DNA from: an uncultured Clostridia bacterium
Lineage (GTDB): Bacteria; Bacillota; Clostridia; TANB77; CAG-508
Reading direction: 5' to 3'
DNA: 64,000 nucleotides
NCBI GenBank assembly: GCA_944392665.1
Contig: CALXXJ010000005.1
Location: 1,967-65,966, forward strand
Shown: piece after piece, positions 1 to 64,000 of the stretch
How the letters are laid out: each line of letters starts with the position of its first letter
Position numbering within the stretch: the stretch's first letter is position 1
Notes under the pieces: generated by a model
The model's input: the letters and a program-made list of their open reading frames with translations, nothing else
Databases searched by the model: none
Told to the model about the DNA's origin: nothing
Made by a program: the position numbers and the translations under genes

Positions 1-23
1 TTTTTGTCCATTTTGGCACGTCC

Positions 24-1880
24 CTAACCAATTGCATGGAATGGACAGCTTGTAATACAAGTACCACATTTAATACATTTTTCTTGATTGATAATTCTTT
101 TATCTCTTCCTGAACCATCAATGGCATTGACTGGACAATGTTTTTGACATAAACCACAACCTTTACATTTTTCTTCATTGATTACAATTTTTGCCATTGC
201 CTTACATTCCTTTGTTCTACATTCCTTTTTTACAGCATGCTCTCTAAATTCTTCTCTGAAATATTTCATTGTACTAACAACTGGGTTTGGTGCTGTTTGC
301 CCTAATCCACATACACTTGATTTTTGAATATTAGCAGCTAGTTTTTCTAATTTATATAAATCTAGTTCTTCTCCTTCACCATTACATAATCTTTCTAAGA
401 TTTCTAACATTCTTTTTGTTCCAATTCTACAAGGGGTACATTTACCACAGCTTTCACTTACTGTAAAGTCTAGATAGAATTTTGCTAAGGCTACCATACA
501 TTTGGTATCATCCATAACAATTAGTCCTCCTGATCCCATCATAGAACCAATTTGTTTTAAAGATTCATAATCGATCGGTGTATCTAAGTGTTCTTTTGGA
601 ATACATCCTCCTGAAGGTCCTCCTGTTTGTGCAGCTTTAAATTCTCTACCATTTGGAATTCCTCCACCAATATCATAAATAATCTCTCTTAAGGTTGTTC
701 CCATAGGTACTTCTACTAATCCAATATTATTTACATTTCCACCTAAAGCAAATACTTTTGTTCCTTTTGAAGTTTCTGTTCCGATTGAAGAATACCATTC
801 TGCTCCATTTAATATAATTTGTGCAATATTAGCATAAGTTTCTACATTATTAATTAATGTTGGTTTTCCCCATAATCCTGATTGCGCTGGATATGGTGGT
901 TTTACTCTTGGCTGTCCTCTTTTTCCTTCAATAGATTCTAATAGTGCTGTTTCTTCACCACAAACAAAAGCGCCTGCTCCTAATCGAATTTCAATATCAA
1001 AGCTAAAATCTGTATCAAAAATATTATCTCCTAGTAATCCATAATCTCTTGCTTGGTCTATCGCAATTTTTAATCTTTGAACAGCAATTGGATATTCTGC
1101 TCTAACATAAATATATCCTTTATTTGCTCCAATAGCATATCCTGCAATTGTCATCGCTTCTAATACAGAATGTGGATCTCCCTCTAAGATACTTCTATCC
1201 ATAAATGCTCCTGGGTCACCTTCATCCGCATTACAAACCACATATTTTTGTTCTCCCTCAGAAGCTTTGGTAAGTTCCCATTTCTTACCTGTAGGGAAAC
1301 CTGCACCTCCTCTACCTCTTAATCCTGAATCCTTTATGACATCAATCACTTCATCTTGTATCATTTCTTTTAATACTTTTTCCAATGCTTTATATCCATC
1401 AAATGCTATGTACTCATCAATCTCTTCTGGATTCACAACACCACAATTTTTAAGAGCAATTCTTTTTTGCTTTTTATAAAAGTTTAATTCATCTAAGCTA
1501 TTCGCAACGGTTCCATCAATATCTTTACAAAGTAATCTTTCTACTCTTTCACCTTTTACAATATGTGTATCAATAATTTCCTCACAATCTTCTGGTGTTA
1601 CCAATGCATAAAAGGTATCCTCTGGTCTAATAATAACGATAGGTCCTTTTGCACAAAGTCCAAAACAACCGGTTTTAATAACTCTTACATTAGTTATATT
1701 TTTCTCTTTTAAAATTCTTCTGAAATTTTCTAAAATTTCAGGTGATTTTGAAGAAGTACAACCTGTACCATGACAAACCAAAATATGTTTTTCTCTGGTA
1801 TCTGCTTTTGTGTTAACTCTTAAATCTAATTCTTTTCTTTTTTCTTCTCGTATTTTGTGAATTTCTTCTAGACTTTTCAT
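24..1880 (-). CDS. NuoF-like NADH/FMN-binding subunit (HydB/HndC type) of a multimeric [FeFe]-hydrogenase / NADH oxidoreductase
   Basis: 618-aa ORF. N-terminal thioredoxin-like 2Fe-2S module (VCHGTGC). NuoF core (GRGGAGFPTGKKW). ESCGKCTPCR 4Fe-4S motif and two C-terminal CxxCxxCxxxCP ferredoxin motifs. SD AAGGAGG before the ATG at 1880. Directly downstream of a NuoE-like gene. A further ATG at 11..9 (minus) suggests the next operon gene starts at the window edge. Confidence 0.9.
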   Translation of the reverse strand: MKSLEEIHKIREEKRKELDLRVNTKADTREKHILVCHGTGCTSSKSPEILENFRRILKEKNITNVRVIKTGCFGLCAKGPIVIIRPEDTFYALVTPEDCEEIIDTHIVKGERVERLLCKDIDGTVANSLDELNFYKKQKRIALKNCGVVNPEEIDEYIAFDGYKALEKVLKEMIQDEVIDVIKDSGLRGRGGAGFPTGKKWELTKASEGEQKYVVCNADEGDPGAFMDRSILEGDPHSVLEAMTIAGYAIGANKGYIYVRAEYPIAVQRLKIAIDQARDYGLLGDNIFDTDFSFDIEIRLGAGAFVCGEETALLESIEGKRGQPRVKPPYPAQSGLWGKPTLINNVETYANIAQIILNGAEWYSSIGTETSKGTKVFALGGNVNNIGLVEVPMGTTLREIIYDIGGGIPNGREFKAAQTGGPSGGCIPKEHLDTPIDYESLKQIGSMMGSGGLIVMDDTKCMVALAKFYLDFTVSESCGKCTPCRIGTKRMLEILERLCNGEGEELDLYKLEKLAANIQKSSVCGLGQTAPNPVVSTMKYFREEFREHAVKKECRTKECKAMAKIVINEEKCKGCGLCQKHCPVNAIDGSGRDKRIINQEKCIKCGTCITSCPFHAIG

Positions 1881-1891
1881 ACTTTCCTCCT

Positions 1892-1963
1892 TTTTGTCTC
1901 ATAGAGTTCGTTTGTCTATGCGACATTTTGTCTCACTGAGATCGTTTGTCTATGCGACATTTT
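1892..1963. repeat. Two tandem copies of a ~34-bp unit in the NuoE-like/NuoF-like intergenic spacer
   Basis: The 22-mer TCGTTTGTCTATGCGACATTTT occurs at 1908-1929 and 1942-1963. Flanking TTTTGTCTCA also repeats (1892-1901, 1926-1935). Confidence 0.85.
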
Positions 1964-2462
1964 ATTTCTCTTCACTCTTTATAATTTCATCCAAAACTTC
2001 ATCCAATTTCTTAACAGTTGCTTTTCCATATACTTCACCATTTACTGTAAATACTGGTGCTAAACCACATGCACCAACACATCTAGTTTCTTCAATAGAA
2101 AACAATCCATCTTTTGTTGTTTCACCTGATTCTATTTGTAATCTTTCTTTTAATCTGTCCATAATTTTTTGAGAACCTTTTACATAACATGCCGTTCCCA
2201 AGCATACTGCAACATTATATTTTCCTTTAGGTTTTAGGGTAAATCTCGAATAAAAAGTTATGACTCCATAAATCTCTGCCATTGGAATATTTAAAAATTC
2301 TGAAAGTTCTATTTGTGCATTTTGTGGAATATATCCATAATGCTCTTGTACCTCATTTAACATTTGAATTAAATTATCTTTAATAGGTAAATACTCATCA
2401 AACAATTTTTGCATAAATTCGTCCCTTTTAGGACTACCACATTGACATTTGTTTTCGCTCAT
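1962..2462 (-). CDS. NuoE-like thioredoxin-fold [2Fe-2S] subunit (HydC/HndA type)
   Basis: 166-aa ORF with the NuoE pattern (VCLGTACYVKGS ... CVGACGLAPV). SD GAGGAGG upstream. First gene of the NuoE/NuoF pair. Confidence 0.88.
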   Translation of the reverse strand: MSENKCQCGSPKRDEFMQKLFDEYLPIKDNLIQMLNEVQEHYGYIPQNAQIELSEFLNIPMAEIYGVITFYSRFTLKPKGKYNVAVCLGTACYVKGSQKIMDRLKERLQIESGETTKDGLFSIEETRCVGACGLAPVFTVNGEVYGKATVKKLDEVLDEIIKSEEK

Positions 2463-2502
2463 TTCAATACCTCCTCGTATATATTATTGCGTAACCACAT
2501 AG

Positions 2503-2531
2503 ATTATATCAGACTAACATTTTTTATACAA
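2503..2531 (-). promoter_or_regulatory. Sigma-A-type promoter for the NuoE-like gene
   Basis: Minus strand TTGTAT (2531-2526) - 17 nt - TATAAT (2508-2503), about 40 nt upstream of the ATG at 2462. Confidence 0.5.
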
Positions 2532-2611
2532 GTTTTTTTTGTTTTTGTATTGACATTTTTGTCGAAAAATGTGAAAATTTAATTATGAAAACATGAAAGG
2601 GGGATTCATTT

Positions 2612-3187
2612 ATGGGATATTATGATTATTACTCTTCTTATCCAAGTTATTATGATTATTATGATTATGGATATGCAACAGAAACTGCTACAGCAACAGG
2701 ACTAGGAGCTATTTTAGGAGCTTTTCTAGGTATTATCCTTGTTATTGGGTTTGTTGTTGCTATCATACAATTAGCTGGAATGTGGAAAGTTTTCACAAAG
2801 GCTGGTGAAAAGGGTTGGAAATGTATTATACCAATTTATAACTTGGTTATATTATTCAGAATTTCTGGACTTTCACCATGGATTATATTTGGATATTTAG
2901 CAAGTATTATTCCATTCGTTGGATGGATCGTATGTTTAGGTATTACTATCTATCAATGTAATTCTTTAGCAAAATCATTTGGTAAAGATGTTGGATATAC
3001 AATTGGACTATTATTCTTACCAACTATTTTCTATATGATTTTAGGATTTGGTAAAGCGGAGTATGTTGGAAAAGGAAATGTTTCAACTGCAAGTAGTACA
3101 TATCAAGGTGATGGTATCGTAAATATTTCTGAAAAGCCACAAGACGAACCACCAACAAATAATCAAGAGGATAATTCTAATTTATAA
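2612..3187 (+). CDS. DUF5684-like small membrane protein with a Tyr-rich N-terminus
   Basis: 191-aa ORF and the only credible plus-strand gene. Motif MWKVFTKAGEKGWKCIIPIYNLVILFRISG is typical of DUF5684 proteins. SD AAGGGGGA. Followed by a clean terminator. Confidence 0.7.
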   Translation: MGYYDYYSSYPSYYDYYDYGYATETATATGLGAILGAFLGIILVIGFVVAIIQLAGMWKVFTKAGEKGWKCIIPIYNLVILFRISGLSPWIIFGYLASIIPFVGWIVCLGITIYQCNSLAKSFGKDVGYTIGLLFLPTIFYMILGFGKAEYVGKGNVSTASSTYQGDGIVNISEKPQDEPPTNNQEDNSNL

Positions 3188-3210
3188 AAATTGTCGAATT
3201 TTGTAAATGA

Positions 3211-3241
3211 AAAATAGAGGTTAAACCCTCTATTTTTTTTT
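3211..3241 (+). terminator. Rho-independent terminator
   Basis: AAAATAGAGG-TTAAAC-CCTCTATTTT hairpin followed by a T-run. Confidence 0.8.
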
Positions 3242-3323
3242 GACTATTTTGTAGTATAATTAAAGTTAAAATTTGTATAGATTCCCCTTGGAAATTTCCA
3301 GGGGCTTTTTTATTGTATTTTAG

Positions 3324-5288
3324 CTAATTATCTTCAATCAATTTTTCCAATTCTTTAATCTTATCACGTAATTCTGCTGCTTTTTCAAATTCCATCTCAG
3401 CTGCATATTTTAACATTTCGTCTGTTAATTTTGTAATCGTATCTTTGATATCTTCTTCTTTTTCTAGTTTATATTCTACTCCTATATCATCTGTAATCGT
3501 TACTTTAATAGAATCACGCACAGATTTTCGAATAGTCTTTGGTGTTATATGATGTTCTTTGTTATATGCTTCTTGGATTCTTCTTCTTCTATTTGTTTCT
3601 GAAATGGCTTTTTCCATACTTTCTGTCAATTCATCTGCATACATGATAACTGTACCATCTGTATTTCTTGCCGCCCTTCCAATAGTTTGAATTAAAGATC
3701 TTTCTGAACGTAAAAATCCTTCTTTATCTGCATCTAATATAGCAACTAAAGATACTTCTGGAATATCTAATCCTTCTCTTAATAAGTTAATACCAACTAG
3801 AACATCAAATTCACCTAATCTCAAATTTCTGATAATTTCCATTCTTTCTAATGTTTTTGTATCTGAATGCATATAGGTTACTTTAATATCTAATCCTTTT
3901 AAGTAATCTGTTAAATCTTCTGCCATTTTCTTTGTTAAAGTTGTTACTAAAACTCTTTCATTTTTTTCTACTCTGATACGAATTTGTTCTAACAAATCAT
4001 CTATTTGATTGGTTACTGGTTTTACTTCAATTTTTGGATCTAATAATCCAGTTGGTCTAATAATTTGTTCTACAATGTTTTCTTTACTATGTTCTTTTTC
4101 ATAGTCTCCTGGTGTAGCACTAACAAACACTACTTGATTTAATTTCTTTTCAAATTCTTCAAATGTTAAAGGTCTATTATCAAACGCTGATGGCAATCTA
4201 AATCCATAATTTATTAAAGATTCTTTTCTTGAATGATCCCCATTATACATGGCTCTTACTTGTGGAATGGTTGCATGAGACTCATCAATTAATAACAAGA
4301 AATCTTTTGGAAAATAATCAAATAATGTATATGGTGGACTTCCTGGTTTTCTTCCACTAATATGTCTTGAATAATTCTCAATACCAGAGCAAAATCCTGT
4401 CTCTTTCATCATTTCAATATCAAAATTTGTTCTTTCCTCTATTCTTTGTGCCTCAATCAATTTATTATGATCTTTGAAATATTTGATTCTTTCTTCCAAT
4501 TCCTCTTCTATGGTAACAATTGCTCTTTCCATCTTATTTTTTGTAGTTACATAATGAGATGCTGGAGAAATTAAAACATGCATTCTAGATCCAATGGTTT
4601 TTCCAGTTAATGGATTAATTTCGACTAATTTTTCAATTTCATCACCCCAAAATTCTACTCTAATAGCAGATTCTGATTGGTCAGATGGATAAATTTCAAC
4701 AATATCTCCTTTTGCTCTAAAAGTCCCTCTTTGGAAGTCAATTTCATTTCTAGTATATTGCATGGTAATTAATTTTCTTAAAACTTCATCTCTTCCTTTT
4801 TGCATACCTGGTCTTAAAGATAACATCATTTCTTGATAATCTTCTGGATCTCCTAAACCATAAATACAAGAAACAGACGCAACGATAATAACATCTCTTG
4901 TCTCAAATAAAGATAATGTTGCTGAATGTCTTAGTTTATCAATTTCATCATTCACAGAAGAGTCTTTTTCTATATAGGTATCTGATTGAGGAATATAGCT
5001 TTCTGGTTGGTAATAATCATAATAAGAAACAAAATACTCCACATTGTTTTCTGGAAAAAACTCTTTGAATTCGGAATAAAGTTGTCCTGCTAATGTCTTA
5101 TTATGTGCTAAAACAAGTGTTGGCTTTTGTACTTTTTGGATGATATTTGCCATTGTAAAGGTTTTTCCAGAACCTGTAACACCAAGAAGTGTTTGGAATT
5201 TCTTTCCCTCTTCTATTCCTTTTGATAAATATTCGATTGCTTTTGGTTGATCTCCTGTTGGTTTATATTCTGAATGTAATTTAAACAT
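3324..5288 (-). CDS. uvrB: Excinuclease ABC subunit B
   Basis: 654-aa ORF. Walker A GVTGSGKT, beta-hairpin region YYDYYQPE, helicase motifs, and a C-terminal UVR domain ([16 protein letters not shown]). SD AAGGAGGAA. Confidence 0.97.
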
Positions 5289-5397
5289 ATTTCCTCCTTG
5301 TGACCTTGCTAAAAATGAACATTATTAACCCAAAAAAATCGTGTAAGAAGGCCTCTATCAATCTTTGCATTCTACTTATTGCAATGTCTGCACTTTT

Positions 5398-5859
5398 TTA
5401 TAATCTTCTTCTTCGTTCATATTTTTGTTCTCCATATACTCCACCACCATTATTTTTCATTCTATCACTATCTAAGTTATAACCTTTTATCAGATACTCT
5501 TTTATCAATTTATTTGCCCATATTCTAAATTGAGTACCTCTAATGGATTTTACACGATAGCCTAGTGATATAATTACATCTAAGTTATAAAATTTAGTAT
5601 TATAATTTTTTCCATCTTTTGCAGTTAGTAAGGATTCCTTACTAACTGATTTTTCCTCTAATTCTCCTTCTGTAAATATATTTTTTATATGCATAGTTAT
5701 ATTATTTCTTGTCGTGTCAAATAATTCTGCCATTGCATTTTGAGTTAGCCATACATTTTCATCTTCTAGTCTAACTTCTATCCTAACTTGTCCATCATCT
5801 GTTGTATATATTATTATATTGTTTTGTGAATTAGTTAAATCATTATTCAAATTAATCAC
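5398..5859 (-). pseudogene. N-terminal fragment of a RhuM-family (virulence/Fic-associated) protein
   Basis: 153 aa. Strong resemblance to RhuM N-termini (VWLTQNAMAELF...ITMHIKNIF..GEL, YNLDVIISLGYRVKS..GTQFRIWA). Ends at about half the usual family length in a non-homologous RRRRL tail. Confidence 0.6.
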
Positions 5860-5971
5860 CTACTTTTTTGTGAGTATTATATCAAATTTGTTCACTGGTC
5901 TAAATATATAGTTATAACATATTATTTATATCATTTTTTTACAAAAAAAACAAGGCAAATACCTTAATCTC

Positions 5972-6009
5972 CAGGGTAATTTCATAAAATATTACGAAAT
6001 TGTAATATT
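5972..6009. repeat. IS terminal inverted repeat (left)
   Basis: CAGGGTAATTTCATAAAATATTACGAAATTGTAATATT is the exact reverse complement of 7158-7195. Confidence 0.9.
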
Positions 6010-7134
6010 ACCAATAACTTCCAATAGAAGATTATCATTAAGCAAGCAGTTGAACATGTTTGATTTTACTGTTTGCTTTTTATTCTTTAAATAATTCTTA
6101 TGAATACTTATTCCCATTTTTCTGAATATATTTAAGTTCTCTTGTGCTCTTTGACTTAATAATTTACATCTATCTTCATCATAAGTAACATCTAATATAT
6201 GATGCATACTTTCTATTTCCCAATGCTTCCTTGTATATGATAATAAATTTTCTGCTGTTGTATTCTTGCTACTTAAATAGCAACTAATTTCTTTCGTTAC
6301 CTTATTATCTTTTTCTACTTCTCTTACTACTGCAAATATCTTTTTTAATCCTTTCCAATTTGCTAAATAATCTGTAAAAAATGCTATTTCATTTAGCACA
6401 TAACATGTTCTTCTTTCAATTCTTCCATGACTTTTTTCTTCCGTTTTGTATATTTCATATTCACAATTTTTATCTGTTTCATCCATATATTTGTCATCGA
6501 ACATTGCGTATACATCTTCATAAAAACTTTTTTGATTTGCTTTTAATTGTAAAACATAATCTCCTCCGTTATTTACTATTTTTTCTGCTGTTTCTTTTTG
6601 ACAATGCATTGCATCTACTGTTATTATCATTCCTTTTACATCTAACATGTCTATTAATTCTTTTACTGCTGGAATTTCATTTGTTTTATTATCTACTTTT
6701 TTTTGTAATAATGATATCCCTGTATTTGTATATGCTGTTACAATATTCATCATTTTTTCTATGCTCTTTATTGCATCTGTTGATTTTATTGCTTTTCCAT
6801 CTATCATTATTTGAGTATGTTTTTCTTTTATTAAGCTTTGTACTATTCCTACAATACTTAGCCCTAACCATTTAGGGTCTATCATTACAAATATTCTTGT
6901 TAATGTTGATTTTGATGGAATAGATTCTATTTCAAATTCTTTTTCTAAAAATTCCTTTTTACTACTTCCATAATCAATCATTTTATCTAATTCATCCATT
7001 CCGCATAATACTGATATCATAACTAATTTCAATATGTCTATTAACTTATGTTTTGTTGTATATGCATCTCTTTCATCTTCTATTATTCCAAAATACATAT
7101 TAAATATCTCATTTATATTCATTATTATCACCAA
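5992..7134 (-). CDS. ISAs1-family (H-repeat-associated type) DDE transposase
   Basis: 380-aa ORF with family-typical blocks (IDGKAIKS, TVDAMHCQKETAEKI, GDYVLQLKANQ, RKHWEIESMHHILDVTYDEDRC). The stop codon lies inside the left IR. Confidence 0.85.
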   Translation of the reverse strand: MVIIMNINEIFNMYFGIIEDERDAYTTKHKLIDILKLVMISVLCGMDELDKMIDYGSSKKEFLEKEFEIESIPSKSTLTRIFVMIDPKWLGLSIVGIVQSLIKEKHTQIMIDGKAIKSTDAIKSIEKMMNIVTAYTNTGISLLQKKVDNKTNEIPAVKELIDMLDVKGMIITVDAMHCQKETAEKIVNNGGDYVLQLKANQKSFYEDVYAMFDDKYMDETDKNCEYEIYKTEEKSHGRIERRTCYVLNEIAFFTDYLANWKGLKKIFAVVREVEKDNKVTKEISCYLSSKNTTAENLLSYTRKHWEIESMHHILDVTYDEDRCKLLSQRAQENLNIFRKMGISIHKNYLKNKKQTVKSNMFNCLLNDNLLLEVIGNITIS

Positions 7135-7157
7135 TGAGATTTTAACATATATCTGAC

Positions 7158-7195
7158 AATATTACAATTTCGTAATATTTTATGAAATTACCCTG
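7158..7195. repeat. IS terminal inverted repeat (right)
   Basis: Exact reverse complement of 5972-6009. Confidence 0.9.
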
Positions 7196-7363
7196 CTTAA
7201 TCTCATAATTTTTACAATATTTAAATATAAATGATATAACTTGCTTTCTATATCTTTTCACTATAAGATTAAAAGCCTCGTTATCTCCGTTTAAAAATTC
7301 AGAATATAAGTCAGAATCTTTTTCTGCCTCTGAATATAAAGTTGTCAAATTATTCACCTCCAT
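7196..7363 (-). pseudogene. Sigma-70/ECF-type sigma factor N-terminal fragment, interrupted by the IS
   Basis: First 56 codons (…NGDNEAFNLIVKRYRKQVISFIFKYCKNYEIK) look like sigma region 2. The frame continues across the excised IS for only 10 more codons (5962..5930), so the gene was already truncated before insertion. Confidence 0.5.
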
Positions 7364-7440
7364 TTTTTTACTTTTAAATGTTAATCAATAATAAATACAA
7401 TATTTCTTTTCAAAAGTAACACTTTTTAATAAATTTTTCT

Positions 7441-7479
7441 AAAAAATAAATGGCAACTACTAATTTGGTAGTTACCATT
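7441..7479 (-). terminator. Rho-independent terminator of the 7543..8232 gene
   Basis: 12-bp stem AATGGTAACTAC/GTAGTTGCCATT (one G-U pair on the minus-strand RNA) followed by a U-run. Confidence 0.7.
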
Positions 7480-7542
7480 TTGAATGTGTGCTATTATAAC
7501 CTACATTTCAATTATGATCATTTTTATTATCATATGGAAAAC

Positions 7543-8232
7543 TTATAAAGCTATTCCTAAAAAGCTAAATGCAAATGCAGCAATATAGTATATGACTTCA
7601 ACTTTTATAAATACTTTTAAAGCTTTTTCATTATCTTCTTCTTTAAACATTTCTTTTACAACAAAGAACATTAATACTGTTGATATAACACTTAGTAATG
7701 AAGTTATTGGGTTTGTAACATATCTTATATTTGAACTTATATATGTTAAATATCCTAAAACTACTGAAATTACTACTGGTATTTTAGCAATAGATACTGT
7801 AGTAATTGATTTTGTTAATGATTGTTTATTATCTTTATTTAATACATGAATAATAATAGCCATTACTAATATTTTTAATACTGGTGATAACATTAATTTT
7901 ATTGTTGCTAATACATTAAATTTGTAATAGTCATAAATAATAAAGTCTATAATTTTACTAAGTAAAATAAGTACTACCCATGCAATTATAATAATTAGTG
8001 CTGTTTTATAAAATTGATTTTTATTATCATCTACGATTTCCTTGATAGTTTCTACTGGTTTTCCAAATAATTTACTTAACAATCCTTTTCCTTTTTGCGC
8101 CTCTTCTTTGAAGTTTATGTTTTTCATTTGCTCTTTTGTCTCCTTTAGAGTTTCAGCAGCTTGTTTTTTTAATTCTCCGTCATTGTTTACTTGTTGCTCA
8201 TTTTGTTCATTTACTTTCTCATTTTCATCCAT
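7543..8232 (-). CDS. Hypothetical polytopic membrane protein (Yip1-like architecture)
   Basis: 229-aa ORF. Charged, Glu/Lys/Asn-rich N-terminal ~75 aa, then about 5 predicted TM segments. SD GGGGAGGAAAG. No catalytic motif recognised. Confidence 0.6.
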   Translation of the reverse strand: MDENEKVNEQNEQQVNNDGELKKQAAETLKETKEQMKNINFKEEAQKGKGLLSKLFGKPVETIKEIVDDNKNQFYKTALIIIIAWVVLILLSKIIDFIIYDYYKFNVLATIKLMLSPVLKILVMAIIIHVLNKDNKQSLTKSITTVSIAKIPVVISVVLGYLTYISSNIRYVTNPITSLLSVISTVLMFFVVKEMFKEEDNEKALKVFIKVEVIYYIAAFAFSFLGIAL

Positions 8233-8342
8233 TATTCTTTCCTCCCCTTATTATATATATTTTACTACAATTGAATTATATCAAAAAAGATAAATTTTGT
8301 GAATATTTTATAAGAATCTTTTAATATCTCTTATATTATCTA

Positions 8343-8381
8343 ATACGAAAAAAGTATGCCTCATCTTTACGCATACTTTTT
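8343..8381 (-). terminator. Rho-independent terminator
   Basis: AAAAAGTATGC / GCATACTTTTT stem with an 11-nt loop. U-run on the minus strand directly after the AKR remnant. Confidence 0.7.
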
Positions 8382-8390
8382 CTTATACTT

Positions 8391-8743
8391 TTAAAAATGT
8401 GTTTCATCAATATCTAACTTAGATAATGCTTCATTTAATTTCTCCATTTCTTCCTTCGTTAATACAATTTCACTAGCTTGTAAGTTTTCTTTTAATCTAT
8501 TTTTGGCTACTGTTGCAATTAAATCTAATAATGCTTGATTATGATCCATTACTTCTGGTCTAAATCTTCCCATTAGACAACTGCTGTATCAAAAAAGTTA
8601 CAACCAAGCTGTATAGCTTCTCTTATAATCTTAACCATTTCTTTTTTATCTTGTGCCGGTCCATAAGCATGTGTCATCCCCATACACCCTAAACCAATTT
8701 CTGATACTTCTAATCTACTATTTCCTAATTTTCTTTTATTCAT
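8391..8743 (-). pseudogene. Aldo/keto reductase remnant with internal deletions and a frameshift
   Basis: ATG at 8743 gives MNKRKLGNSRLEVSEIGLGCMGMTHAYGPAQDKKEMVKIIREAIQLGCNFFDTAVV*, an AKR N-terminus. After a frame change, GRFRPEVMDHNQALLDLIATVAKN-RLKENLQASEIVLTKEEMEKLNEAL is an AKR C-terminus. The catalytic core of about 200 aa is missing. Confidence 0.8.
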
Positions 8744-8919
8744 TTAATCGACTCCTTATACTTTAAATTATTTTCTATTTTTCATGCTCCATAGAAATAT
8801 GACGCTGTTCCTGGTCTACATACTGGATGTTGGTCAAACATATTTTTATAAAAACCTCTTTTGGTTGAAAAGTAAAGAGATGAAAAACAAAAAATTAATG
8901 ATAAATCTTACTAAAAAAA

Positions 8920-8948
8920 TTGACAAATGTTTAAAAATTACGTATAAT
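8920..8948 (+). promoter_or_regulatory. Orphan consensus sigma-A promoter (candidate antitoxin sRNA promoter)
   Basis: TTGACA (8920-8925) - 17 nt - TATAAT (8943-8948). No plausible plus-strand ORF downstream. Confidence 0.6.
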
Positions 8949-8954
8949 AAATAT

Positions 8955-9046
8955 AGGAAATGACAATCGCAGAAATGCGGTTACCACATAAAAATATGGA
9001 TAAACGACACATCGCTCTGCCAAGCAAATGTGCCGTTTTATTATTT
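8955..9046 (+). ncRNA. Candidate ~90-nt antisense sRNA (type I antitoxin-like)
   Basis: Bounded by the consensus promoter and by hairpin 9004-9012/9028-9036 plus a TTTTATTATTT tract. Its 3' part is complementary to the 3' end and terminator of the convergent small-ORF transcript. Confidence 0.4.
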
Positions 9047-9154
9047 GCTCAAAAAGATAACCAAAGTTATAATTAAGGCAATATTTATGATAGTTACCCC
9101 TATTAATCCATAGAATAATAGGTAAATTATTGATAATAATGCTGATTCTATCAT
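9041..9154 (-). CDS. Candidate 37-aa hydrophobic peptide (type I toxin-like)
   Basis: GGAGG - 8 nt - ATG (9154). Peptide MIESALLSIIYLLFYGLIGVTIINIALIITLVIFLSK, tandem TAA TAA stops, terminator immediately after. The SD can be sequestered by an upstream ACCACCU. Corresponds to the 3' part of track ORF 9041..9280. Confidence 0.45.
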   Translation of the reverse strand: MIESALLSIIYLLFYGLIGVTIINIALIITLVIFLSK

Positions 9155-9238
9155 AGACACCACCTCCGTTCTCACAGTAAAACTGTGTATGTAGGTGGTA
9201 ACACGAACACATCTACTTTCTTCATTTTCTATGAACTT

Positions 9239-9267
9239 ACTATATAATATTTTTTTATAAAATTCAA
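9239..9267 (-). promoter_or_regulatory. Putative promoter of the small-peptide transcript
   Basis: Minus strand TTGAAT (9267-9262) - 17 nt - TATAGT (9244-9239). Confidence 0.4.
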
Positions 9268-9328
9268 CCGAACAAAACAAAATTCCACATTTTTTGTTAG
9301 TTAATAGTAATTATATTGTATTTTTTAA

Positions 9329-10018
9329 TTATTGTATACTATCTGTCCACTCTTGAATGTCAGAATCTGATGGATTAGATCTAAAACGATGTCCTTCTAA
9401 CCAATTTCCACCATTTGCTTCTTCAGCTAGTAATTCTCCACTTTGTCCTAAACCAGAAGAAGATGAAGTACAGAATGGAATAACTGTTTTTCCGTTAAAA
9501 TCATTTGCTTTTACAAAAGTATCAACAGGCCATGCAGCAATTCCCCACCAAATAGGGTATCCAATTAATACTGTATCATATTCATCCCAATTTTCAACAG
9601 TTGTAGATTCTAATTCTATATCTCTTAAAGATTCATCTTCATATTCTCTTGTTACTCTTGAGTTTTGGTCGTTCCAATTTAAATCAGATGATGTATATTC
9701 ATCAACTGGTACAAGCTCAAAAATATCAGCTCCTAAATTTTGTGCTATTTGCTGTGCAACAGCTTCTGTATGATTTTGTGCTGAATAATATACCACTAAT
9801 GTTTTACCACCAGTTTCTGTTTCTGTATTTTCTCCTCCTGCTGTATTTGTTTCTTCTGCTACTTGACTTTCGTTTGTTGTTCCTTCTATATTTTGTTCAT
9901 TACTGTTAGCAATTTGATTTTGGTTTTCTTGTGGATTACTATTTGTAAAATATACAGCAGCTGCTATAACAATACATAATACCACAATTACAATTCCTAT
10001 AATCACTTTTTTGTTCAT
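9329..10018 (-). CDS. Membrane-anchored/exported flavodoxin-family protein (Flavodoxin_4 type)
   Basis: 229-aa ORF. N-terminal TM/signal anchor, a Asn/Gln/Glu/Thr-rich linker, then a flavodoxin fold (TLVVYYS...GYPIWWG...IPFCTSSSSG). SD GGAGGT. Confidence 0.8.
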   Translation of the reverse strand: MNKKVIIGIVIVVLCIVIAAAVYFTNSNPQENQNQIANSNEQNIEGTTNESQVAEETNTAGGENTETETGGKTLVVYYSAQNHTEAVAQQIAQNLGADIFELVPVDEYTSSDLNWNDQNSRVTREYEDESLRDIELESTTVENWDEYDTVLIGYPIWWGIAAWPVDTFVKANDFNGKTVIPFCTSSSSGLGQSGELLAEEANGGNWLEGHRFRSNPSDSDIQEWTDSIQ

Positions 10019-10060
10019 CGTTTTTACCTCCTAAAATTTATTTATATTAATTACATTTGT

Positions 10061-10091
10061 ATTATATAGGTTTGGAGTTACTCCAAGTCAA
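10061..10091 (-). promoter_or_regulatory. MerR-type promoter (19-bp spacer with dyad) of the flavodoxin gene
   Basis: Minus strand TTGACT-TGGAGTAACTCCAAACCTA-TATAAT. Over-long 19-nt spacer containing the palindrome TTGGAGTAACTCCAA. Confidence 0.65.
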
Positions 10092-10153
10092 TTCTTTTAA
10101 AAAAATTTTTAACTTTTTATTATAGCATTATAGTTCACAACTAAAAGTTATTT

Positions 10154-10211
10154 TCTTGAATGTTGATATAACCGAAAAATTTATGAAATACAAATATATC
10201 AACATTCAAGA
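10154..10211. repeat. Perfect 17-bp inverted repeat with a 24-nt spacer
   Basis: TCTTGAATGTTGATATA (10154-10170) / TATATCAACATTCAAGA (10195-10211), in non-coding DNA downstream of the sigma fragment. Confidence 0.85.
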
Positions 10212-10244
10212 TATCTATTTATAAATTGTAAGTTATAACATTTA

Positions 10245-10412
10245 TTATAAGTTGATAGAGCGACTAAACATAGTCGTTCTATCATCAAAAATAAAAGGGG
10301 ATGTTATTTGTGCTGTTAGTTCTTCAGAAATATCCCTATTTTGCGTTAAGCAGAATAAGTATTTATATACAGTTATAGAGTATTCTTGATATATTTCTTC
10401 GATATTCTGCAT
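10245..10412 (-). pseudogene. Second sigma-70-family sigma factor N-terminal fragment (55 codons)
   Basis: Strong SD GAAGGAGG, ATG at 10412. MQNIEEIYQEYSITVYKYLFCLTQNRDISEELTAQ... matches the start of small clostridial sigma factors, then diverges and stops. Not in the ORF track (<60 aa). Confidence 0.5.
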
Positions 10413-10582
10413 AACTTTTCTACCTCCTTCTATATAATAAGGGAATTTTTTTCTTATTTTGTTACAAAAAAGAAATAATTTTTTAATAATATTTGAATTT
10501 TTTAAAGGCAGATAATTATTAACTAATCATCTGCCTATTTTCTAATATTCTATTCATAAAACATTTCTATATCTCTTCTATT

Positions 10583-10876
10583 TTACTTTCTTCCTACAAA
10601 TTGTTCTACTTTCATATGAAGATGATATTTATCTCTTAAATCTGCTATTTCTTTCATCATAGGAGATTTATGATGTATATCTAATGCTTCTTGATTATTC
10701 CATCTGTCAATTAATAGAACGGTTTCTGGATCATCCATTGGAAAAAAGTATTCATATTTTTCATTTCCTTCTTCTGCTCTTACTCTGTCTACAACTCCTG
10801 ATGAAACCATTTCTTCTGCAAATTTTCTTGCACTCCCATCTTTTCCTGTATAATAAATATTAATTGTTAAACTCAT
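10583..10876 (-). CDS. Antibiotic-biosynthesis-monooxygenase (ABM) domain protein
   Basis: About 97 aa from ATG 10876 (SD AAGGAG 9 nt upstream; the track start at 10885 is TTG). Ferredoxin-like ABM pattern (…YYTGKDGSARKFAEEM…IDRWNNQEALDIHHKSPMM). Confidence 0.7.
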   Translation of the reverse strand: MSLTINIYYTGKDGSARKFAEEMVSSGVVDRVRAEEGNEKYEYFFPMDDPETVLLIDRWNNQEALDIHHKSPMMKEIADLRDKYHLHMKVEQFVGRK

Positions 10877-10954
10877 ATAAATCAACTCCTTTTATTTTAA
10901 TCACTTTCATAAAATGCTTTTTATTGAAAAAGATTATACACCTAAAATATATCT

Positions 10955-12316
10955 TTACTTTATTCCATAAAAATTAGCTATACTATTTGTAATTGCTTGC
11001 GCATATAGATTCCCATTTCTTAAAATATTATTTAAATCTTCATCTACATTAATATATCCAAGTTCTACTAAATATCCTTCAACACCTACATTTGAATCTC
11101 GATATTTATTTGTAGCATAGGCTTTATTAGTTCCATCTACATAGGCTCCTGTTGCAATTCCTCCAATTTCTCTTATGATATACAAGTATGGAATAGAATC
11201 AAATATTCCTTTATAATTTTCTCCTGAAAAAGATGTTTCATTTTTTTGGTCTTCAACTTCTATTGTTCTAACATAAACTCCGTCTTCTACTTTGTCTGTT
11301 TGATTAGTAGAATATGGTGTGTTTGCAGTTGTAACAATGTCATCTGCTAATTTTTTAGCAAATGTTAAATCACTATTAGAAGAGGCATAAATTTCAACTC
11401 CTCCATCTACATTATCTGAAAGATTACTGTTCAAATGTAAAGATATAAGAATTTTTGCATGAGATTTGTTTGCCATAGTGACTCTTCCATCTTCATCATA
11501 AATATTATACATCGTATATTCCTCTTCTGACTCTGTTCCATCTCTTGTTAATAATACTTTTAAACCTATTGCTTCTAACTGTTTTTTTAATTCAAGAGCA
11601 CAATCTAAAGCAATTTCTGATTCCATATATCTACCATTGACAGCTCCTACATCACTTCCTCCATGTCCTGGATCAATAACTACATCATAGACATTATCTG
11701 GCAATTCATTTACTGTTGTGATATGGAACCCTAAAATAGGCATATTATTTATTGTCGTAAAATCCATATAAATTCTATTATTGGTATGATTTCTTGTTAA
11801 GGTATAATATTCTATATTTCCATATTCTGTATCATTAGATAAAAAGTAGTATTTTGTTTCATTATTTAAAAATCTAACTTTTAACAAAATATAGTAGTCC
11901 TCAACCTTTAAACTTTCTAAATCTAATCCTGTATTAATTTCTTTTAGAGTAGAAAAAGAAAGTTGATTATTTTCATGAGTATATTCTGTATCTATATCAA
12001 TTTCTTCTCCTGATGCTGTTTTAGCTACTACTTCCACAGAATCTATTGAATTGGTTTCATGAATATCAATATCTCCTTCTATATTGAAATGCGTACCATA
12101 TACAATATATCGATTTACATTTGCATATACATTAGTTTCAATTTCATCAGCAATTTCATTGATAGATGAAAAAGCATAGACAGACTCATTTTCTTGTCTT
12201 TCATTTACACAAATATGATAGATAAATATCATAATGACTATAATGATGATGAACATTTTGATTCTTTTTGAAAATACTTGATTTTTCTTATATCTTCTCT
12301 TCTTTTTTCTTTTCAT
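10955..12316 (-). CDS. Membrane-anchored N-acetylmuramoyl-L-alanine amidase (Amidase_3)
   Basis: 453-aa ORF. N-terminal basic stretch plus TM, a middle domain of unknown type, and a C-terminal Amidase_3 signature (VVIDPGHGGSDVGAV ... ISLHLNS ... GVEIY ... GYLVELGYI). Confidence 0.88.
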   Translation of the reverse strand: MKRKKKRRYKKNQVFSKRIKMFIIIIVIMIFIYHICVNERQENESVYAFSSINEIADEIETNVYANVNRYIVYGTHFNIEGDIDIHETNSIDSVEVVAKTASGEEIDIDTEYTHENNQLSFSTLKEINTGLDLESLKVEDYYILLKVRFLNNETKYYFLSNDTEYGNIEYYTLTRNHTNNRIYMDFTTINNMPILGFHITTVNELPDNVYDVVIDPGHGGSDVGAVNGRYMESEIALDCALELKKQLEAIGLKVLLTRDGTESEEEYTMYNIYDEDGRVTMANKSHAKILISLHLNSNLSDNVDGGVEIYASSNSDLTFAKKLADDIVTTANTPYSTNQTDKVEDGVYVRTIEVEDQKNETSFSGENYKGIFDSIPYLYIIREIGGIATGAYVDGTNKAYATNKYRDSNVGVEGYLVELGYINVDEDLNNILRNGNLYAQAITNSIANFYGIK

Positions 12317-12488
12317 AGGTTACTCCTTAAATTCTTCCCTATTATTTCGTTTTTTTCTATTCAACAAAACATATGATATAAAACATTTTCTTACTAATTA
12401 TATATCATTTTTCCAAAATTGTTCAAGATTTTTTTATAATTTTTATATGATATGTATAACTATTCAGTAGTAAGAATATCTACAATTA

Positions 12489-12539
12489 AACGAGTTCTTG
12501 TTTATTTATTTTTTTATAATAAATATACAAGAACTCGTT
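12489..12539. repeat. 13-bp perfect inverted repeat, core of a longer imperfect palindrome
   Basis: AACGAGTTCTTGT (12489-12501) / ACAAGAACTCGTT (12527-12539). Imperfect arm similarity extends to about 12462 and 12572 (ATTCAGT.G / C.ACTGAAT). Confidence 0.8.
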
Positions 12540-12612
12540 ATTAGAAATTTGATACCACTGAATCATTTCTGATATAATTATAATCATTATTGGCAAGCAT
12601 TTACAATTTGGT

Positions 12613-12834
12613 TCATATATTGCCAGTAAATACTTGTACTTCCTTCATAATGACATTTTCTTCCTCATTTGTTGTTACCACATTTTCTGTAGTAGCAGTG
12701 TCAACTGTGTCTGTTGTTTGGTTTATATTAACACGATTATATATATATAGTGTTAATACAATAAAAACAACCAATATTAATACTGTCATAATTATTTTCT
12801 TGGTTGTTTTCTTTTTGTTGTTTTCATTTTCCAT
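12613..12834 (-). CDS. 73-aa TM-anchored peptide, probably the remnant of an exported protein
   Basis: SD AAGGTGGA. Basic N-terminus, one TM, a Thr/Asn/Glu-rich linker like that of the flavodoxin gene, then a stop after about 15 further residues. Driven by a MerR-type promoter. Confidence 0.45.
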   Translation of the reverse strand: MENENNKKKTTKKIIMTVLILVVFIVLTLYIYNRVNINQTTDTVDTATTENVVTTNEEENVIMKEVQVFTGNI

Positions 12835-12878
12835 ATATCATTCCACCTTACATTAAATTTCCCCTCCATTTCTTTTTT

Positions 12879-12909
12879 ATCTTAGCATTTAGAGTTAACT
12901 CTAAGTCAA
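12879..12909 (-). promoter_or_regulatory. Second MerR-type promoter (19-bp spacer with dyad)
   Basis: Minus strand TTGACT-TAGAGTTAACTCTAAATGC-TAAGAT. Palindrome TTAGAGTTAACTCTAA. Same half-sites as 10061-10091. Confidence 0.6.
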
Positions 12910-12942
12910 TAGTTTTTTGAAAATTTTTTGATAGATAAAAGT

Positions 12943-12985
12943 AAAAAAATATTACCTAATTTAAAAAAATTTTAAATTAGGTAAT
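12943..12985 (-). terminator. Rho-independent terminator of the dockerin-protein gene
   Basis: 16-bp AT-rich perfect palindrome ATTACCTAATTTAAAA/TTTTAAATTAGGTAAT followed by a U-run on the minus strand. Confidence 0.6.
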
Positions 12986-12997
12986 TGTTGTTATATA

Positions 12998-15808
12998 CTA
13001 TTCATCAATTTCTAATATCGTTTTTCTCATATTAGCAATATCTCTTAAACTGATGATATTATTATTATCCATATCTGCTGCTTTTAAATATTCACCTTGT
13101 AAGCTTTCTATTTCTAGATAATGTTTTCTTAGTAAAGACATATCTATAAGTGTTATATTACCATCACCAGTTAAATCTCCTGTAACAATTAAAGTATATT
13201 CCTTATTTGTTTCTGTTATCAATTTATATCCTGTTCCAATTTCTTGTGTATTTTGCAATTCTTCTCCTTTGGCATTTACTATGGTATATCCAACTTCAGT
13301 CGAAATATTATTTTTAAATGTATTTACATCTGTATTAGGAGATATTTTGTCAATCATCGTTGTTGTAATGACATACACAGATGAAGTAATTGTATCATCT
13401 GGATCTGGTGTCACAATTTCTGTAATTGTAATGACACTTACTATCTTATTTCCTTGTTCATCTTCAGCATAAATTGTATATGTTCCATTTTTTGTAATCC
13501 TAACTGCTGCTTCTGCTGACTTATCATCTGTTATCATTTGAAGTGAATTTCCTTCATTCTCAAAATAATCTGTATTTTGTTCTCCATTGGCTATTTTTAT
13601 TGTTTTAATTTGAGATTGTGTATCTGTTACATGAATTGTTACTTTTATAGCTGCATTCTCATCGATACTTTCATTTGTTGTTTGAATTGTTGGAGGTGTT
13701 GTATCATCTACTTCTGGTTCTTCTGTAATCGTTGTTACTTCAAATACTTCTGTTTTTGCATTTTCTGCTTCATCTTCAACATATACAGTATAAGTTCCAT
13801 TTTCTATAATATTAATAGCTGCTATTGCAGAATTTTCTTCTTTTTGAAGAGTTAATTCTTGTCCTCCGTTTTCAAAATAGTCTGCTGTTTGTTCTCCTTG
13901 TGCTACTTTTACTTTATTAATGTTCGTAAGATTATCTAAAAGAGATATAGATACTTCAACATTTTCATTATCTGTATTTTCTTGATTTATTGTAATTTCA
14001 GGTGCTGTCTTATCAATAATAAATTTTACCACTACTTCATTTCCTGCTTCATCTACTGCATTTAAAACATATGCACCTTCTTCTTCTATGGTATCTCCGT
14101 TTTGATAATCTTCTACATCCAATCCATCTCTTGTTAAATAAATTTCTGCTAAGTGTTCATCTACAATAGTTGGTGTAACAAAAGTATTATATATACCATT
14201 ATCTTCAACATCATTCACTTGTGGTGGCGTTGTATCTTCTTCTGTTGGTGGTACTTCATCTATATTTGTAATTTCTATTGTTTTAACCGTTTCATTACCA
14301 TTATCATCTTTTGCATATACAGTATATGTTCCAACAGCATCAATTGTAAATTCTGTATGAATTGCTACACCTACTTTATCTTGTCCAATTCGAATTCCAT
14401 TTGTTTCAAAATATGCTAAGTTTTGTTCTCCTTCTGCCCATTTGATTTCATCAACATTAGAATTATCTGCTTTAACATATACATCAATTTGTTTTGGATT
14501 TTCTGTATTTTGTGTAAGTGTAATGGTTGGTGCTTCACTTGGTTCTGGTTCAGGAGTATCGATTCCTATAAGTGTTTTTGTATACATATATGAATTTCCT
14601 TGTTCATCTTTAATATATACATTAAATGTGCAATTTTCTTGAACTGCATAATTAGCAACAACTTCTTTGTTTGGTTCTATTGAAATAGACTCTCCATTAT
14701 TTTCAAAATAGTCCATATCAATATCATTACCTATTGCTACCTTCATTTCAACAATATTACATATTGTATTTGTAGCAGTTATTGTCAAGTTACCAGGAGA
14801 ATTTTCATCTTGTTCAATTGTTACATTCATTACTTTTTCTTGTTCAGTAATTCTTTTTTGTGTAAATAATTTATAACCTGCTTCATCTTCTATGCAAAAA
14901 ATATATGTATTATCCTCTGGTGCTGTATAACTTACATTAACTGTTTGACCTTTTGTAATTTGTAGTCCTTCTATCGTATCAAATTTATCATAATCTTCTC
15001 CTATTTCAGATACTTTCGCCACCTTAACAGAAACAATGTCACAAATCGCATCTGTTATTTGCAAATTCACTTCTCTTGGATTTGTTCCATTTGTAATCTC
15101 TACTGAAATTGGTGTATTTTGTTCTGCTATATAAATTTGACGAGTTGTTTTATTTCCTTCACTATCTTCTGCATAAATAACATATAAGCCTTCCTCTGTA
15201 ATCTCTGTATATCTTACTGATACATGATTGCTCTCTATAAATTCTATATCTGTTCCTTGTGTGCTAAAATCAATATTATCATTTATATTCTCTTTTTTTG
15301 CAATCTTTAGTTTTGTGATTGTATTATTATTACTTGTTACATCAATATTTAAAATTAATGAATCTTTCTCTTTTGTCAATGTAATTTGTGGCATATCATT
15401 TGGGTCATTCACTGTCAATCTTGCTAAAAATGCATTCCCTTTTTCATCTTTAGCAAAAACTGTGTAACTTCCATAACCATCTAATTCAAATGTTTCTTCA
15501 ATTGTTTGTGATGGTGTTATATCAAATGTATATATTTCCTCATGCTCTTCTTCAAAATAGCCTATATTGTCAGTATCAATATATTGATGCACATATTTTA
15601 AATCGGTAATATTACTTTCTGTATCTGTTGCTGTTATATGAATCAAATTGGGATTTGTTTCATCTCTTTCTAATACTACATCAAGAGGGAAGTTATCTTC
15701 TTCAGAAGATGTAACATCTACTGCTCTTGATACAACTGGTAAACTAATAGATAATATCATCATAATAATTATTAAAAGTGATGTGACTTTTTTTACTGTA
15801 CTCTTCAT
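12998..15808 (-). CDS. Secreted surface protein with seven ~95-aa Ig-like repeats and a C-terminal dockerin-like domain
   Basis: 936-aa ORF with a signal peptide. Seven repeats share K(V/I)AxGEQxxDYFENxG...GTYTVYAxDxxGN. The C-terminus GDLTGDGNITLIDMSLLRKHYL...ADMDNNNIISLRDIANMRKTIL is two dockerin-type Ca-binding segments. Confidence 0.8.
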   Translation of the reverse strand: MKSTVKKVTSLLIIIMMILSISLPVVSRAVDVTSSEEDNFPLDVVLERDETNPNLIHITATDTESNITDLKYVHQYIDTDNIGYFEEEHEEIYTFDITPSQTIEETFELDGYGSYTVFAKDEKGNAFLARLTVNDPNDMPQITLTKEKDSLILNIDVTSNNNTITKLKIAKKENINDNIDFSTQGTDIEFIESNHVSVRYTEITEEGLYVIYAEDSEGNKTTRQIYIAEQNTPISVEITNGTNPREVNLQITDAICDIVSVKVAKVSEIGEDYDKFDTIEGLQITKGQTVNVSYTAPEDNTYIFCIEDEAGYKLFTQKRITEQEKVMNVTIEQDENSPGNLTITATNTICNIVEMKVAIGNDIDMDYFENNGESISIEPNKEVVANYAVQENCTFNVYIKDEQGNSYMYTKTLIGIDTPEPEPSEAPTITLTQNTENPKQIDVYVKADNSNVDEIKWAEGEQNLAYFETNGIRIGQDKVGVAIHTEFTIDAVGTYTVYAKDDNGNETVKTIEITNIDEVPPTEEDTTPPQVNDVEDNGIYNTFVTPTIVDEHLAEIYLTRDGLDVEDYQNGDTIEEEGAYVLNAVDEAGNEVVVKFIIDKTAPEITINQENTDNENVEVSISLLDNLTNINKVKVAQGEQTADYFENGGQELTLQKEENSAIAAINIIENGTYTVYVEDEAENAKTEVFEVTTITEEPEVDDTTPPTIQTTNESIDENAAIKVTIHVTDTQSQIKTIKIANGEQNTDYFENEGNSLQMITDDKSAEAAVRITKNGTYTIYAEDEQGNKIVSVITITEIVTPDPDDTITSSVYVITTTMIDKISPNTDVNTFKNNISTEVGYTIVNAKGEELQNTQEIGTGYKLITETNKEYTLIVTGDLTGDGNITLIDMSLLRKHYLEIESLQGEYLKAADMDNNNIISLRDIANMRKTILEIDE

Positions 15809-15989
15809 TTTTAGTTCCTCCTTTGGTTATTCTATATGTGTGAAAATATAATGTTCTTCTCTTATTTTCTTGCACTATATCAAAAATATTATATCATTGC
15901 AAAAATATTTTAGCAATGGTAATTTATATTTCTTTTTGTAAATTTCTTAAAATAAAAAAATCCCTATTTATAGAGATTTTTTTATCAAT

Positions 15990-16910
15990 TTATTCTTGTT
16001 CTCCTCTTATATCCTCTTCTACTTCTTCATTGTTTCTATTATTTATATCATGTACTTTAAAATAATATGGCTGTATGTCAAGTAAACTATCCATATAAAC
16101 AATATTTCCGTTTTTATCTTTTACTTTTAGATTTGGGAATGTTCTTATCATTTTCTTATCTCCCCAAAATTGGTAAATAAATTTTGATAATTTTTCATTT
16201 CCATAGATTTTATCATATTGTTCTATAACTGCTTCTTTGTTAGCAACATCGATATCATTTTGAACAATCATTCTTACTAAGAAAAATTCGATTGCAAAGG
16301 CAGTTGACACACAATCTATCATGAGTAAGATAAATACTGTCATAACAAATGTTTTTAATGCTTTATAAGTTTTAAATTTGCTTTTTATCCAGTTAATGAT
16401 TTTATCTACTTTTGGATTTAGAGAAGCTATTAAATAGATTCCTAAAAATCCCCAGAAAACAGAAAAATACACACAAATTCTTCCGTTGATATTTAGTGGC
16501 ATATTAGAATAATCCCACCATTTTACACCTAATAGCATTTCTCCTACAAAACTGACTACATATTCTACGATTGAGCCTACAATAAATCCCCCTACAAAAA
16601 GTGTATTAAATTTTCTAGGAAATTTGTGTAAACAAATAATCATGACAACAGCCCCTAAACCATAAATACCACAAAATGGTCCATATAAAAAGCTTTGTCT
16701 ACTTTCCCATACCCCTTTGGTTATCATACCATATATAGTTTCTATGATATATCCCAATACACTATAAATAATAAAATATGCTAAAATTCTCCAAATACTA
16801 ATTCCATTAATTGTTCTTTTTTTCTTTACTATATTTTTATTAACTTCTTCTGTTTCATGATTTTCTTGTTCTATATTTTCCTTCTTTAGTTCTTCTTTTT
16901 TCATAAACAA
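15990..16910 (-). CDS. PF06541-type membrane protein ('putative ABC-transporter type IV'), long form
   Basis: 306-aa ORF. Conserved blocks LGYIIETIYG...LYGPFCGIYGLGAV...VEYVVSF..E...WWDYS...NINGRI. Extra C-terminal ~120 aa. Start uncertain (TTG 16910 or ATG 16904). Confidence 0.75.
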   Translation of the reverse strand: MFMKKEELKKENIEQENHETEEVNKNIVKKKRTINGISIWRILAYFIIYSVLGYIIETIYGMITKGVWESRQSFLYGPFCGIYGLGAVVMIICLHKFPRKFNTLFVGGFIVGSIVEYVVSFVGEMLLGVKWWDYSNMPLNINGRICVYFSVFWGFLGIYLIASLNPKVDKIINWIKSKFKTYKALKTFVMTVFILLMIDCVSTAFAIEFFLVRMIVQNDIDVANKEAVIEQYDKIYGNEKLSKFIYQFWGDKKMIRTFPNLKVKDKNGNIVYMDSLLDIQPYYFKVHDINNRNNEEVEEDIRGEQE

Positions 16911-16924
16911 ACTAATAACCTTTC

Positions 16925-18700
16925 TTATACTAAATCTTTTAATTCATTAATTTTATCTTTATAAAATTGTGTCATTACTTTATATGTATTGCTATCCTCT
17001 AAATCAACATCAACCATTTTTAAAAGCTCTACTGATTTTTTGGTACATCCCTGACTTAGCATATGGATATATTTTTCTATAAAACCTTCTTCTTTATTCA
17101 AAATCTTTGTAGCAATACAAATAGCTGCTGATATACCTGTTGCATATTTATACACATAAAAATCTGTATAAAAGTGTGGAATTCTAGACCATTCATATTG
17201 TATTTCCTTATCAAGAATAATGTCTTTTCCAAAATATTTTTGATTCAATTTATAATATATGTCATTTAAATCTTCTGCTGCTAACATCTCTCCATTTTCA
17301 ATTTTTTCATGTACTTCTTTTTCGAATTCAGCAAACATAGATTGTCTATAAAAAGTTGCTCTTATCATTTCCAAAAGTTCATAAATATATTCTGCTTTTT
17401 TCTTCTTATCCTTCTCCTGTTGTATTTGATATTCACTAAGTAAAATTTCATTCACTGTTGAGGCAACTTCTGCTACCATAATCGTATAATTAGCATTAAT
17501 TATATTTTGATTCTTATTAGAATAATATGAATGTATACTATGTCCTAATTCATGAGCAATGGTACTAACGTCTCTTTTATTTTCTGTAAAACTCATCAAC
17601 ACAAATGGATGTACTCCATATACTCCAGAACTATATGCTCCACCTCTTTTATTTGGTTTTTCATATACATCTATCCAACGATTTTCAAAAGCCTTATCTA
17701 ATATATCACCATATTCTTTGCCCAATACAGATAATGCATCTTTTACTTCTTTTTTTGCATCTTCAAAAGAAATTTTGTCTTTTTCTTCTTGAAATGGATT
17801 GACATAGATATCATATATATGCATTTCTTTCGTATTTAACAATTTCCTTTTTAAAGATATAAATTCATGATTAATTTCTAGTCCATCATTAACACCTTTC
17901 ATCAATGCTTCATATACCTTAATTGTTGCATCATCATGAATAGTTGCTTGTTCTAAAGAAGAGGTATATTTTCTTAATCTTGAAGTAATAACCGTTTGCT
18001 TTACATTTGATAAGTACATTTCTGTTAAAGTATTGATATATTCACTATATTTTCTATACATTAACTGAAAAGCTTGTTTTCTCACTTCTATATTTGAACT
18101 TTTTAAATATTTTGTATATGTCGCATCTGTTAATTCTACTTCTTTTCCATCTTCATCTATTAATTTTCCAAATTTGAATTCTGCATTTGTTAAAATATCA
18201 TATATGTTTTCTGGTCCAGAAAATACTTCTGAGTAATTAGCAAGTAAATTTTCTTCTTCCTTACTCAAGACATGTTTTTTCATTTCTAAAATATCTTTTA
18301 TATCTCTCTCATATGGTTTTAATCTTTTATCCTCAGATAAATAGGTACGAATTGTTTTTTCATCTGTAAATGTAATTTCAGGTGTGATAAAAGAAGTGGC
18401 TGTACTAAATTCTGATGATAACTTTTCTACTTCTTTAAATAATTTGATTCCTTCTTGATCTGCCATATTCAAATGATAAGAAAACATGCCATAAGAATAA
18501 GTTTTATCAAAGTCCATTAGTAATTTTTCATACAAGGCATAACATTGATATAAATTTTCTGAATTCTCACACAATATGCCTTTATATGTTTCTATTTTCT
18601 TTAATTCGTTTTTTAAATCTTTTATCTTTTCATAAAATTCTTCTTTATCTTTAAATAAATCTGTTAAATTCCAATTGTATTTATCTTGTACTTTTTCCAT
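16925..18700 (-). CDS. pepF: Oligoendopeptidase F (M3B metallopeptidase)
   Basis: HELGH zinc motif and M3B-wide similarity. ATG at 18700 is preceded by AAGGAGGAAG; the track start at 18721 reads through the SD. Confidence 0.92.
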   Translation of the reverse strand: MEKVQDKYNWNLTDLFKDKEEFYEKIKDLKNELKKIETYKGILCENSENLYQCYALYEKLLMDFDKTYSYGMFSYHLNMADQEGIKLFKEVEKLSSEFSTATSFITPEITFTDEKTIRTYLSEDKRLKPYERDIKDILEMKKHVLSKEEENLLANYSEVFSGPENIYDILTNAEFKFGKLIDEDGKEVELTDATYTKYLKSSNIEVRKQAFQLMYRKYSEYINTLTEMYLSNVKQTVITSRLRKYTSSLEQATIHDDATIKVYEALMKGVNDGLEINHEFISLKRKLLNTKEMHIYDIYVNPFQEEKDKISFEDAKKEVKDALSVLGKEYGDILDKAFENRWIDVYEKPNKRGGAYSSGVYGVHPFVLMSFTENKRDVSTIAHELGHSIHSYYSNKNQNIINANYTIMVAEVASTVNEILLSEYQIQQEKDKKKKAEYIYELLEMIRATFYRQSMFAEFEKEVHEKIENGEMLAAEDLNDIYYKLNQKYFGKDIILDKEIQYEWSRIPHFYTDFYVYKYATGISAAICIATKILNKEEGFIEKYIHMLSQGCTKKSVELLKMVDVDLEDSNTYKVMTQFYKDKINELKDLV

Positions 18701-18852
18701 TTTTCTTCCTCCTTGTTGCACATTGTATCATATCTAAATCTTATATACAAGAATAATAGCAGGTTTTTTTCTATACAAAAAACACCTTTATGAATATATA
18801 ATCTTTTGTAAGAAATTATATAAAATAAAAGTGTTTTTTATGTGACATATAT

Positions 18853-19158
18853 TTAATAAACAGGAATTTTTATTTCCATTCCTTCAGATAAATTGCTAGT
18901 TGTCATCTGATTAATTTCTTTTAATTCTAATATAACATTTTGAATATCCTCATCTTGGAAATATGCATTTTTTTGTATTTCTTCTTCTGCAATTTCCCAC
19001 AACGTTTCTCCTTTTACAACATATTCTGTCTTGTATTTTGTTTCACTATTAGAATATGTCTTATGATTTGCAATACATATAGCAATACTTATCAGGCACA
19101 ATAAAATTGTAATAGATCTTATAAATTTATATTTATTGATAATTCTTATATGTTTCAT
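18853..19158 (-). CDS. Small TM + LysM protein, YneA-like candidate SOS cell-division inhibitor
   Basis: 101 aa from ATG 19158 (SD AAGGAGG). One TM (SITILLCLISIAICIA) and a C-terminal LysM (YVVKGETLWEIAEEE...GMEIKIPV). The promoter carries two LexA-type boxes. The longer track ORF reads through the promoter. Confidence 0.7.
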   Translation of the reverse strand: MKHIRIINKYKFIRSITILLCLISIAICIANHKTYSNSETKYKTEYVVKGETLWEIAEEEIQKNAYFQDEDIQNVILELKEINQMTTSNLSEGMEIKIPVY

Positions 19159-19172
19159 AGCGTCCTCCTTAA

Positions 19173-19224
19173 GAATATATGTTCGGTATGTTTGTATTAT
19201 ATACGAACATTTATTCTTTGTCAA
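19173..19224 (-). promoter_or_regulatory. Sigma-A promoter with two LexA (Cheo-type) boxes
   Basis: Minus strand TTGACA (19224-19219) - 17 nt - TATAAT (19201-19196). Box CGAACATATATTCT lies between -10 and SD (core 19173-19184). A second box, CGAACATTTATTCT as read on the plus strand (core 19205-19216), lies inside the spacer. Confidence 0.65.
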
Positions 19225-19258
19225 TACCTATTACAAAAAATGTTTGTTTCTTTATTTG

Positions 19259-19837
19259 TTAGATTAATATTGGACTGATTTGTTCTCCCTCTAAAGCATA
19301 TTCTATGGTTTTTATGATATATTCTGCATCAAATACAATTGATCTTGGTTTTGTGATTGGATTATCCTGTCTAAATGGTACAAAATAATAATTTTTTCTA
19401 TTTAATAATTTTCCTATATTTTCAGCATTACTACTTAATCCATTATTTGTAGATGGTGCAATGACTAGTGGACGATTGTTTCTTAAATGTGATTTGGCTG
19501 CCATAGTTGCAGGTGTATCTATAATATCACAGGCTAACTTTGACATTGTATTTCCAGAACAAGGTGCAATAATCATAATGTCTGTCATTTTTTTGGGACC
19601 AATCGGTTCTGCATCTACAATTGTATGAATAATTTTCTTGCCTGTCATTTCTTCTATCTCATTAATAAAATCTTCTGCTTTTCCAAATTTCGTATCTAAA
19701 TTGTAACTATTAAAAGACATAATTGGTACAATTTCTGCTTCTTTTTTTATTAATTCTTTCATTTTCGGTAATACTTTTCGAAATGTGCAAAACGAACCTG
19801 TTAATACAAATCCTATTTTTTTACCTTTTACTTCCAA
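19259..19837 (-). CDS. dpaB: Dipicolinate synthase subunit B (SpoVFB-type flavoprotein)
   Basis: 192-aa ORF with end-to-end resemblance to SpoVFB (GFVLTGSFCT...IAPCSGNTMSKLA...MAAKSHLRNNRPLV...FVPFRQDNP). TTG start with SD AGGAGGA. No dpaA next to it. Confidence 0.85.
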   Translation of the reverse strand: MEVKGKKIGFVLTGSFCTFRKVLPKMKELIKKEAEIVPIMSFNSYNLDTKFGKAEDFINEIEEMTGKKIIHTIVDAEPIGPKKMTDIMIIAPCSGNTMSKLACDIIDTPATMAAKSHLRNNRPLVIAPSTNNGLSSNAENIGKLLNRKNYYFVPFRQDNPITKPRSIVFDAEYIIKTIEYALEGEQISPILI

Positions 19838-19952
19838 ATAAATTCCTCCTTTCTTTTTTTGTTGTATAGGAAAAATCTATCTTTTATATAAGATTTTCCG
19901 TTCTTATATAATATGATTTTATGTAAATAATGCTTGCTATTTTTTATAATAT

Positions 19953-19992
19953 ATAAATAAAAATAGAACAGTACTTTTATACTGCTCTATTT
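19953..19992 (-). terminator. Rho-independent terminator
   Basis: AATAGAGCAGTA/TACTGTTCTATT stem (one G-U pair) plus a U-run on the minus strand, downstream of the 20011 gene. Confidence 0.65.
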
Positions 19993-20010
19993 TATTTATA
20001 TCATTTCTCT

Positions 20011-20655
20011 CTATCTCTTTACTTCTATTTTATTTTCATAAATCACATCCATCACTTCATCAGAATAATATTTATCAAAAAACACATCTATATTACTTGT
20101 TGCTGCAATTTCACGATTTCTTTCATCTTGTCTGATTGCTGCTAATGAAGATACAGATATATTAAATAACATAAATATAGCAAACAAAGCGGTTATAGTT
20201 CTAAAATACTGATTTCTTATGATATTATCGATATGATTAATTAATGGCATAACATATCTCATAAATAATATTCCTCCTATTCCCCAATAAGTACAATGTA
20301 ACAAGCTTGTCCTTCCATTTATATTAAGCCATAAATTTGAATAATCCCATGATATGGTTCCAAATAAAAGCTCTTGAAAATATGAACATAGGTATTCTAC
20401 AATTCCCCCTAATACCATTGTCACAAAAAAGATTTTTAGATATCCTTCCTTTATTTTAGGAACAACAAAATAGTAAGCTAAAATTCCTAATCCATATACT
20501 TGTGCAAATGGTCCAAATAGCAATCCTTGCCTTGATACAAAATGGCCATTTTGTACTAATCCTACAATCATTTCTACGACATATCCAATGATACTTCCTA
20601 TGATAAACACCCAAAATATTTTTATACATTGATTTATCCATTTTTCTTTTTTCAT
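20011..20655 (-). CDS. PF06541-type membrane protein, paralogue 2
   Basis: Same conserved blocks as 15990..16910 (IGYVVEMIVG...LFGPFAQVYGLG...VEYLCSY..E...SWDYS...NINGRT). ATG at 20655 behind GGGGTGGAG; the track start is GTG. Confidence 0.75.
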   Translation of the reverse strand: MKKEKWINQCIKIFWVFIIGSIIGYVVEMIVGLVQNGHFVSRQGLLFGPFAQVYGLGILAYYFVVPKIKEGYLKIFFVTMVLGGIVEYLCSYFQELLFGTISWDYSNLWLNINGRTSLLHCTYWGIGGILFMRYVMPLINHIDNIIRNQYFRTITALFAIFMLFNISVSSLAAIRQDERNREIAATSNIDVFFDKYYSDEVMDVIYENKIEVKR

Positions 20656-20779
20656 TTGCTCCACCCCTTATATTATTTTTGTAATTTTACTATATCATGC
20701 AAATCTTAATAATATTTTTAGGGATTCTTAAATTTACCTGAATAATTTCTTAAGAAAAATTAACGTCCCCAAAAGGACA

Positions 20780-21331
20780 TTAATTTAAATATTTTAATAC
20801 AGAAAAAACAGTGTCTAATATTAATATTCCAATCAATATAAAACAAACAAATTTCTGAATGTTATTTGTATTTCCTTTTGTTATATTTTGTATTTTATCT
20901 TGTATGTATGGGTGTAATTTTTCTAATAATATCAGACCTATAACACCCCAAAATATAGAATATAATAAACTAACTCTTCCTTGAATATTCAAGAAGTCAT
21001 TTGAATAATCCCACCATCTTAATCCAAATAACATTTCTAGTATAAAAGAAACCATATATTCAAATAAAGTAAATGCAATTGTTGCAATTAAAAATTTTAG
21101 AAGAGGTTTTTTGTATAATTTTTTTGTTGCCATTAGCAATAAAACTGCTCCAAATCCATATATTGGGCAAATCGGTCCAAACAAAAATCCTCTTTTTACA
21201 AAATACCCATGGACAAACATAGCATAAATAGTTTCAATTAACCATCCTAAAAAAGAATATATGAAAAAGTAGGTTATATATTCAATTATTTTATCTTTTG
21301 TTGTTTTGGCTAAGACTATCTCCTTTTCCAT
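20780..21331 (-). CDS. PF06541-type membrane protein, paralogue 3
   Basis: 183-aa ORF (LGWLIETIYA...LFGPICPIYGFGAV...FEYMVSF..E...WWDYS...NIQGRV). Confidence 0.75.
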   Translation of the reverse strand: MEKEIVLAKTTKDKIIEYITYFFIYSFLGWLIETIYAMFVHGYFVKRGFLFGPICPIYGFGAVLLLMATKKLYKKPLLKFLIATIAFTLFEYMVSFILEMLFGLRWWDYSNDFLNIQGRVSLLYSIFWGVIGLILLEKLHPYIQDKIQNITKGNTNNIQKFVCFILIGILILDTVFSVLKYLN

Positions 21332-21353
21332 AAACTTCCCTCTTATTCCCTTT

Positions 21354-22085
21354 CTATTTTATATCCTCTTGTATTGATTTTAAAGCTTCTTCTGTAACTT
21401 TACTTTTATCAAATTTATTTACAATAAATACAACTACACCAACTAATAAAAATGTAATTGCATATATGACTAAACTTGATTGCCAATCCCCCTTCATCAA
21501 TGTATTTCCTGCAAATGTTGATGAGACAACTGAAGGTAATCTAGCAAATGTAGATATTAATATAAATCTTAATGGTTTTACTGGTAATAATCCTGCAATA
21601 TATACTAGCAAATCTTTAGGCGTTCCTGGTATCATAAATAATATAATCATAATCCATTCAATTTTTTTTGGATTCTTAAATAATTTACTATTTTCAATCT
21701 TCTTTACTTTTTCTTCATCACAAAAATCATATACAAATTTTCTTCCTAATTTTCTTACTAAGAAGAATAGCCCTGTTGTAATAATTGCTACAGATACGGT
21801 GATAAATAGCAATCCTCCCCAGCCACCATAACACATACCTGCTAATATTTCTATTGGTTCTCCTGGCAATATAAATAAAAATACTTGTGCCACTTGAAGA
21901 CCAAACAACATTAATAATCCAACAAAACCAGAGTCATTGACTTTATTTTTAAAAGCCTCTTGCCCCTCTACCGTACTTAAGTTTTTCATGACTGGTATTA
22001 AATAGGCTAGTACTCCAACAATAATTGCTACTGCAATTATTGCAATTATAATTCTAAATATTTTTATCTTCGTTTTTCTACTCAT
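21354..22085 (-). CDS. TVP38/TMEM64 (DedA-superfamily, VTT domain) membrane protein
   Basis: 243-aa ORF. LPGEPIEILAG...PGTPKDLLVYIAG motif pattern of the SNARE-associated/VTT domain. Confidence 0.8.
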   Translation of the reverse strand: MSRKTKIKIFRIIIAIIAVAIIVGVLAYLIPVMKNLSTVEGQEAFKNKVNDSGFVGLLMLFGLQVAQVFLFILPGEPIEILAGMCYGGWGGLLFITVSVAIITTGLFFLVRKLGRKFVYDFCDEEKVKKIENSKLFKNPKKIEWIMIILFMIPGTPKDLLVYIAGLLPVKPLRFILISTFARLPSVVSSTFAGNTLMKGDWQSSLVIYAITFLLVGVVVFIVNKFDKSKVTEEALKSIQEDIK

Positions 22086-22304
22086 CTTTATCCTTTCCGT
22101 TTATGTTAAAATAAACCATAACATATATATTATACCACATTTTTCCTAAAATGTATGCATTTTACTTTATTTTTGTCTTACATTTTTGTCACATTTAGTA
22201 TAACAGGTATTTATTAAGTATTTTTTTACGAAATATTAAATTTTTCTTAAGATATTATAAAAGATAAAGCACTTTCCCACTTTATCTTTTTTCTCTATAT
22301 TTCA

Positions 22305-22742
22305 TTATTCTTTTTTCCAAGTCATAACATATTCCGTTTCATTAAATTGCTCATTTAATTGGATTTTAGTGTTTTTAAATTGTAGATTTGAGAAAAATAT
22401 AATACCATTCATATTTTTTTCAAATACCTTTACAAAAAGTTCTGCATTTTCTTCTAAATTATTTCTATAATAATTTAGCAATTTGGTCCCAATTTCATGT
22501 CCTCTATTTTCTTCTTTTACAAATATTGCTTTGATTTCATTCTCATCAATCGAAATAAATCCTAAAATTTCATCATTTTCTACATAGACATAAGTTTTAA
22601 ATTTTTCTAAAAAATCTACTTTTACTTGATTATAGATTTCTAACCAATAATCTTTTTCAATAAAACTATTTGCTTTAAAATTTCCTTTTACCCATATTGT
22701 CATTACCTTTGTTAAGTCCTCTTCTTTTATTTTTCTTATCAT
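22305..22742 (-). CDS. GNAT-family N-acetyltransferase
   Basis: Acetyl-CoA site pattern (FVKEENRGHEIGTKLL). Preferred start is ATG 22742 (MIRKIKEEDL, SD GGTGA). The track start at 22841 would overlap the upstream gene. Confidence 0.75.
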   Translation of the reverse strand: MIRKIKEEDLTKVMTIWVKGNFKANSFIEKDYWLEIYNQVKVDFLEKFKTYVYVENDEILGFISIDENEIKAIFVKEENRGHEIGTKLLNYYRNNLEENAELFVKVFEKNMNGIIFFSNLQFKNTKIQLNEQFNETEYVMTWKKE

Positions 22743-22830
22743 ATAATCACCTTTTTCCTTTGTTTTTCTTAATGTACCAGAAAAATGTGTATTTTTCAAT
22801 ATATTTTTGTTAATATTTGATGATTTCTTT

Positions 22831-23562
22831 TTACTCTTCAACTAATTTCATAAATTCTTCATAACTTCCATTAAATACATTCATATCAATAAATTTTTCT
22901 TCACCATTGTAACCCTCTAATCTTTCTCTATTGGTATATTGCCATAAAGTCCATTTTCGGTTATCTTTTAAATTTGGAGTTGAAAAAATATCTCTTATCC
23001 AAATTTTATATCCTTCAAAATTATCTTTTATGTATAAATTATAAGATGTATTTGTTGCATATATGATGGGGTTCTTTTCATAATATTCTTCCAATTTTTC
23101 TAATAACTTTTTTAACTGTTCTCTTGTATTTTCAACATTAGGAATATTTTTATTCTTGTCTCCATAAAATTCTATATCCACAACTGGTGGCAATAGGTTC
23201 ATGTCTTTTGGTACATTTTTTATATAGTTTTCACTTTGAGAAATTGCATCACTATCAAAACTAAAAAAATGGTATGCTCCTATTTTTAAATTTGTAGTAA
23301 TCGCATTTTGATAATTATATTGAAATCTTTCATCTGTATAACTGCTACCTTCCGTTGCCTTTATATATGCAAAATCTATATTTTGATTAGAAAGCTTTTC
23401 CCAATCAATTTCTCCTTGATATTCTGAAACATCTATTCCTCTTACTGGATAATCTTCAGAAGAGGGGTTATTAAATTTTATATTTCCATTATATATTAAA
23501 AAAGCAATGATACATACGGTTAAAACAACTATAATGATACTAATATATATGAATTTTTTCAT
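22831..23562 (-). CDS. Membrane-anchored GH25 muramidase (lysozyme)
   Basis: GIDVSEYQGEIDWEKL...DFAYIKATEG...YHFF GH25 signature. N-terminal TM. ATG 23562 follows SD GGAGGA. Confidence 0.88.
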   Translation of the reverse strand: MKKFIYISIIIVVLTVCIIAFLIYNGNIKFNNPSSEDYPVRGIDVSEYQGEIDWEKLSNQNIDFAYIKATEGSSYTDERFQYNYQNAITTNLKIGAYHFFSFDSDAISQSENYIKNVPKDMNLLPPVVDIEFYGDKNKNIPNVENTREQLKKLLEKLEEYYEKNPIIYATNTSYNLYIKDNFEGYKIWIRDIFSTPNLKDNRKWTLWQYTNRERLEGYNGEEKFIDMNVFNGSYEEFMKLVEE

Positions 23563-23593
23563 AATTCCTCCATTCATCATTTTTGTTATCATA

Positions 23594-24403
23594 TCACATT
23601 TTTTTATAATTTGGTATATCTATCATTCTTCCAATTATATATCCTAAAATACTTTCTCCTGCTACCAATAGTATTGACGTGATTACATTCCATTCCATTA
23701 TTCCTTCCCATGAAATCATATATATGCTATATATTGCTAAAAGGACGATATAATTTATGAATAAGATTTTTAAAAAATCAGAAGAGGTTTTTTGTCTTAT
23801 CTTTTTTCTCTCTATATAATAACTAATAAGCCCAATAACACCTGCCCCTCCAAATAGAAATATAGCTAGTACAGGAATTATCAGAATAGGAGTGGTTAAT
23901 CCTAGTGCAAAATTACAAAATATTATAAGTGTTAAAATCATTGTAACCATAATAGAAATATTTTTACCTGTTAACTGATTATTATCTTTTTTAAATTTTT
24001 TTCTTATTATCGTTATATTTAAGATAAGGATGATGACAAGAATAAAAGTAATACCCAAGTTTCTTATAGGAATATATATTCCCTCTTCTTTTATTAGATT
24101 ATTTTGCCAAGGAATACTTTCTAAATATAAGACCTCTTTTTCTCCATCTTCATAATAAACTTTATAATGATTGTCATCCCAAACTTCTTCATATATAATT
24201 TTCTTTGCTTCTCTATCTGTTCTAAAATTTTCCTCTCCTACATATGTATAAATCCTATCTTTATTATCTTCATTTATATATAATTCATATTCTCCCGAAT
24301 ATCTTAATGTATAAGTTGAAAATACAAGTATGAAAATAGCTAAAATCCAATTTATTATTCTATATATGTTTCTCAAAGATTTCTCTTTTTTATTTTCTTC
24401 CAT
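23594..24403 (-). CDS. Hypothetical polytopic membrane protein
   Basis: 269-aa ORF. One N-terminal TM, an ~80-aa extracytoplasmic segment, then about 5 TMs. Abuts the GH25 gene (1-nt gap), suggesting co-transcription. Confidence 0.6.
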   Translation of the reverse strand: MEENKKEKSLRNIYRIINWILAIFILVFSTYTLRYSGEYELYINEDNKDRIYTYVGEENFRTDREAKKIIYEEVWDDNHYKVYYEDGEKEVLYLESIPWQNNLIKEEGIYIPIRNLGITFILVIILILNITIIRKKFKKDNNQLTGKNISIMVTMILTLIIFCNFALGLTTPILIIPVLAIFLFGGAGVIGLISYYIERKKIRQKTSSDFLKILFINYIVLLAIYSIYMISWEGIMEWNVITSILLVAGESILGYIIGRMIDIPNYKKM

Positions 24404-24528
24404 AAACTCCTCCTCTATCAGTTATATATTATCGTTTTATGTTTGTCAATATTTTTTTATCGTTTTTCAATATATATTCTTAAAGGTGTAAAAAAATAAT
24501 AAACATGTATTTAGAAGTAATTAGTTAT

Positions 24529-24561
24529 TAAAAAAGAAGATATACACAAATATATCTTCTT
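24529..24561 (-). terminator. Rho-independent terminator
   Basis: Perfect 11-bp stem AAGAAGATATA/TATATCTTCTT, 6-nt loop, flanking A/T runs on both sides. Confidence 0.75.
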
Positions 24562-24567
24562 AAATTT

Positions 24568-24909
24568 CTATTCTTCTTCATATATTTTATCTGCTTCTTC
24601 TTGTGTCAAATATTTATATTTAACCATTTTATCTAATACTTGTTTTTGTCTTTGCTTTGCAAGATTTGGGTTGACAGTTGGTGCATAAACACTTGGTGCA
24701 TTTGGTATTCCTGCAAGCATAATACATTCTCCATCTGTATATGGTAAATTAATATCTAATAATACTAAATCTGCATTTTCCTCTAATATATCTTGTATCG
24801 TATTATCAAAATTATCTAATCCTTTTGCTTCAAATCCATTCTTATTTAAAAATGTTTCTAATTCTTGTCTTAGTTTTTTATCATCTTCAACAATTAATAT
24901 TTTACTCAT
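24568..24909 (-). pseudogene. Chimeric remnant: response-regulator receiver N-terminus fused to the tail of a GT51 (PBP1-type transglycosylase) domain
   Basis: Residues 1-61 (MSKILIVEDDKKLRQELE...DLVLLDINLPYTDGE) are half a REC domain. Residues 62-113 (…MLAGIPNAPSVYAPTVNPNLAKQRQKQVLDKMVKYKYLTQEEA) match the end of the GT51 domain. Neither domain is complete. Confidence 0.65.
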
Positions 24910-24923
24910 ATTTCTCTTTCCTT

Positions 24924-25763
24924 TTAAAATTTATCTGAATCTATTCCTAACTTTTTAAAGTTATTATTCACTTTCTGCATATTTCCATACATTCCATTTT
25001 TGAGTTCATAAGAATAATTATCTTTCTCTGGATTTTCTGTTTTACAATTTAATTCTTTTTCTATATCATATTTAACTCTTCTAAATTCAAATGAAATACC
25101 ATTTTCTGTATATTCTTTTGAACCATAATCTCCTTCTAGAATTAAATAATTAGCAACTGTTGTTTCCAATATATTCGCATCTTTTTCTTTGTTTCTAATT
25201 ACATCGAAAGAAAATCCAACACTTCCTACATTAATTAATGTTCTATTATAAATTTTATCTAAAAATGGATGATGAATATGTCCATAAAGTACTATATCTG
25301 CCCTTTTTTGAGATATTGTTTTATCTGTTGGTAAAAACATTTTATACTTTGTTTCTATACTATCTTCATTAAGAATTGGCTCTCTATCTGTCCATGGTGT
25401 TGCATGAAAGACTCTCACTAAGCTTCCATTCAACATGAATTCATAGCAAAAAGGTAAATTATTTAACCATTTCATTTGCTCTTTATTTAATAAACTTTGA
25501 TTCCATTTTAATCGTTTTTCTTCTATCTCAGACATCTTATCAATGTCATGATTGGTTTCAGAAAAATGTCTATCACAGTTTCCACGTATAATCATATCAC
25601 AATTATCTTTAATTAATTTTAAGCATTCTACTGAATGATTTCCTTTAGCTATAATATCTCCTAGACATATAATTTTATCAATATTTCTTTTTCTGATATC
25701 TTTTAATGTTGCTGTTAAGGCTTCCAAATTTCCATGTATATCTGAAATAATTGCTATACGCAT
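24924..25763 (-). CDS. Metallophosphoesterase (calcineurin-like, YfcE/MJ0936-type)
   Basis: MRIAIISDIHGN...GDII.KG...GNCD...GHIH motif series. ATG 25763 sits 7 nt after GAGGAGG. Confidence 0.85.
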   Translation of the reverse strand: MRIAIISDIHGNLEALTATLKDIRKRNIDKIICLGDIIAKGNHSVECLKLIKDNCDMIIRGNCDRHFSETNHDIDKMSEIEEKRLKWNQSLLNKEQMKWLNNLPFCYEFMLNGSLVRVFHATPWTDREPILNEDSIETKYKMFLPTDKTISQKRADIVLYGHIHHPFLDKIYNRTLINVGSVGFSFDVIRNKEKDANILETTVANYLILEGDYGSKEYTENGISFEFRRVKYDIEKELNCKTENPEKDNYSYELKNGMYGNMQKVNNNFKKLGIDSDKF

Positions 25764-25801
25764 TATCATACCTCCTCTTTCGTTATTATATTGATTTTTG
25801 T

Positions 25802-27388
25802 CTATTTCGTCAAATGTTTTAATTTTATCAGTTCATTAAATTCTTCCTCAAGTTCTTTTTTTCTCTTTTCATCTTTTGTTATTGCTAGTTCTGAGGTAAT
25901 TTGTGATAATTTAAAATCTAATAATAGTTTATCATTTTCATTTTTTCTTTGTTGTTTTTTACTTCTTTCTTTTTCATATTGTAAATAAGAAGAATAATTT
26001 CCTTCATATTCTATGATTTTATGATTTTTTATCACTAAAATATCTGTTGCAATATTATCAATAAATGTTTTATCATGTGTAACAAATAAAATTGTCCCAT
26101 TATATTCCTTTAACAACTTTTCTAAACTTTCAATAGATTCTATGTCTAAAAAGTTGGTAGGTTCATCTAATATAAGTAAATTCTTATCTGATACCAATAT
26201 TTTAGCAATCGATACTTTTACACGTTCTCCTCCACTTAAATCTTTTATCTTTTTTTCTAAATCTTTATCTTTGAATAAAAGATTTGCTAATATATTTTTT
26301 ACAACCATTTCAGATTGATTGGTATCTTGTATCACATTTTGTAACACTGTTTTAGCAAAATCTAAATTCGTAAAGTCCTGTGAAAAATACCCTATTTTTA
26401 TATTTGGATTTACTTTTATATGATGATTGCCATTTATAATTTGGTTTATAAGTGTTGTCTTTCCTACTCCATTTTCTCCTATTAAAGCTGTTTTCCTGTT
26501 GGTTTTGACAACACAACTTGCATTTTCAAATAAAAGTTTATCTCCTAATTTTATATTTAAATTTTCAATATTTACTGCAATTTTATTTTTTACTCTTTCT
26601 TCTGTCTGATATTTCATATATATTTTTTGATTATTTTGTGGTTTTTCTTTTACCTCTAATTTATCTAATCTTGTTTGCAGGGCATTTGTATGTCCTTCTA
26701 ATTTTTCTCTTATATTTTCAACACCTCTTTTATGTAGTCTTGCTTCAGAATTTCCCATTCGTTTTGGTGTTTTTCGAATTTCTTTCGCTGTATTTTTTGA
26801 AACATGAATTGCTTTTTCTAACCTCTGTTTTTCATTTATATATTGCATATATTCAAATTTTTCTCTTTCTATTTCCGCCTCTTTTTGTAATTTATATTTT
26901 GAATAATTACCTTCATATCTTTTGACTTTTGCATCTTTTATTTCTATAATTGCTGAACAAATTTCATCTAGTAGACTTCTATCATGAGATATAATCAGTA
27001 TCGTTCCTTGATATTTTTTCAATTCTTTTTCAATATGACTGATTCCATTTCTGTCTAAATTACTTGATGGCTCATCTAATAATAAAATCCCATTTTGATT
27101 TAATACTTTTTTATGAAAAGCTTCTTTCTTTTTTTCTCCACCACTTAAGTTCTTATTTTCATGATTAATTTCTTCAAACTGCTCCATATATATGATGTTT
27201 TGCTTATGAATAATTTCTCCTATATCTGGTTTCACTCTACCAACTATCATATTTAACAATGTTGTTTTTCCTGAACCATTTTGCCCTACAATCCCTATTT
27301 TTTCATTTTCATATATTTTTAAATCATCAATTTCTAATATTTTTCTATCTCCATAATATTTTGAAATATTTTTTAATTCTAATACCAT
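25802..27388 (-). CDS. ABC-F family ATPase (no TM domain), probably ARE/ribosomal-protection type
   Basis: 528-aa ORF. Two NBDs (GQNGSGKTT / GENGVGKTT; LSGGEKKK / LSGGERVK) separated by a basic ~80-aa linker (…KTPKRMGNSEARLHKRG…). Charged C-terminal extension. Regulated-looking leader. Confidence 0.85.
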   Translation of the reverse strand: MVLELKNISKYYGDRKILEIDDLKIYENEKIGIVGQNGSGKTTLLNMIVGRVKPDIGEIIHKQNIIYMEQFEEINHENKNLSGGEKKKEAFHKKVLNQNGILLLDEPSSNLDRNGISHIEKELKKYQGTILIISHDRSLLDEICSAIIEIKDAKVKRYEGNYSKYKLQKEAEIEREKFEYMQYINEKQRLEKAIHVSKNTAKEIRKTPKRMGNSEARLHKRGVENIREKLEGHTNALQTRLDKLEVKEKPQNNQKIYMKYQTEERVKNKIAVNIENLNIKLGDKLLFENASCVVKTNRKTALIGENGVGKTTLINQIINGNHHIKVNPNIKIGYFSQDFTNLDFAKTVLQNVIQDTNQSEMVVKNILANLLFKDKDLEKKIKDLSGGERVKVSIAKILVSDKNLLILDEPTNFLDIESIESLEKLLKEYNGTILFVTHDKTFIDNIATDILVIKNHKIIEYEGNYSSYLQYEKERSKKQQRKNENDKLLLDFKLSQITSELAITKDEKRKKELEEEFNELIKLKHLTK

Positions 27389-27390
27389 AA

Positions 27391-27426
27391 AAACTCCTCC
27401 TTTAAATCATATTAAAGAAGGAGTTT
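27391..27426 (-). promoter_or_regulatory. SD-sequestering hairpin in the ABC-F leader
   Basis: mRNA arms AAACUCCUUCUUUAA and UUAAAGGAGGAGUUU pair over 15 positions (one G-U) with a 6-nt loop. The 3' arm contains the SD of the ABC-F gene. Confidence 0.65.
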
Positions 27427-27450
27427 ATTATCTTTTACTTTAAATCTCAT
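27412..27450 (-). CDS. Candidate 12-codon leader peptide MRFKVKDNKLLL
   Basis: The ORF ends exactly within the 5' arm of the SD-sequestering hairpin. No clear SD of its own, and other tiny ORFs exist in the ~250-nt leader. Confidence 0.3.
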   Translation of the reverse strand: MRFKVKDNKLLL

Positions 27451-27672
27451 CTAATTTATAGATTTTTTTACATGTTCATTTGGTAGTTTTATATACATAA
27501 GTACATTAAAAATTTGCATTATTAATAAACCATTCTAAAATATGATTACATCTTATTTTATATTTTCTAGTTTATTAATAATAATCATCTTACCACCATT
27601 TTAACCTTTCTCATCAATTCATTTTTTATTTTACCATATTTAAATTTATTTTTCAATAGAATAAATTTAAAA

Positions 27673-28974
27673 TTACTCTTTTACTTTTTCTGGTCTATTA
27701 ATGCTGTATCGTATATCTTCGTCACTATATTCTTCTGGTTTCAATCCTACTTTATCTGTCATATAGTCTAGCAATAATACTACACCGATTGTTGTTATAC
27801 ACCCTATGATAATAAAGGTATTCGCAGTTGTTGTTATCGCTAATAACCCAGAAGATATTAATGATAAAATTGCTGTTGCTAAATTTGCTGTTAAATATCG
27901 TAAAGCTGATATTTTAGGTCTTATACTTCGATTGGTAAAATTATTTAAATATCTTGTCATCAATCCCACATAAGGGCCTTTTATTGCATATTGAATAGCA
28001 AATAATACAATAATCAATATCAATGATGATCTTGATAATTGGTCTTGTCCAATAAATCCTATCACTATACAAGACATAACCATAGGAACTCCTAACCAAG
28101 TTAATGTTTTATTCCTAAAGTTATCTTGTATTTTTTCTGTATTTCTGGTAGAAATTGCTGCAATTATCTGTAACATGGCAAATATAATGCCGAAATACTG
28201 TTCAGGAACGTGTATTTCTTTTAATATACTACTTCTCAAATTTACGATTGCTGTGATGGTTCCCATTAACAATGCATTAAACATAATTAATGAACGAATT
28301 CTCTTAGATTTCAAGAAATATCTAAAAGAGGTTTTTAATTGCACCATATATTCTGTAAATTTGATTGGTTTGACATTATTTTGCACAATCGTTGTATGTC
28401 TAAATTTAAAAGACAAAATTGTTGCAATTGTGCAACATATAAAACATAAAATCATTGGAATATATCCATTAATAACAAATGTAAATCCTGCCGTTGTTGA
28501 TGCAATAGCCTCAAATATATAAAAATATGATGTAGATTTCCCATCTATCTTTGAAAATATTTTTCCTCTTCTATATCCTTTTGGCAAGGAATCATATAAT
28601 ATATTTGCTTCACAAATTCCTTTTATTGAATATCCTAATGCATATATAAATTGAATAATTAGTAATTGATAATATTCTTGCATAAATATCATAGATAATA
28701 TACTTAATGTATATAATATATTTCCAACAATTAATACATTCTTTTTTCCCACTCTATCTACTAGTCTTGTTACTGGTATCTGCCATAGAGTATTGGATAA
28801 TGTATAAAATGCATCAGAAAATAGTACCTGAGCTGCTGAAAATCCCTTCACTTGTGTCAGAAATAAAAATATAATTGGGTAATAGAATAATAAATCCCAT
28901 GATACCATTTTATATAATGGGAATAATCTAACATTTCTCTTTTTGTGTCTGATTAGTTTTTCCTTTGTACTCAA
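27673..28974 (-). CDS. MFS transporter
   Basis: 433-aa ORF with about 12 TMs and the loop motif DRVGKKNVLIVG between TM2/3. TTG start with SD GAGGAG. Confidence 0.8.
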   Translation of the reverse strand: MSTKEKLIRHKKRNVRLFPLYKMVSWDLLFYYPIIFLFLTQVKGFSAAQVLFSDAFYTLSNTLWQIPVTRLVDRVGKKNVLIVGNILYTLSILSMIFMQEYYQLLIIQFIYALGYSIKGICEANILYDSLPKGYRRGKIFSKIDGKSTSYFYIFEAIASTTAGFTFVINGYIPMILCFICCTIATILSFKFRHTTIVQNNVKPIKFTEYMVQLKTSFRYFLKSKRIRSLIMFNALLMGTITAIVNLRSSILKEIHVPEQYFGIIFAMLQIIAAISTRNTEKIQDNFRNKTLTWLGVPMVMSCIVIGFIGQDQLSRSSLILIIVLFAIQYAIKGPYVGLMTRYLNNFTNRSIRPKISALRYLTANLATAILSLISSGLLAITTTANTFIIIGCITTIGVVLLLDYMTDKVGLKPEEYSDEDIRYSINRPEKVKE

Positions 28975-29061
28975 ATTGCTTCTCCTCTTTTTATTTTATA
29001 GTCTAATACTCTGTGCAATGTAATTCATATTATAGGCAAGTTATCTGAACTTCCTATAATA

Positions 29062-29086
29062 TGAAAAAAGATGTCAAACATCTTTT
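29062..29086 (-). terminator. Short terminator hairpin after the GtrB-like gene
   Basis: AAAAGATGT/ACATCTTTT stem overlapping the stop codon, followed by U residues on the minus strand. Confidence 0.45.
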
Positions 29087-30029
29087 AATCATTCATTTCT
29101 TTTTTTCCATTATACTCATTTACTAAATATAATGGTCTATCTTTACTTTCATTAAATATTCTTCCTAAATATTCTCCTATAATTCCAAATAATAATATTT
29201 GCACACCTGAGAAAAATAGAATCAATAATATAATTGCTTGATATGCTTGAATCATCGTACTTGTTACAATACATTTTGCAATCACATATACAAAATATAC
29301 AAATAAAACAATGAATGTTGGTATACTAATATACGTAGATATTCTAAGTGGCGATGTTGTAAATGATGTAATTCCATCAATTGCTAAATCTACTAACTTT
29401 TTATAGTTCCATTTGGTTTTTCCTGCAATTCTTGGGTCTCTATCATATAGTACTTCTTTTTTCTTATATCCTATCCAGCTAAACATGCTTTTTGAATTTC
29501 TTTGAGATTCTCTCATTTTTCTCAATGCATTCACACATCTTCTGTCTAGTAATCTAAAATCACCTGTATCTTGTTGAATTGGTACATTGGTTAAATGTTG
29601 TAAAACTCTATAATACATTTTTGACGTGAATTTCTTTAGCCAAGTTTCTCCTTTTCTTGAGTTTCTTTTGGCATAAACATCATCATACCCTTCTTCCCAG
29701 TATTTTACTAATTCTGGAATCAATTCTGGTGGGTCTTGTAAATCTGCATCCATAAAAATGACACAATCTCCTGTCGCATAATCTAATCCTGCAATCATAG
29801 CGATTTCTTTTCCAAAGTTTCTTGAAAAATCAACATAACTGATTCTGTTGTCTTTTTCTCGATATTCTTTTATTAGATTAATGGTATTATCTTTACTTCC
29901 GTCATTGACAAATAAGATTTCAAATTCATAATGCTCCATAGAGCTCATTAATTTTTCTAACCTTTCATATAAATGTGGTAATGATTCTTCTTCATTATAT
30001 GCTGGTATGATTATTGTTATTTTTTTCAT
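29085..30029 (-). CDS. GT2 polyprenyl-phosphate glycosyltransferase (GtrB/CsbB-like)
   Basis: 314-aa ORF. IIIPAYNEE...VNDGSKD...DADLQDPP catalytic region plus two C-terminal TMs, as in bactoprenol glucosyltransferases. 4-nt overlap with the GtrA-like gene. Confidence 0.85.
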   Translation of the reverse strand: MKKITIIIPAYNEEESLPHLYERLEKLMSSMEHYEFEILFVNDGSKDNTINLIKEYREKDNRISYVDFSRNFGKEIAMIAGLDYATGDCVIFMDADLQDPPELIPELVKYWEEGYDDVYAKRNSRKGETWLKKFTSKMYYRVLQHLTNVPIQQDTGDFRLLDRRCVNALRKMRESQRNSKSMFSWIGYKKKEVLYDRDPRIAGKTKWNYKKLVDLAIDGITSFTTSPLRISTYISIPTFIVLFVYFVYVIAKCIVTSTMIQAYQAIILLILFFSGVQILLFGIIGEYLGRIFNESKDRPLYLVNEYNGKKEMND

Positions 30030-30490
30030 TGATTTTCACTTCCTTGTTCATTTTCTTCTTTTTTGGTTTTAAATGCAAAAAATTTGCTAATAAAAAAGTT
30101 TAATATAACAACGATGACAGTAATGGTTACTTTTGTTATGACATATTCTACATGTAATATTGTATAAAATAAAAATACTCCTGCCATTTCCAATACCATT
30201 GTAAAAGATCTGCCTAATATAAATTTTAAAAATTCTTCCCATTTTTCTTTTGCTGTTTCTGCTGTGGAATTAAATACCATTTTTCGATTGGTAAAATAGG
30301 CAAATAAAATAGATATAGTAATTCCTATTGTACTTGCTATATTCCCTTCAACTTGAAATACTTTTACTAATATTGTTGAAACCCCTATATTAATTAGTGT
30401 TGTTAACACACCAAATATTAAATATGATATTGTTTCTCTTGTGCATAATTTTTTTATAATTTTTTCCATTTTTCTTTTCACTTTCTTCAT
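30026..30490 (-). CDS. GtrA-family small membrane protein
   Basis: 154 aa, 4 TMs, GtrA-like pattern (…YLIFGVLTTLINIGV…FNSTAE…RSFTMVLE…). Translationally coupled to the GtrB-like gene. Confidence 0.75.
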   Translation of the reverse strand: MKKVKRKMEKIIKKLCTRETISYLIFGVLTTLINIGVSTILVKVFQVEGNIASTIGITISILFAYFTNRKMVFNSTAETAKEKWEEFLKFILGRSFTMVLEMAGVFLFYTILHVEYVITKVTITVIVVILNFFISKFFAFKTKKEENEQGSENQ

Positions 30491-30598
30491 TATTTATTTT
30501 TCTTTATCTAATTTAATATTACTTCGATAATCTTGCTTATATTCTAATATACTTTTCTATTATATCAATAAATATATTTCTTGTAAAGAATATGGTTA

Positions 30599-31504
30599 TT
30601 ACTTATTCTTAAAATGATAGCTTTTTATCATTCCCGGAATAAATAATAATATATATATCATTTTGTTTTTCATTCCTTTTATGCTTCCTATCCTATATTG
30701 TTTTGTTAAATAACTAAATAAAATATAATGTTTAATAACATATAGTCTCTTTTTTAAAGAAATCCCTGTCATATCATGTTGTTCTAAAATTTCTTTAAAA
30801 TATGCATAATGTCCATAAGGATTTTCTTTGAAAATCTTTTGGATATTTTTAGTATAACCATCTGCTTTATAATCACATATCATAATTGGTTTATTGATAC
30901 ATTTCATTTTATATTTTAAATCCATTTTATGATACATTCTTGCTTCTGTTGAAAACTTCTCATCCTTTTCAATCTTATACTGATATTGTTTTCGAATATT
31001 GGCAAAAAATACAATTGCTTTTTCTCCATTTTCTTGTTCTTTAAAATATAAATCAAACATGGTAGTTTCTTCTCTTTGAAATCGGTTTCCAATATTATTT
31101 CCTTTTAAGTCGTATTTTAAGAAACACAATCCATATAAATCATTTCTTTCTTTTGTTTCATAATAGGCTTGTAAAATATCATAAAATGCATTATCTGAAA
31201 ATATATCATCAGAATCACATTCTACAATTAAATTTCCATCAGCATATTGAACAACATTGTTGATAGCTGACATTTTTCCTTGATTTTCTTGCTTATGATA
31301 TTGTATTTCTATCTTCTTTTCACTTATGTACTGATTTATCACTTCTTCTGTATTGTCTGTTGAACCATCATCTATTATTAACCATTGTACTTGTATGTTT
31401 TGTTGCACTTCTCGATTTTTTTCTAAATTCTTAACAATACTATTATATAAATTCCCTAACATATTTGCTCGATTATATGTTGGTGTAATAATGGATAATT
31501 TCAT
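30599..31504 (-). CDS. GT2-family glycosyltransferase
   Basis: LSIITPTYNR...IIDDGSTD...ECDSDD motifs. Confidence 0.8.
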   Translation of the reverse strand: MKLSIITPTYNRANMLGNLYNSIVKNLEKNREVQQNIQVQWLIIDDGSTDNTEEVINQYISEKKIEIQYHKQENQGKMSAINNVVQYADGNLIVECDSDDIFSDNAFYDILQAYYETKERNDLYGLCFLKYDLKGNNIGNRFQREETTMFDLYFKEQENGEKAIVFFANIRKQYQYKIEKDEKFSTEARMYHKMDLKYKMKCINKPIMICDYKADGYTKNIQKIFKENPYGHYAYFKEILEQHDMTGISLKKRLYVIKHYILFSYLTKQYRIGSIKGMKNKMIYILLFIPGMIKSYHFKNK

Positions 31505-31506
31505 AA

Positions 31507-32613
31507 TTATTCTTCCTTTAATAATTTTTCTAATTCTTTGATAATATGGTGATTATCATATATTTGTTTTTTATCATCAAATGTTTTTATATTGTTTTCA
31601 ATAATATATTTCAATTTATTATAAATTTCATGTTCATCATTTTCTACAATAACTGCGTTTTTATAATTTTCAACCGCTTCTCTTGCTGCTGTATTCGTAA
31701 TGATAATTGGTTTGTTTAAAATTTTGGCTTCTTCTAAAACCATACCATATCCCTCAAATTTAGAAAGTAAGCAGAACATGTCTGCTTGCTTTATGTATGG
31801 ATATGGATTTTCCTTTGCGCCTAATAGGAAAAATGTTTCTTGTAAATGTTCGTCTTTTATTAGTTTTTCTAATTTTTCTCTTTCTGGACCATCACCAATA
31901 ATATAAAATTTATTATTAAAATGATTTGCAATTAATTCTTTATGAATACGAATTAATCTATCAATTCCTTTTTGCTCTACTAATCTCGCAACTGTCAAGA
32001 AATTCATTTGTTTATTATCAAATGAAAAATCTATCTTTTCTTTTGCCTTTTCTATTACCTTTTGAGAATCTATATAATTATAGATAACCTCTTCTGTGGG
32101 TTTCATATTTGGATATCGTATATCAAACACTTCTTTGTTATCTTTGCTGACAAATATCAATTTTTCATATTTATTATAAATTCTTTTATCTATGGTTAAC
32201 TTTAGTTTCGCTTTTAGGTCATTTCCATATACTTTAGAAATATCATTATGAATCCAAGCAATTTTTTTAGTATTTCTGTTTTTCGTGCTAAATAGCCTTG
32301 TGATTGGCCCTTCCAAGAAGGCAATTTCTATATCATAGTCACCTTGTATATATTTTTTATAATATTGCTTTTGGAAACATAAGATTTTTAAAGGTATACT
32401 TATTTTTTCAACTTTAGTTAATTCCTTATATGGTTTATCAAATATTCTTTTGATTTTTATTCTATTATTTAAACTTTTTTCTAACTCACCTTTTCCATAA
32501 ATCGTAAATATAGTAATGTCAAATGTATCACTTAATTGATTTACCATATCCACTAATACTCTTTCTGCTCCACCTAATGTTAAACTGGTTATTCCAAATA
32601 TTATTTTTTTCAT
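31507..32613 (-). CDS. GT4-family (GT-B, Glycos_transf_1) glycosyltransferase
   Basis: GGAERVLVD N-terminus. C-terminal EGYGMVLEEA E-x7-E type motif. Confidence 0.8.
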   Translation of the reverse strand: MKKIIFGITSLTLGGAERVLVDMVNQLSDTFDITIFTIYGKGELEKSLNNRIKIKRIFDKPYKELTKVEKISIPLKILCFQKQYYKKYIQGDYDIEIAFLEGPITRLFSTKNRNTKKIAWIHNDISKVYGNDLKAKLKLTIDKRIYNKYEKLIFVSKDNKEVFDIRYPNMKPTEEVIYNYIDSQKVIEKAKEKIDFSFDNKQMNFLTVARLVEQKGIDRLIRIHKELIANHFNNKFYIIGDGPEREKLEKLIKDEHLQETFFLLGAKENPYPYIKQADMFCLLSKFEGYGMVLEEAKILNKPIIITNTAAREAVENYKNAVIVENDEHEIYNKLKYIIENNIKTFDDKKQIYDNHHIIKELEKLLKEE

Positions 32614-32650
32614 TTTCTAATTCTCCTGATATCATATGGTTGGAAAAGAA

Positions 32651-33637
32651 TTAAACAAATTTTTCTTGTAACTTATCACGTATAAATTTAATCCTTGCTA
32701 AGCTTGTATACATTTTCAATGTAATATTATTTACTGTTTTCATATATAAATTTTTTAATCCTTTTTCTTTCAAATAGATATTTTCTTTCCAATTTGTAAA
32801 TTGTGTATTTAATGATTTCCATGCAAGATTAATGATTTCTTTTCTTTCCTTTCTATTTTCAATCATCACCATTCTGAGCATTGAGCTACATAAAATATAT
32901 CTTGTATAGGTATATTCTATTTCTTCTTTATATTCATCAAATAACTGATTTCGCTTATAATAGTCAATAACATGTCCTAAAACATCAATAATCTCTTTGG
33001 TTCTTGTATTTTGCACATTTGAAATAGAATTCTCTCTTTGTACATAATGAATAAATGGTTTTTGAACAATTCCATAATTATGTATCAATGGTAATAGTTT
33101 ATAGAAAAATTCTACATCTTCATATCTATATCCCCTAGGAAATTCCAAATGGTTTTCTTGCACAATTTCTCTTTTGATTAATTTATTCCATGCAACAACT
33201 CTAGTATAAATAAACATTTCTTTTTTATTGCTATACTGTTTTCCTTTGCTTTCTAAACTCTTATCTGGATATTCCCATAAAAAATCACATTCAACATAAT
33301 CTAAGTTCTCTTCTTTTGCTTTATTATACATTTCTTCATACATATTAGCTTCGACATAATCATCAGAATCTAGAAAGGCAATATATTCTCCCTTAGCATA
33401 TGGAATAGCATAATTTCTAGCATCTGATAACCCACCATTTTCTTTTTCTAAATACATGATTTTATTTGGATATTTTTCTACAAATTGTTTTGCAATCTCC
33501 TTTGTTCCATCTTGACTTCCATCATTGACAAGTATAATTTCAACATCTTCTAATGTTTGATTTACTAGAGATTGTAAACATTTTTCTATATAGTTTTCTA
33601 CATTATAAAATGGAACAATGATACTAACCTTTATCAT
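32651..33637 (-). CDS. GT2-family glycosyltransferase
   Basis: VSIIVPFYNVE...VNDGSQDGT...LDSDDY motifs. Confidence 0.8.
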   Translation of the reverse strand: MIKVSIIVPFYNVENYIEKCLQSLVNQTLEDVEIILVNDGSQDGTKEIAKQFVEKYPNKIMYLEKENGGLSDARNYAIPYAKGEYIAFLDSDDYVEANMYEEMYNKAKEENLDYVECDFLWEYPDKSLESKGKQYSNKKEMFIYTRVVAWNKLIKREIVQENHLEFPRGYRYEDVEFFYKLLPLIHNYGIVQKPFIHYVQRENSISNVQNTRTKEIIDVLGHVIDYYKRNQLFDEYKEEIEYTYTRYILCSSMLRMVMIENRKERKEIINLAWKSLNTQFTNWKENIYLKEKGLKNLYMKTVNNITLKMYTSLARIKFIRDKLQEKFV

Positions 33638-34608
33638 GATTTAACCTTTCTTCTTAAGCTTAAATACCATTTAATATTTACACTTAAAATTAATTTTCTT
33701 AAGCACTGTCTTCCGTTTTTTGCTTTAATATTTTTTGTCATTTTTCTTTTTCTAATTTCTTTTATATATTTCTTTTGATCCTTTTTTTCTAAAGTTTCTA
33801 TCTTTAACAAAATTGCATTTGTATAATAAATTTTTAATGTTTCGGCTGTTTTTTTATTTAATTTGTATTTATCAATTTTTAACAAAGCTTCATCATATTG
33901 TTTTAATGCATCATTTGCCTTTTTCTTTGTTTTTTCATAACTATCATTTCTTGTAATACTTCCTTTTACTTGCACATAATGATATCCATAAAAGTTAATA
34001 GATATCATCGTTTTAGCAAGTACAATCACAAATGGCATTAATCCAAAATCTTCATGTTCTGTTCCTACTTTAAATTCTAATTTATTTTTTATGAATATCT
34101 CTTTTTTTATCACATACACACAAGGAGAATCTAGTAAAACATCTGTTGAATATAGTTCTTCAAATCCTTCTTCTCCTGTTTTATTTTCAAACACAGGTCC
34201 ACTAACTGTTTCTATGACATTTCCTTTTTCATCTTCTCTTTGCAATTTAAACTTAATTAAATCAATATCTTTTTCCATATATTGTTTTACTAAGCCATAT
34301 AAATGGATATCTAAATAATCATCTGCATCAAGAAACAAGATATATTTTCCTTTTGCTTTTTTAATTCCATAATTTCTTGTATCGGCAACTCCTGTATTTT
34401 TCTTTTTATAATACGATATAGTTTTAGGATTTTTTTCTTTGTATTCTTGTATAATTTTATCAGATGCATCTGTACTTCCATCATTGATTAATACAATTTC
34501 TAAATCTTCATCTTTTTGTTTTAAAACAGATTCCATACATTTTTTTAATGTTTTTTCCGCATTATATACGGGAATAATGACACTTAATTTTTTCAACATT
34601 CTCTCCAT
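33634..34608 (-). CDS. GT2-family glycosyltransferase
   Basis: LSVIIPVYNAE...INDGSTD...LDADDY motifs. 4-nt overlap with the next gene. Confidence 0.8.
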   Translation of the reverse strand: MERMLKKLSVIIPVYNAEKTLKKCMESVLKQKDEDLEIVLINDGSTDASDKIIQEYKEKNPKTISYYKKKNTGVADTRNYGIKKAKGKYILFLDADDYLDIHLYGLVKQYMEKDIDLIKFKLQREDEKGNVIETVSGPVFENKTGEEGFEELYSTDVLLDSPCVYVIKKEIFIKNKLEFKVGTEHEDFGLMPFVIVLAKTMISINFYGYHYVQVKGSITRNDSYEKTKKKANDALKQYDEALLKIDKYKLNKKTAETLKIYYTNAILLKIETLEKKDQKKYIKEIRKRKMTKNIKAKNGRQCLRKLILSVNIKWYLSLRRKVKS

Positions 34609-34616
34609 CTTTCTTT

Positions 34617-35711
34617 TTAAAATATTGTTTCTAACGTTTTTACTACGTTTTCATTATATGTTTCATAATCAAATGGATTTTTTACTTCATATCCATTTTG
34701 TATAAATTCTTTCATTGCCATATATATAGATTGTGTATCTTTTTCTACGACCATTCCTCTTCCATCTTCTACTTGTTCATAATCAGATACTTTTGTCGTT
34801 ATAATTGGTTTATGTAATACAAAACTTTCTAAATATACAACCGGATATCCTTCATATTCAGAAGATAAGATTATACAATCACTCATTATAAAATATGGAT
34901 ATGGATTTTCTTTTCTTCCTAAAAATAAGATGGTATCTTGTAAATCATATTCTTTTACTTTTTCTTGATATAATTTTGTATCTTGTCCATCTCCAATAAA
35001 TAAGACTTTGAATTTTAAATTCTCTTCTTTTAATTTTTTAGAGACTTCTATGATTCTTGTTAACTTTTTTTGTTTTTCATCATGTCTTCCTACATTTAAG
35101 AAAATAGGAATCTCTTCTTTTTTTAATTCTTGTATATTTTCCTCTATAATCGATTTTTTCGATTTTTCTATAATGTCTTCTCCATTTATTAAATTATTAC
35201 AGGTAATCACTTTGTCTTTTAATTCTGGAAAAATCTCTATAAAGCTATTTGTACCTTCTTTTGACACAAACACAATATGTTTAAATTCTTCACAAGTTAC
35301 ATTTTTAAAAAAAGATTTTACTTCTTCTTTATTTCCTTGGTACAGAGTTAAATAATCTGCGTGACACCATAACGCTGAGTTTTGAGATGCTGTTCTTGCC
35401 ATAAAACTACTTGCCAAAGAATATGTAGCAAAACTTGCTGAAAAGTCAAATTTGTTTTTATATTTTATAATAAATTTTAGCCTATTGTACAAATTACATA
35501 TCTTTCTTAAAATGACATTTTTATTGTTGTTGGTGTTGTATTCTACAACTTTTATTTCTTTACTTAGTCTGCCTAAAAAAACACCTTCTTTTTTTTCTAG
35601 TGCAATCGTTATATCATAACCTTTTTCTGATAAGTAATTTACTAATGTAACAAGTGCAGTTTCTATTCCACCTAAGTCCAAGTTATGTGTTGCAAAAAAA
35701 AGTTTTTTCAT
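34617..35711 (-). CDS. GT4-family glycosyltransferase
   Basis: GGIETALVTL N-terminus and SEYEGYPVVYLES motif. Confidence 0.8.
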   Translation of the reverse strand: MKKLFFATHNLDLGGIETALVTLVNYLSEKGYDITIALEKKEGVFLGRLSKEIKVVEYNTNNNKNVILRKICNLYNRLKFIIKYKNKFDFSASFATYSLASSFMARTASQNSALWCHADYLTLYQGNKEEVKSFFKNVTCEEFKHIVFVSKEGTNSFIEIFPELKDKVITCNNLINGEDIIEKSKKSIIEENIQELKKEEIPIFLNVGRHDEKQKKLTRIIEVSKKLKEENLKFKVLFIGDGQDTKLYQEKVKEYDLQDTILFLGRKENPYPYFIMSDCIILSSEYEGYPVVYLESFVLHKPIITTKVSDYEQVEDGRGMVVEKDTQSIYMAMKEFIQNGYEVKNPFDYETYNENVVKTLETIF

Positions 35712-35789
35712 TCACTTTCTCCTCTATTTAGACATTATTTTCTTCATTATCTTATCATTATATTGCTTTTTTTGCAACTTTTTTCTGAC

Positions 35790-35834
35790 CAATAAAAATA
35801 AGACATACTTCCTCATAGTTTTGTATGTCTTATT
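35790..35834 (-). terminator. Rho-independent terminator inside the glycopolymer locus
   Basis: Perfect 11-bp stem AATAAGACATA/TATGTCTTATT followed by a U-run on the minus strand. Separates the 35901 gene from the downstream GT block. Confidence 0.7.
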
Positions 35835-35900
35835 TTCTTTTGATATTATAAATTTTCTGCTTCAACTATTACACTTTCACTCTATAAATTATATTTAGAA

Positions 35901-37877
35901 TTACAAATGTTCTACTAAAATCTGAGAAATTGTAAATATTTGTAATACCAAAATAGATATCCCCACAAATTTTGTAACTTTTTCTTCATTATATAGAGAT
36001 TTTACTTTTACTACACTTCCCAGCAATAACATTACTAATGGTAATATTGGTAAGAAATATCTACCTTGTATACCTGCTATACTTGTTTGTCCAACAGTTG
36101 TCCATTGAACATATAAACTTGTAAATATTAATCCTACAATTGCTAATACGACTAATGATATCCAAACTATTTGATATCTTTTAAATTTATCTTTTAACTC
36201 ATTATCTGTAATTGCTGTAAATAGATAAATTCCTAAAAATGCGTATGGTACAATAGAATATAGTTTTATTAGCTCTCCCCATCCTAAGTCAGCACCAAAT
36301 AAGGATAGTAGATAATTGCTACCATTAAGATTAAACGTATACAACACGTTTTGTATATATAGAATTGGATTTTGTAATGCTAGCAATACTTGGATTTTTG
36401 AATCTCCTTCTCTAAATGTAGACAAATATCTACTAGATATTGCTAACCAAATCAAATTTATCATTACCGCAATTCCTGCTATTACGCAGAAGTTTAATAT
36501 TTTATTTTTATTTCCTTGATTTTTAAATTTCTCTTTTGGAATAATCAAAATTAATCCAACTAATGGTATATATACAATTTTACACAATGCAATGACAATA
36601 GATGAAATGAGTAGTATTGCTTTCTCTTTTATTCCAATTTGTTCTTTTTCTCCAAAAGCTAAGTGTAATATATAAGCAATGTAGAAAAATGCCACAGAAA
36701 TTGTCATAGCATCAGGAGATAAAGATGTAAATCCTTCTATTGCAATTGGTATCATAGCTGGTATTAATAACAATTTTTTTCCAAACGGCATAAGTTTTAT
36801 TGCAAAATACAATACCAATAATGCAAATATCATGTTAACGATTCTTCCGCCATATGTTATAAGATATACATTATCTGTCACTAATCTTGCTAAAGCTATA
36901 CCTGTTGCTTGTGGTATGTATTGCACAAAAGAATATACAGCCGCTGTTTCTGGATTTAAGATTCCTTTGTTATCTTCATTTAATTTTACATCTAAAAGCC
37001 CTTTCATCATTTGATAATCTAATTTTGTCCAATCAGTTGGAAATACTTTTGATACACCTTCTGGCATCATTGAGCCTTGCACCCCATTTTCTTGTGGTGT
37101 CATTAGTGTACCTTGTGATACCTCATATGCTTTTAACCAATGATAATATTCATCATGATTTTTGAATGTTGGCATTGTCACTAAGAAGAATATACATGTA
37201 AGTGGTGCAACCATTAAAAAGATATTTTCAATCTTCATTCCTTTTTTATAATATATAATACTTGATACAATATAAATTCCTAATACAAATACAATTAATA
37301 TGACAGAATATATGGTTGTTCTAATATTACTTTTATATAAATCCTGGAAAATAAGTGAAGCCCTTTGCATTTCTTCACCATTTACAGTTAAATGATTTTT
37401 AAGGAACTCATTTTTATCCGTATATTTTACACTATAAAATTTGTCAGCTTCTTCAAGATCATTAAATCTTATAAAGATTTGATATTCCTTATCTTTTGAG
37501 TCCTTTTGTTTTGAAAATTCTAATGTATATTGTGAGGTTTCTCTTACATAATTACGTAAAATCTCTTTTTCTTCTATTACATTTCCATCGGCATCTTTTA
37601 TTCCTATAGTTACTTTTCCACCACAATTCACATCATCTTTATATGGTTCAAAATCTATTTTTACTTTTTCTAGGTTATTATCAACTGCAACAAAAGTTTG
37701 TATAATTTCAGTTCCTGTTGCAATTTCTTCCAATGTTCCAGTTTCTTCTTGTACTTCTCCTGCTGTATACAGTTTTTCTTCTATTTTAAGTGCATAATTC
37801 GCTATTAAAACTATTATCAAAACAGCTATTGTTAAAATACCGTAAAACTTCCAATCTTTTTTTATATCTATCTTCAT
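35901..37877 (-). CDS. Large polytopic membrane protein, DUF2142/GT-C-like glycosyltransferase candidate
   Basis: 658-aa ORF. TM1, a ~170-aa external domain, then more than 10 TMs. HDEYYHWLKAYEVSQG motif after an early TM, as in GT-C enzymes. Sits downstream of the GacI/GacJ-like pair. Confidence 0.6.
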   Translation of the reverse strand: MKIDIKKDWKFYGILTIAVLIIVLIANYALKIEEKLYTAGEVQEETGTLEEIATGTEIIQTFVAVDNNLEKVKIDFEPYKDDVNCGGKVTIGIKDADGNVIEEKEILRNYVRETSQYTLEFSKQKDSKDKEYQIFIRFNDLEEADKFYSVKYTDKNEFLKNHLTVNGEEMQRASLIFQDLYKSNIRTTIYSVILIVFVLGIYIVSSIIYYKKGMKIENIFLMVAPLTCIFFLVTMPTFKNHDEYYHWLKAYEVSQGTLMTPQENGVQGSMMPEGVSKVFPTDWTKLDYQMMKGLLDVKLNEDNKGILNPETAAVYSFVQYIPQATGIALARLVTDNVYLITYGGRIVNMIFALLVLYFAIKLMPFGKKLLLIPAMIPIAIEGFTSLSPDAMTISVAFFYIAYILHLAFGEKEQIGIKEKAILLISSIVIALCKIVYIPLVGLILIIPKEKFKNQGNKNKILNFCVIAGIAVMINLIWLAISSRYLSTFREGDSKIQVLLALQNPILYIQNVLYTFNLNGSNYLLSLFGADLGWGELIKLYSIVPYAFLGIYLFTAITDNELKDKFKRYQIVWISLVVLAIVGLIFTSLYVQWTTVGQTSIAGIQGRYFLPILPLVMLLLGSVVKVKSLYNEEKVTKFVGISILVLQIFTISQILVEHL

Positions 37878-37932
37878 AGCTTTCTCTTCCTTTTACCTTC
37901 GTTTATTTTTTCTTATTATTACAATTCATATC

Positions 37933-38283
37933 TTATTTTATGTTTAATAAAATAACTCCAATAATAATTAATACGATTCCACCAATTGCATAAGCATTTA
38001 GATGTTCCTTAAAAATAAAAACACCAGCTAATATAATTAAAATTTGCGTAATTGCTGTAATTATTGGGTATATATAGCTCAAGTCAAAATTTTTAATAAT
38101 ATAAAATGTATATATTAAAAAGCTACCAATATATGCAATAAAACCTAGCATTGCTTTTAATCCCATAGAAAAGTTGAAAGTACCATCCTGTATAGCAATT
38201 TGTATATTACCTGAACCTGCCTTTACTAAAATAAGTCCTCCTACTGTTAAAATCAAATATATGATAATACTAAGAATTTTCAT
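37933..38283 (-). CDS. Small 4-TM EamA/SMR-like protein (ArnE/F-like lipid-linked sugar flippase candidate)
   Basis: 116 aa, four TMs. Overlaps the upstream DUF2304-like gene by 14 nt. Confidence 0.55.
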   Translation of the reverse strand: MKILSIIIYLILTVGGLILVKAGSGNIQIAIQDGTFNFSMGLKAMLGFIAYIGSFLIYTFYIIKNFDLSYIYPIITAITQILIILAGVFIFKEHLNAYAIGGIVLIIIGVILLNIK

Positions 38284-38650
38284 CTTCTGTTTCCTCCTTT
38301 ATCTTTTTTTCTAACTTTTCTACTTTTGCTGATAATATTGCATTTTCTTGTATTAAAGTTGTAACTTTTTCAAATAGTTTTGAAAATGCTAAACTAATGT
38401 AAAATATAATAACAATTATTAAAAATAGATAAATTAGGAACAACGCGTTTGTTGGTTCTGCTATATGTAATAATTTTGAAATCCCAATAACTATATTGGG
38501 AAAAATGGCACAAAGTAGTGTTATGACTCCAAAACATAGCCATAAAAGTGTGTATCGATAAGATAGTTTCTTCTTTTGTGTAACTGTTAAAATAAATATA
38601 CAAAATAAAAATGTTGCTAAAATTAAGATTATTTGTAATCCACGATCCAT
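38270..38650 (-). CDS. DUF2304-family small membrane protein (GacJ-like)
   Basis: 126 aa. KKKLSYRYTLLWL...IFPN...AEPTNALFLIYLF pattern typical of DUF2304, plus a C-terminal coiled/charged tail. Confidence 0.7.
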   Translation of the reverse strand: MDRGLQIILILATFLFCIFILTVTQKKKLSYRYTLLWLCFGVITLLCAIFPNIVIGISKLLHIAEPTNALFLIYLFLIIVIIFYISLAFSKLFEKVTTLIQENAILSAKVEKLEKKIKEETEDENS

Positions 38651-38711
38651 ATTTCATATCCTCCTCTAATTATAAATCATACATTTTTTGATTATCCATA
38701 TAAATTCAATA

Positions 38712-39410
38712 TTATATTTCTCGATTCTTAAAAACACATGCCAATACAACAGCTAGTCCTACTTTTATAGCATAATATATTGATTTTATTGGGGTTATTG
38801 AAGATGAACCACTGTCTCTTTCTTTCATTTTCATTGGAATTTCTATAATTTTAAAATCATTTTTTGCTATAAAAGCATTTGTTTCTGGCTCCGGATAGTC
38901 AACTGGATAATTTTTAGCAAATATATTTATTACTTTTTTACTTGCTGCTCTATAACCTGATGTTGTATCTTTAATTTCTTTTTTGGTAAATAATTTTATA
39001 ATTTTAGAATATAGTATGATTCCCATTCTTCTAATAAATGTAGATTGAAATCCCTCTTTTTCTACAAATCTAGATCCTATTACTAAGTCATTTCCCTCTT
39101 CTACTTTTTTGATAAGTTCTGGTATATATTTAGGATCATGTTGTCCATCTGCATCCATTTGAATTGCCACATCATAATCATTTTCATATGCATATTTGTA
39201 ACCTGTTTGAACTGCTCCACCTATCCCTAAATTGATTGGTAAATGTATAACATGAAAATTATTTTGTTTTGCTATTTCCAAAGTCCTATCTTTTGAACAG
39301 TCATCTATAATTACATAATCAACATCTGGACAAATTGACTTTAAATTTTTTACAGTATTTACGATTGCTCCTTCTTCATTATATGCTGGTATGATTACTA
39401 GTGCTTTCAT
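38712..39410 (-). CDS. GT2 polyprenyl-phosphate sugar synthase (GacI/DPM1-like)
   Basis: 232-aa soluble-type GT2 (VIIPAYNEE...IIDDCSKD...MDADGQHDP). Followed by a DUF2304 gene. Confidence 0.8.
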   Translation of the reverse strand: MKALVIIPAYNEEGAIVNTVKNLKSICPDVDYVIIDDCSKDRTLEIAKQNNFHVIHLPINLGIGGAVQTGYKYAYENDYDVAIQMDADGQHDPKYIPELIKKVEEGNDLVIGSRFVEKEGFQSTFIRRMGIILYSKIIKLFTKKEIKDTTSGYRAASKKVINIFAKNYPVDYPEPETNAFIAKNDFKIIEIPMKMKERDSGSSSITPIKSIYYAIKVGLAVVLACVFKNREI

Positions 39411-39509
39411 TATTTCCTCCTATATTCCCATAAATTCTATATAAATTAATAAAAACTCTCTTGCTTTTTCAATATTTCTTTTAAATTTTAAAGAATGTCA
39501 TTTCTAAAT

Positions 39510-40988
39510 TTAAAAAACACATAAATGCATAATATTATTTTCAAAAATAATTTGTTCTGGTGAAAAATAATCCCATGATTTTTGTTCGAATTGTTCCTTT
39601 ATTTCTTGATTAGCTTCTATTACTTTAAATTCTCTACCTGTAAATTTTAGTATTCTACTAACACACCAATCAGCTGAATATGCTTTAATATTAATATCTC
39701 CTGATGCTTTTAATTCTGGATATACATATTGTGGTGTTTTATCTCTATAAATAGCAATTGTATCAACTGTATTTCCTGTTGCTTCTTCATAATTTAATAT
39801 TTCTTGATAAATTTGTATAGTAACTTGTTTATCTAGATAATTTCCAATATAATTATCTCTTGTATAATCCATAAAATATACATATTGTATTAATAAAAAT
39901 ACAATGCATATGCAAATTACTATATCTTTTACTATCTCTTTTATATCAAATTTTGAGAATAAATACAACCCTAAAATTCCAATAATAGCTGCCATTGGAT
40001 ATGAACTCCTAGCAACAAACCATATTGAATTTGTATCTTGTAACATTTGTGGAGCCACTGTTGCAAATAATGTACCTGCCATTAAGTAAAATGCACTTAA
40101 TATTTTTAATGCTTTTTCTTTCGTACTGATATTTTCTCTTATTGCTTTGTAAATAATGATTCCTAATATAATAACAATGATTGCTAAAAATACATATTTC
40201 GGTAATAAATCATAACTATTCACTAACATTCTTTTGGTTCCATCAATTACTTTTGCAATTGACTCTGAAAAAATCATTTCTCCATTTACTCTAGCATTTG
40301 TAAAGAAAAATCTTACTAATAAGAAATTCAATAAGGCTGGAATTCCATATGTTAACGCAACAATCACATTATTGACAATAAATTCTTTTATATTTTTTGA
40401 ATATTTTATAATATAGATTAATGATATGGCAACAAATAATCCAACAGTTCCTTGATAACAACAATTTGCTATTATCATTAAAATTCCTGCCCATATAATG
40501 GATTTCTTATTTCCTTGGAAAAACTTATCTATTTGTTCTACTGCTAATACACATAATAGAACAGATAAAACCATAATTCCTTTTTCTATGTACAAAAATA
40601 ATTCCAAAGAAAATGGATTGATTAAGATTAAAATAGCTATTATAGTGCTTACTATATGATTTTTTATATCTTTTTGTATTAATTTGTTTAATCTATACAA
40701 GGCCGTTATCATACAAATCATGGCAAATACATATGACAATATATATGTCCATTCATTACTTAATTTTAGTATTCCCATAACTACATATGCTGCCACTGCT
40801 GTTACAATTCTTCCACAAGATAAAAAATGTTTTACACTATGCATTAAGTCATTTGTAAAAACACTGTATGTATCTGGAGCATATTGTAATTTACAAAGTG
40901 CTCCAAAAAATACTATTGTTACGATTGTAAAAATGTATAAATTTTTATCTGTTATAATTTCTTTCGTTTTTTCTTTAAACTTTTCCAT
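39510..40988 (-). CDS. Polytopic membrane protein with a C-terminal external domain, GT-C-like (GtrII-type) candidate
   Basis: 492-aa ORF, about 11 TMs then a ~120-aa soluble tail. No firm motif; the call rests on architecture and context. Confidence 0.45.
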   Translation of the reverse strand: MEKFKEKTKEIITDKNLYIFTIVTIVFFGALCKLQYAPDTYSVFTNDLMHSVKHFLSCGRIVTAVAAYVVMGILKLSNEWTYILSYVFAMICMITALYRLNKLIQKDIKNHIVSTIIAILILINPFSLELFLYIEKGIMVLSVLLCVLAVEQIDKFFQGNKKSIIWAGILMIIANCCYQGTVGLFVAISLIYIIKYSKNIKEFIVNNVIVALTYGIPALLNFLLVRFFFTNARVNGEMIFSESIAKVIDGTKRMLVNSYDLLPKYVFLAIIVIILGIIIYKAIRENISTKEKALKILSAFYLMAGTLFATVAPQMLQDTNSIWFVARSSYPMAAIIGILGLYLFSKFDIKEIVKDIVICICIVFLLIQYVYFMDYTRDNYIGNYLDKQVTIQIYQEILNYEEATGNTVDTIAIYRDKTPQYVYPELKASGDINIKAYSADWCVSRILKFTGREFKVIEANQEIKEQFEQKSWDYFSPEQIIFENNIMHLCVF

Positions 40989-41050
40989 CTCTATTTTTCT
41001 CCTCTATTCCGTGTAATAATACGAAGCAACATACAACAAGGTTAGGCTTC

Positions 41051-41827
41051 TTATAGTTCTTCAGCAAATCCCTTTTGCAATTTATTAAATATTAAATATC
41101 CTATAACGATTGCAACTAATACAATTCCAATTAAAATCAAAATGCTTTGAACATCTGGCATTGTTTGATTGTAAAAAATATCACGGTATCCCTCAATAAT
41201 ATATGTCATTGGATTCAAATTCAATATCCACGCTGCTTCTGGTGGTAATGTATCTATGGAATATACAATTGGTGTTGCATAAAACAATAATTGTAAAAAT
41301 ATACCTATAAAATGTTGTAAATCCCTTACATATACACATACACTAGAAACAATAAAAGATATTGCTAGTAATAGTAAATATTGTGCAATAAATATTAGTG
41401 GATATACTAGAATATATTTTGTAATACCAATTCCACTAAAAATAACAAATGCAAATATAATCACTGTAGAAATTAAGAAATTTACTGCTTCACTAGTAAC
41501 AACAGAAATTGGTAATATTTCTCTTGGAAAATATACTTTCTTTAATATGTTTCCATTTTCCACCATAGTAAATGCTGATCTTGAAATAGCAGTTGAGAAA
41601 AATGTCCATGGTATTAATCCACAACATAAGAAAACAACATAGTTTTCTTGAGGATTTTTTAAAATCATCTGAAATACAATTGCATAAACTGCTATTTGTA
41701 ATAATGGATTTAAAAATGACCAAATAACGCCTAAAAATGAATTTTTATATTTTCCTCTGATTTCTTTTTTTACATTTGTTTTTAATAACTCTCGATAATT
41801 ATATAAATTTTTAAAAACATTTAACAT
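41051..41827 (-). CDS. ABC-2 type polysaccharide/teichoic-acid export permease (Wzm/TagG-like)
   Basis: 258 aa, 6 TMs. N-terminal YRELLKTNVKKEIRGKYKNSFLGVIWSFLNPL signature of ABC-2 permeases. Confidence 0.85.
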   Translation of the reverse strand: MLNVFKNLYNYRELLKTNVKKEIRGKYKNSFLGVIWSFLNPLLQIAVYAIVFQMILKNPQENYVVFLCCGLIPWTFFSTAISRSAFTMVENGNILKKVYFPREILPISVVTSEAVNFLISTVIIFAFVIFSGIGITKYILVYPLIFIAQYLLLLAISFIVSSVCVYVRDLQHFIGIFLQLLFYATPIVYSIDTLPPEAAWILNLNPMTYIIEGYRDIFYNQTMPDVQSILILIGIVLVAIVIGYLIFNKLQKGFAEEL

Positions 41828-41830
41828 TGA

Positions 41831-44146
41831 TTATTCTCCTCTTTTTAGTATCTTTTTCAAAAATGGATATATGTGTAATTTTGTAAGTACAACATAGAAT
41901 GGATGTTTAATTTTATATTCTAATGTGTTTTCATAGAAAAGCATTTTATCTTCTTTTTTCTCTAGATTCCAATCTATATCGACATATTGTTTGTTAAAAT
42001 TCTCTGCTAGCCATTTATATTCTACTTGTTCACTAATCAAATATTTTGTGATTAATTCTTTTGTTATATCTTTATATGGTAACAAATTTTTAGCATTTTC
42101 TATTTTTTCTTGATTTGGATTATTTTTTATATTTTCAAAAATCTCTTCCATATTTTTTACCATATTATCTATGGTAAATCCATCTAAAACTCTTTTTCTT
42201 GCTTCTTTTTTATAATCTTCTAAGTTATCAAGCACTTTATTGATTCCTTCTACATATGGAGTGATTTCTTCTTCTTTATAATTTAAATCAAAAATGTCTT
42301 CTTCTTTTTGTAAACATGGTACAATAACTCCCACTTTTGAATTGATCAATTCCTTTTGTCCTCCCACATCACATGAGACAACCGGAACGCCCATTGCTAA
42401 TGATTCATATGCTGTTAATGCAAGTCCCTCTTTTATGGAACAATTTATTGTTAAATCACTAATTGCATAAATTTTTTCTGTATCTTTTACACTTCCCAAG
42501 AAAATAATTTTATCCTCTATTTTTTTATTTTTCGCTTCTTTTTTTATTTTATCTAATAATGGTCCATCTCCTGCAACAATCACCATAAAATCATTTCTTT
42601 TTTGCTTTAATTTATCTATAATTTCTAATAATAAATATGGTCGCTTTTGTTCAGCTATTCGACAAATATAACTGATGATGTATTTTCCGTTTGTTTCAAT
42701 ATGTTTTTCTTTTAAAATTTCTTCTTTATTAAATTTTTCTGGGTCATAGATTTGTTCATCTACACCAATATATACAGTTCCTAAGTCTTCTGGTTTTCTA
42801 TGGAAATGGTCTACTAGTATTTTTTCACTATTTTTGTTACATAGATAGGTTTTATCTATCACAGAAGATATACTACTTGAATCTCTTGAAAATCCTCCAT
42901 TACGATTATACCATTCTTCCATATGTATATAATCCATAATTGGTATTTGTGGATATGTTACTTTTAAATATGGTAAAATATTATATCCAAATGTACTATT
43001 TGTATTAAATATAATATCTATATGATTTTTTTGAATTAGATAATTGATAAAGCTTATCCAATATTTCCTATCCAAAAATGTTGTCAAATCATATACTTCC
43101 GCATTTTCTTCAAATTGCTGTCTCCATTCATTTCTATTTGGCTCTGTTGATACAATGATAAAATTGAATTTATTTTTATCACTACGTTTTACGATATCAA
43201 GATTAAATTTGTCTGCTCCTCCCATTGTCATCCATGGTATCATCATTAATATATTGATTTTATGATTTTTTGCTTTTTTAGGTATTTCTATTTTATCAAA
43301 TGTTTCGACAATTTCTTCCCAATTATAATCTTCTTTTGGATATTGAATTGCTTTTTTTAATATAAATGCTTCTTTTTTTTCTTTTTGCTCTATTTCTTTG
43401 TTTATATTTCTAACATAATTCATGGCCTTTTCTCTGTTGTCTTCATTTGATTGTCTTAACTGGCTTTCTTCTTTTTTCTTTTGGCGATACCAAAAGCCAA
43501 AGAAATTCATTCTAACTGGAAACATGCCTTCTTTCATCATTTTTAGCCACAAACACCAATCTTCATACACATTTTTATCTCTTATTTCAAATCCATTGAC
43601 TTTTAAGAATGCTTCTTTTCTTATCATGGCTGTCATGACTAAAATATTGTCTTGCATCATTTTCTTAGGTTGATACCATTTTGTCCAAGTATAATATTGT
43701 CCATCAAAATTGATGGTATCTGCATATGTCCAACTTGCTTTTGGGTTTGTCTCTAAGGTCCAATAGGCACATTCTAAATAGGTATCCACAATCAAATCAT
43801 CTGAATCAAGAAAAACAAGATATTTTACAGATTTACTTATTTTTTCTACTCCGAAATCTCTTGCAGCTGCTGGTCCTTCATTTTCTTTATGATATACTTT
43901 TATTCTGTTATCTAATTTTTCAATATCTTCTAATTTTTTTATATCTTCTTTATTGGTAGAACCATCATCAACAATAATCCATTCAAAATAAGGAAATGTT
44001 TGATTTAATACACTATTTACAGTTGTATCTATATATTTATTGGTATTATAATATGGGGTTATTATTGCAATAATTGGTTCTTTTTCTTCATATTGTTCTT
44101 TTTCTTTTCTTTGTTTTCCTGGAAATATGTCTTTGTCTATATTCAT
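41831..44146 (-). CDS. Bifunctional GT2 (N-terminal) / GT4 (C-terminal) glycosyltransferase
   Basis: GT2 block (IITPYYN...IVDDGS...LDSDD) and GT4 block (…EGLALTAYESLAMGVPVV). Lies between the Wzt and Wzm genes. ATG 44146 preferred; the track start is TTG at 44170. Confidence 0.8.
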   Translation of the reverse strand: MNIDKDIFPGKQRKEKEQYEEKEPIIAIITPYYNTNKYIDTTVNSVLNQTFPYFEWIIVDDGSTNKEDIKKLEDIEKLDNRIKVYHKENEGPAAARDFGVEKISKSVKYLVFLDSDDLIVDTYLECAYWTLETNPKASWTYADTINFDGQYYTWTKWYQPKKMMQDNILVMTAMIRKEAFLKVNGFEIRDKNVYEDWCLWLKMMKEGMFPVRMNFFGFWYRQKKKEESQLRQSNEDNREKAMNYVRNINKEIEQKEKKEAFILKKAIQYPKEDYNWEEIVETFDKIEIPKKAKNHKINILMMIPWMTMGGADKFNLDIVKRSDKNKFNFIIVSTEPNRNEWRQQFEENAEVYDLTTFLDRKYWISFINYLIQKNHIDIIFNTNSTFGYNILPYLKVTYPQIPIMDYIHMEEWYNRNGGFSRDSSSISSVIDKTYLCNKNSEKILVDHFHRKPEDLGTVYIGVDEQIYDPEKFNKEEILKEKHIETNGKYIISYICRIAEQKRPYLLLEIIDKLKQKRNDFMVIVAGDGPLLDKIKKEAKNKKIEDKIIFLGSVKDTEKIYAISDLTINCSIKEGLALTAYESLAMGVPVVSCDVGGQKELINSKVGVIVPCLQKEEDIFDLNYKEEEITPYVEGINKVLDNLEDYKKEARKRVLDGFTIDNMVKNMEEIFENIKNNPNQEKIENAKNLLPYKDITKELITKYLISEQVEYKWLAENFNKQYVDIDWNLEKKEDKMLFYENTLEYKIKHPFYVVLTKLHIYPFLKKILKRGE

Positions 44147-44174
44147 ACTCTCAATCCTTTCTAGGTACAAATTT

Positions 44175-44921
44175 TTAACTAATTGCTTTTATATATTCAT
44201 CTACTACTTTTTCTGTGTCTCCATCCATCTTGATTTTTCCGTCACATAGCCAAATGGTTCGATTACATAACTTTCTTACAGATTCCATACTATGTGTTAC
44301 AAATACCATGGTTTTTCCTTGATTTTTCAATTCTAACATTTTATCAAAACATTTATTTTGAAAATGTTCATCTCCAACAGATAATATCTCATCAATTAAC
44401 AAAATATCTGCATCCACATTGATGGCAACTGAAAATGCCAGTCTCATATACATTCCTGATGAATATGTTCTTACAGGATTATCTATAAAATTCTGTAATT
44501 CTGAAAATTCTATAATATCCTCTAACCTGTCATCAATTTCCTTCTTAGTCAATCCAAAAATAGATGCATTAAAATATATATTCTCTCTACCTGAAAAATC
44601 AGGATGGAAACCTGCACCTAATTCTAGTAAAGAAGTTAATTTTCCGTTAGTTTCTATTTTTCCTTTATTTGGATAGATAATTTTAGTAAGTAATTTTAAT
44701 AAAGTAGATTTACCACTACCATTTGTTCCAATTAATGCAACAACTTCTCCTTTTTTTATCTTTGCACTAACTCCTTTTAAAACTTCTCTTTTTTCTTTTC
44801 TATTTCTTGAAAATAAAAATAATAATTTTTCTTTGATGGTATTTGCCTTATCCAAATATACATTAAATGTTTTATAAACATCATCTATCATAATACTATA
44901 TTCTTCTTGATTTTCTTGCAT
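44175..44921 (-). CDS. ABC transporter ATP-binding protein (Wzt/TagH-like)
   Basis: 248 aa. Walker A GTNGSGKST, signature YSSGM, Walker B LLIDE. No C-terminal carbohydrate-binding extension. Confidence 0.88.
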   Translation of the reverse strand: MQENQEEYSIMIDDVYKTFNVYLDKANTIKEKLLFLFSRNRKEKREVLKGVSAKIKKGEVVALIGTNGSGKSTLLKLLTKIIYPNKGKIETNGKLTSLLELGAGFHPDFSGRENIYFNASIFGLTKKEIDDRLEDIIEFSELQNFIDNPVRTYSSGMYMRLAFSVAINVDADILLIDEILSVGDEHFQNKCFDKMLELKNQGKTMVFVTHSMESVRKLCNRTIWLCDGKIKMDGDTEKVVDEYIKAIS

Positions 44922-44991
44922 ATTTTATCTCATTCCTCTCCAAAGTTTAAATTCATTTTAAACCTTTTTTCTAATCTGTTAAACTTTGATT

Positions 44992-45019
44992 ATTATATCA
45001 TAAATTGTCATATTGTAAA
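44992..45019 (-). promoter_or_regulatory. Putative internal promoter for the wzt-GT-wzm block
   Basis: Minus strand TTTACA (45019-45014) - 16 nt - TATAAT (44997-44992). Confidence 0.4.
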
Positions 45020-45036
45020 GTAAAAATAATTTAACT

Positions 45037-46263
45037 TTATTCAAATTGAAAATTTTTTTCAATATAAAAAGATGATGGATTATATATCATTAACACAATA
45101 TCTGGTTTATATTCTTTTATATATTCTATTTCTTTACCTTCAAAATGTCTTAAATCAATTGTTCTTAACTCTTTTACCCTTAAAGATAAGAAAGAAGAAA
45201 ATGGCAAGCCATAAGAATCTTGAATGACTAATACTTTTTTATCAGACATAGATGTTTCATTTTGAATCACAATTTCTGGAAAATCTCCTCCAAAATAACA
45301 AGCATATTTATTTAATAAAATATCATCACCTAATAAATCTTTTACAATAATGGTATCTTCAAAACTTCCATTTTTTACATCACCACTTTTATTGACTGAT
45401 AACTGTGTTTCAAAATTAGGTACTATATATTCAAAATCATCTAATCCACCGTAAAATCTTCCATTTCTTTTTCCGATAGAACCTAAGTAAGCATTTTTTT
45501 GTGTGATAATATGATAATGATTTATATCTGTATAAAAACTATCAATATTAAAATTATATTCATTGTTTAATATGTCACTTATATGATTTACTGCCTCAAA
45601 TGCTGTTTTTATTTTCCAATGGTGGTCTGTTATAAAATATTCTTCTTGTATTGGCATTTCCTTAAAATATTCTCTTAAATCCACTGTTTCCACTTGCTGT
45701 TCATTTAATGTTTTTAATAAAACATCTGCATTTTCATTTGCATAATCTGCAACACCTGTTGGTAATTCAGAGTTGTCTCTTATTTTATATGGTGCTTGAA
45801 TATATATAAAAGGAATTCCTTCTTCATGTATATTTTTTTGTAATTCAGCAATATGATTTGCTCTTGTTACCATATCTTCTTTCTTTTGAAGAAATGTTAA
45901 CATTCCATTGTTAAGTTTCACAACATCTCTTGTTGGATCATTACTATCTTCTAAATAACTTTTAAAAAGAATTTTTTGGACAAGACCATATACATCTACA
46001 AATTCATCTTTTCCATATATTTGTTCATTAAAAACCGTTTCTGCTTTTTCAGTTAATTCTACTACTTTTCCATATCCATCTGTTTGTTCATTTTCAAAAA
46101 TTGCTACTATTTCTGCTTTTAATTCTTCATATTTTGAAATAACTGTAAAAATTAATGTAGAAAAAATGATGGCTAAAAATACAATAGCTACCACCTTTTC
46201 TTCAGTAATTTTATACTTTTTTATTTTGATTAATTCTTTATTATCTTTCATTTTTATTCGCAT
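45037..46263 (-). CDS. DHHW-family protein (AlgX/AlgJ/DltD-like SGNH O-acyltransferase partner)
   Basis: 408 aa. N-terminal TM and an ITDHHW motif. Directly downstream of an MBOAT gene. Confidence 0.75.
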   Translation of the reverse strand: MRIKMKDNKELIKIKKYKITEEKVVAIVFLAIIFSTLIFTVISKYEELKAEIVAIFENEQTDGYGKVVELTEKAETVFNEQIYGKDEFVDVYGLVQKILFKSYLEDSNDPTRDVVKLNNGMLTFLQKKEDMVTRANHIAELQKNIHEEGIPFIYIQAPYKIRDNSELPTGVADYANENADVLLKTLNEQQVETVDLREYFKEMPIQEEYFITDHHWKIKTAFEAVNHISDILNNEYNFNIDSFYTDINHYHIITQKNAYLGSIGKRNGRFYGGLDDFEYIVPNFETQLSVNKSGDVKNGSFEDTIIVKDLLGDDILLNKYACYFGGDFPEIVIQNETSMSDKKVLVIQDSYGLPFSSFLSLRVKELRTIDLRHFEGKEIEYIKEYKPDIVLMIYNPSSFYIEKNFQFE

Positions 46264-46365
46264 TCCTTTCCTCTCCTAATGTCTTAAGTTGGAAAAGAAT
46301 TAAATTTTGGCAAGACAAAACAAATTTGAAATTTGATCAATGCCAAAATTATAATTATTTTTCAA

Positions 46366-47781
46366 CTAAAAATTAAAATATATAAATGGATTATATGTTC
46401 CTTTTATAATGTAGCTTAGACATACATAAAAAATTAAAATTGTAGCCACTCCATAAATGACTTTGAATCCCTTTTTATCTCTATATTTTTGTAATACTTT
46501 TCCTAGAGGAATACTAAATAAAATTCCTAATAACATATAAATTCCATATTCTCTTAAATATAGAATTGCTTCTGAATTTATAAAGACATTTCCCATAAAT
46601 CCGAATAAGCTTTTTATATATTGTATCGCATAACCTAGATTATCACTTCTAAATAATACCCATCCTATCATAACAAAGAACATTGTGTAAATGTGTTGAC
46701 ATATGATAAGTACCTTATTTTTCGTTTGCTTTTTATCTATCTTGGTTAGTTTTTCAATTGTTAACAATACAAAATAAAAAATTCCCCATGCAATAAAAGT
46801 CCAATTGGCACCATGCCACAATCCTGTTAAAGACCAGACAATGAATAAGTTTAATATTAGCCTTTTTTTACCGACTCTACTTCCTCCTAGTGGGATATAC
46901 ACATAGTCTCTAAACCATGTTCCTAATGATATATGCCATCTTCTCCAGAACTCTGTGATGGTTTTTGAAATATAAGGAAAATTAAAGTTTTCCTCTAATT
47001 CAAATCCAAACATTTTGGCAAGTCCTATTGCCATATCTGAATATCCACTAAAATCAAAATAAATTTGTAATGTATAGCTAATAATTCCTAACCATGCCAA
47101 AAGAACAGATAATTCAGATGGTATCATTCCAAATGTATAATCTGCTACAATTGCCAAGGAATTAGATAATAAAACCTTTTTTGCTAATCCTTTTATAAAT
47201 CGTTGAACACCTTGTGAAAATTTTTCAAATGTTTCTGTTCTTTCTTCTATCTGTTCTGCTATTGTTTTATATCTCACAATTGGTCCAGCAATTAATTGTG
47301 GGAAGAATGCAATATATAATCCCATATTTAATGGATTTTTTTGTGCTTCTGCATCCTTTTTATAAATATCTAGCACATAAGATATTGCTTGGAATGTGAA
47401 AAATGAAATTCCAATTGGTAAAACAATATTAGGGACAACAAAATTCGTATGAAAAAAGGCGTTTGTATTACTAATAATAAAATTCAAATATTTGAAAACA
47501 CCTAATATAGATAAATTAAAAATAAACATAAGAACAATAACAATTCTTACTTTTATCTTATTCTCTCTGTACTTATCTACTAACCCTCCAAAAAACCAGT
47601 TGGCTATGATAGATAATAGCATAATTAATACAAAATAGGGCTCTCCCCAGGCATAAAATAATATGCTTACTAAAAACAAAAACACATTTTTTAATGTCTT
47701 GGTTTTTCTTAGTAAACCATAATATATTGCTATCACTATTGGTAAAAAGATGATAATAAATGTTGTTGTTGAAAATAGCAT
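46366..47781 (-). CDS. MBOAT-family membrane O-acyltransferase (AlgI/DltB-like)
   Basis: 471 aa, polytopic. FWRRWHISLGTWFRDYVYIPLGGSR catalytic-His region. Confidence 0.88.
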   Translation of the reverse strand: MLFSTTTFIIIFLPIVIAIYYGLLRKTKTLKNVFLFLVSILFYAWGEPYFVLIMLLSIIANWFFGGLVDKYRENKIKVRIVIVLMFIFNLSILGVFKYLNFIISNTNAFFHTNFVVPNIVLPIGISFFTFQAISYVLDIYKKDAEAQKNPLNMGLYIAFFPQLIAGPIVRYKTIAEQIEERTETFEKFSQGVQRFIKGLAKKVLLSNSLAIVADYTFGMIPSELSVLLAWLGIISYTLQIYFDFSGYSDMAIGLAKMFGFELEENFNFPYISKTITEFWRRWHISLGTWFRDYVYIPLGGSRVGKKRLILNLFIVWSLTGLWHGANWTFIAWGIFYFVLLTIEKLTKIDKKQTKNKVLIICQHIYTMFFVMIGWVLFRSDNLGYAIQYIKSLFGFMGNVFINSEAILYLREYGIYMLLGILFSIPLGKVLQKYRDKKGFKVIYGVATILIFYVCLSYIIKGTYNPFIYFNF

Positions 47782-47802
47782 TTCTGTTTCTCCTATTCAT
47801 GG

Positions 47803-48861
47803 TTATTTTTTTAACAAATCTTCTAAATCATTAAATTGGTTTTCTGCTTCTTTGATTACTTTTTTTAACTTATAATTACTTGCTTTTTTAAAATAATATT
47901 TTCTTAATACCGTTTCATAATTCATATCTCTAATAGGTTGATATCTACTAAAAAATTTTGACTCCTCAATAACGGTTTCTTGCTTTTTACTATATGTTAA
48001 ATTATAAATTTTTTGTCCATATAACATAGATAATATCATAGAATGAAATCTTCCACATACCATATATTCCATTTTGGCATATTTTTTTAGATATTCTTCT
48101 ATGTTTTCTTTAAAAATTTCCACATGAACATTGTTTTTGTATTCATCTGGTACTGTTGAAAGTATTGTTTGGATTGCTTCACTATCTTTTTCAAATTCTG
48201 AAAATCCAAATAATGTCACTTGATAATTTCTTTTTGCAAATTTGATAATAATTCTCTTGATGAAGTCATTATAAGCACCTTCTTTTTCTTTTAAGTCTTC
48301 TCTAATGGCTAAACTAATAACAGAAATTCCTATTGTATTTTTTTCTTTTTCTATGTTTTCTACTGGTAATGTAAAAGCCATATCTGGTGCTTGTCTTACT
48401 TGTGGAATTTCTTTAAACAAGTTATATGATTTCTTATCACGAAAACAAATCCCTCCACAAAGTGAATATGTTTCTTTTGCTAAATTGAAATATTCTTCTG
48501 TTTGATATGGTCCAAAATTGCAAGACATATAAAAGAATTTTTTATTTTTTTCATTACATCTTTTCACAAATTTATTTACTTCTTTTAATTCATGTCTTGC
48601 ATATTCTGATTCCATAAAGATAGAGCCGCCTACATAAAGGTAGGCGTCAAAATCTTCTACATGAATTTTATCAAAATCTCTATCTTCATAAAGATAATGT
48701 AAATTTTCAAAATTTTGATATACTTTTTCATATTCTTTTTCTACAACATGTATATAAAAATCAATATTCGGATATCTTTTTAATAATAAATAGATAAATA
48801 AATTATCTCCTAAATTTACTTTTGTATATGCAAATAGTAAAATTTTAGTCTTATTTTCCAT
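47803..48861 (-). CDS. Polysaccharide pyruvyl transferase family protein
   Basis: GDNLF...GGSIF...CGRFHS pattern of PS_pyruv_trans (CsaB/WcaK-like). ATG 48861 follows AAAGGGGA. Confidence 0.75.
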   Translation of the reverse strand: MENKTKILLFAYTKVNLGDNLFIYLLLKRYPNIDFYIHVVEKEYEKVYQNFENLHYLYEDRDFDKIHVEDFDAYLYVGGSIFMESEYARHELKEVNKFVKRCNEKNKKFFYMSCNFGPYQTEEYFNLAKETYSLCGGICFRDKKSYNLFKEIPQVRQAPDMAFTLPVENIEKEKNTIGISVISLAIREDLKEKEGAYNDFIKRIIIKFAKRNYQVTLFGFSEFEKDSEAIQTILSTVPDEYKNNVHVEIFKENIEEYLKKYAKMEYMVCGRFHSMILSMLYGQKIYNLTYSKKQETVIEESKFFSRYQPIRDMNYETVLRKYYFKKASNYKLKKVIKEAENQFNDLEDLLKK

Positions 48862-48879
48862 AAACAATCCCCTTTTCTA

Positions 48880-51414
48880 TTATTGAATCGTTACTTTTAT
48901 TTTTTTCTCAAACATCCCATCTAATGTTCTCACAACAATATAGGTTGTCCCCTTTTTTAATCCTCTAAATCGATTATTGTATACTCTTATGATTTCTGGA
49001 TTTTCTGCATACCATTCCAATTGTGTATTTTCACTATTTTGTGGTGTGCATGTATATGTTAAATCTACCGCTTCATCTACACTTGCTACATATTCTTCTT
49101 TATCTGTTATAATATCTTCCACATAAACTTTTCCTGGTTTTTGCACTTTTACTTTAATTCTTTTTTCTAAGCTTCCATCTCTTGTTCTTACAATCACTTC
49201 AGCTACCCCTTCTTTTAATCCTCTAAATCGATTGTTGTATACTCTTAAAATTTCTGGATTACTTGATATCCAATCAAATTCTGCATTTGTTGCATATTCT
49301 GGTGTATAGCTAAAAGGAATATCGACTGCTTCATTTTCATCAACAGTATATTCTGTTTGGTCTAATATAATATCTTGTACGTTTACTTGACTGCCTTTGA
49401 TTGTTACTTTTATTTTTTTTACATATAGTCCATCTAATGTTTTTACAACTATATTGGTTGTTCCTTCTTTTAATCCTCTGAATCGATTATTGTATACACG
49501 TATGATTTCTTGGTCTTCTGCATACCATTCAAATTGTGCATTTTCACTATTGGTTGGTGCATAATCATATGTAAGGTCGATTGCTTGACCAACATAAGCT
49601 GTATATTCTTCTTGATCTGTCGTTACACTTTCTACATAAGTTTTTCCTGGTTTTACAACTCTTACTTGAATTCTCTTTTCAACCATTGGACCTGTACGTG
49701 TTCTGATAATTACCTCTGCTGTTCCTTCTTTTAATCCTCTAAATCGATTGTTATATACTCTCAAAATATCTGGATTTGATGAAATCCAATCTAATTCTCC
49801 ATTTGTTGCAAATTCTGGTGTAACTTTGAATGGAATGTCAACTGCTTCATCTTCATTTATTGTATATTCTGTTTTATCTAGAATAATATCTTGTACTATT
49901 CCTGGATCTTTAATAGTTACTTTTATTCTTTTTTCAACAACTGGGCCTATACGTGTTCTGATAATCACTTCTGCTGTTCCAGCTTGTAATCCTCTAAATC
50001 GATTATTATATACTCTCAAAATATCTGGATTTGATGAAATCCAATCCAATTCTGCGTTTGTTGCATTTTCTGGTGTAATTTCAAATGGAATATCTATTGC
50101 TTCATTTATATTGATTTGATATTCAGTTTTTTCTAAATTAATATCTTCTAAATAGATTTTTGAAGGATCTTTTACATATACTTCACAACTTACTTGTTTT
50201 CCACCTGCAATAGATGTTGCTGTTATGATTGATTTTCCTTCTTTCAATCCTCTAAAATGTCCATTCCATATACGTACAACTTCTGGATCTGAAGATTCCC
50301 ATACCAGTGTTTGATTTGTTGCATTACTTGGATTAAAGCTAACAATAATATCTCCAGTTTCATCTATATTAACTGTTTGTGATGTTTTATCTACTGTAAT
50401 ATCTGTTACAGGAACTGCTGGTTTAGTTACTCTAACTTTACATTTTGCAATTCTTTGGTTGTTCCAACTAATTGCTGTAATAGTAGCCTCTCCTTCTTTT
50501 AGTCCTCTTAAATGTCCATTCCATACACGTACAACATCTGGATTAGATGAATACCAGTCTGCTCCTTGCATATAGGCATTTGTTGGCGTAATAATAGTAT
50601 TTAATTGTGCTGTTGGTTCTGGATTTGTACTACTAATTTCTAGCTCCAATTCTGTTTTATCTAGTCTCATTTGTCTGACAGGTTCTCTTCCTTGTCCTTT
50701 TAATTGTAGATTATATGCCTCAACAATTCCTTGTGCATCTGCCACACCTAAATTCTTTAATTTTTCATCAGAATTAAGGAACTGTTGACAATCCGCATCA
50801 CTACTAATATAACAATGTTCTACTAATAAAGAACGAATTCCATAATTCATTGGATATCGAATAATACCGTAATAATCTTTTACCACTCCGCTTGGATACC
50901 ATTCATTTGGTTTTCCAGAACGTGTAGAAACACCATGGTCTTGTAATCCTAATCTTGCAAGTCTATATAGTATTTTTTCTCCTACTATTTTGCTTCCTTC
51001 ATAATATTCTACTTGCGAATTATCTTGTGTTACCCAAATTTCCGCACCTCTAGCAGATTGTGATGTACTTGAATTAATATGAATACTAACTACTAAATCT
51101 GCATTGTAATTTTTAGCAAACTCTCCTCTATCATATATGCTTGGATTGTCTGCATATCTTGTTAAATAAACTTTTACACCTTCATATTTTTCTAATTCTT
51201 CTTTTGCATAAATCGCTATTTTATAATTAATCTCTGATTCTCTTAATCCAAATCTACTATTAGCAGCTCCTGGATCTGAGCCACCATGGCCCGGATCCAG
51301 TACAACAACAAAATTTCCTTCTTCATCTGCTGCATTAACTACCGTTTGTAAAATCCCAATAAATGCGAAAGTCATAATCATTATCATAATGATTTGAAAA
51401 ACTCTTTTCACCAT
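48880..51414 (-). CDS. Secreted N-acetylmuramoyl-L-alanine amidase (Amidase_3) with seven Big_2-like repeats
   Basis: Signal peptide. VVLDPGHGGSDPGA...VSIHINS...GAEIW...LLVEHCYIS. Then 7 repeats of ~85 aa with W.SS.P...RV(W/Y)N..(F/L)RGLK.G core. ATG 51414 behind AGGGGG. Confidence 0.9.
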   Translation of the reverse strand: MVKRVFQIIMIMIMTFAFIGILQTVVNAADEEGNFVVVLDPGHGGSDPGAANSRFGLRESEINYKIAIYAKEELEKYEGVKVYLTRYADNPSIYDRGEFAKNYNADLVVSIHINSSTSQSARGAEIWVTQDNSQVEYYEGSKIVGEKILYRLARLGLQDHGVSTRSGKPNEWYPSGVVKDYYGIIRYPMNYGIRSLLVEHCYISSDADCQQFLNSDEKLKNLGVADAQGIVEAYNLQLKGQGREPVRQMRLDKTELELEISSTNPEPTAQLNTIITPTNAYMQGADWYSSNPDVVRVWNGHLRGLKEGEATITAISWNNQRIAKCKVRVTKPAVPVTDITVDKTSQTVNIDETGDIIVSFNPSNATNQTLVWESSDPEVVRIWNGHFRGLKEGKSIITATSIAGGKQVSCEVYVKDPSKIYLEDINLEKTEYQININEAIDIPFEITPENATNAELDWISSNPDILRVYNNRFRGLQAGTAEVIIRTRIGPVVEKRIKVTIKDPGIVQDIILDKTEYTINEDEAVDIPFKVTPEFATNGELDWISSNPDILRVYNNRFRGLKEGTAEVIIRTRTGPMVEKRIQVRVVKPGKTYVESVTTDQEEYTAYVGQAIDLTYDYAPTNSENAQFEWYAEDQEIIRVYNNRFRGLKEGTTNIVVKTLDGLYVKKIKVTIKGSQVNVQDIILDQTEYTVDENEAVDIPFSYTPEYATNAEFDWISSNPEILRVYNNRFRGLKEGVAEVIVRTRDGSLEKRIKVKVQKPGKVYVEDIITDKEEYVASVDEAVDLTYTCTPQNSENTQLEWYAENPEIIRVYNNRFRGLKKGTTYIVVRTLDGMFEKKIKVTIQ
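48883..50667 (-). repeat. Seven tandem coding repeats (~255 bp) encoding Big_2-like modules
   Basis: For example, 49736-49800 and 49991-50055 differ at only 2 positions over ~65 bp. CCTCTAAATCGATT(G/A)TTATATACTCT recurs throughout. Confidence 0.85.
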
Positions 51415-51424
51415 ATTTTCCCCC

Positions 51425-54259
51425 TTATTCAACAGTTACTTTAATCCTTCTTTCAATACTTTGATCTAGTGTTCTAACCACTACTTCTGCAGTACCTTTC
51501 TTTAATCCTCTAAATCGATTGTTATATACTCTTACAATTTCTGGATCAGTTGAAAACCATTCAAATTGTGCATTTGTTGCATATTGTGGTGTCCAACTAA
51601 AATCATTGATATCGACTGCTTCATCTTCCTTAACAGTATATTCTGTTTGTCCTAATATGATTTCTTGTACTAACCCTGATGGTTTTACATTTACTGTAAT
51701 TCTTTCTTCATATGTACCATCCAAAGTTCTTACGACAACCTCTGCCGTACCTTCTTTTAATCCTCTAAATCGATTATTATATACTCTTAACACTTCTGGA
51801 TTTGTTGAATACCATTCAAACTCCGCATTTACTGCATTGGTTGGATTGTATGTAAATGGTATATCCACTGCTTGCGTTTCGTAAATTGTATATTCCATTT
51901 GTGGTAATTGTATATCTGTTACATATGTTTTATTAGGATCTCTTACAACTACTTTTATTCTTTCTTCTAAACTTCCATCTCTTGTTCTTACAATGACTTC
52001 TGCTGTTCCTTCTTTCAATGCTCTAAATCGATTGTTATATACTCTTAACACTTCTGAATCTGATGAAATCCAATCGAATTCCGCATTAGATGCATACTCT
52101 GGTGTCCAACTAAATGGGATATCTACTGCTTCATCTATATTCACAATATAAGATGTTTTATCTAATACAATATCTTCTACTGTTGCTTTACTATAATCTA
52201 CTACATTTACTTTTATCCTCTTTTCTATAGTTGGTCCAAAACGTGTTCTAACAATGATTTCTGCAGTACCTTCTTTTAATCCTCTAAAATAATTGTTATA
52301 CACTCTCACTGTTTCTGGATCACTTGATATCCAGTCAAATTCATAATTGCAAGCATTTTCAGGAGAATATGTAAATGGTATGTATAATGCTTCATTAATA
52401 TCTACAGTATATTCTGTTTGCTCAAATTGTATATCTTCTACATATGGTTTTTCAACTGTTACATTACTACTTGTTGCTACCGTTCCATCTAATGTTTTTA
52501 CTACAATTTGTGCAGTACCTTCTTTTAATCCTCTAAATCTATTGTTATATACTCTTAAAACCTCTGGATTTGTTGAATACCATTCAAATTCTGCATTTAC
52601 ACTATCTGCTGGTGTAAATGAGAAGTTTACATCCACTGCTTCATCTTCTTTTACAACATATTGTGAACTCTCAATCCATATATTTTCTACATAGTTTTTA
52701 TTCGGGTCACGTACAATAACTTTTATTCTTTTCTCTACAGTTGGTCCAAAACGTGTTCTAACAATCACTTCTGCTGTACCTTCTTTTAATCCTCTAAATC
52801 TATTATTATATACTCTTAACACTTCTGAATCTGATGAAATCCAATCAAATTCATAGTTAACACTATCTTCTGGAGTATATGTAAATGGTATATCTATTGC
52901 TTCATCAATTTGTATAATATACTCATCTTGTTCAAATTGAATATCACTTACATATTGCTTGTTCGGATCTAGAACTGTTACTGTGCAAGTTGCTGTATAT
53001 CCACCATCAATTGTTTTTGCTGTTAATACTGATGTACCTTCTTTTAAACCTCTAAAATGTCCATTCCAAACTCTTACAACTTCAGGGTCTGATGATGTCC
53101 ATTCCACACTTTGCTCAGTTGCATTAGATGGTGTTATGATTGGAATAGCATCTCCTGTTTCATCTATGTTGACAACAAAACTATCTTGTTGCATTGTTAT
53201 TCCTTGAACTGGTACGTCTTGTGGCATTGGATTAGATGCTGGCATGTTATCATATACTGGTATGATAAATGTTATTTCACTTTGCAAACTATTGCTATAT
53301 AACTCATAATTTGAATATGATTGTGATGTTGGATCTTGGATATTTGTCATATATTGATGCCAAAACATATCTGACTTATTAACTGTTTGAGATTCTCCAT
53401 CTCTTAATATTTTTGTTCCTACAACATCCCATTTATTAAAGTATGCTGTGTTTTGTCCAGCTTCAATATAATTTTTGCCAATTAAACTTGCTCCGTCCAC
53501 AATCGCTTTATATGGACTGTCCCATCCTTTATCTTTTGCATATAGTAAACCATTTGCAATTGGGTCTCCTGTGTCATATGCTCCAAAATTGTAGAAATTA
53601 TAATATCCTTCATATCCTGGATATGTTCCAGAAACAGAGCCACTTCCTTGACTTCCTACTTCTTGAATAATTTTACTTTTAATATAAAAAGCACTAACAT
53701 TAGACTCTTGTGCAGCTTTTATTATCATTTCTGAATAAGACATTGTTACTGGATTATTATTTAAGTCATTACATGTAATGATTTTATCTAAAAATGTTCC
53801 TTTTACAGATTCTTGAATGGCAGATAATGTTTGCTCATCTGCATTGTAAGAACTTTCTACAAATTGAAATATTTGTGTTTCATTTAAGAAATTTCTAGGA
53901 TCTAAATAATATGCTACAATTGCATCAGAGGCACACGCATATCCATCATATACATATCCACAACTGTTTTTCCAAGATTTTGGTGCATTATTTGTTACAC
54001 GATTTCTATGCACATTTTCATCTCTTTCATTTTGTATTAATTCGTCCCATGAAATTCCTGTGTAATATGCTTGAAATTTCCAATTTGGATATTTACTTGC
54101 TAATTGTTGCAATCTTTCTTGATAAGATGCTGGAAATTGGTCAATTCCTGTTTTTACATATTGATAATATGTATCAGCAGCTTTCGACACTTGCCCAAAA
54201 CTTAATATGATTAAAATACATACAATACTTATGAATACGATATTTTTTACTATTTTCAT
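51425..54259 (-). CDS. Secreted GH73-like N-acetylglucosaminidase-type peptidoglycan hydrolase with seven Big_2-like repeats
   Basis: Signal peptide from ATG 54259 (the track start at 54337 is TTG). N-terminal ~340-aa domain resembling clostridial glucosaminidases (…AFYIKSKIIQEVGSQGS…YNFYNFGAYD…). Seven repeats of the same type as in the amidase. Confidence 0.8.
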   Translation of the reverse strand: MKIVKNIVFISIVCILIILSFGQVSKAADTYYQYVKTGIDQFPASYQERLQQLASKYPNWKFQAYYTGISWDELIQNERDENVHRNRVTNNAPKSWKNSCGYVYDGYACASDAIVAYYLDPRNFLNETQIFQFVESSYNADEQTLSAIQESVKGTFLDKIITCNDLNNNPVTMSYSEMIIKAAQESNVSAFYIKSKIIQEVGSQGSGSVSGTYPGYEGYYNFYNFGAYDTGDPIANGLLYAKDKGWDSPYKAIVDGASLIGKNYIEAGQNTAYFNKWDVVGTKILRDGESQTVNKSDMFWHQYMTNIQDPTSQSYSNYELYSNSLQSEITFIIPVYDNMPASNPMPQDVPVQGITMQQDSFVVNIDETGDAIPIITPSNATEQSVEWTSSDPEVVRVWNGHFRGLKEGTSVLTAKTIDGGYTATCTVTVLDPNKQYVSDIQFEQDEYIIQIDEAIDIPFTYTPEDSVNYEFDWISSDSEVLRVYNNRFRGLKEGTAEVIVRTRFGPTVEKRIKVIVRDPNKNYVENIWIESSQYVVKEDEAVDVNFSFTPADSVNAEFEWYSTNPEVLRVYNNRFRGLKEGTAQIVVKTLDGTVATSSNVTVEKPYVEDIQFEQTEYTVDINEALYIPFTYSPENACNYEFDWISSDPETVRVYNNYFRGLKEGTAEIIVRTRFGPTIEKRIKVNVVDYSKATVEDIVLDKTSYIVNIDEAVDIPFSWTPEYASNAEFDWISSDSEVLRVYNNRFRALKEGTAEVIVRTRDGSLEERIKVVVRDPNKTYVTDIQLPQMEYTIYETQAVDIPFTYNPTNAVNAEFEWYSTNPEVLRVYNNRFRGLKEGTAEVVVRTLDGTYEERITVNVKPSGLVQEIILGQTEYTVKEDEAVDINDFSWTPQYATNAQFEWFSTDPEIVRVYNNRFRGLKKGTAEVVVRTLDQSIERRIKVTVE
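51428..53215 (-). repeat. Seven tandem coding repeats encoding Big_2-like modules
   Basis: Same repeat family as 48883-50667. Two subtypes alternate (…AEVIVRTR.GP…EKRIKV vs …VV(K/R)TLDG…). Confidence 0.85.
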
Positions 54260-54338
54260 TTTTTTATTCCTTTCTAAAGATAAATATTTATCCTCTTTTA
54301 TCTTCTTAAGTATATCATTTATACTTTTTTTTGACAAT

Positions 54339-55151
54339 TTATTTTTCTTCTTTTTTCTTTCCTTTTTTTGCTATTACTACTAACACAATAATCACTACTA
54401 AAATAAGGAATGCAATTCCTCCCCAAATGATATATTGTTGATTATTTTGCTTTTGTTCTTCTTGTTTTGCTTGTTCTAAATCTTCTTCATATTCTTCTAA
54501 TCCACTTGGGTCTTCAACACTTTCTCCTGCTTTTTTCGCTGTTAATTTATATTCTTTTGTTGTAACCCCATCTTCAGCAGTCACTTTTACTGTAACAATA
54601 TGAAGTGTACTACTAAAATTATTATTATCTAATATTTCTACTTTTGCATTTTCATTTTCAGGAGTTGCTACAATATCTAAATTTTCTATATATCCTTCAT
54701 ATTCCACAAGATAATTAATATCTTTATCGTTAAATGCTGGATTCAATTGTATTCCCTTTACTTCTAAACTTTTTAAATTTGCATTTGCTTTTTCTTGATT
54801 TCCTTTTGTGATATGTAAATAATAAGAATTTGTAGTTGTTCCATCCTCTGCCGTTACTTTGATTTCGAAATCATTTACCCCTGTTTTTAAATTTGTATCA
54901 CCTATAATTTCTGCTGTTGCATTTGGATCATCTGTTATTGCCTCTATTTCTATTTTGTCTTTATCTTCACCAATTGCTATAACGTAATCTGTAATAAACT
55001 GGTCAAATTGTGGTTCAATAGCTTGTCCATCAATTTTTATATCTCTCAATAGTGGATTGTTGTTCTTCATTACTGCCTGTACCTTTGCTATTGGTAATAA
55101 ATTGATTATGATTGCCAATATAAATATAAAGCTTAAAATATTTTTTTTCAT
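54339..55151 (-). CDS. Type I membrane protein with two cadherin-like beta-sandwich domains
   Basis: 270 aa. Signal peptide, two ~90-aa repeats (L..I.I/V.G..L.P.F...I..Y.V...........I.A...D..A...I) and a C-terminal TM plus KKGKKKEEK tail. First gene of the hydrolase operon. Confidence 0.7.
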   Translation of the reverse strand: MKKNILSFIFILAIIINLLPIAKVQAVMKNNNPLLRDIKIDGQAIEPQFDQFITDYVIAIGEDKDKIEIEAITDDPNATAEIIGDTNLKTGVNDFEIKVTAEDGTTTNSYYLHITKGNQEKANANLKSLEVKGIQLNPAFNDKDINYLVEYEGYIENLDIVATPENENAKVEILDNNNFSSTLHIVTVKVTAEDGVTTKEYKLTAKKAGESVEDPSGLEEYEEDLEQAKQEEQKQNNQQYIIWGGIAFLILVVIIVLVVIAKKGKKKEEK

Positions 55152-55181
55152 TTGAATGATTCCTCCTTTTTCCTTTTGTAT

Positions 55182-55210
55182 AGTTTACATTTGTAATCTT
55201 ATTTTGTCAA
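55182..55210 (-). promoter_or_regulatory. Putative promoter of the cadherin-like/hydrolase operon
   Basis: Minus strand TTGACA (55210-55205) - 17 nt - TAAACT (55187-55182). Confidence 0.45.
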
Positions 55211-55342
55211 TAGTTTTCATTTTTCTTTTTTATGATTTTATACTAAATTTCTATTTATATAAACATATATATACATATAATTTTACTATTATATTAAAAT
55301 ATGATTAAGCTGAACAGCAGCATTTTTTTAATTTCTCCTATT

Positions 55343-55386
55343 CAACAAAAAAAGAGATGGAACATTTTTTACATATTCCACCTCTT
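55343..55386 (-). terminator. Rho-independent terminator of guaB
   Basis: AAGAGGTGGAA/TTCCATCTCTT stem (one G-U pair) followed by TTTTTTTG on the minus strand. Confidence 0.8.
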
Positions 55387-55396
55387 TTTATATATC

Positions 55397-56902
55397 TTAC
55401 TTATATTGATTATCAATTTCTTTTAAGATAACATCATGTGCACTACCTTCTGAAATACTAACATCAGATACTAATGTTAATCTTGCTTTTTCATGTAATT
55501 CAGGAATTGTAATACTTCCACAGTTACACATTGTTGATTTAATTTTTGCACAAGTAATTGCTAAATTATCTTTTAATTTACCTGCATATGGAATATAGGA
55601 ATCAACACCTTCTTCAAATGAAAGTTTTGCATCTCCTCCCATATCATATCTTTGCCAGTTTCTTGCTCTATTAGAACCTTCTCCCCAATATTCTTTTACA
55701 TAACCATTTCCTTTTTTAACAACTCTTGTTGGGCTTTCATCAAATCTAGCAAAATATCTTCCCATCATAACAAAATCTGCTCCTAAAGCTAAAGCAATCG
55801 TAATGTGATGGTCATGCACAATTCCACCATCTGAACAAACTGGGATATAGATTCCTGTTTCTTCAAAATATTTATCTCTTTCTGCAACAACATCAATTAA
55901 AGCTGAGGCTTGTCCACGTCCAATACCTTTGGTTTCACGTGTGATACAAATAGATCCTCCACCAACACCTACTTTAATGAAGTCTGCTCCAGCTTCTGCT
56001 AAATATCTAAATCCTTCTGCATCTACAACATTTCCTGCACCAATTTTAACAGAATCTCCATATTTTTCTCTTACAAAATCAATCGTATTTTTTTGCCATA
56101 CAGAATATCCATCTGAAGAATCCATGCAAATTAAATCTACACCTGCATCTACTAATGCTGGTATTCTTTGTTCATGGTCTCTTGTATTGATACCTGCACC
56201 TACAATATATCTCTTATTTTCATCTAATAAAGAATTTGGATTATTTTTTCTCTCTTCATAATCTTTTCTAAATACTAAATATTTTAAGTTTCCTTCTTCA
56301 GTTAATATTGGCAAACATGCAATTTTATTTTCCCATATTAAATCATTGGCTTCTGATAAAGAAATTCCTTCATGTGCCCATACTGCTTTTTCTTTTGGTG
56401 TCATGAAGTTATCAATTGGAGCTTCCATATCATCTCTTGATACACGGTAATCTTTATCTGTTACTAGTCCGATAAATTTTCCTTTTGCTGTTCCATCTTC
56501 TGTAATCATAACTGTTGAATGTCCTGTTTTGATAACTAAGTCAATGACATCTTTTAAAGGTGTTCCAGATTTTACATTTGAATCGCTAACGATAAATCCA
56601 GCTTTATGTTTTTTTACTTGTCTCACCATTTCTGCTTGTGATTCAATACTTTGTGAACCATAAATAAATGCAACTCCACCTTCTCTAGCTAAAGCGATTC
56701 CCATATCTACTCCAGATACAGATTGCATAATCGCAGATACCATTGGAATATTAGCATAATATTTTGGTTCTTCTCCTTTTTTATATTTTACAAGTGGTGT
56801 TTTTAAAGATACCTTATTTGGTATACATCTTTCATCTGTTAAGTTTGGTAATAATAAAAATTCATTAAATGTTCTTGAAATATCTTCTAAAATCTTTGCC
56901 AT
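55397..56902 (-). CDS. guaB: IMP dehydrogenase
   Basis: 501 aa. TIM-barrel IMPDH motifs ([13 protein letters not shown] catalytic Cys loop, [11 protein letters not shown]), an inserted CBS pair, SD GGAGGAG. Confidence 0.93.
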
Positions 56903-56998
56903 ATTAACTCCTCCATTTATTAAAATATTATAAAATGAAATGATGCAGAACTTGTTTTTATCCTGTCATCATTCTCTCCTTAAAAAATTGATAGTACT

Positions 56999-57027
56999 AG
57001 TATATCACATTTTTTCCAGAGTGTAAA
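56999..57027 (-). promoter_or_regulatory. Putative guaB promoter
   Basis: Minus strand TTTACA (57027-57022) - 17 nt - TATACT (57004-56999), with TG at -15/-14. Confidence 0.5.
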
Positions 57028-57202
57028 CCATTTTTTACTTTTTTCATAATGCTAAAGGTTAATCAATGTTACAATTCATAATATTTTCAAACTTGCAACG
57101 TTATTTTTTTGAATATGAAAATCATTTTTTCCTATTCAAAAAAAGTAAACTAATCATCGCTTTTATTTTTTTCGACAATTAGTTTACCTATATTTTATTT
57201 TT

Positions 57203-57925
57203 TTACATTGATGCGCCAATTTCATATATTGAACCGTCTTTTGTAATAGCAACAACTGCATTATATCCACTATTATTTTGTGGAGTAACACTTACTTGTT
57301 CAAATCTATCCACATTATTTACTTCTGAAATATCTTCTGCCACAAACTCTGCTGTTTTATAACCATTTTCCATAGCAATTCCCTTTACTGTTCCATCTTT
57401 TAATAATAAAAATACTAATGGATAATCCCAATCTTGACCTTCCATACCATAAAAAATTGTTTCTACTTCATCAGAAGTTACGTTACGAATTACATATTTT
57501 TCATTATATTCTATTGCTTTTCCACGTCCAAATAGCATTTCATTTAAATCTGATTCTTTAAAAGTAATTGTTAAATCATCATCTTGCTCTGCTATAGTTA
57601 ATGCATTTTTCACAGTATCTTCTTCAGTTTCGGTAACTTCATAACTAGCATTAAATTCTTCATTAGATACTTCTCTTACTCGAAAATGATTATCGGTATT
57701 TGCATTATTGTTTTCATTTTCAGTAGCATTACTTGAAATATTATTACTTATATCATTATTATTATCTAATACTTCATTATTTGTATTAGATGTTTCATTA
57801 GTTATCGTATTACTATTTGTGTTCGTATTTGGTTGAGAATTATCATCATTACTTATATTATAAATAAACAAACCTCCACATATTACAATGATTAATATCA
57901 CAATTACTATAATCCATTTTTTCAT
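57203..57925 (-). CDS. Hypothetical membrane-anchored protein with an Asn-rich linker
   Basis: ATG 57925 behind AGGGGG. N-terminal TM, a ~70-aa Asn/Thr/Ser low-complexity stretch, and a ~150-aa C-terminal domain with no recognised motif. Confidence 0.6.
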   Translation of the reverse strand: MKKWIIVIVILIIVICGGLFIYNISNDDNSQPNTNTNSNTITNETSNTNNEVLDNNNDISNNISSNATENENNNANTDNHFRVREVSNEEFNASYEVTETEEDTVKNALTIAEQDDDLTITFKESDLNEMLFGRGKAIEYNEKYVIRNVTSDEVETIFYGMEGQDWDYPLVFLLLKDGTVKGIAMENGYKTAEFVAEDISEVNNVDRFEQVSVTPQNNSGYNAVVAITKDGSIYEIGASM

Positions 57926-58008
57926 TTTCTTTTCCCCCTTCAATATATTTTGGCACATATTGTTTTTAATCTCTTATTCTTTTCAATAAGATTGTATTTT
58001 AATTGAAA

Positions 58009-59199
58009 TTATTTTACTAATCTCATTGTTTCTTTTGCAATCATTAATTCTTCATTTGTAGGTATTACATATACTTTAACTTTTGAGTCAGGTGTTGAAA
58101 TAACTTTTTCTTCTCCTCTCATGTTGTTTTCATCTAAGTCTAATTTCACACCCATAAATTCTAGCTTTTCACAAATACCTTTTCTAATATTAATTTGGTT
58201 TTCACCAATACCACCTGTAAAGATAATGTAATCAATACCTTTCATAGCCACAGCATATTTTACAATAAAGCTTGCAATAGAATAATTGAATTGTTCAATC
58301 GCAATTTTTGCTCTTTCTGTTCCTTTGTTTGATTCATCTTCTATTACCCTAAAATCTGGTGCCATACCTGATATACTTGCTAATCCAGATTTTTTATTTA
58401 AGATATCTTCCATGGTTTGTGCATCTAGATTTTCTTTTTTCATGATAAAAGTAACTACTGATGGATCTAAATCTCCGCTTCTTGTTACCATAGGTAGTCC
58501 TGCAAGTGGTGTTAATCCCATACTAGTATCTATTGATTTACCATCTTTTACAGCACATATACTAGCTCCTTGACCTAAATGACATGTTACAATTTTTGTT
58601 CCTTCAAGAGATTTATTTTCTATCTCACCAAGTCTTTGAGATACGTACATATGAGAAGTTCCATGGAATCCATATTTTCTAACCCCATATTTCTCATAAT
58701 ACTCATAAGGAATTGGATATATAAATTTATCTTTTGGAATTGATGAATGGAATGCTGTATCAAATACGCCTACCATTGGTTTGTTTGGCATAACCTCTCT
58801 ACATGCCTCAATTCCTAATATACATGCTGGGTTATGTAATGGTGCTAAATCAGTGCATTCCTCTATTATTTTAATAACCTCATCTGTGATAACTACAGAT
58901 TCTGTTATTTTTTCTCCCCCATGAACAACTCTATGTCCTACAGCACTAATTTCATCTAAAGAATCAATTACTTTATATTCTGGATTTGTAAATTGTTCCA
59001 AAGTAAATTCAATTGCTTCTTTATGATTATATGCTGGTTTTTTTATTTCAATTTTTTGTCCATTTACTTTATGTGTAATAAATGCTTCTTCTTCTCCAAT
59101 TCTTTCATATTTTCCAGAAGCCAATACTTCTTCTGTTTCCATATTAATTAATTGATACTTTAGTGATGAACTACCACAATTTAAAACTAAAACTTTCAT
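58009..59199 (-). CDS. ackA: Acetate kinase
   Basis: 396 aa from ATG 59199 (SD AGGAGGAAAAAA). MKVLVLNCGSSSLKYQL, GHRVVHGG, KYGFHGTSH, IPTNEE motifs. The track N-terminal extension is read-through of the leader. Confidence 0.93.
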   Translation of the reverse strand: MKVLVLNCGSSSLKYQLINMETEEVLASGKYERIGEEEAFITHKVNGQKIEIKKPAYNHKEAIEFTLEQFTNPEYKVIDSLDEISAVGHRVVHGGEKITESVVITDEVIKIIEECTDLAPLHNPACILGIEACREVMPNKPMVGVFDTAFHSSIPKDKFIYPIPYEYYEKYGVRKYGFHGTSHMYVSQRLGEIENKSLEGTKIVTCHLGQGASICAVKDGKSIDTSMGLTPLAGLPMVTRSGDLDPSVVTFIMKKENLDAQTMEDILNKKSGLASISGMAPDFRVIEDESNKGTERAKIAIEQFNYSIASFIVKYAVAMKGIDYIIFTGGIGENQINIRKGICEKLEFMGVKLDLDENNMRGEEKVISTPDSKVKVYVIPTNEELMIAKETMRLVK

Positions 59200-59369
59200 T
59201 TTTTTCCTCCTTTTGAACATTGGGGACGTGCCAAATCGTTCAGAAATTGAACGAAAGGGACAGACCCTCATTTTTTCTATTCTTTATTTATATTAATTGA
59301 ACATTATCTAATATTGTCTACTCTTGCTCGTCTAGCTTTTTTGTTCATATCTAATTCTATTCTATCTGA

Positions 59370-59498
59370 TCATTCCATTCTATCTGCTATATCTTCATTA
59401 TATTTTTTCATGTTGTCATTAATATTCTTTGTTAGTAAACTTAGTTCTTCATCGCTTAATATTCTTTGCTTTTCTCTCCATTCTTTACTATTCCCCAT
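59370..59498 (-). CDS. Candidate 42-aa small protein between the two kinase genes
   Basis: The ATG lies 1 nt after the upstream stop (TAAAATG) and the SD GGAGG lies in the end of the upstream gene. MGNSKEWREKQRILSDEELSLLTKNINDNMKKYNEDIADRME, then TGA. The frame stays open for 21 more codons after the TGA (to 59304). Confidence 0.35.
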   Translation of the reverse strand: MGNSKEWREKQRILSDEELSLLTKNINDNMKKYNEDIADRME

Positions 59499-59499
59499 T

Positions 59500-60699
59500 T
59501 TATTCAACCTCCTTTGCATTTACTGTCTCTCTTGCTATCATAAGCTCTTCATTTGTTGGAATCACAAAGGTTCTAACTTTCGCATCTTTTGCAGTAATTT
59601 CTGCTTCAATACCTTTTACTTTTTGATTATATTCTTTGTCAATTTTGACACCAAATACTTCTAAATAATCACAAATAGCTTCTCTTGAATCTTGACCTTT
59701 TTCTCCTACACCTGCTGTAAAAGTTAATATATCAAATCCATTCATAGCTACTGCACATTTAACCACATAGCTAGCAGCTAAATAATGGAAATTGTCAAGT
59801 GCTAATATTGATCTTGCATCTTCTGCCGCCGCTTCTGCCTCAATATCTCTAAAATCAACAGATACACCTGATATTCCATATGCACCTGATTGTTTGTTCA
59901 ATATTTTTTCCATCTCATCTGGTTTTAGATTTTCTTTTTTCATAATATAGGTAACAACTGATGGGTCTAGATCTCCACTTCGAGTTCCCATGGAGATTCC
60001 TCCTAGTGGTGTTAACCCCATACTGGTTTCTACCGATTTTCCATATTGGATTGCACACACACTTGCACCTTGCCCTAAATGGCAATTAATAATCTTTAAT
60101 TCTTTGATATCTTTTCCTACCAATTCTGCTGCTCTATTTGCAACAAATTGATGAGAAGTTCCATGAAATCCATATTTTCTAACTCCATACTTTTCATAGT
60201 ATTCATATGGTAATGGATAGATATATCTATCTTTTTCTAGTGTTTGATGAAATGCTGTATCAAACACTGCTACCATTTTGATATTTGGTGCTAATTTTTT
60301 GCAAGCTTTAATACCTAAGATTGCTGCTGGATTATGTAATGGTGCTAAATCCACACACTCCTCTATTCCTTTTATTACTTCATCTGTTATCACTACTGGA
60401 TTGGCAAATTTTTCTCCACCATGAACCACTCTATGTCCGATACCACCTAATTCTTCTAAATTTTTTATAACACCATAATGAGGATTTGTAAGTCTGCTCA
60501 ACACAAATGAAATCGCTTTATCATGGTTTTTTGCATAATGTTCAAATCTATGTACCTCTCCCTTTACTTTATGTGTCAAAAATGAATCTGCTTGACCAAT
60601 TCTTTCAAAATATCCTTTTGCTAAAACAGTTTCTGTTTCCATATCAATCACTTGATATTTTAATGACGAACTTCCTGAATTTAACACTAATATTTTCAT
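59500..60699 (-). CDS. Acetate/propionate kinase family protein (second copy)
   Basis: 399 aa with the same motif set (MKILVLNSGSSSLKYQV, GHRVVHGG, KYGFHGTSH, IPTNEE). Clearly diverged from the 58009 copy. Immediately downstream of pta. Confidence 0.9.
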   Translation of the reverse strand: MKILVLNSGSSSLKYQVIDMETETVLAKGYFERIGQADSFLTHKVKGEVHRFEHYAKNHDKAISFVLSRLTNPHYGVIKNLEELGGIGHRVVHGGEKFANPVVITDEVIKGIEECVDLAPLHNPAAILGIKACKKLAPNIKMVAVFDTAFHQTLEKDRYIYPLPYEYYEKYGVRKYGFHGTSHQFVANRAAELVGKDIKELKIINCHLGQGASVCAIQYGKSVETSMGLTPLGGISMGTRSGDLDPSVVTYIMKKENLKPDEMEKILNKQSGAYGISGVSVDFRDIEAEAAAEDARSILALDNFHYLAASYVVKCAVAMNGFDILTFTAGVGEKGQDSREAICDYLEVFGVKIDKEYNQKVKGIEAEITAKDAKVRTFVIPTNEELMIARETVNAKEVE

Positions 60700-60739
60700 A
60701 CATACTCCTTATACTTAATTTCAATTTTGTTATGCGCAA

Positions 60740-61735
60740 TTAGTTTTGTGCTTGCACTGCTGTTATAGCAACAACTCCTGCAATATCATCACTATTACAT
60801 CCTCTTGATAAATCATTTACTGGTTTTGCAATACCTTGGCATAATGGTCCATATGCTTCTGCTTTTGCTAATCTTTGTACCAATTTGTATCCTATATTTC
60901 CTGCATTTAAATCAGGGAAAATTAATACATTTGCTTCTCCTTTTAATGGACTATTTGGTGCTTTTGATTTTGCAATTTCTGGGATAATCGCTGCATCTAA
61001 TTGTAATTCCCCATCTACTAATAAATCTTTTTGTTTTTCTTTTACTAATTTTGTTGCTTCAATTACTTTTTCAGTCAACTCTGAATGTGCACTTCCATAA
61101 GTAGAATAAGAAAGCATTGCTACTTTTGCTTCTTTTCCTACTAATTGTTTAAAACTTTTACTAGATGAAATGGCAATTTCTGATAATTGCTCTGGATTAG
61201 GATTTTCATTTAGTCCACTATCTCCAAATATAAATACACCATCTTCACCATATTCACAATTAGGTACTACCATAACAAAAAAGGCAGAAACTAATTTGGT
61301 ATCTGGTGCTGTTTTTAAAATTTGTAAAGCTGGTCTTAATGTGTCTGATGTAGAATGTGCTGCTCCTGAAACTAATCCGTCTGCTTTGTTATCTTTTACC
61401 ATTAGCATTCCATAATATACTGGGTCTAAAACCAATTCTTTAGCTTTTTCTATTGTCATTCCTTTGTGCTTTCTTAATTCATACAAAAGATTTGTGTATT
61501 TTTCATAATCTTCTGACTTTTGTGGATCTACAATTTTGGCACCTTCAATATTTACCTCATTTGTTTTTGCCTTTTCTAAAATATTTTCTTCATTTCCTAT
61601 TAAAATGATATTTGCGTATTTTTCTTTCATTACCTTCTCAGTTGCTTTTAATACTCTTATATCTTCTGCTTCTGGAAGGATAATTGTTTTGATTTGTTGT
61701 TTTGCTCTTTGTTTTATTTCTTCAATAAACGCCAT
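60740..61735 (-). CDS. pta: Phosphate acetyltransferase
   Basis: About 331 aa from ATG 61735 (SD AGGAGG 8 nt upstream). PTA_PTB pattern (…ILPEAED.RVL…GLVSGA.HST.DT.RPALQI…GP..QG…P.NDLSRG). The track start at 61762 overlaps the -10 box. Confidence 0.92.
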   Translation of the reverse strand: MAFIEEIKQRAKQQIKTIILPEAEDIRVLKATEKVMKEKYANIILIGNEENILEKAKTNEVNIEGAKIVDPQKSEDYEKYTNLLYELRKHKGMTIEKAKELVLDPVYYGMLMVKDNKADGLVSGAAHSTSDTLRPALQILKTAPDTKLVSAFFVMVVPNCEYGEDGVFIFGDSGLNENPNPEQLSEIAISSSKSFKQLVGKEAKVAMLSYSTYGSAHSELTEKVIEATKLVKEKQKDLLVDGELQLDAAIIPEIAKSKAPNSPLKGEANVLIFPDLNAGNIGYKLVQRLAKAEAYGPLCQGIAKPVNDLSRGCNSDDIAGVVAITAVQAQN

Positions 61736-61770
61736 TTCTATTGCCTCCTTTACATCAACCATTATATACT

Positions 61771-61818
61771 ATAAACAAAGAAAAGCACAAGTATTTTCTA
61801 AAAAAACTTTGTGCTTTT
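61771..61818 (-). terminator. Rho-independent terminator after the PAP2-DgkA gene, overlapping the pta promoter
   Basis: AAAAGCACAA/TTGTGCTTTT stem, then CTTTGTTT on the minus strand. TATAAT (61766-61761) follows immediately. Confidence 0.7.
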
Positions 61819-61825
61819 ATCCTAA

Positions 61826-62860
61826 TTATCCAAATATTTTAGGTAAAAATATAATTAATCCTACAATTACAGAAATAATTGCAGAAAACAATACAGCACC
61901 TGCTGCAATATCCTTTGCATATTTTGCTTTTTCATTAATATCTGGCATAGCAATATCTACTGTTGTTTCAATAGCCGTATTAATCAGTTCTAATGAAATC
62001 ACAATCGCAAATAATAATAAACATACAAGCCATTCTATGGCTGATATTTTACAAATAAATCCTGCAATAATTACCAATGCCATAATCACAAAATGTATTT
62101 TCAAATTTTGCTCTGTTTTCCATGCTTCTTGAATTCCTTCAAAAGCATATTTGAAACTATTTCTTAGTCTTTTTCTTTTTTTTCTTAATTCTACCATTTT
62201 TCTTTTATTTTTCACAGTATTATCCTTTTCCTTTTCTAATTGTAATATAGACCTCGTAATATTGGTAAATAACAATAAATATACAATAGATATTGCAAAT
62301 CCGCCAATAACATCACTTGCATAATGTACGCCTAAGTAAATTCTACTAAATCCAATCATTGGTATTAAAAGTCCTAAGATTCCACAACTGATGTATTTTA
62401 TTTTTTTATTTTTTACCATTTTCCATATTAAATAAATGATTAATCCATAAAATGCCATACTGACCATAGAATGCCCAGACGGAAAACTATATCCACTTTC
62501 TGCAATTAATCTATATCCATCTGGCCTTGGCCTTTGTATTATGTATTTTAATAATTGATTTAGCAAAGTTGCAATAATTAAATTACCAGCTACACATAAA
62601 CCTACTTTTTTGTTTTTTATAAAAATCAAGGTTCCTAATGTTATTGCTATTAATACATATGCAGAAGATAAATTGGTTATTACCTTCATAATCACAGTAA
62701 GCGGTTCTGATCTTAAATTCAAAATAACTAGTCTATATACCAACATGTCTAATGTCAGTTGCTCATTTTCAAAAATATCTTCTAATATCATTAAAACAAT
62801 AATTAGACAAAGGAAAGCGATAATCCATTTATAATTTTTTTCTATAATTCGTTTTAGCAT
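61826..62860 (-). CDS. Fusion protein: PAP2-type phosphatase (N-terminal) + DgkA-type diacylglycerol/undecaprenol kinase (C-terminal)
   Basis: 344 aa. PAP2 motifs KYIIQRPRP / PSGHS / SRIYLGVHYASDV in the first ~200 aa. After a basic linker, a complete DgkA domain (…FKYAFEGI…E..NTAIE..VD…AKD.AAGAVL). Confidence 0.85.
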   Translation of the reverse strand: MLKRIIEKNYKWIIAFLCLIIVLMILEDIFENEQLTLDMLVYRLVILNLRSEPLTVIMKVITNLSSAYVLIAITLGTLIFIKNKKVGLCVAGNLIIATLLNQLLKYIIQRPRPDGYRLIAESGYSFPSGHSMVSMAFYGLIIYLIWKMVKNKKIKYISCGILGLLIPMIGFSRIYLGVHYASDVIGGFAISIVYLLLFTNITRSILQLEKEKDNTVKNKRKMVELRKKRKRLRNSFKYAFEGIQEAWKTEQNLKIHFVIMALVIIAGFICKISAIEWLVCLLLFAIVISLELINTAIETTVDIAMPDINEKAKYAKDIAAGAVLFSAIISVIVGLIIFLPKIFG

Positions 62861-62892
62861 TTGTATTTCCCACTTCTTTCTCAGATTTTAAA

Positions 62893-64000
62893 CTATAATT
62901 TTATTATCTTTTCCCATGATAAGTTTTCTTTTCCAAAATGACCATAATTGGTTGTTAATGAAAAAATTGGTTTATCTAATTCTAAATATTTGATAATGCC
63001 ATCTGGTGTTAAATCAAATTTTTCCTTAATTTTTGTAATTAAAGCTTCTTCTGATATAATCCCTGTTCCAAAAGTATTTACATGAATAGATAATGGTTCT
63101 TTCATTCCTATCGCATAAGAAATTTGTATCTCACATTTTTTTGCATATCCATTTGCAACTATATTTTTAGCAATATGTCTTAACATGTATGTTGCAGATC
63201 TATCTACTTTACTGGCATCTTTTCCAGAAAATGCTCCTCCACCATGTCTTGCATATCCACCATATGTATCTACAATAATTTTTCTACCAGTAAGTCCTGT
63301 ATCTCCTAAAGGCCCTCCAATGACAAATTTTCCAGTTGGATTAATATAGATTTTGGTATCTTTATCTATCATATTTTCTGGAATGACTGGTTTGATAACT
63401 TTTTCAATGACATCTTTCTTTAATGTTTCTTGGCTAATTTCTTCATCATGTTGTGTAGAAACTAATATGGTTTCAATTCTTTTTGGTCTATCATTTTCAT
63501 ATTCAACTGTTACTTGTGTTTTTCCGTCTGGTCTTAAATAGTCTATCTCTTTATTTCTTCTTGCCTCTGTTAATCTTTTAGATAATTTATGAGCCATAGA
63601 GATAGCATATGGCATGTATTCTGGTGTTTCATCACAGGCAAACCCAAACATAATACCTTGGTCTCCAGCTCCTCCAACATCTACACCTAACGCAATATCT
63701 GGACTTTGTTTTGTAATATTAATATCGATTTTGCAAGTTCTATAATCTATATCAATATTTTCATTATCATATCCGATTTCTTTTATTTTTTCTCTTACTA
63801 ATTTTTCTATATCTACTTCGCCTTTAGCAGTTATCTGTCCTGCAATGGTAATTCTATTGCCTGAAGCAAATGTTTCTACTGCTACTCTTGCAGTTTTATC
63901 TTGTTTTAAATATTCATCTAATATACAGTCTGAAATGGTATCACATAATTTGTCTGGATGTCCTTCTGTCACACTTTCTGATGTGAAATAATATTTGCTC
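62893..64000 (-). CDS. metK: S-adenosylmethionine synthetase (5' end beyond the window)
   Basis: [28 protein letters not shown] motifs. The frame stays open to position 64000 (…[17 protein letters not shown]), so the start codon is outside the window. Confidence 0.95.

Follow-up and report, generated by a model that had tools for sequence, protein, structure and literature searches.

The window (the whole 64-kb stretch of DNA that was analyzed) contains, in the gap between a flavodoxin gene and an aldo/keto-reductase remnant, an unannotated and self-contained module in which a 37-residue membrane-peptide gene faces a predicted antisense RNA of ~90 nt. The flanking genes are those named in the original prediction, namely, a flavodoxin (PF12682, E = 1.6e-38) and two aldo/keto-reductase fragments. 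The local DNA is AT-rich (G+C = 27.5%). The neighborhood is also rich in gene fragments, including aldo/keto-reductase pieces and truncated sigma-like ORFs. By direct reading, all of the sequence features that had been predicted here were found in place, and every one of them is kept in relatives. The features are as follows:

8920..8948, plus strand: antisense promoter TTGACA-17-TATAAT (12/12 in the promoter scan)
8955..9046, plus strand: predicted antisense (antitoxin) RNA of about 90 nt, consisting of 5′ AGGAAAUGA, HP1, GUUACCAC, an A-rich spacer, the terminator hairpin, and a U-tract over the stop codons
8965-8982, plus strand: HP1, the covarying 5′ hairpin of the antisense RNA
8980-8987, plus strand: GUUACCAC, an element of the antisense RNA
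9004..9036, both strands: shared bidirectional terminator hairpin (arms 9004-9012 and 9028-9036)
9037-9047, plus strand: T-run TTTTATTATTT, 3′ of the hairpin (the U-tract of the original prediction)
9041..9154, minus strand: peptide ORF of 37 codons plus stop (ATG at 9154; codons 9154-9044; TAA 9043-9041; second TAA 9040-9038), encoding MIESALLSIIYLLFYGLIGVTIINIALIITLVIFLSK
9155..9232, minus strand: 5′ UTR of about 77 nt (from the alignment of 54 UTRs)
9158..9167, minus strand: strong Shine-Dalgarno (SD) sequence GGAGGUGGUG, read directly as GGAGG (9167-9163), 8 nt, then ATG
9173..9187, minus strand: inner hairpin CACAG/CUGUG (arms 9187-9183 and 9177-9173), inside the anti-SD:SD helix
9193..9199, minus strand: anti-SD ACCACCU, pairing with AGGUGGU (9165-9159)
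9202-9195, minus strand: 5′ UTR segment GTTACCAC, a motif position within the UTR
9218-9206, minus strand: leader segment X, AAGTAGATGTGTT, complementary to 9034-9022
9232-9222, minus strand: start of the 5′ UTR, ATAGAAAATGA, a motif common to the mRNA and the antisense RNA
9239..9267, minus strand: promoter of the peptide (toxin) mRNA, TTGAAT-17-TATAGT (−35 at 9267-9262 and −10 at 9244-9239; 9/12 in the promoter scan)

Conservation of the peptide gene and its two promoters

Translation of the 37-codon ORF gave exactly the sequence reported earlier, an almost wholly hydrophobic single-pass peptide that is acidic near its start (E3) and basic at its end (K37). Judging from its homologs, this peptide is a member of a real family. 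In the GTDB species-representative genomes, we found at least 158 loci confirmed by tblastn, all in uncultured gut Clostridia MAGs. Protein collections yielded 8 relatives among 5.8 billion proteins (the query for this search was the peptide plus six in-frame upstream residues) and 21 cluster representatives among 1.84 billion. A tblastn search of the 64-kb window with the peptide found no second copy, and the loci that were reached via the neighboring flavodoxin gene (L001-L010) were 99.7–100% identical and thus uninformative. As guessed earlier, the peptide falls into none of the named toxin families, and no family member has a match in Pfam, NCBIfam, or PDB. Likewise, an exact-sequence look-up of the 37-aa peptide returned no called gene, no named protein was present among the cluster members, and a full-text literature search with the peptide motif returned no paper.

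The ORF is intact in 90 of the 91 copies, with 36–39 codons and an ATG start. While amino-acid identity among relatives drops to about 51–60%, the ORF length, the ATG, the SD, and the stop codon stay. Codon position 2 is the best conserved, with an entropy of 0.35 compared to 0.72 and 0.82 for positions 1 and 3, respectively. The reading frame did not stand out in a crude pooled pN/pS test (0.49 in frame vs. 0.45 in the +1 frame), and we counted this against a toxin-antitoxin (TA) reading.

The two promoters are asymmetric in strength. For the antisense promoter, a score of at least 11/12 was found in 76 of 80 distinct loci, located at a fixed 82–101 nt beyond the stop codon; among relatives, the −10 element is TATAAT in 66/68 loci and the −35 element is TTGACA in 54/68 (mean score 11.7/12). 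The toxin promoter is weaker: its −10 element is TATAGT in 35/58 loci and TATACT in 12/58, its −35 element is weak, and its mean score is 8.8/12. Homology among the loci stops at these two promoters, and the sequences outside are unrelated contexts (spo0A, ychF, uvrC, glmS, TnpV, and others) that mostly involve core genes.

These patterns bear on whether the ORF arose by chance in the decayed remnant of a longer gene and the promoters are fortuitous hexamers in AT-rich DNA. Such an origin would suit a neighborhood full of gene fragments, and DNA of this composition does yield many promoter-like sites (9 observed vs. 5.0 expected in 8700-9400). However, only two promoters with a score of 12/12 are present in the 64-kb window, where 0.07 are expected from shuffled sequences, and the in-frame residues upstream of the ATG change frame between relatives (VLPPTYT vs. 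VATYIHS), which indicates that this segment is a UTR and not part of a longer gene. The original prediction would have been abandoned if relatives had revealed a decayed longer gene with neither the short ORF nor the antisense promoter conserved; we found the opposite, as the short ORF, SD, anti-SD, both promoters, and shared terminator are kept over at least 80 loci in unrelated contexts. The chance origin is refuted by the 158 confirmed loci, the intact ORF in nearly all copies examined, and the conserved antisense promoter, and we assign it practically no weight.

Structures and complementarity of the two RNAs

In the 5′ UTR of the toxin mRNA, the SD is predicted to be sequestered, in agreement with the original prediction. 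The predicted fold of the minus-strand RNA (9232-8995) was better than that of any of 200 shuffles (z = −3.8). In its minimum free energy structure, the anti-SD pairs with the SD, and the mean unpaired probability was 0.225 for the SD window vs. 0.512 for the rest of the UTR. Across the 54 aligned UTRs, in which GGTGGT is invariant, 97.8% of cells are paired overall. The anti-SD:SD helix (97.3% of cells paired) is near-invariant on both sides, with changes that are one-sided and wobble-compatible only. The inner hairpin (98.5% of cells paired) has two-sided changes in four of its five pairs, such as G-C to A-U in 16 sequences. In addition, the leader is complementary to the 3′ end of the same mRNA: segment X can pair with the 5′ arm and loop of the mRNA-strand terminator (9034-9022). 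This leader-terminator complementarity extends over 10–14 nt, compared to 7 nt in shuffles, and it covaries, with AAGUAGAUGUGUU/GGCACAUUUGCUU in one subfamily and AAGCRGAGUG/CAUUCUGCUU in another. We also considered and rejected a uORF that would encode a leader peptide from an AUG conserved in the mRNA, as the ORFs range from 2 to 69 aa, are unrelated in sequence, and have no usable SD.

For the antisense RNA, a MAFFT alignment with RNAalifold gave a near-empty consensus because the subfamilies are out of structural register, and we used per-sequence folds and covariance-model realignment instead. After realignment, the terminator stems of minority subfamilies are still partly mis-registered (70.8% of cells paired). 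The covariance model R1 matched 8955-9052 on the plus strand with 56.3 bits, and this was its sole match in the window. For HP1, 97.8% and 86.8% of cells are paired, and double-sided changes are numerous. The covariation score of the antisense RNA was 0.263, compared to 0.131 when shuffled; none of 500 shuffles reached this value, and it lies above every slid control. A coding function was rejected for this RNA: its first-AUG ORFs vary from 4 to 64 aa, are unrelated, and have no usable SD, so we regard it as non-coding. A search of 8000-10500 against Rfam with E-values up to 10 returned only four chance-level matches, the best within the module being STnc410 with 13.9 bits against a gathering score of 50. 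At the sequence level, the module thus encodes in cis a predicted non-coding RNA that is antisense to the toxin mRNA and overlaps with it.

The overlap lies at the shared terminator. The hairpin proposed earlier, with arms at 9004-9012 and 9028-9036, is real and shared, but 8 rather than all 9 of its pairs are Watson-Crick; the odd position is an A·C mismatch in the plus-strand RNA and a G·U wobble in the minus-strand RNA. Its loop of 15 nt, which holds an inner 3-bp GCU/AGC stem, explains why a simple terminator scan (loops of 3–8) came back empty. Each of the 54 antisense RNAs that were folded has a hairpin here, with stem sequences that differ per subfamily and covary. One side of the stem is flanked by A-rich sequence and the other by T-rich sequence, which provides a U-tract in both directions. 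The antisense terminator stem ends 1 nt short of the second stop codon, and therefore only the U-tract covers the stop codons. Because both RNAs end at this one bidirectional terminator, they are perfectly complementary over about 50 nt, a stretch that takes in the terminator stem, its unusually large loop, and flanking sequence with the stop codons.

The beginnings of the two RNAs are also related. Their first ~35–40 nt are alike, which corresponds to an imperfect inverted repeat over the module (mean alignment z about 5), with a duplex energy of −35.7 kcal/mol compared to −18.1 kcal/mol in shuffles. The first ~12 nt of both RNAs read AUAGRAAAUGAG, and a further covarying segment common to both is GUU[G/A]CCAC, GUGUGUUGCC, or GUGCUACCA, depending on the subfamily. 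Furthermore, the loop and 3′ arm of the antisense terminator have almost the same sequence as AAGCRGAGUG, an element of the mRNA leader. A par-like pairing in trans, in which the 5′ part of the antisense RNA would bind around the mRNA start codon, was rejected because it did not rise above background. When the initial 50 nt of the antisense RNA were compared with the region from −30 to +15 around the start codon, the longest complementary run was 8.0 nt vs. 7.0 nt in shuffles, and the duplex energy of the antisense RNA with the translation initiation region was −34.8 vs. −32.3 kcal/mol. We counted this lack of clear complementarity against a TA reading.

An inverted repeat that spans a module found in multiple copies and varied contexts could also point to a small non-autonomous mobile or repeat element (MITE-like) set by these repeats, with the ORF and promoters being incidental. 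We consider this very improbable. The repeat is located inside the conserved promoters and not at the ends of the homologous blocks, the RNA helices covary, no target-site duplications were noticed in passing, and a MITE-like origin would leave the conservation of ORF length, ATG, SD, and stop at about 51–60% amino-acid identity, together with the best-conserved codon position 2, without a ready explanation.

A putative type I toxin-antitoxin module

Type I toxins are small (under about 60 aa) hydrophobic membrane-type peptides, and the peptide found here, at 37 aa, is of this kind. The module also contains cis elements that would keep the mRNA untranslated, namely, the anti-SD:SD helix and the leader-terminator complementarity. 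According to PMC8594479, the recognition determinants of type I toxin mRNAs are an SD/anti-SD pair, a terminator stem-loop, and a 5′-3′ long-distance interaction, and the module matches these determinants, as all three are present in its sequence. Taken together, it is likely that the module represents a chromosomal type I TA module of a previously undescribed family. We infer that both RNAs would be transcribed, that the peptide would be toxic, and that the antisense RNA would neutralize it.

In the proposed mechanism, a weak sigma-A-type promoter would give rise to an mRNA of about 235 nt, whose very strong SD (GGAGGUGGUG) would be locked in cis by the upstream anti-SD ACCACCU, and whose 5′ leader would fold back onto the terminator of the same molecule (5′ arm and loop) to form a closed, translationally inert RNA. 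The 37-aa single-pass membrane peptide is presumed to damage the membrane when in excess. The convergent promoter, which has consensus strength, would supply an excess of the ~90-nt non-coding RNA. Pairing of the two RNAs probably starts between complementary loops and may trigger degradation of the mRNA and/or hold its SD-sequestered form. More tentatively, and with considerable doubt on our part, the antitoxin may mimic and compete with the mRNA's own leader, a regulatory logic that is undescribed for par-type systems. The leader and the antitoxin would then be rivals for the terminator loop with its conserved UGCUU, or else for one protein or RNase that recognizes the 5′ end they have in common, such that the antitoxin would switch the mRNA between closed and open forms instead of masking the ribosome-binding site by direct pairing.

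The module is widespread among uncultured gut Clostridia of low G+C, from animal hosts that include humans, mice, rabbits, and goats. Several observations on its copies were counted in favor of a TA reading. Genomes often have more than one copy, including tandem copies and different subfamilies side by side. L025 and L041 are decayed copies that have lost both promoters and the toxin leader, and L011 (122-213) is an antisense-only remnant without the ORF. Other observations were counted against a TA reading. First, L039b and L085 have an intact peptide gene but no recognizable antisense promoter. Second, the module shows no enrichment on mobile elements, with one match in 2.9 million viral contigs and none in plasmid and phage collections; an association with phages or plasmids was rejected on these grounds. 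Third, many copies are located among core genes. Fourth, the peptide has none of the charged C-terminal tail that is common to Gram-positive type I toxins (PMC6563280).

The peptide may instead be a conserved small membrane protein with a non-toxic physiological role, for instance in modulating a membrane complex or as part of a stress response, that is tuned by the cis-antisense RNA and is not part of an addiction module. The placement of many copies between core housekeeping genes, the recurrence of a site just downstream of spo0A in 4 of 20 sampled species, the near-absence from viral contigs and absence from sequenced plasmids and phages, and the lack of a long charged tail would all agree with such a role, but we still regard it as unlikely. 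It accounts poorly for the multiple, tandem, and diverged copies within a genome, the unrelated contexts with homology ending at the module's own promoters, the antisense promoter held at consensus while the sense promoter is held weak, the double lock on translation by SD sequestration and 5′-3′ closure, and the joint loss of both promoters in remnant copies; these features fit a module that needs to stay silent.

For comparison of the putative type I module with known systems, the features of par (fst/RNA I-RNA II of Enterococcus faecalis pAD1) were taken from PMC7472228. Similar to par, the module has convergent promoters with one bidirectional intrinsic terminator, a short antisense RNA on the 3′ side with essentially no ORF overlap, a 5′ stem-loop predicted to sequester the SD, and an mRNA 5′ end predicted to be sequestered by intramolecular pairing. 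Also similar to par/Fst are the small single-pass membrane peptide and the chromosomal copies among core genes. Unlike par, the module lacks the DRa/DRb direct repeats that give a second complementary region over the translation start; its ends form an inverted rather than a direct repeat, and therefore both RNAs carry a similar 5′ leader. Unlike Fst, the peptide lacks the charged C-terminal tail, the conserved Trp, and the P/D/S/TxxxG(C) motif: the 23 aligned members simply end in SK, SKQ, or HRQ, and W is sporadic, occurring in the HRQ-ending subfamily only. No match from the peptide to Fst or PepA1 was found in Pfam, NCBIfam, or PDB, and the RNA has no Rfam match. In sequence, the architecture is par/Fst-like and convergent, yet the module is not an Fst member. 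The earlier reading as a par- or txpA-type type I TA locus is supported by the conserved ORF, promoters, and terminator, with the refinement that the likeness to par is incomplete, as there are neither DRa/DRb repeats nor an Fst signature.

With bsrG/SR4 and txpA/RatA, two Gram-positive type I systems of Bacillus subtilis, the module shares an overlap between the antitoxin RNA and the toxin mRNA at the 3′ end of the latter. The binding of SR4 at the 3′ end also alters the structure around the distant SD, a possible precedent for a 3′ interaction that would act on translation in the module. However, the antisense RNAs of these systems cover the 3′ part of the ORF (PMC8594479), whereas that of the module reaches the stop codons only, and their toxins have charged C-termini and are mostly found in prophage regions (PMC6563280). 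With TxpA/BsrG-RatA/SR4, we found no toxin sequence similarity and no family or Rfam match. The predicted pairing of the mRNA 5′ leader with a 3′ element in a closed, SD-sequestered form resembles hok/sok and AapA1/IsoA1, and such a 5′-3′ long-distance interaction is listed as a hallmark in T1TAdb (PMC8594479). Unlike the module, these are Gram-negative systems with the antisense RNA at the 5′ side or within the mRNA, and there is no sequence relation. The CD-RCd modules of Clostridioides difficile share the host class Clostridia and the combination of a small membrane peptide and a cis-antisense RNA. Their toxins differ in being 34–59 aa with charged, Lys-rich C-termini, and they are located in prophages or beside CRISPR arrays and have Sigma-B-type promoters (PMC6563280). 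None of the CD-RCd toxins was among the relatives found in the 1.84 billion representatives.

In current annotation, the peptide gene is missed or called as spurious ORFs of 55–94 aa. Type I TA systems are notoriously missed by homology searches and gene callers. T1TAdb contains no more than 24 families, most of which come from Proteobacteria and Bacilli in culture (PMC8594479). The module would define a further type I family, comprising a peptide and an antisense RNA, for which a working covariance model and a peptide alignment are available. It may offer a new class of very short membrane peptides, as well as compact kill switches or counter-selection cassettes, naturally orthogonal and under RNA control, for gut anaerobes that are hard to manipulate. 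Furthermore, the comparative set of at least four subfamilies with covarying RNA contacts may help in understanding how a ribosome-binding site is controlled from afar by an antisense interaction at the 3′ end.

Organization of the module in the window

Direct reading of both strands across 8500-9700 recovered every element that the original prediction had listed for a small peptide gene facing an antisense RNA, in the gap between the aldo/keto-reductase remnant and the flavodoxin gene.

Elements of the module, by direct reading unless stated (SD, Shine-Dalgarno)
9267-9239, minus strand: sense (peptide mRNA) promoter, TTGAAT-17-TATAGT
9199-9193, minus strand: anti-SD, ACCACCT
9187-9183 and 9177-9173, minus strand: inner hairpin arms, CACAG and CTGTG
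9167-9163, minus strand: SD, GGAGG, 8 nt ahead of the ATG
9165-9159, minus strand: SD-side partner of the anti-SD, AGGTGGT
ATG at 9154, minus strand: peptide ORF of 37 codons (MIESALLSIIYLLFYGLIGVTIINIALIITLVIFLSK), ending in TAA TAA (9043-9038)
9004-9012/9028-9036, both strands: terminator hairpin with a 15-nt loop
8955/8956, plus strand: putative start of the antisense RNA
8920-8948, plus strand: antisense promoter, TTGACA-17-TATAAT, scoring 12/12 in a promoter scan

The hairpin proposed as common to both transcripts is present, with one position that is not a Watson-Crick pair (A.C in the plus-strand RNA and G.U in the minus-strand RNA); a simple terminator scan missed it because of its 15-nt loop. 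Folding bore out the proposed SD:anti-SD pairing, and the minus-strand RNA was more stable than 200/200 shuffles (z = -3.8). In this 64-kb window, which has a G+C content of 27.5%, the perfect TTGACA-17-TATAAT promoter occurs twice (0.07 expected), the only other occurrence being at 19196-19224 on the minus strand.

The module is flanked by the flavodoxin gene and two aldo/keto-reductase fragments (56 and 60 aa, 8391-8743). The adjoining region at 5398-8743 looks like a decaying island. It contains a DDE transposase (5992-7134) adjoined by a RhuM-family ORF (as gene calls in the near-identical loci L001-L004 indicate), a truncated 73-aa ORF with only a weak HTH match (7142-7363), and a 229-aa membrane protein of no family (7543-8232). 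On the other side, a long near-perfect inverted repeat (UCUUGAAUGUUGAUAUAA ... AUAUAUCAACAUUCAAGA, 10154-10211) sits in the gap that separates the flavodoxin gene from a truncated 55-aa ORF; its Rfam match, to a miRNA, is at chance level only.

Peptide family and its distribution

No called gene anywhere corresponds to the 37-aa product, and the window's own ORF was missed entirely by gene callers. Homology searches found eight relatives among 5.8 billion proteins and 21 related cluster representatives among 1.84 billion proteins. Nearly all are called with spurious N- or C-terminal extensions, and only for P0008 and P0012 does the call give the true length, 38 aa. Among the protein relatives (P0001-P0027) and the called genes in loci L013-L019, the products are thus almost always wrong, at 41-157 aa instead of 36-39 aa, the ORF having been extended upstream into the 5' UTR or the stop codon read through. 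The relatives share the core M-[IV]-E-x-x-L-L-x-x-I-Y-L-L-F-Y-G-L-[IV]-G-V-T-I-I-N-I-A-L-I-I-x-L-V-I-x-L-S-K. Ahead of the Met the frame differs among them (VLPPTYT vs VATYIHS), and since both strings are translations of one conserved GUUxCCACCUAC, this stretch is RNA rather than protein.

With each GTDB species represented by a single genome, a scan yielded 158 tblastn-confirmed loci, every one in metagenome-assembled genomes (MAGs) of uncultured gut Clostridia from human, mouse, rabbit, goat, and other sources, including Clostridium sp. CAG:245 and Clostridium sp. 28_17. The ORF has 36-39 codons and an ATG in all but one of 91 copies, the exception being a truncated remnant (L025). Differences at the C-terminus define subfamilies, namely, ...LVIILSK (the window's type), ...VVILSK, ...LLHRQ, and ...SKQ(Q). 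Conservation is far higher at codon position 2 than at the others (entropy 0.35 vs 0.72 and 0.82), as expected of a hydrophobic coding sequence; a crude pN/pS calculation did not discriminate the reading frames. The suggestion that the peptide falls outside the named toxin families held, as no member matched Pfam, NCBIfam, or PDB chains. Neither the antisense RNA nor the mRNA matched Rfam, no source gives the family members a name, and the peptide motif was found in no paper.

Boundaries, promoters, and RNA structures

In nucleotide alignments, homology begins shortly before the sense -35 box and breaks off at the antisense -35 box. The limits are the same in loci beside TnpV, a tRNA methyltransferase, an AraC-type regulator, spo0A, ychF, uvrC, glmS, a GH94 enzyme, and others, and the module is self-contained, with its two promoters as its ends. 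Separately, spo0A lies immediately upstream in 4/20 sampled species (L035, L065, L086, and L090), and the position behind it is a core-genome site conserved across species. The module is essentially absent from viral contigs (one locus), and the collections of sequenced plasmids and phages contain none.

The two promoters are asymmetric. Among 68 loci, the antisense promoter has a TATAAT -10 box in 66 and a TTGACA -35 box in 54, with a mean match to the consensus hexamers of 11.7/12. The sense promoter averages 8.8/12; its -10 box is TATAGT or TATACT, and its -35 box is weak. A weak toxin promoter faced by a strong antitoxin promoter is the classical arrangement of type I systems. The antisense promoter scores at least 11/12 in 76 of 80 distinct loci, with the end of its -10 box invariably 82-101 nt past the stop codon. 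The four exceptions are instructive and comprise two remnants (L025 and L041) in which the sense promoter, leader, and antisense 5' half are all lost together; L039b, which has a complete copy 1.6 kb away; and L085, in which the antisense 5' half is replaced. An antisense-RNA-like gene in L011 (122-213; 57 bits with R1, the antisense covariance model) keeps the terminator and 5' hairpin with no adjoining peptide ORF, and may be an orphan antitoxin remnant.

Several copies per genome are common, with three in CANPDB01 and two in several other MAGs. Copies are in tandem in L017 (the second starting about 170 nt past the first) and L019, and neighbouring in L039 (3001-3120 and 4604-4720). Such copies often belong to different subfamilies with differing terminator and antisense sequences, as in L091 (440-556, plus strand, and 1723-1833, minus strand) and L095 (3001-3117 and 4072-4179), a divergence that would be expected if cross-talk were avoided.

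From its putative 5' end, the antisense RNA would begin with AGGAAAUGA, a hairpin (HP1, 8965-8982), and GUUACCAC; an A-rich spacer then leads to the terminator hairpin and to a U-tract that overlaps the peptide stop codons. Folds of representative RNAs contained the terminator hairpin in 54/54 and HP1 in 53/54, with stems that change by subfamily (HP1: AUCGC/GCGGU, ACCAC/GUGGU, ACACA/UGUGU, and GCCAC/GUGUGC; terminator: CGACACAU/AUGUGCCG, AACCAUUC/GAAUGGUU, CACCACAU/AUGUGGUG, and GUCAUU/AAUGAC). The covariance model built from these representatives gave 91 matches in 89 sources, exactly one of them in the window. In the model-guided alignment, 97.8% and 86.8% of HP1 cells are paired with many double-sided changes, and the covariation score (0.263) exceeds every slid control and the shuffles (0.131; 0/500 reach it). 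The ORFs from the conserved AUG of this RNA have 4-64 codons and are mutually unrelated, and it is therefore non-coding.

The 5' UTR of the mRNA aligns cleanly, with a conserved start (AUAGRAAAUGAGAAUAAGCRGAGUGUGUUGCCACC) followed by a variable insert, the inner hairpin, GGAGGUGGUG, and the AUG; the window's subfamily has a short insert, and the HRQ subfamily (peptides ending in HRQ) has one about 30 nt longer. In the anti-SD:SD helix, 97.3% of cells are paired. Since neither strand of this helix varies much, the only changes in it affect a single side and still allow wobble pairing; covariation is uninformative here, but conservation is strong. For the inner hairpin the paired fraction is 98.5%, with compensatory changes in 4/5 pairs, and the mean unpaired probability is 0.225 in the SD window vs 0.512 in the remainder of the UTR. 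Just upstream of the anti-SD, the leader (9218-9206) is complementary to the same-strand terminator 5' arm and loop (9034-9022). Nearly all loci have runs of 10-14 such pairs (7 in shuffles), and the two sides change in concert between subfamilies. Full-length mRNAs representing five subfamilies were also folded, and in their minimum free energy structures the two ends pair with each other and the SD is sequestered. T1TAdb recognises type I toxin mRNAs by exactly these determinants, namely, SD/anti-SD pairing, a terminator, and a 5'-3' long-distance interaction (PMC8594479).

The first ~35-40 nt are alike in the two RNAs (mean alignment z-score about 5, 62 loci). Both open with AUAGRAAAUGA (8953-8963, plus strand; 9232-9222, minus strand), as they do in all related loci, and share a covarying segment that is specific to each subfamily (GUUACCAC in the window, GUGUGUUGCC in L011 and L070, and GUGCUACCA in L027). 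In the DNA, this similarity amounts to an inverted repeat lying immediately inside the promoters. Between the translation start and the antisense 5' region there is no significant complementarity. In the majority subfamily, the terminator has good U-tracts for both transcripts, and most mRNAs should therefore stop at it, without the distal repeat copy. In the window's subfamily, the U-tract is weaker in the mRNA direction (UUUAUCC), and because of this, there may be read-through transcripts able to fold into a long 5'-3' panhandle. The shared leader could hint at a variant regulatory logic.

Relation to known type I systems and a possible mechanism

The closest architecture is that of par (Fst-RNAII), the likeness proposed originally, which holds for the convergent promoters, bidirectional terminator, lack of ORF overlap, 5' stem-loop over the SD, and sequestered 5' end (PMC7472228). 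It fails for two defining features. In par, the two 5' regions are complementary through direct repeats (DRa/DRb), whereas the module has an inverted repeat and lacks this complementarity; the peptide also lacks the signature of Fst, namely, a Trp, a charged tail, and PxxxG. The module is not a member of the Fst family. TxpA/BsrG-type systems differ in having an antisense RNA that overlaps the ORF (PMC8594479) and toxins with charged tails (PMC6563280). The CD-RCd toxins of C. difficile, which are linked to prophages or CRISPR arrays (PMC6563280), have no sequence relation to the peptide, and hok/sok and AapA1 have only the principle of 5'-3' closure in common with the module.

In the proposed mechanism, the weak sense promoter would yield a closed mRNA of about 235 nt with a sequestered SD, and the consensus antisense promoter would produce the ~90-nt RNA in excess. 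These RNAs, perfectly complementary across about 50 nt, would pair through the stems and large loops of the terminator and through the flanks with the stop codons. By analogy with other Gram-positive 3'-overlapping systems, pairing would lead to mRNA decay and/or keep the SD locked. Upon loss of the antisense RNA, the peptide would be made and inserted into the membrane. Its N-terminus is acidic and its C-terminus basic, and the predicted hydrophobic helix between them spans 30 residues, among which G16, G19, and usually N24 are conserved.

We are nearly certain that this is a genuine conserved peptide-gene/antisense-RNA module, and it probably functions as a type I toxin-antitoxin module. The kind of system is already known, but the family is new in its peptide, its RNA, and its arrangement of repeats. 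The module would represent a new type I family, well supported and widespread in uncultured gut Clostridia.
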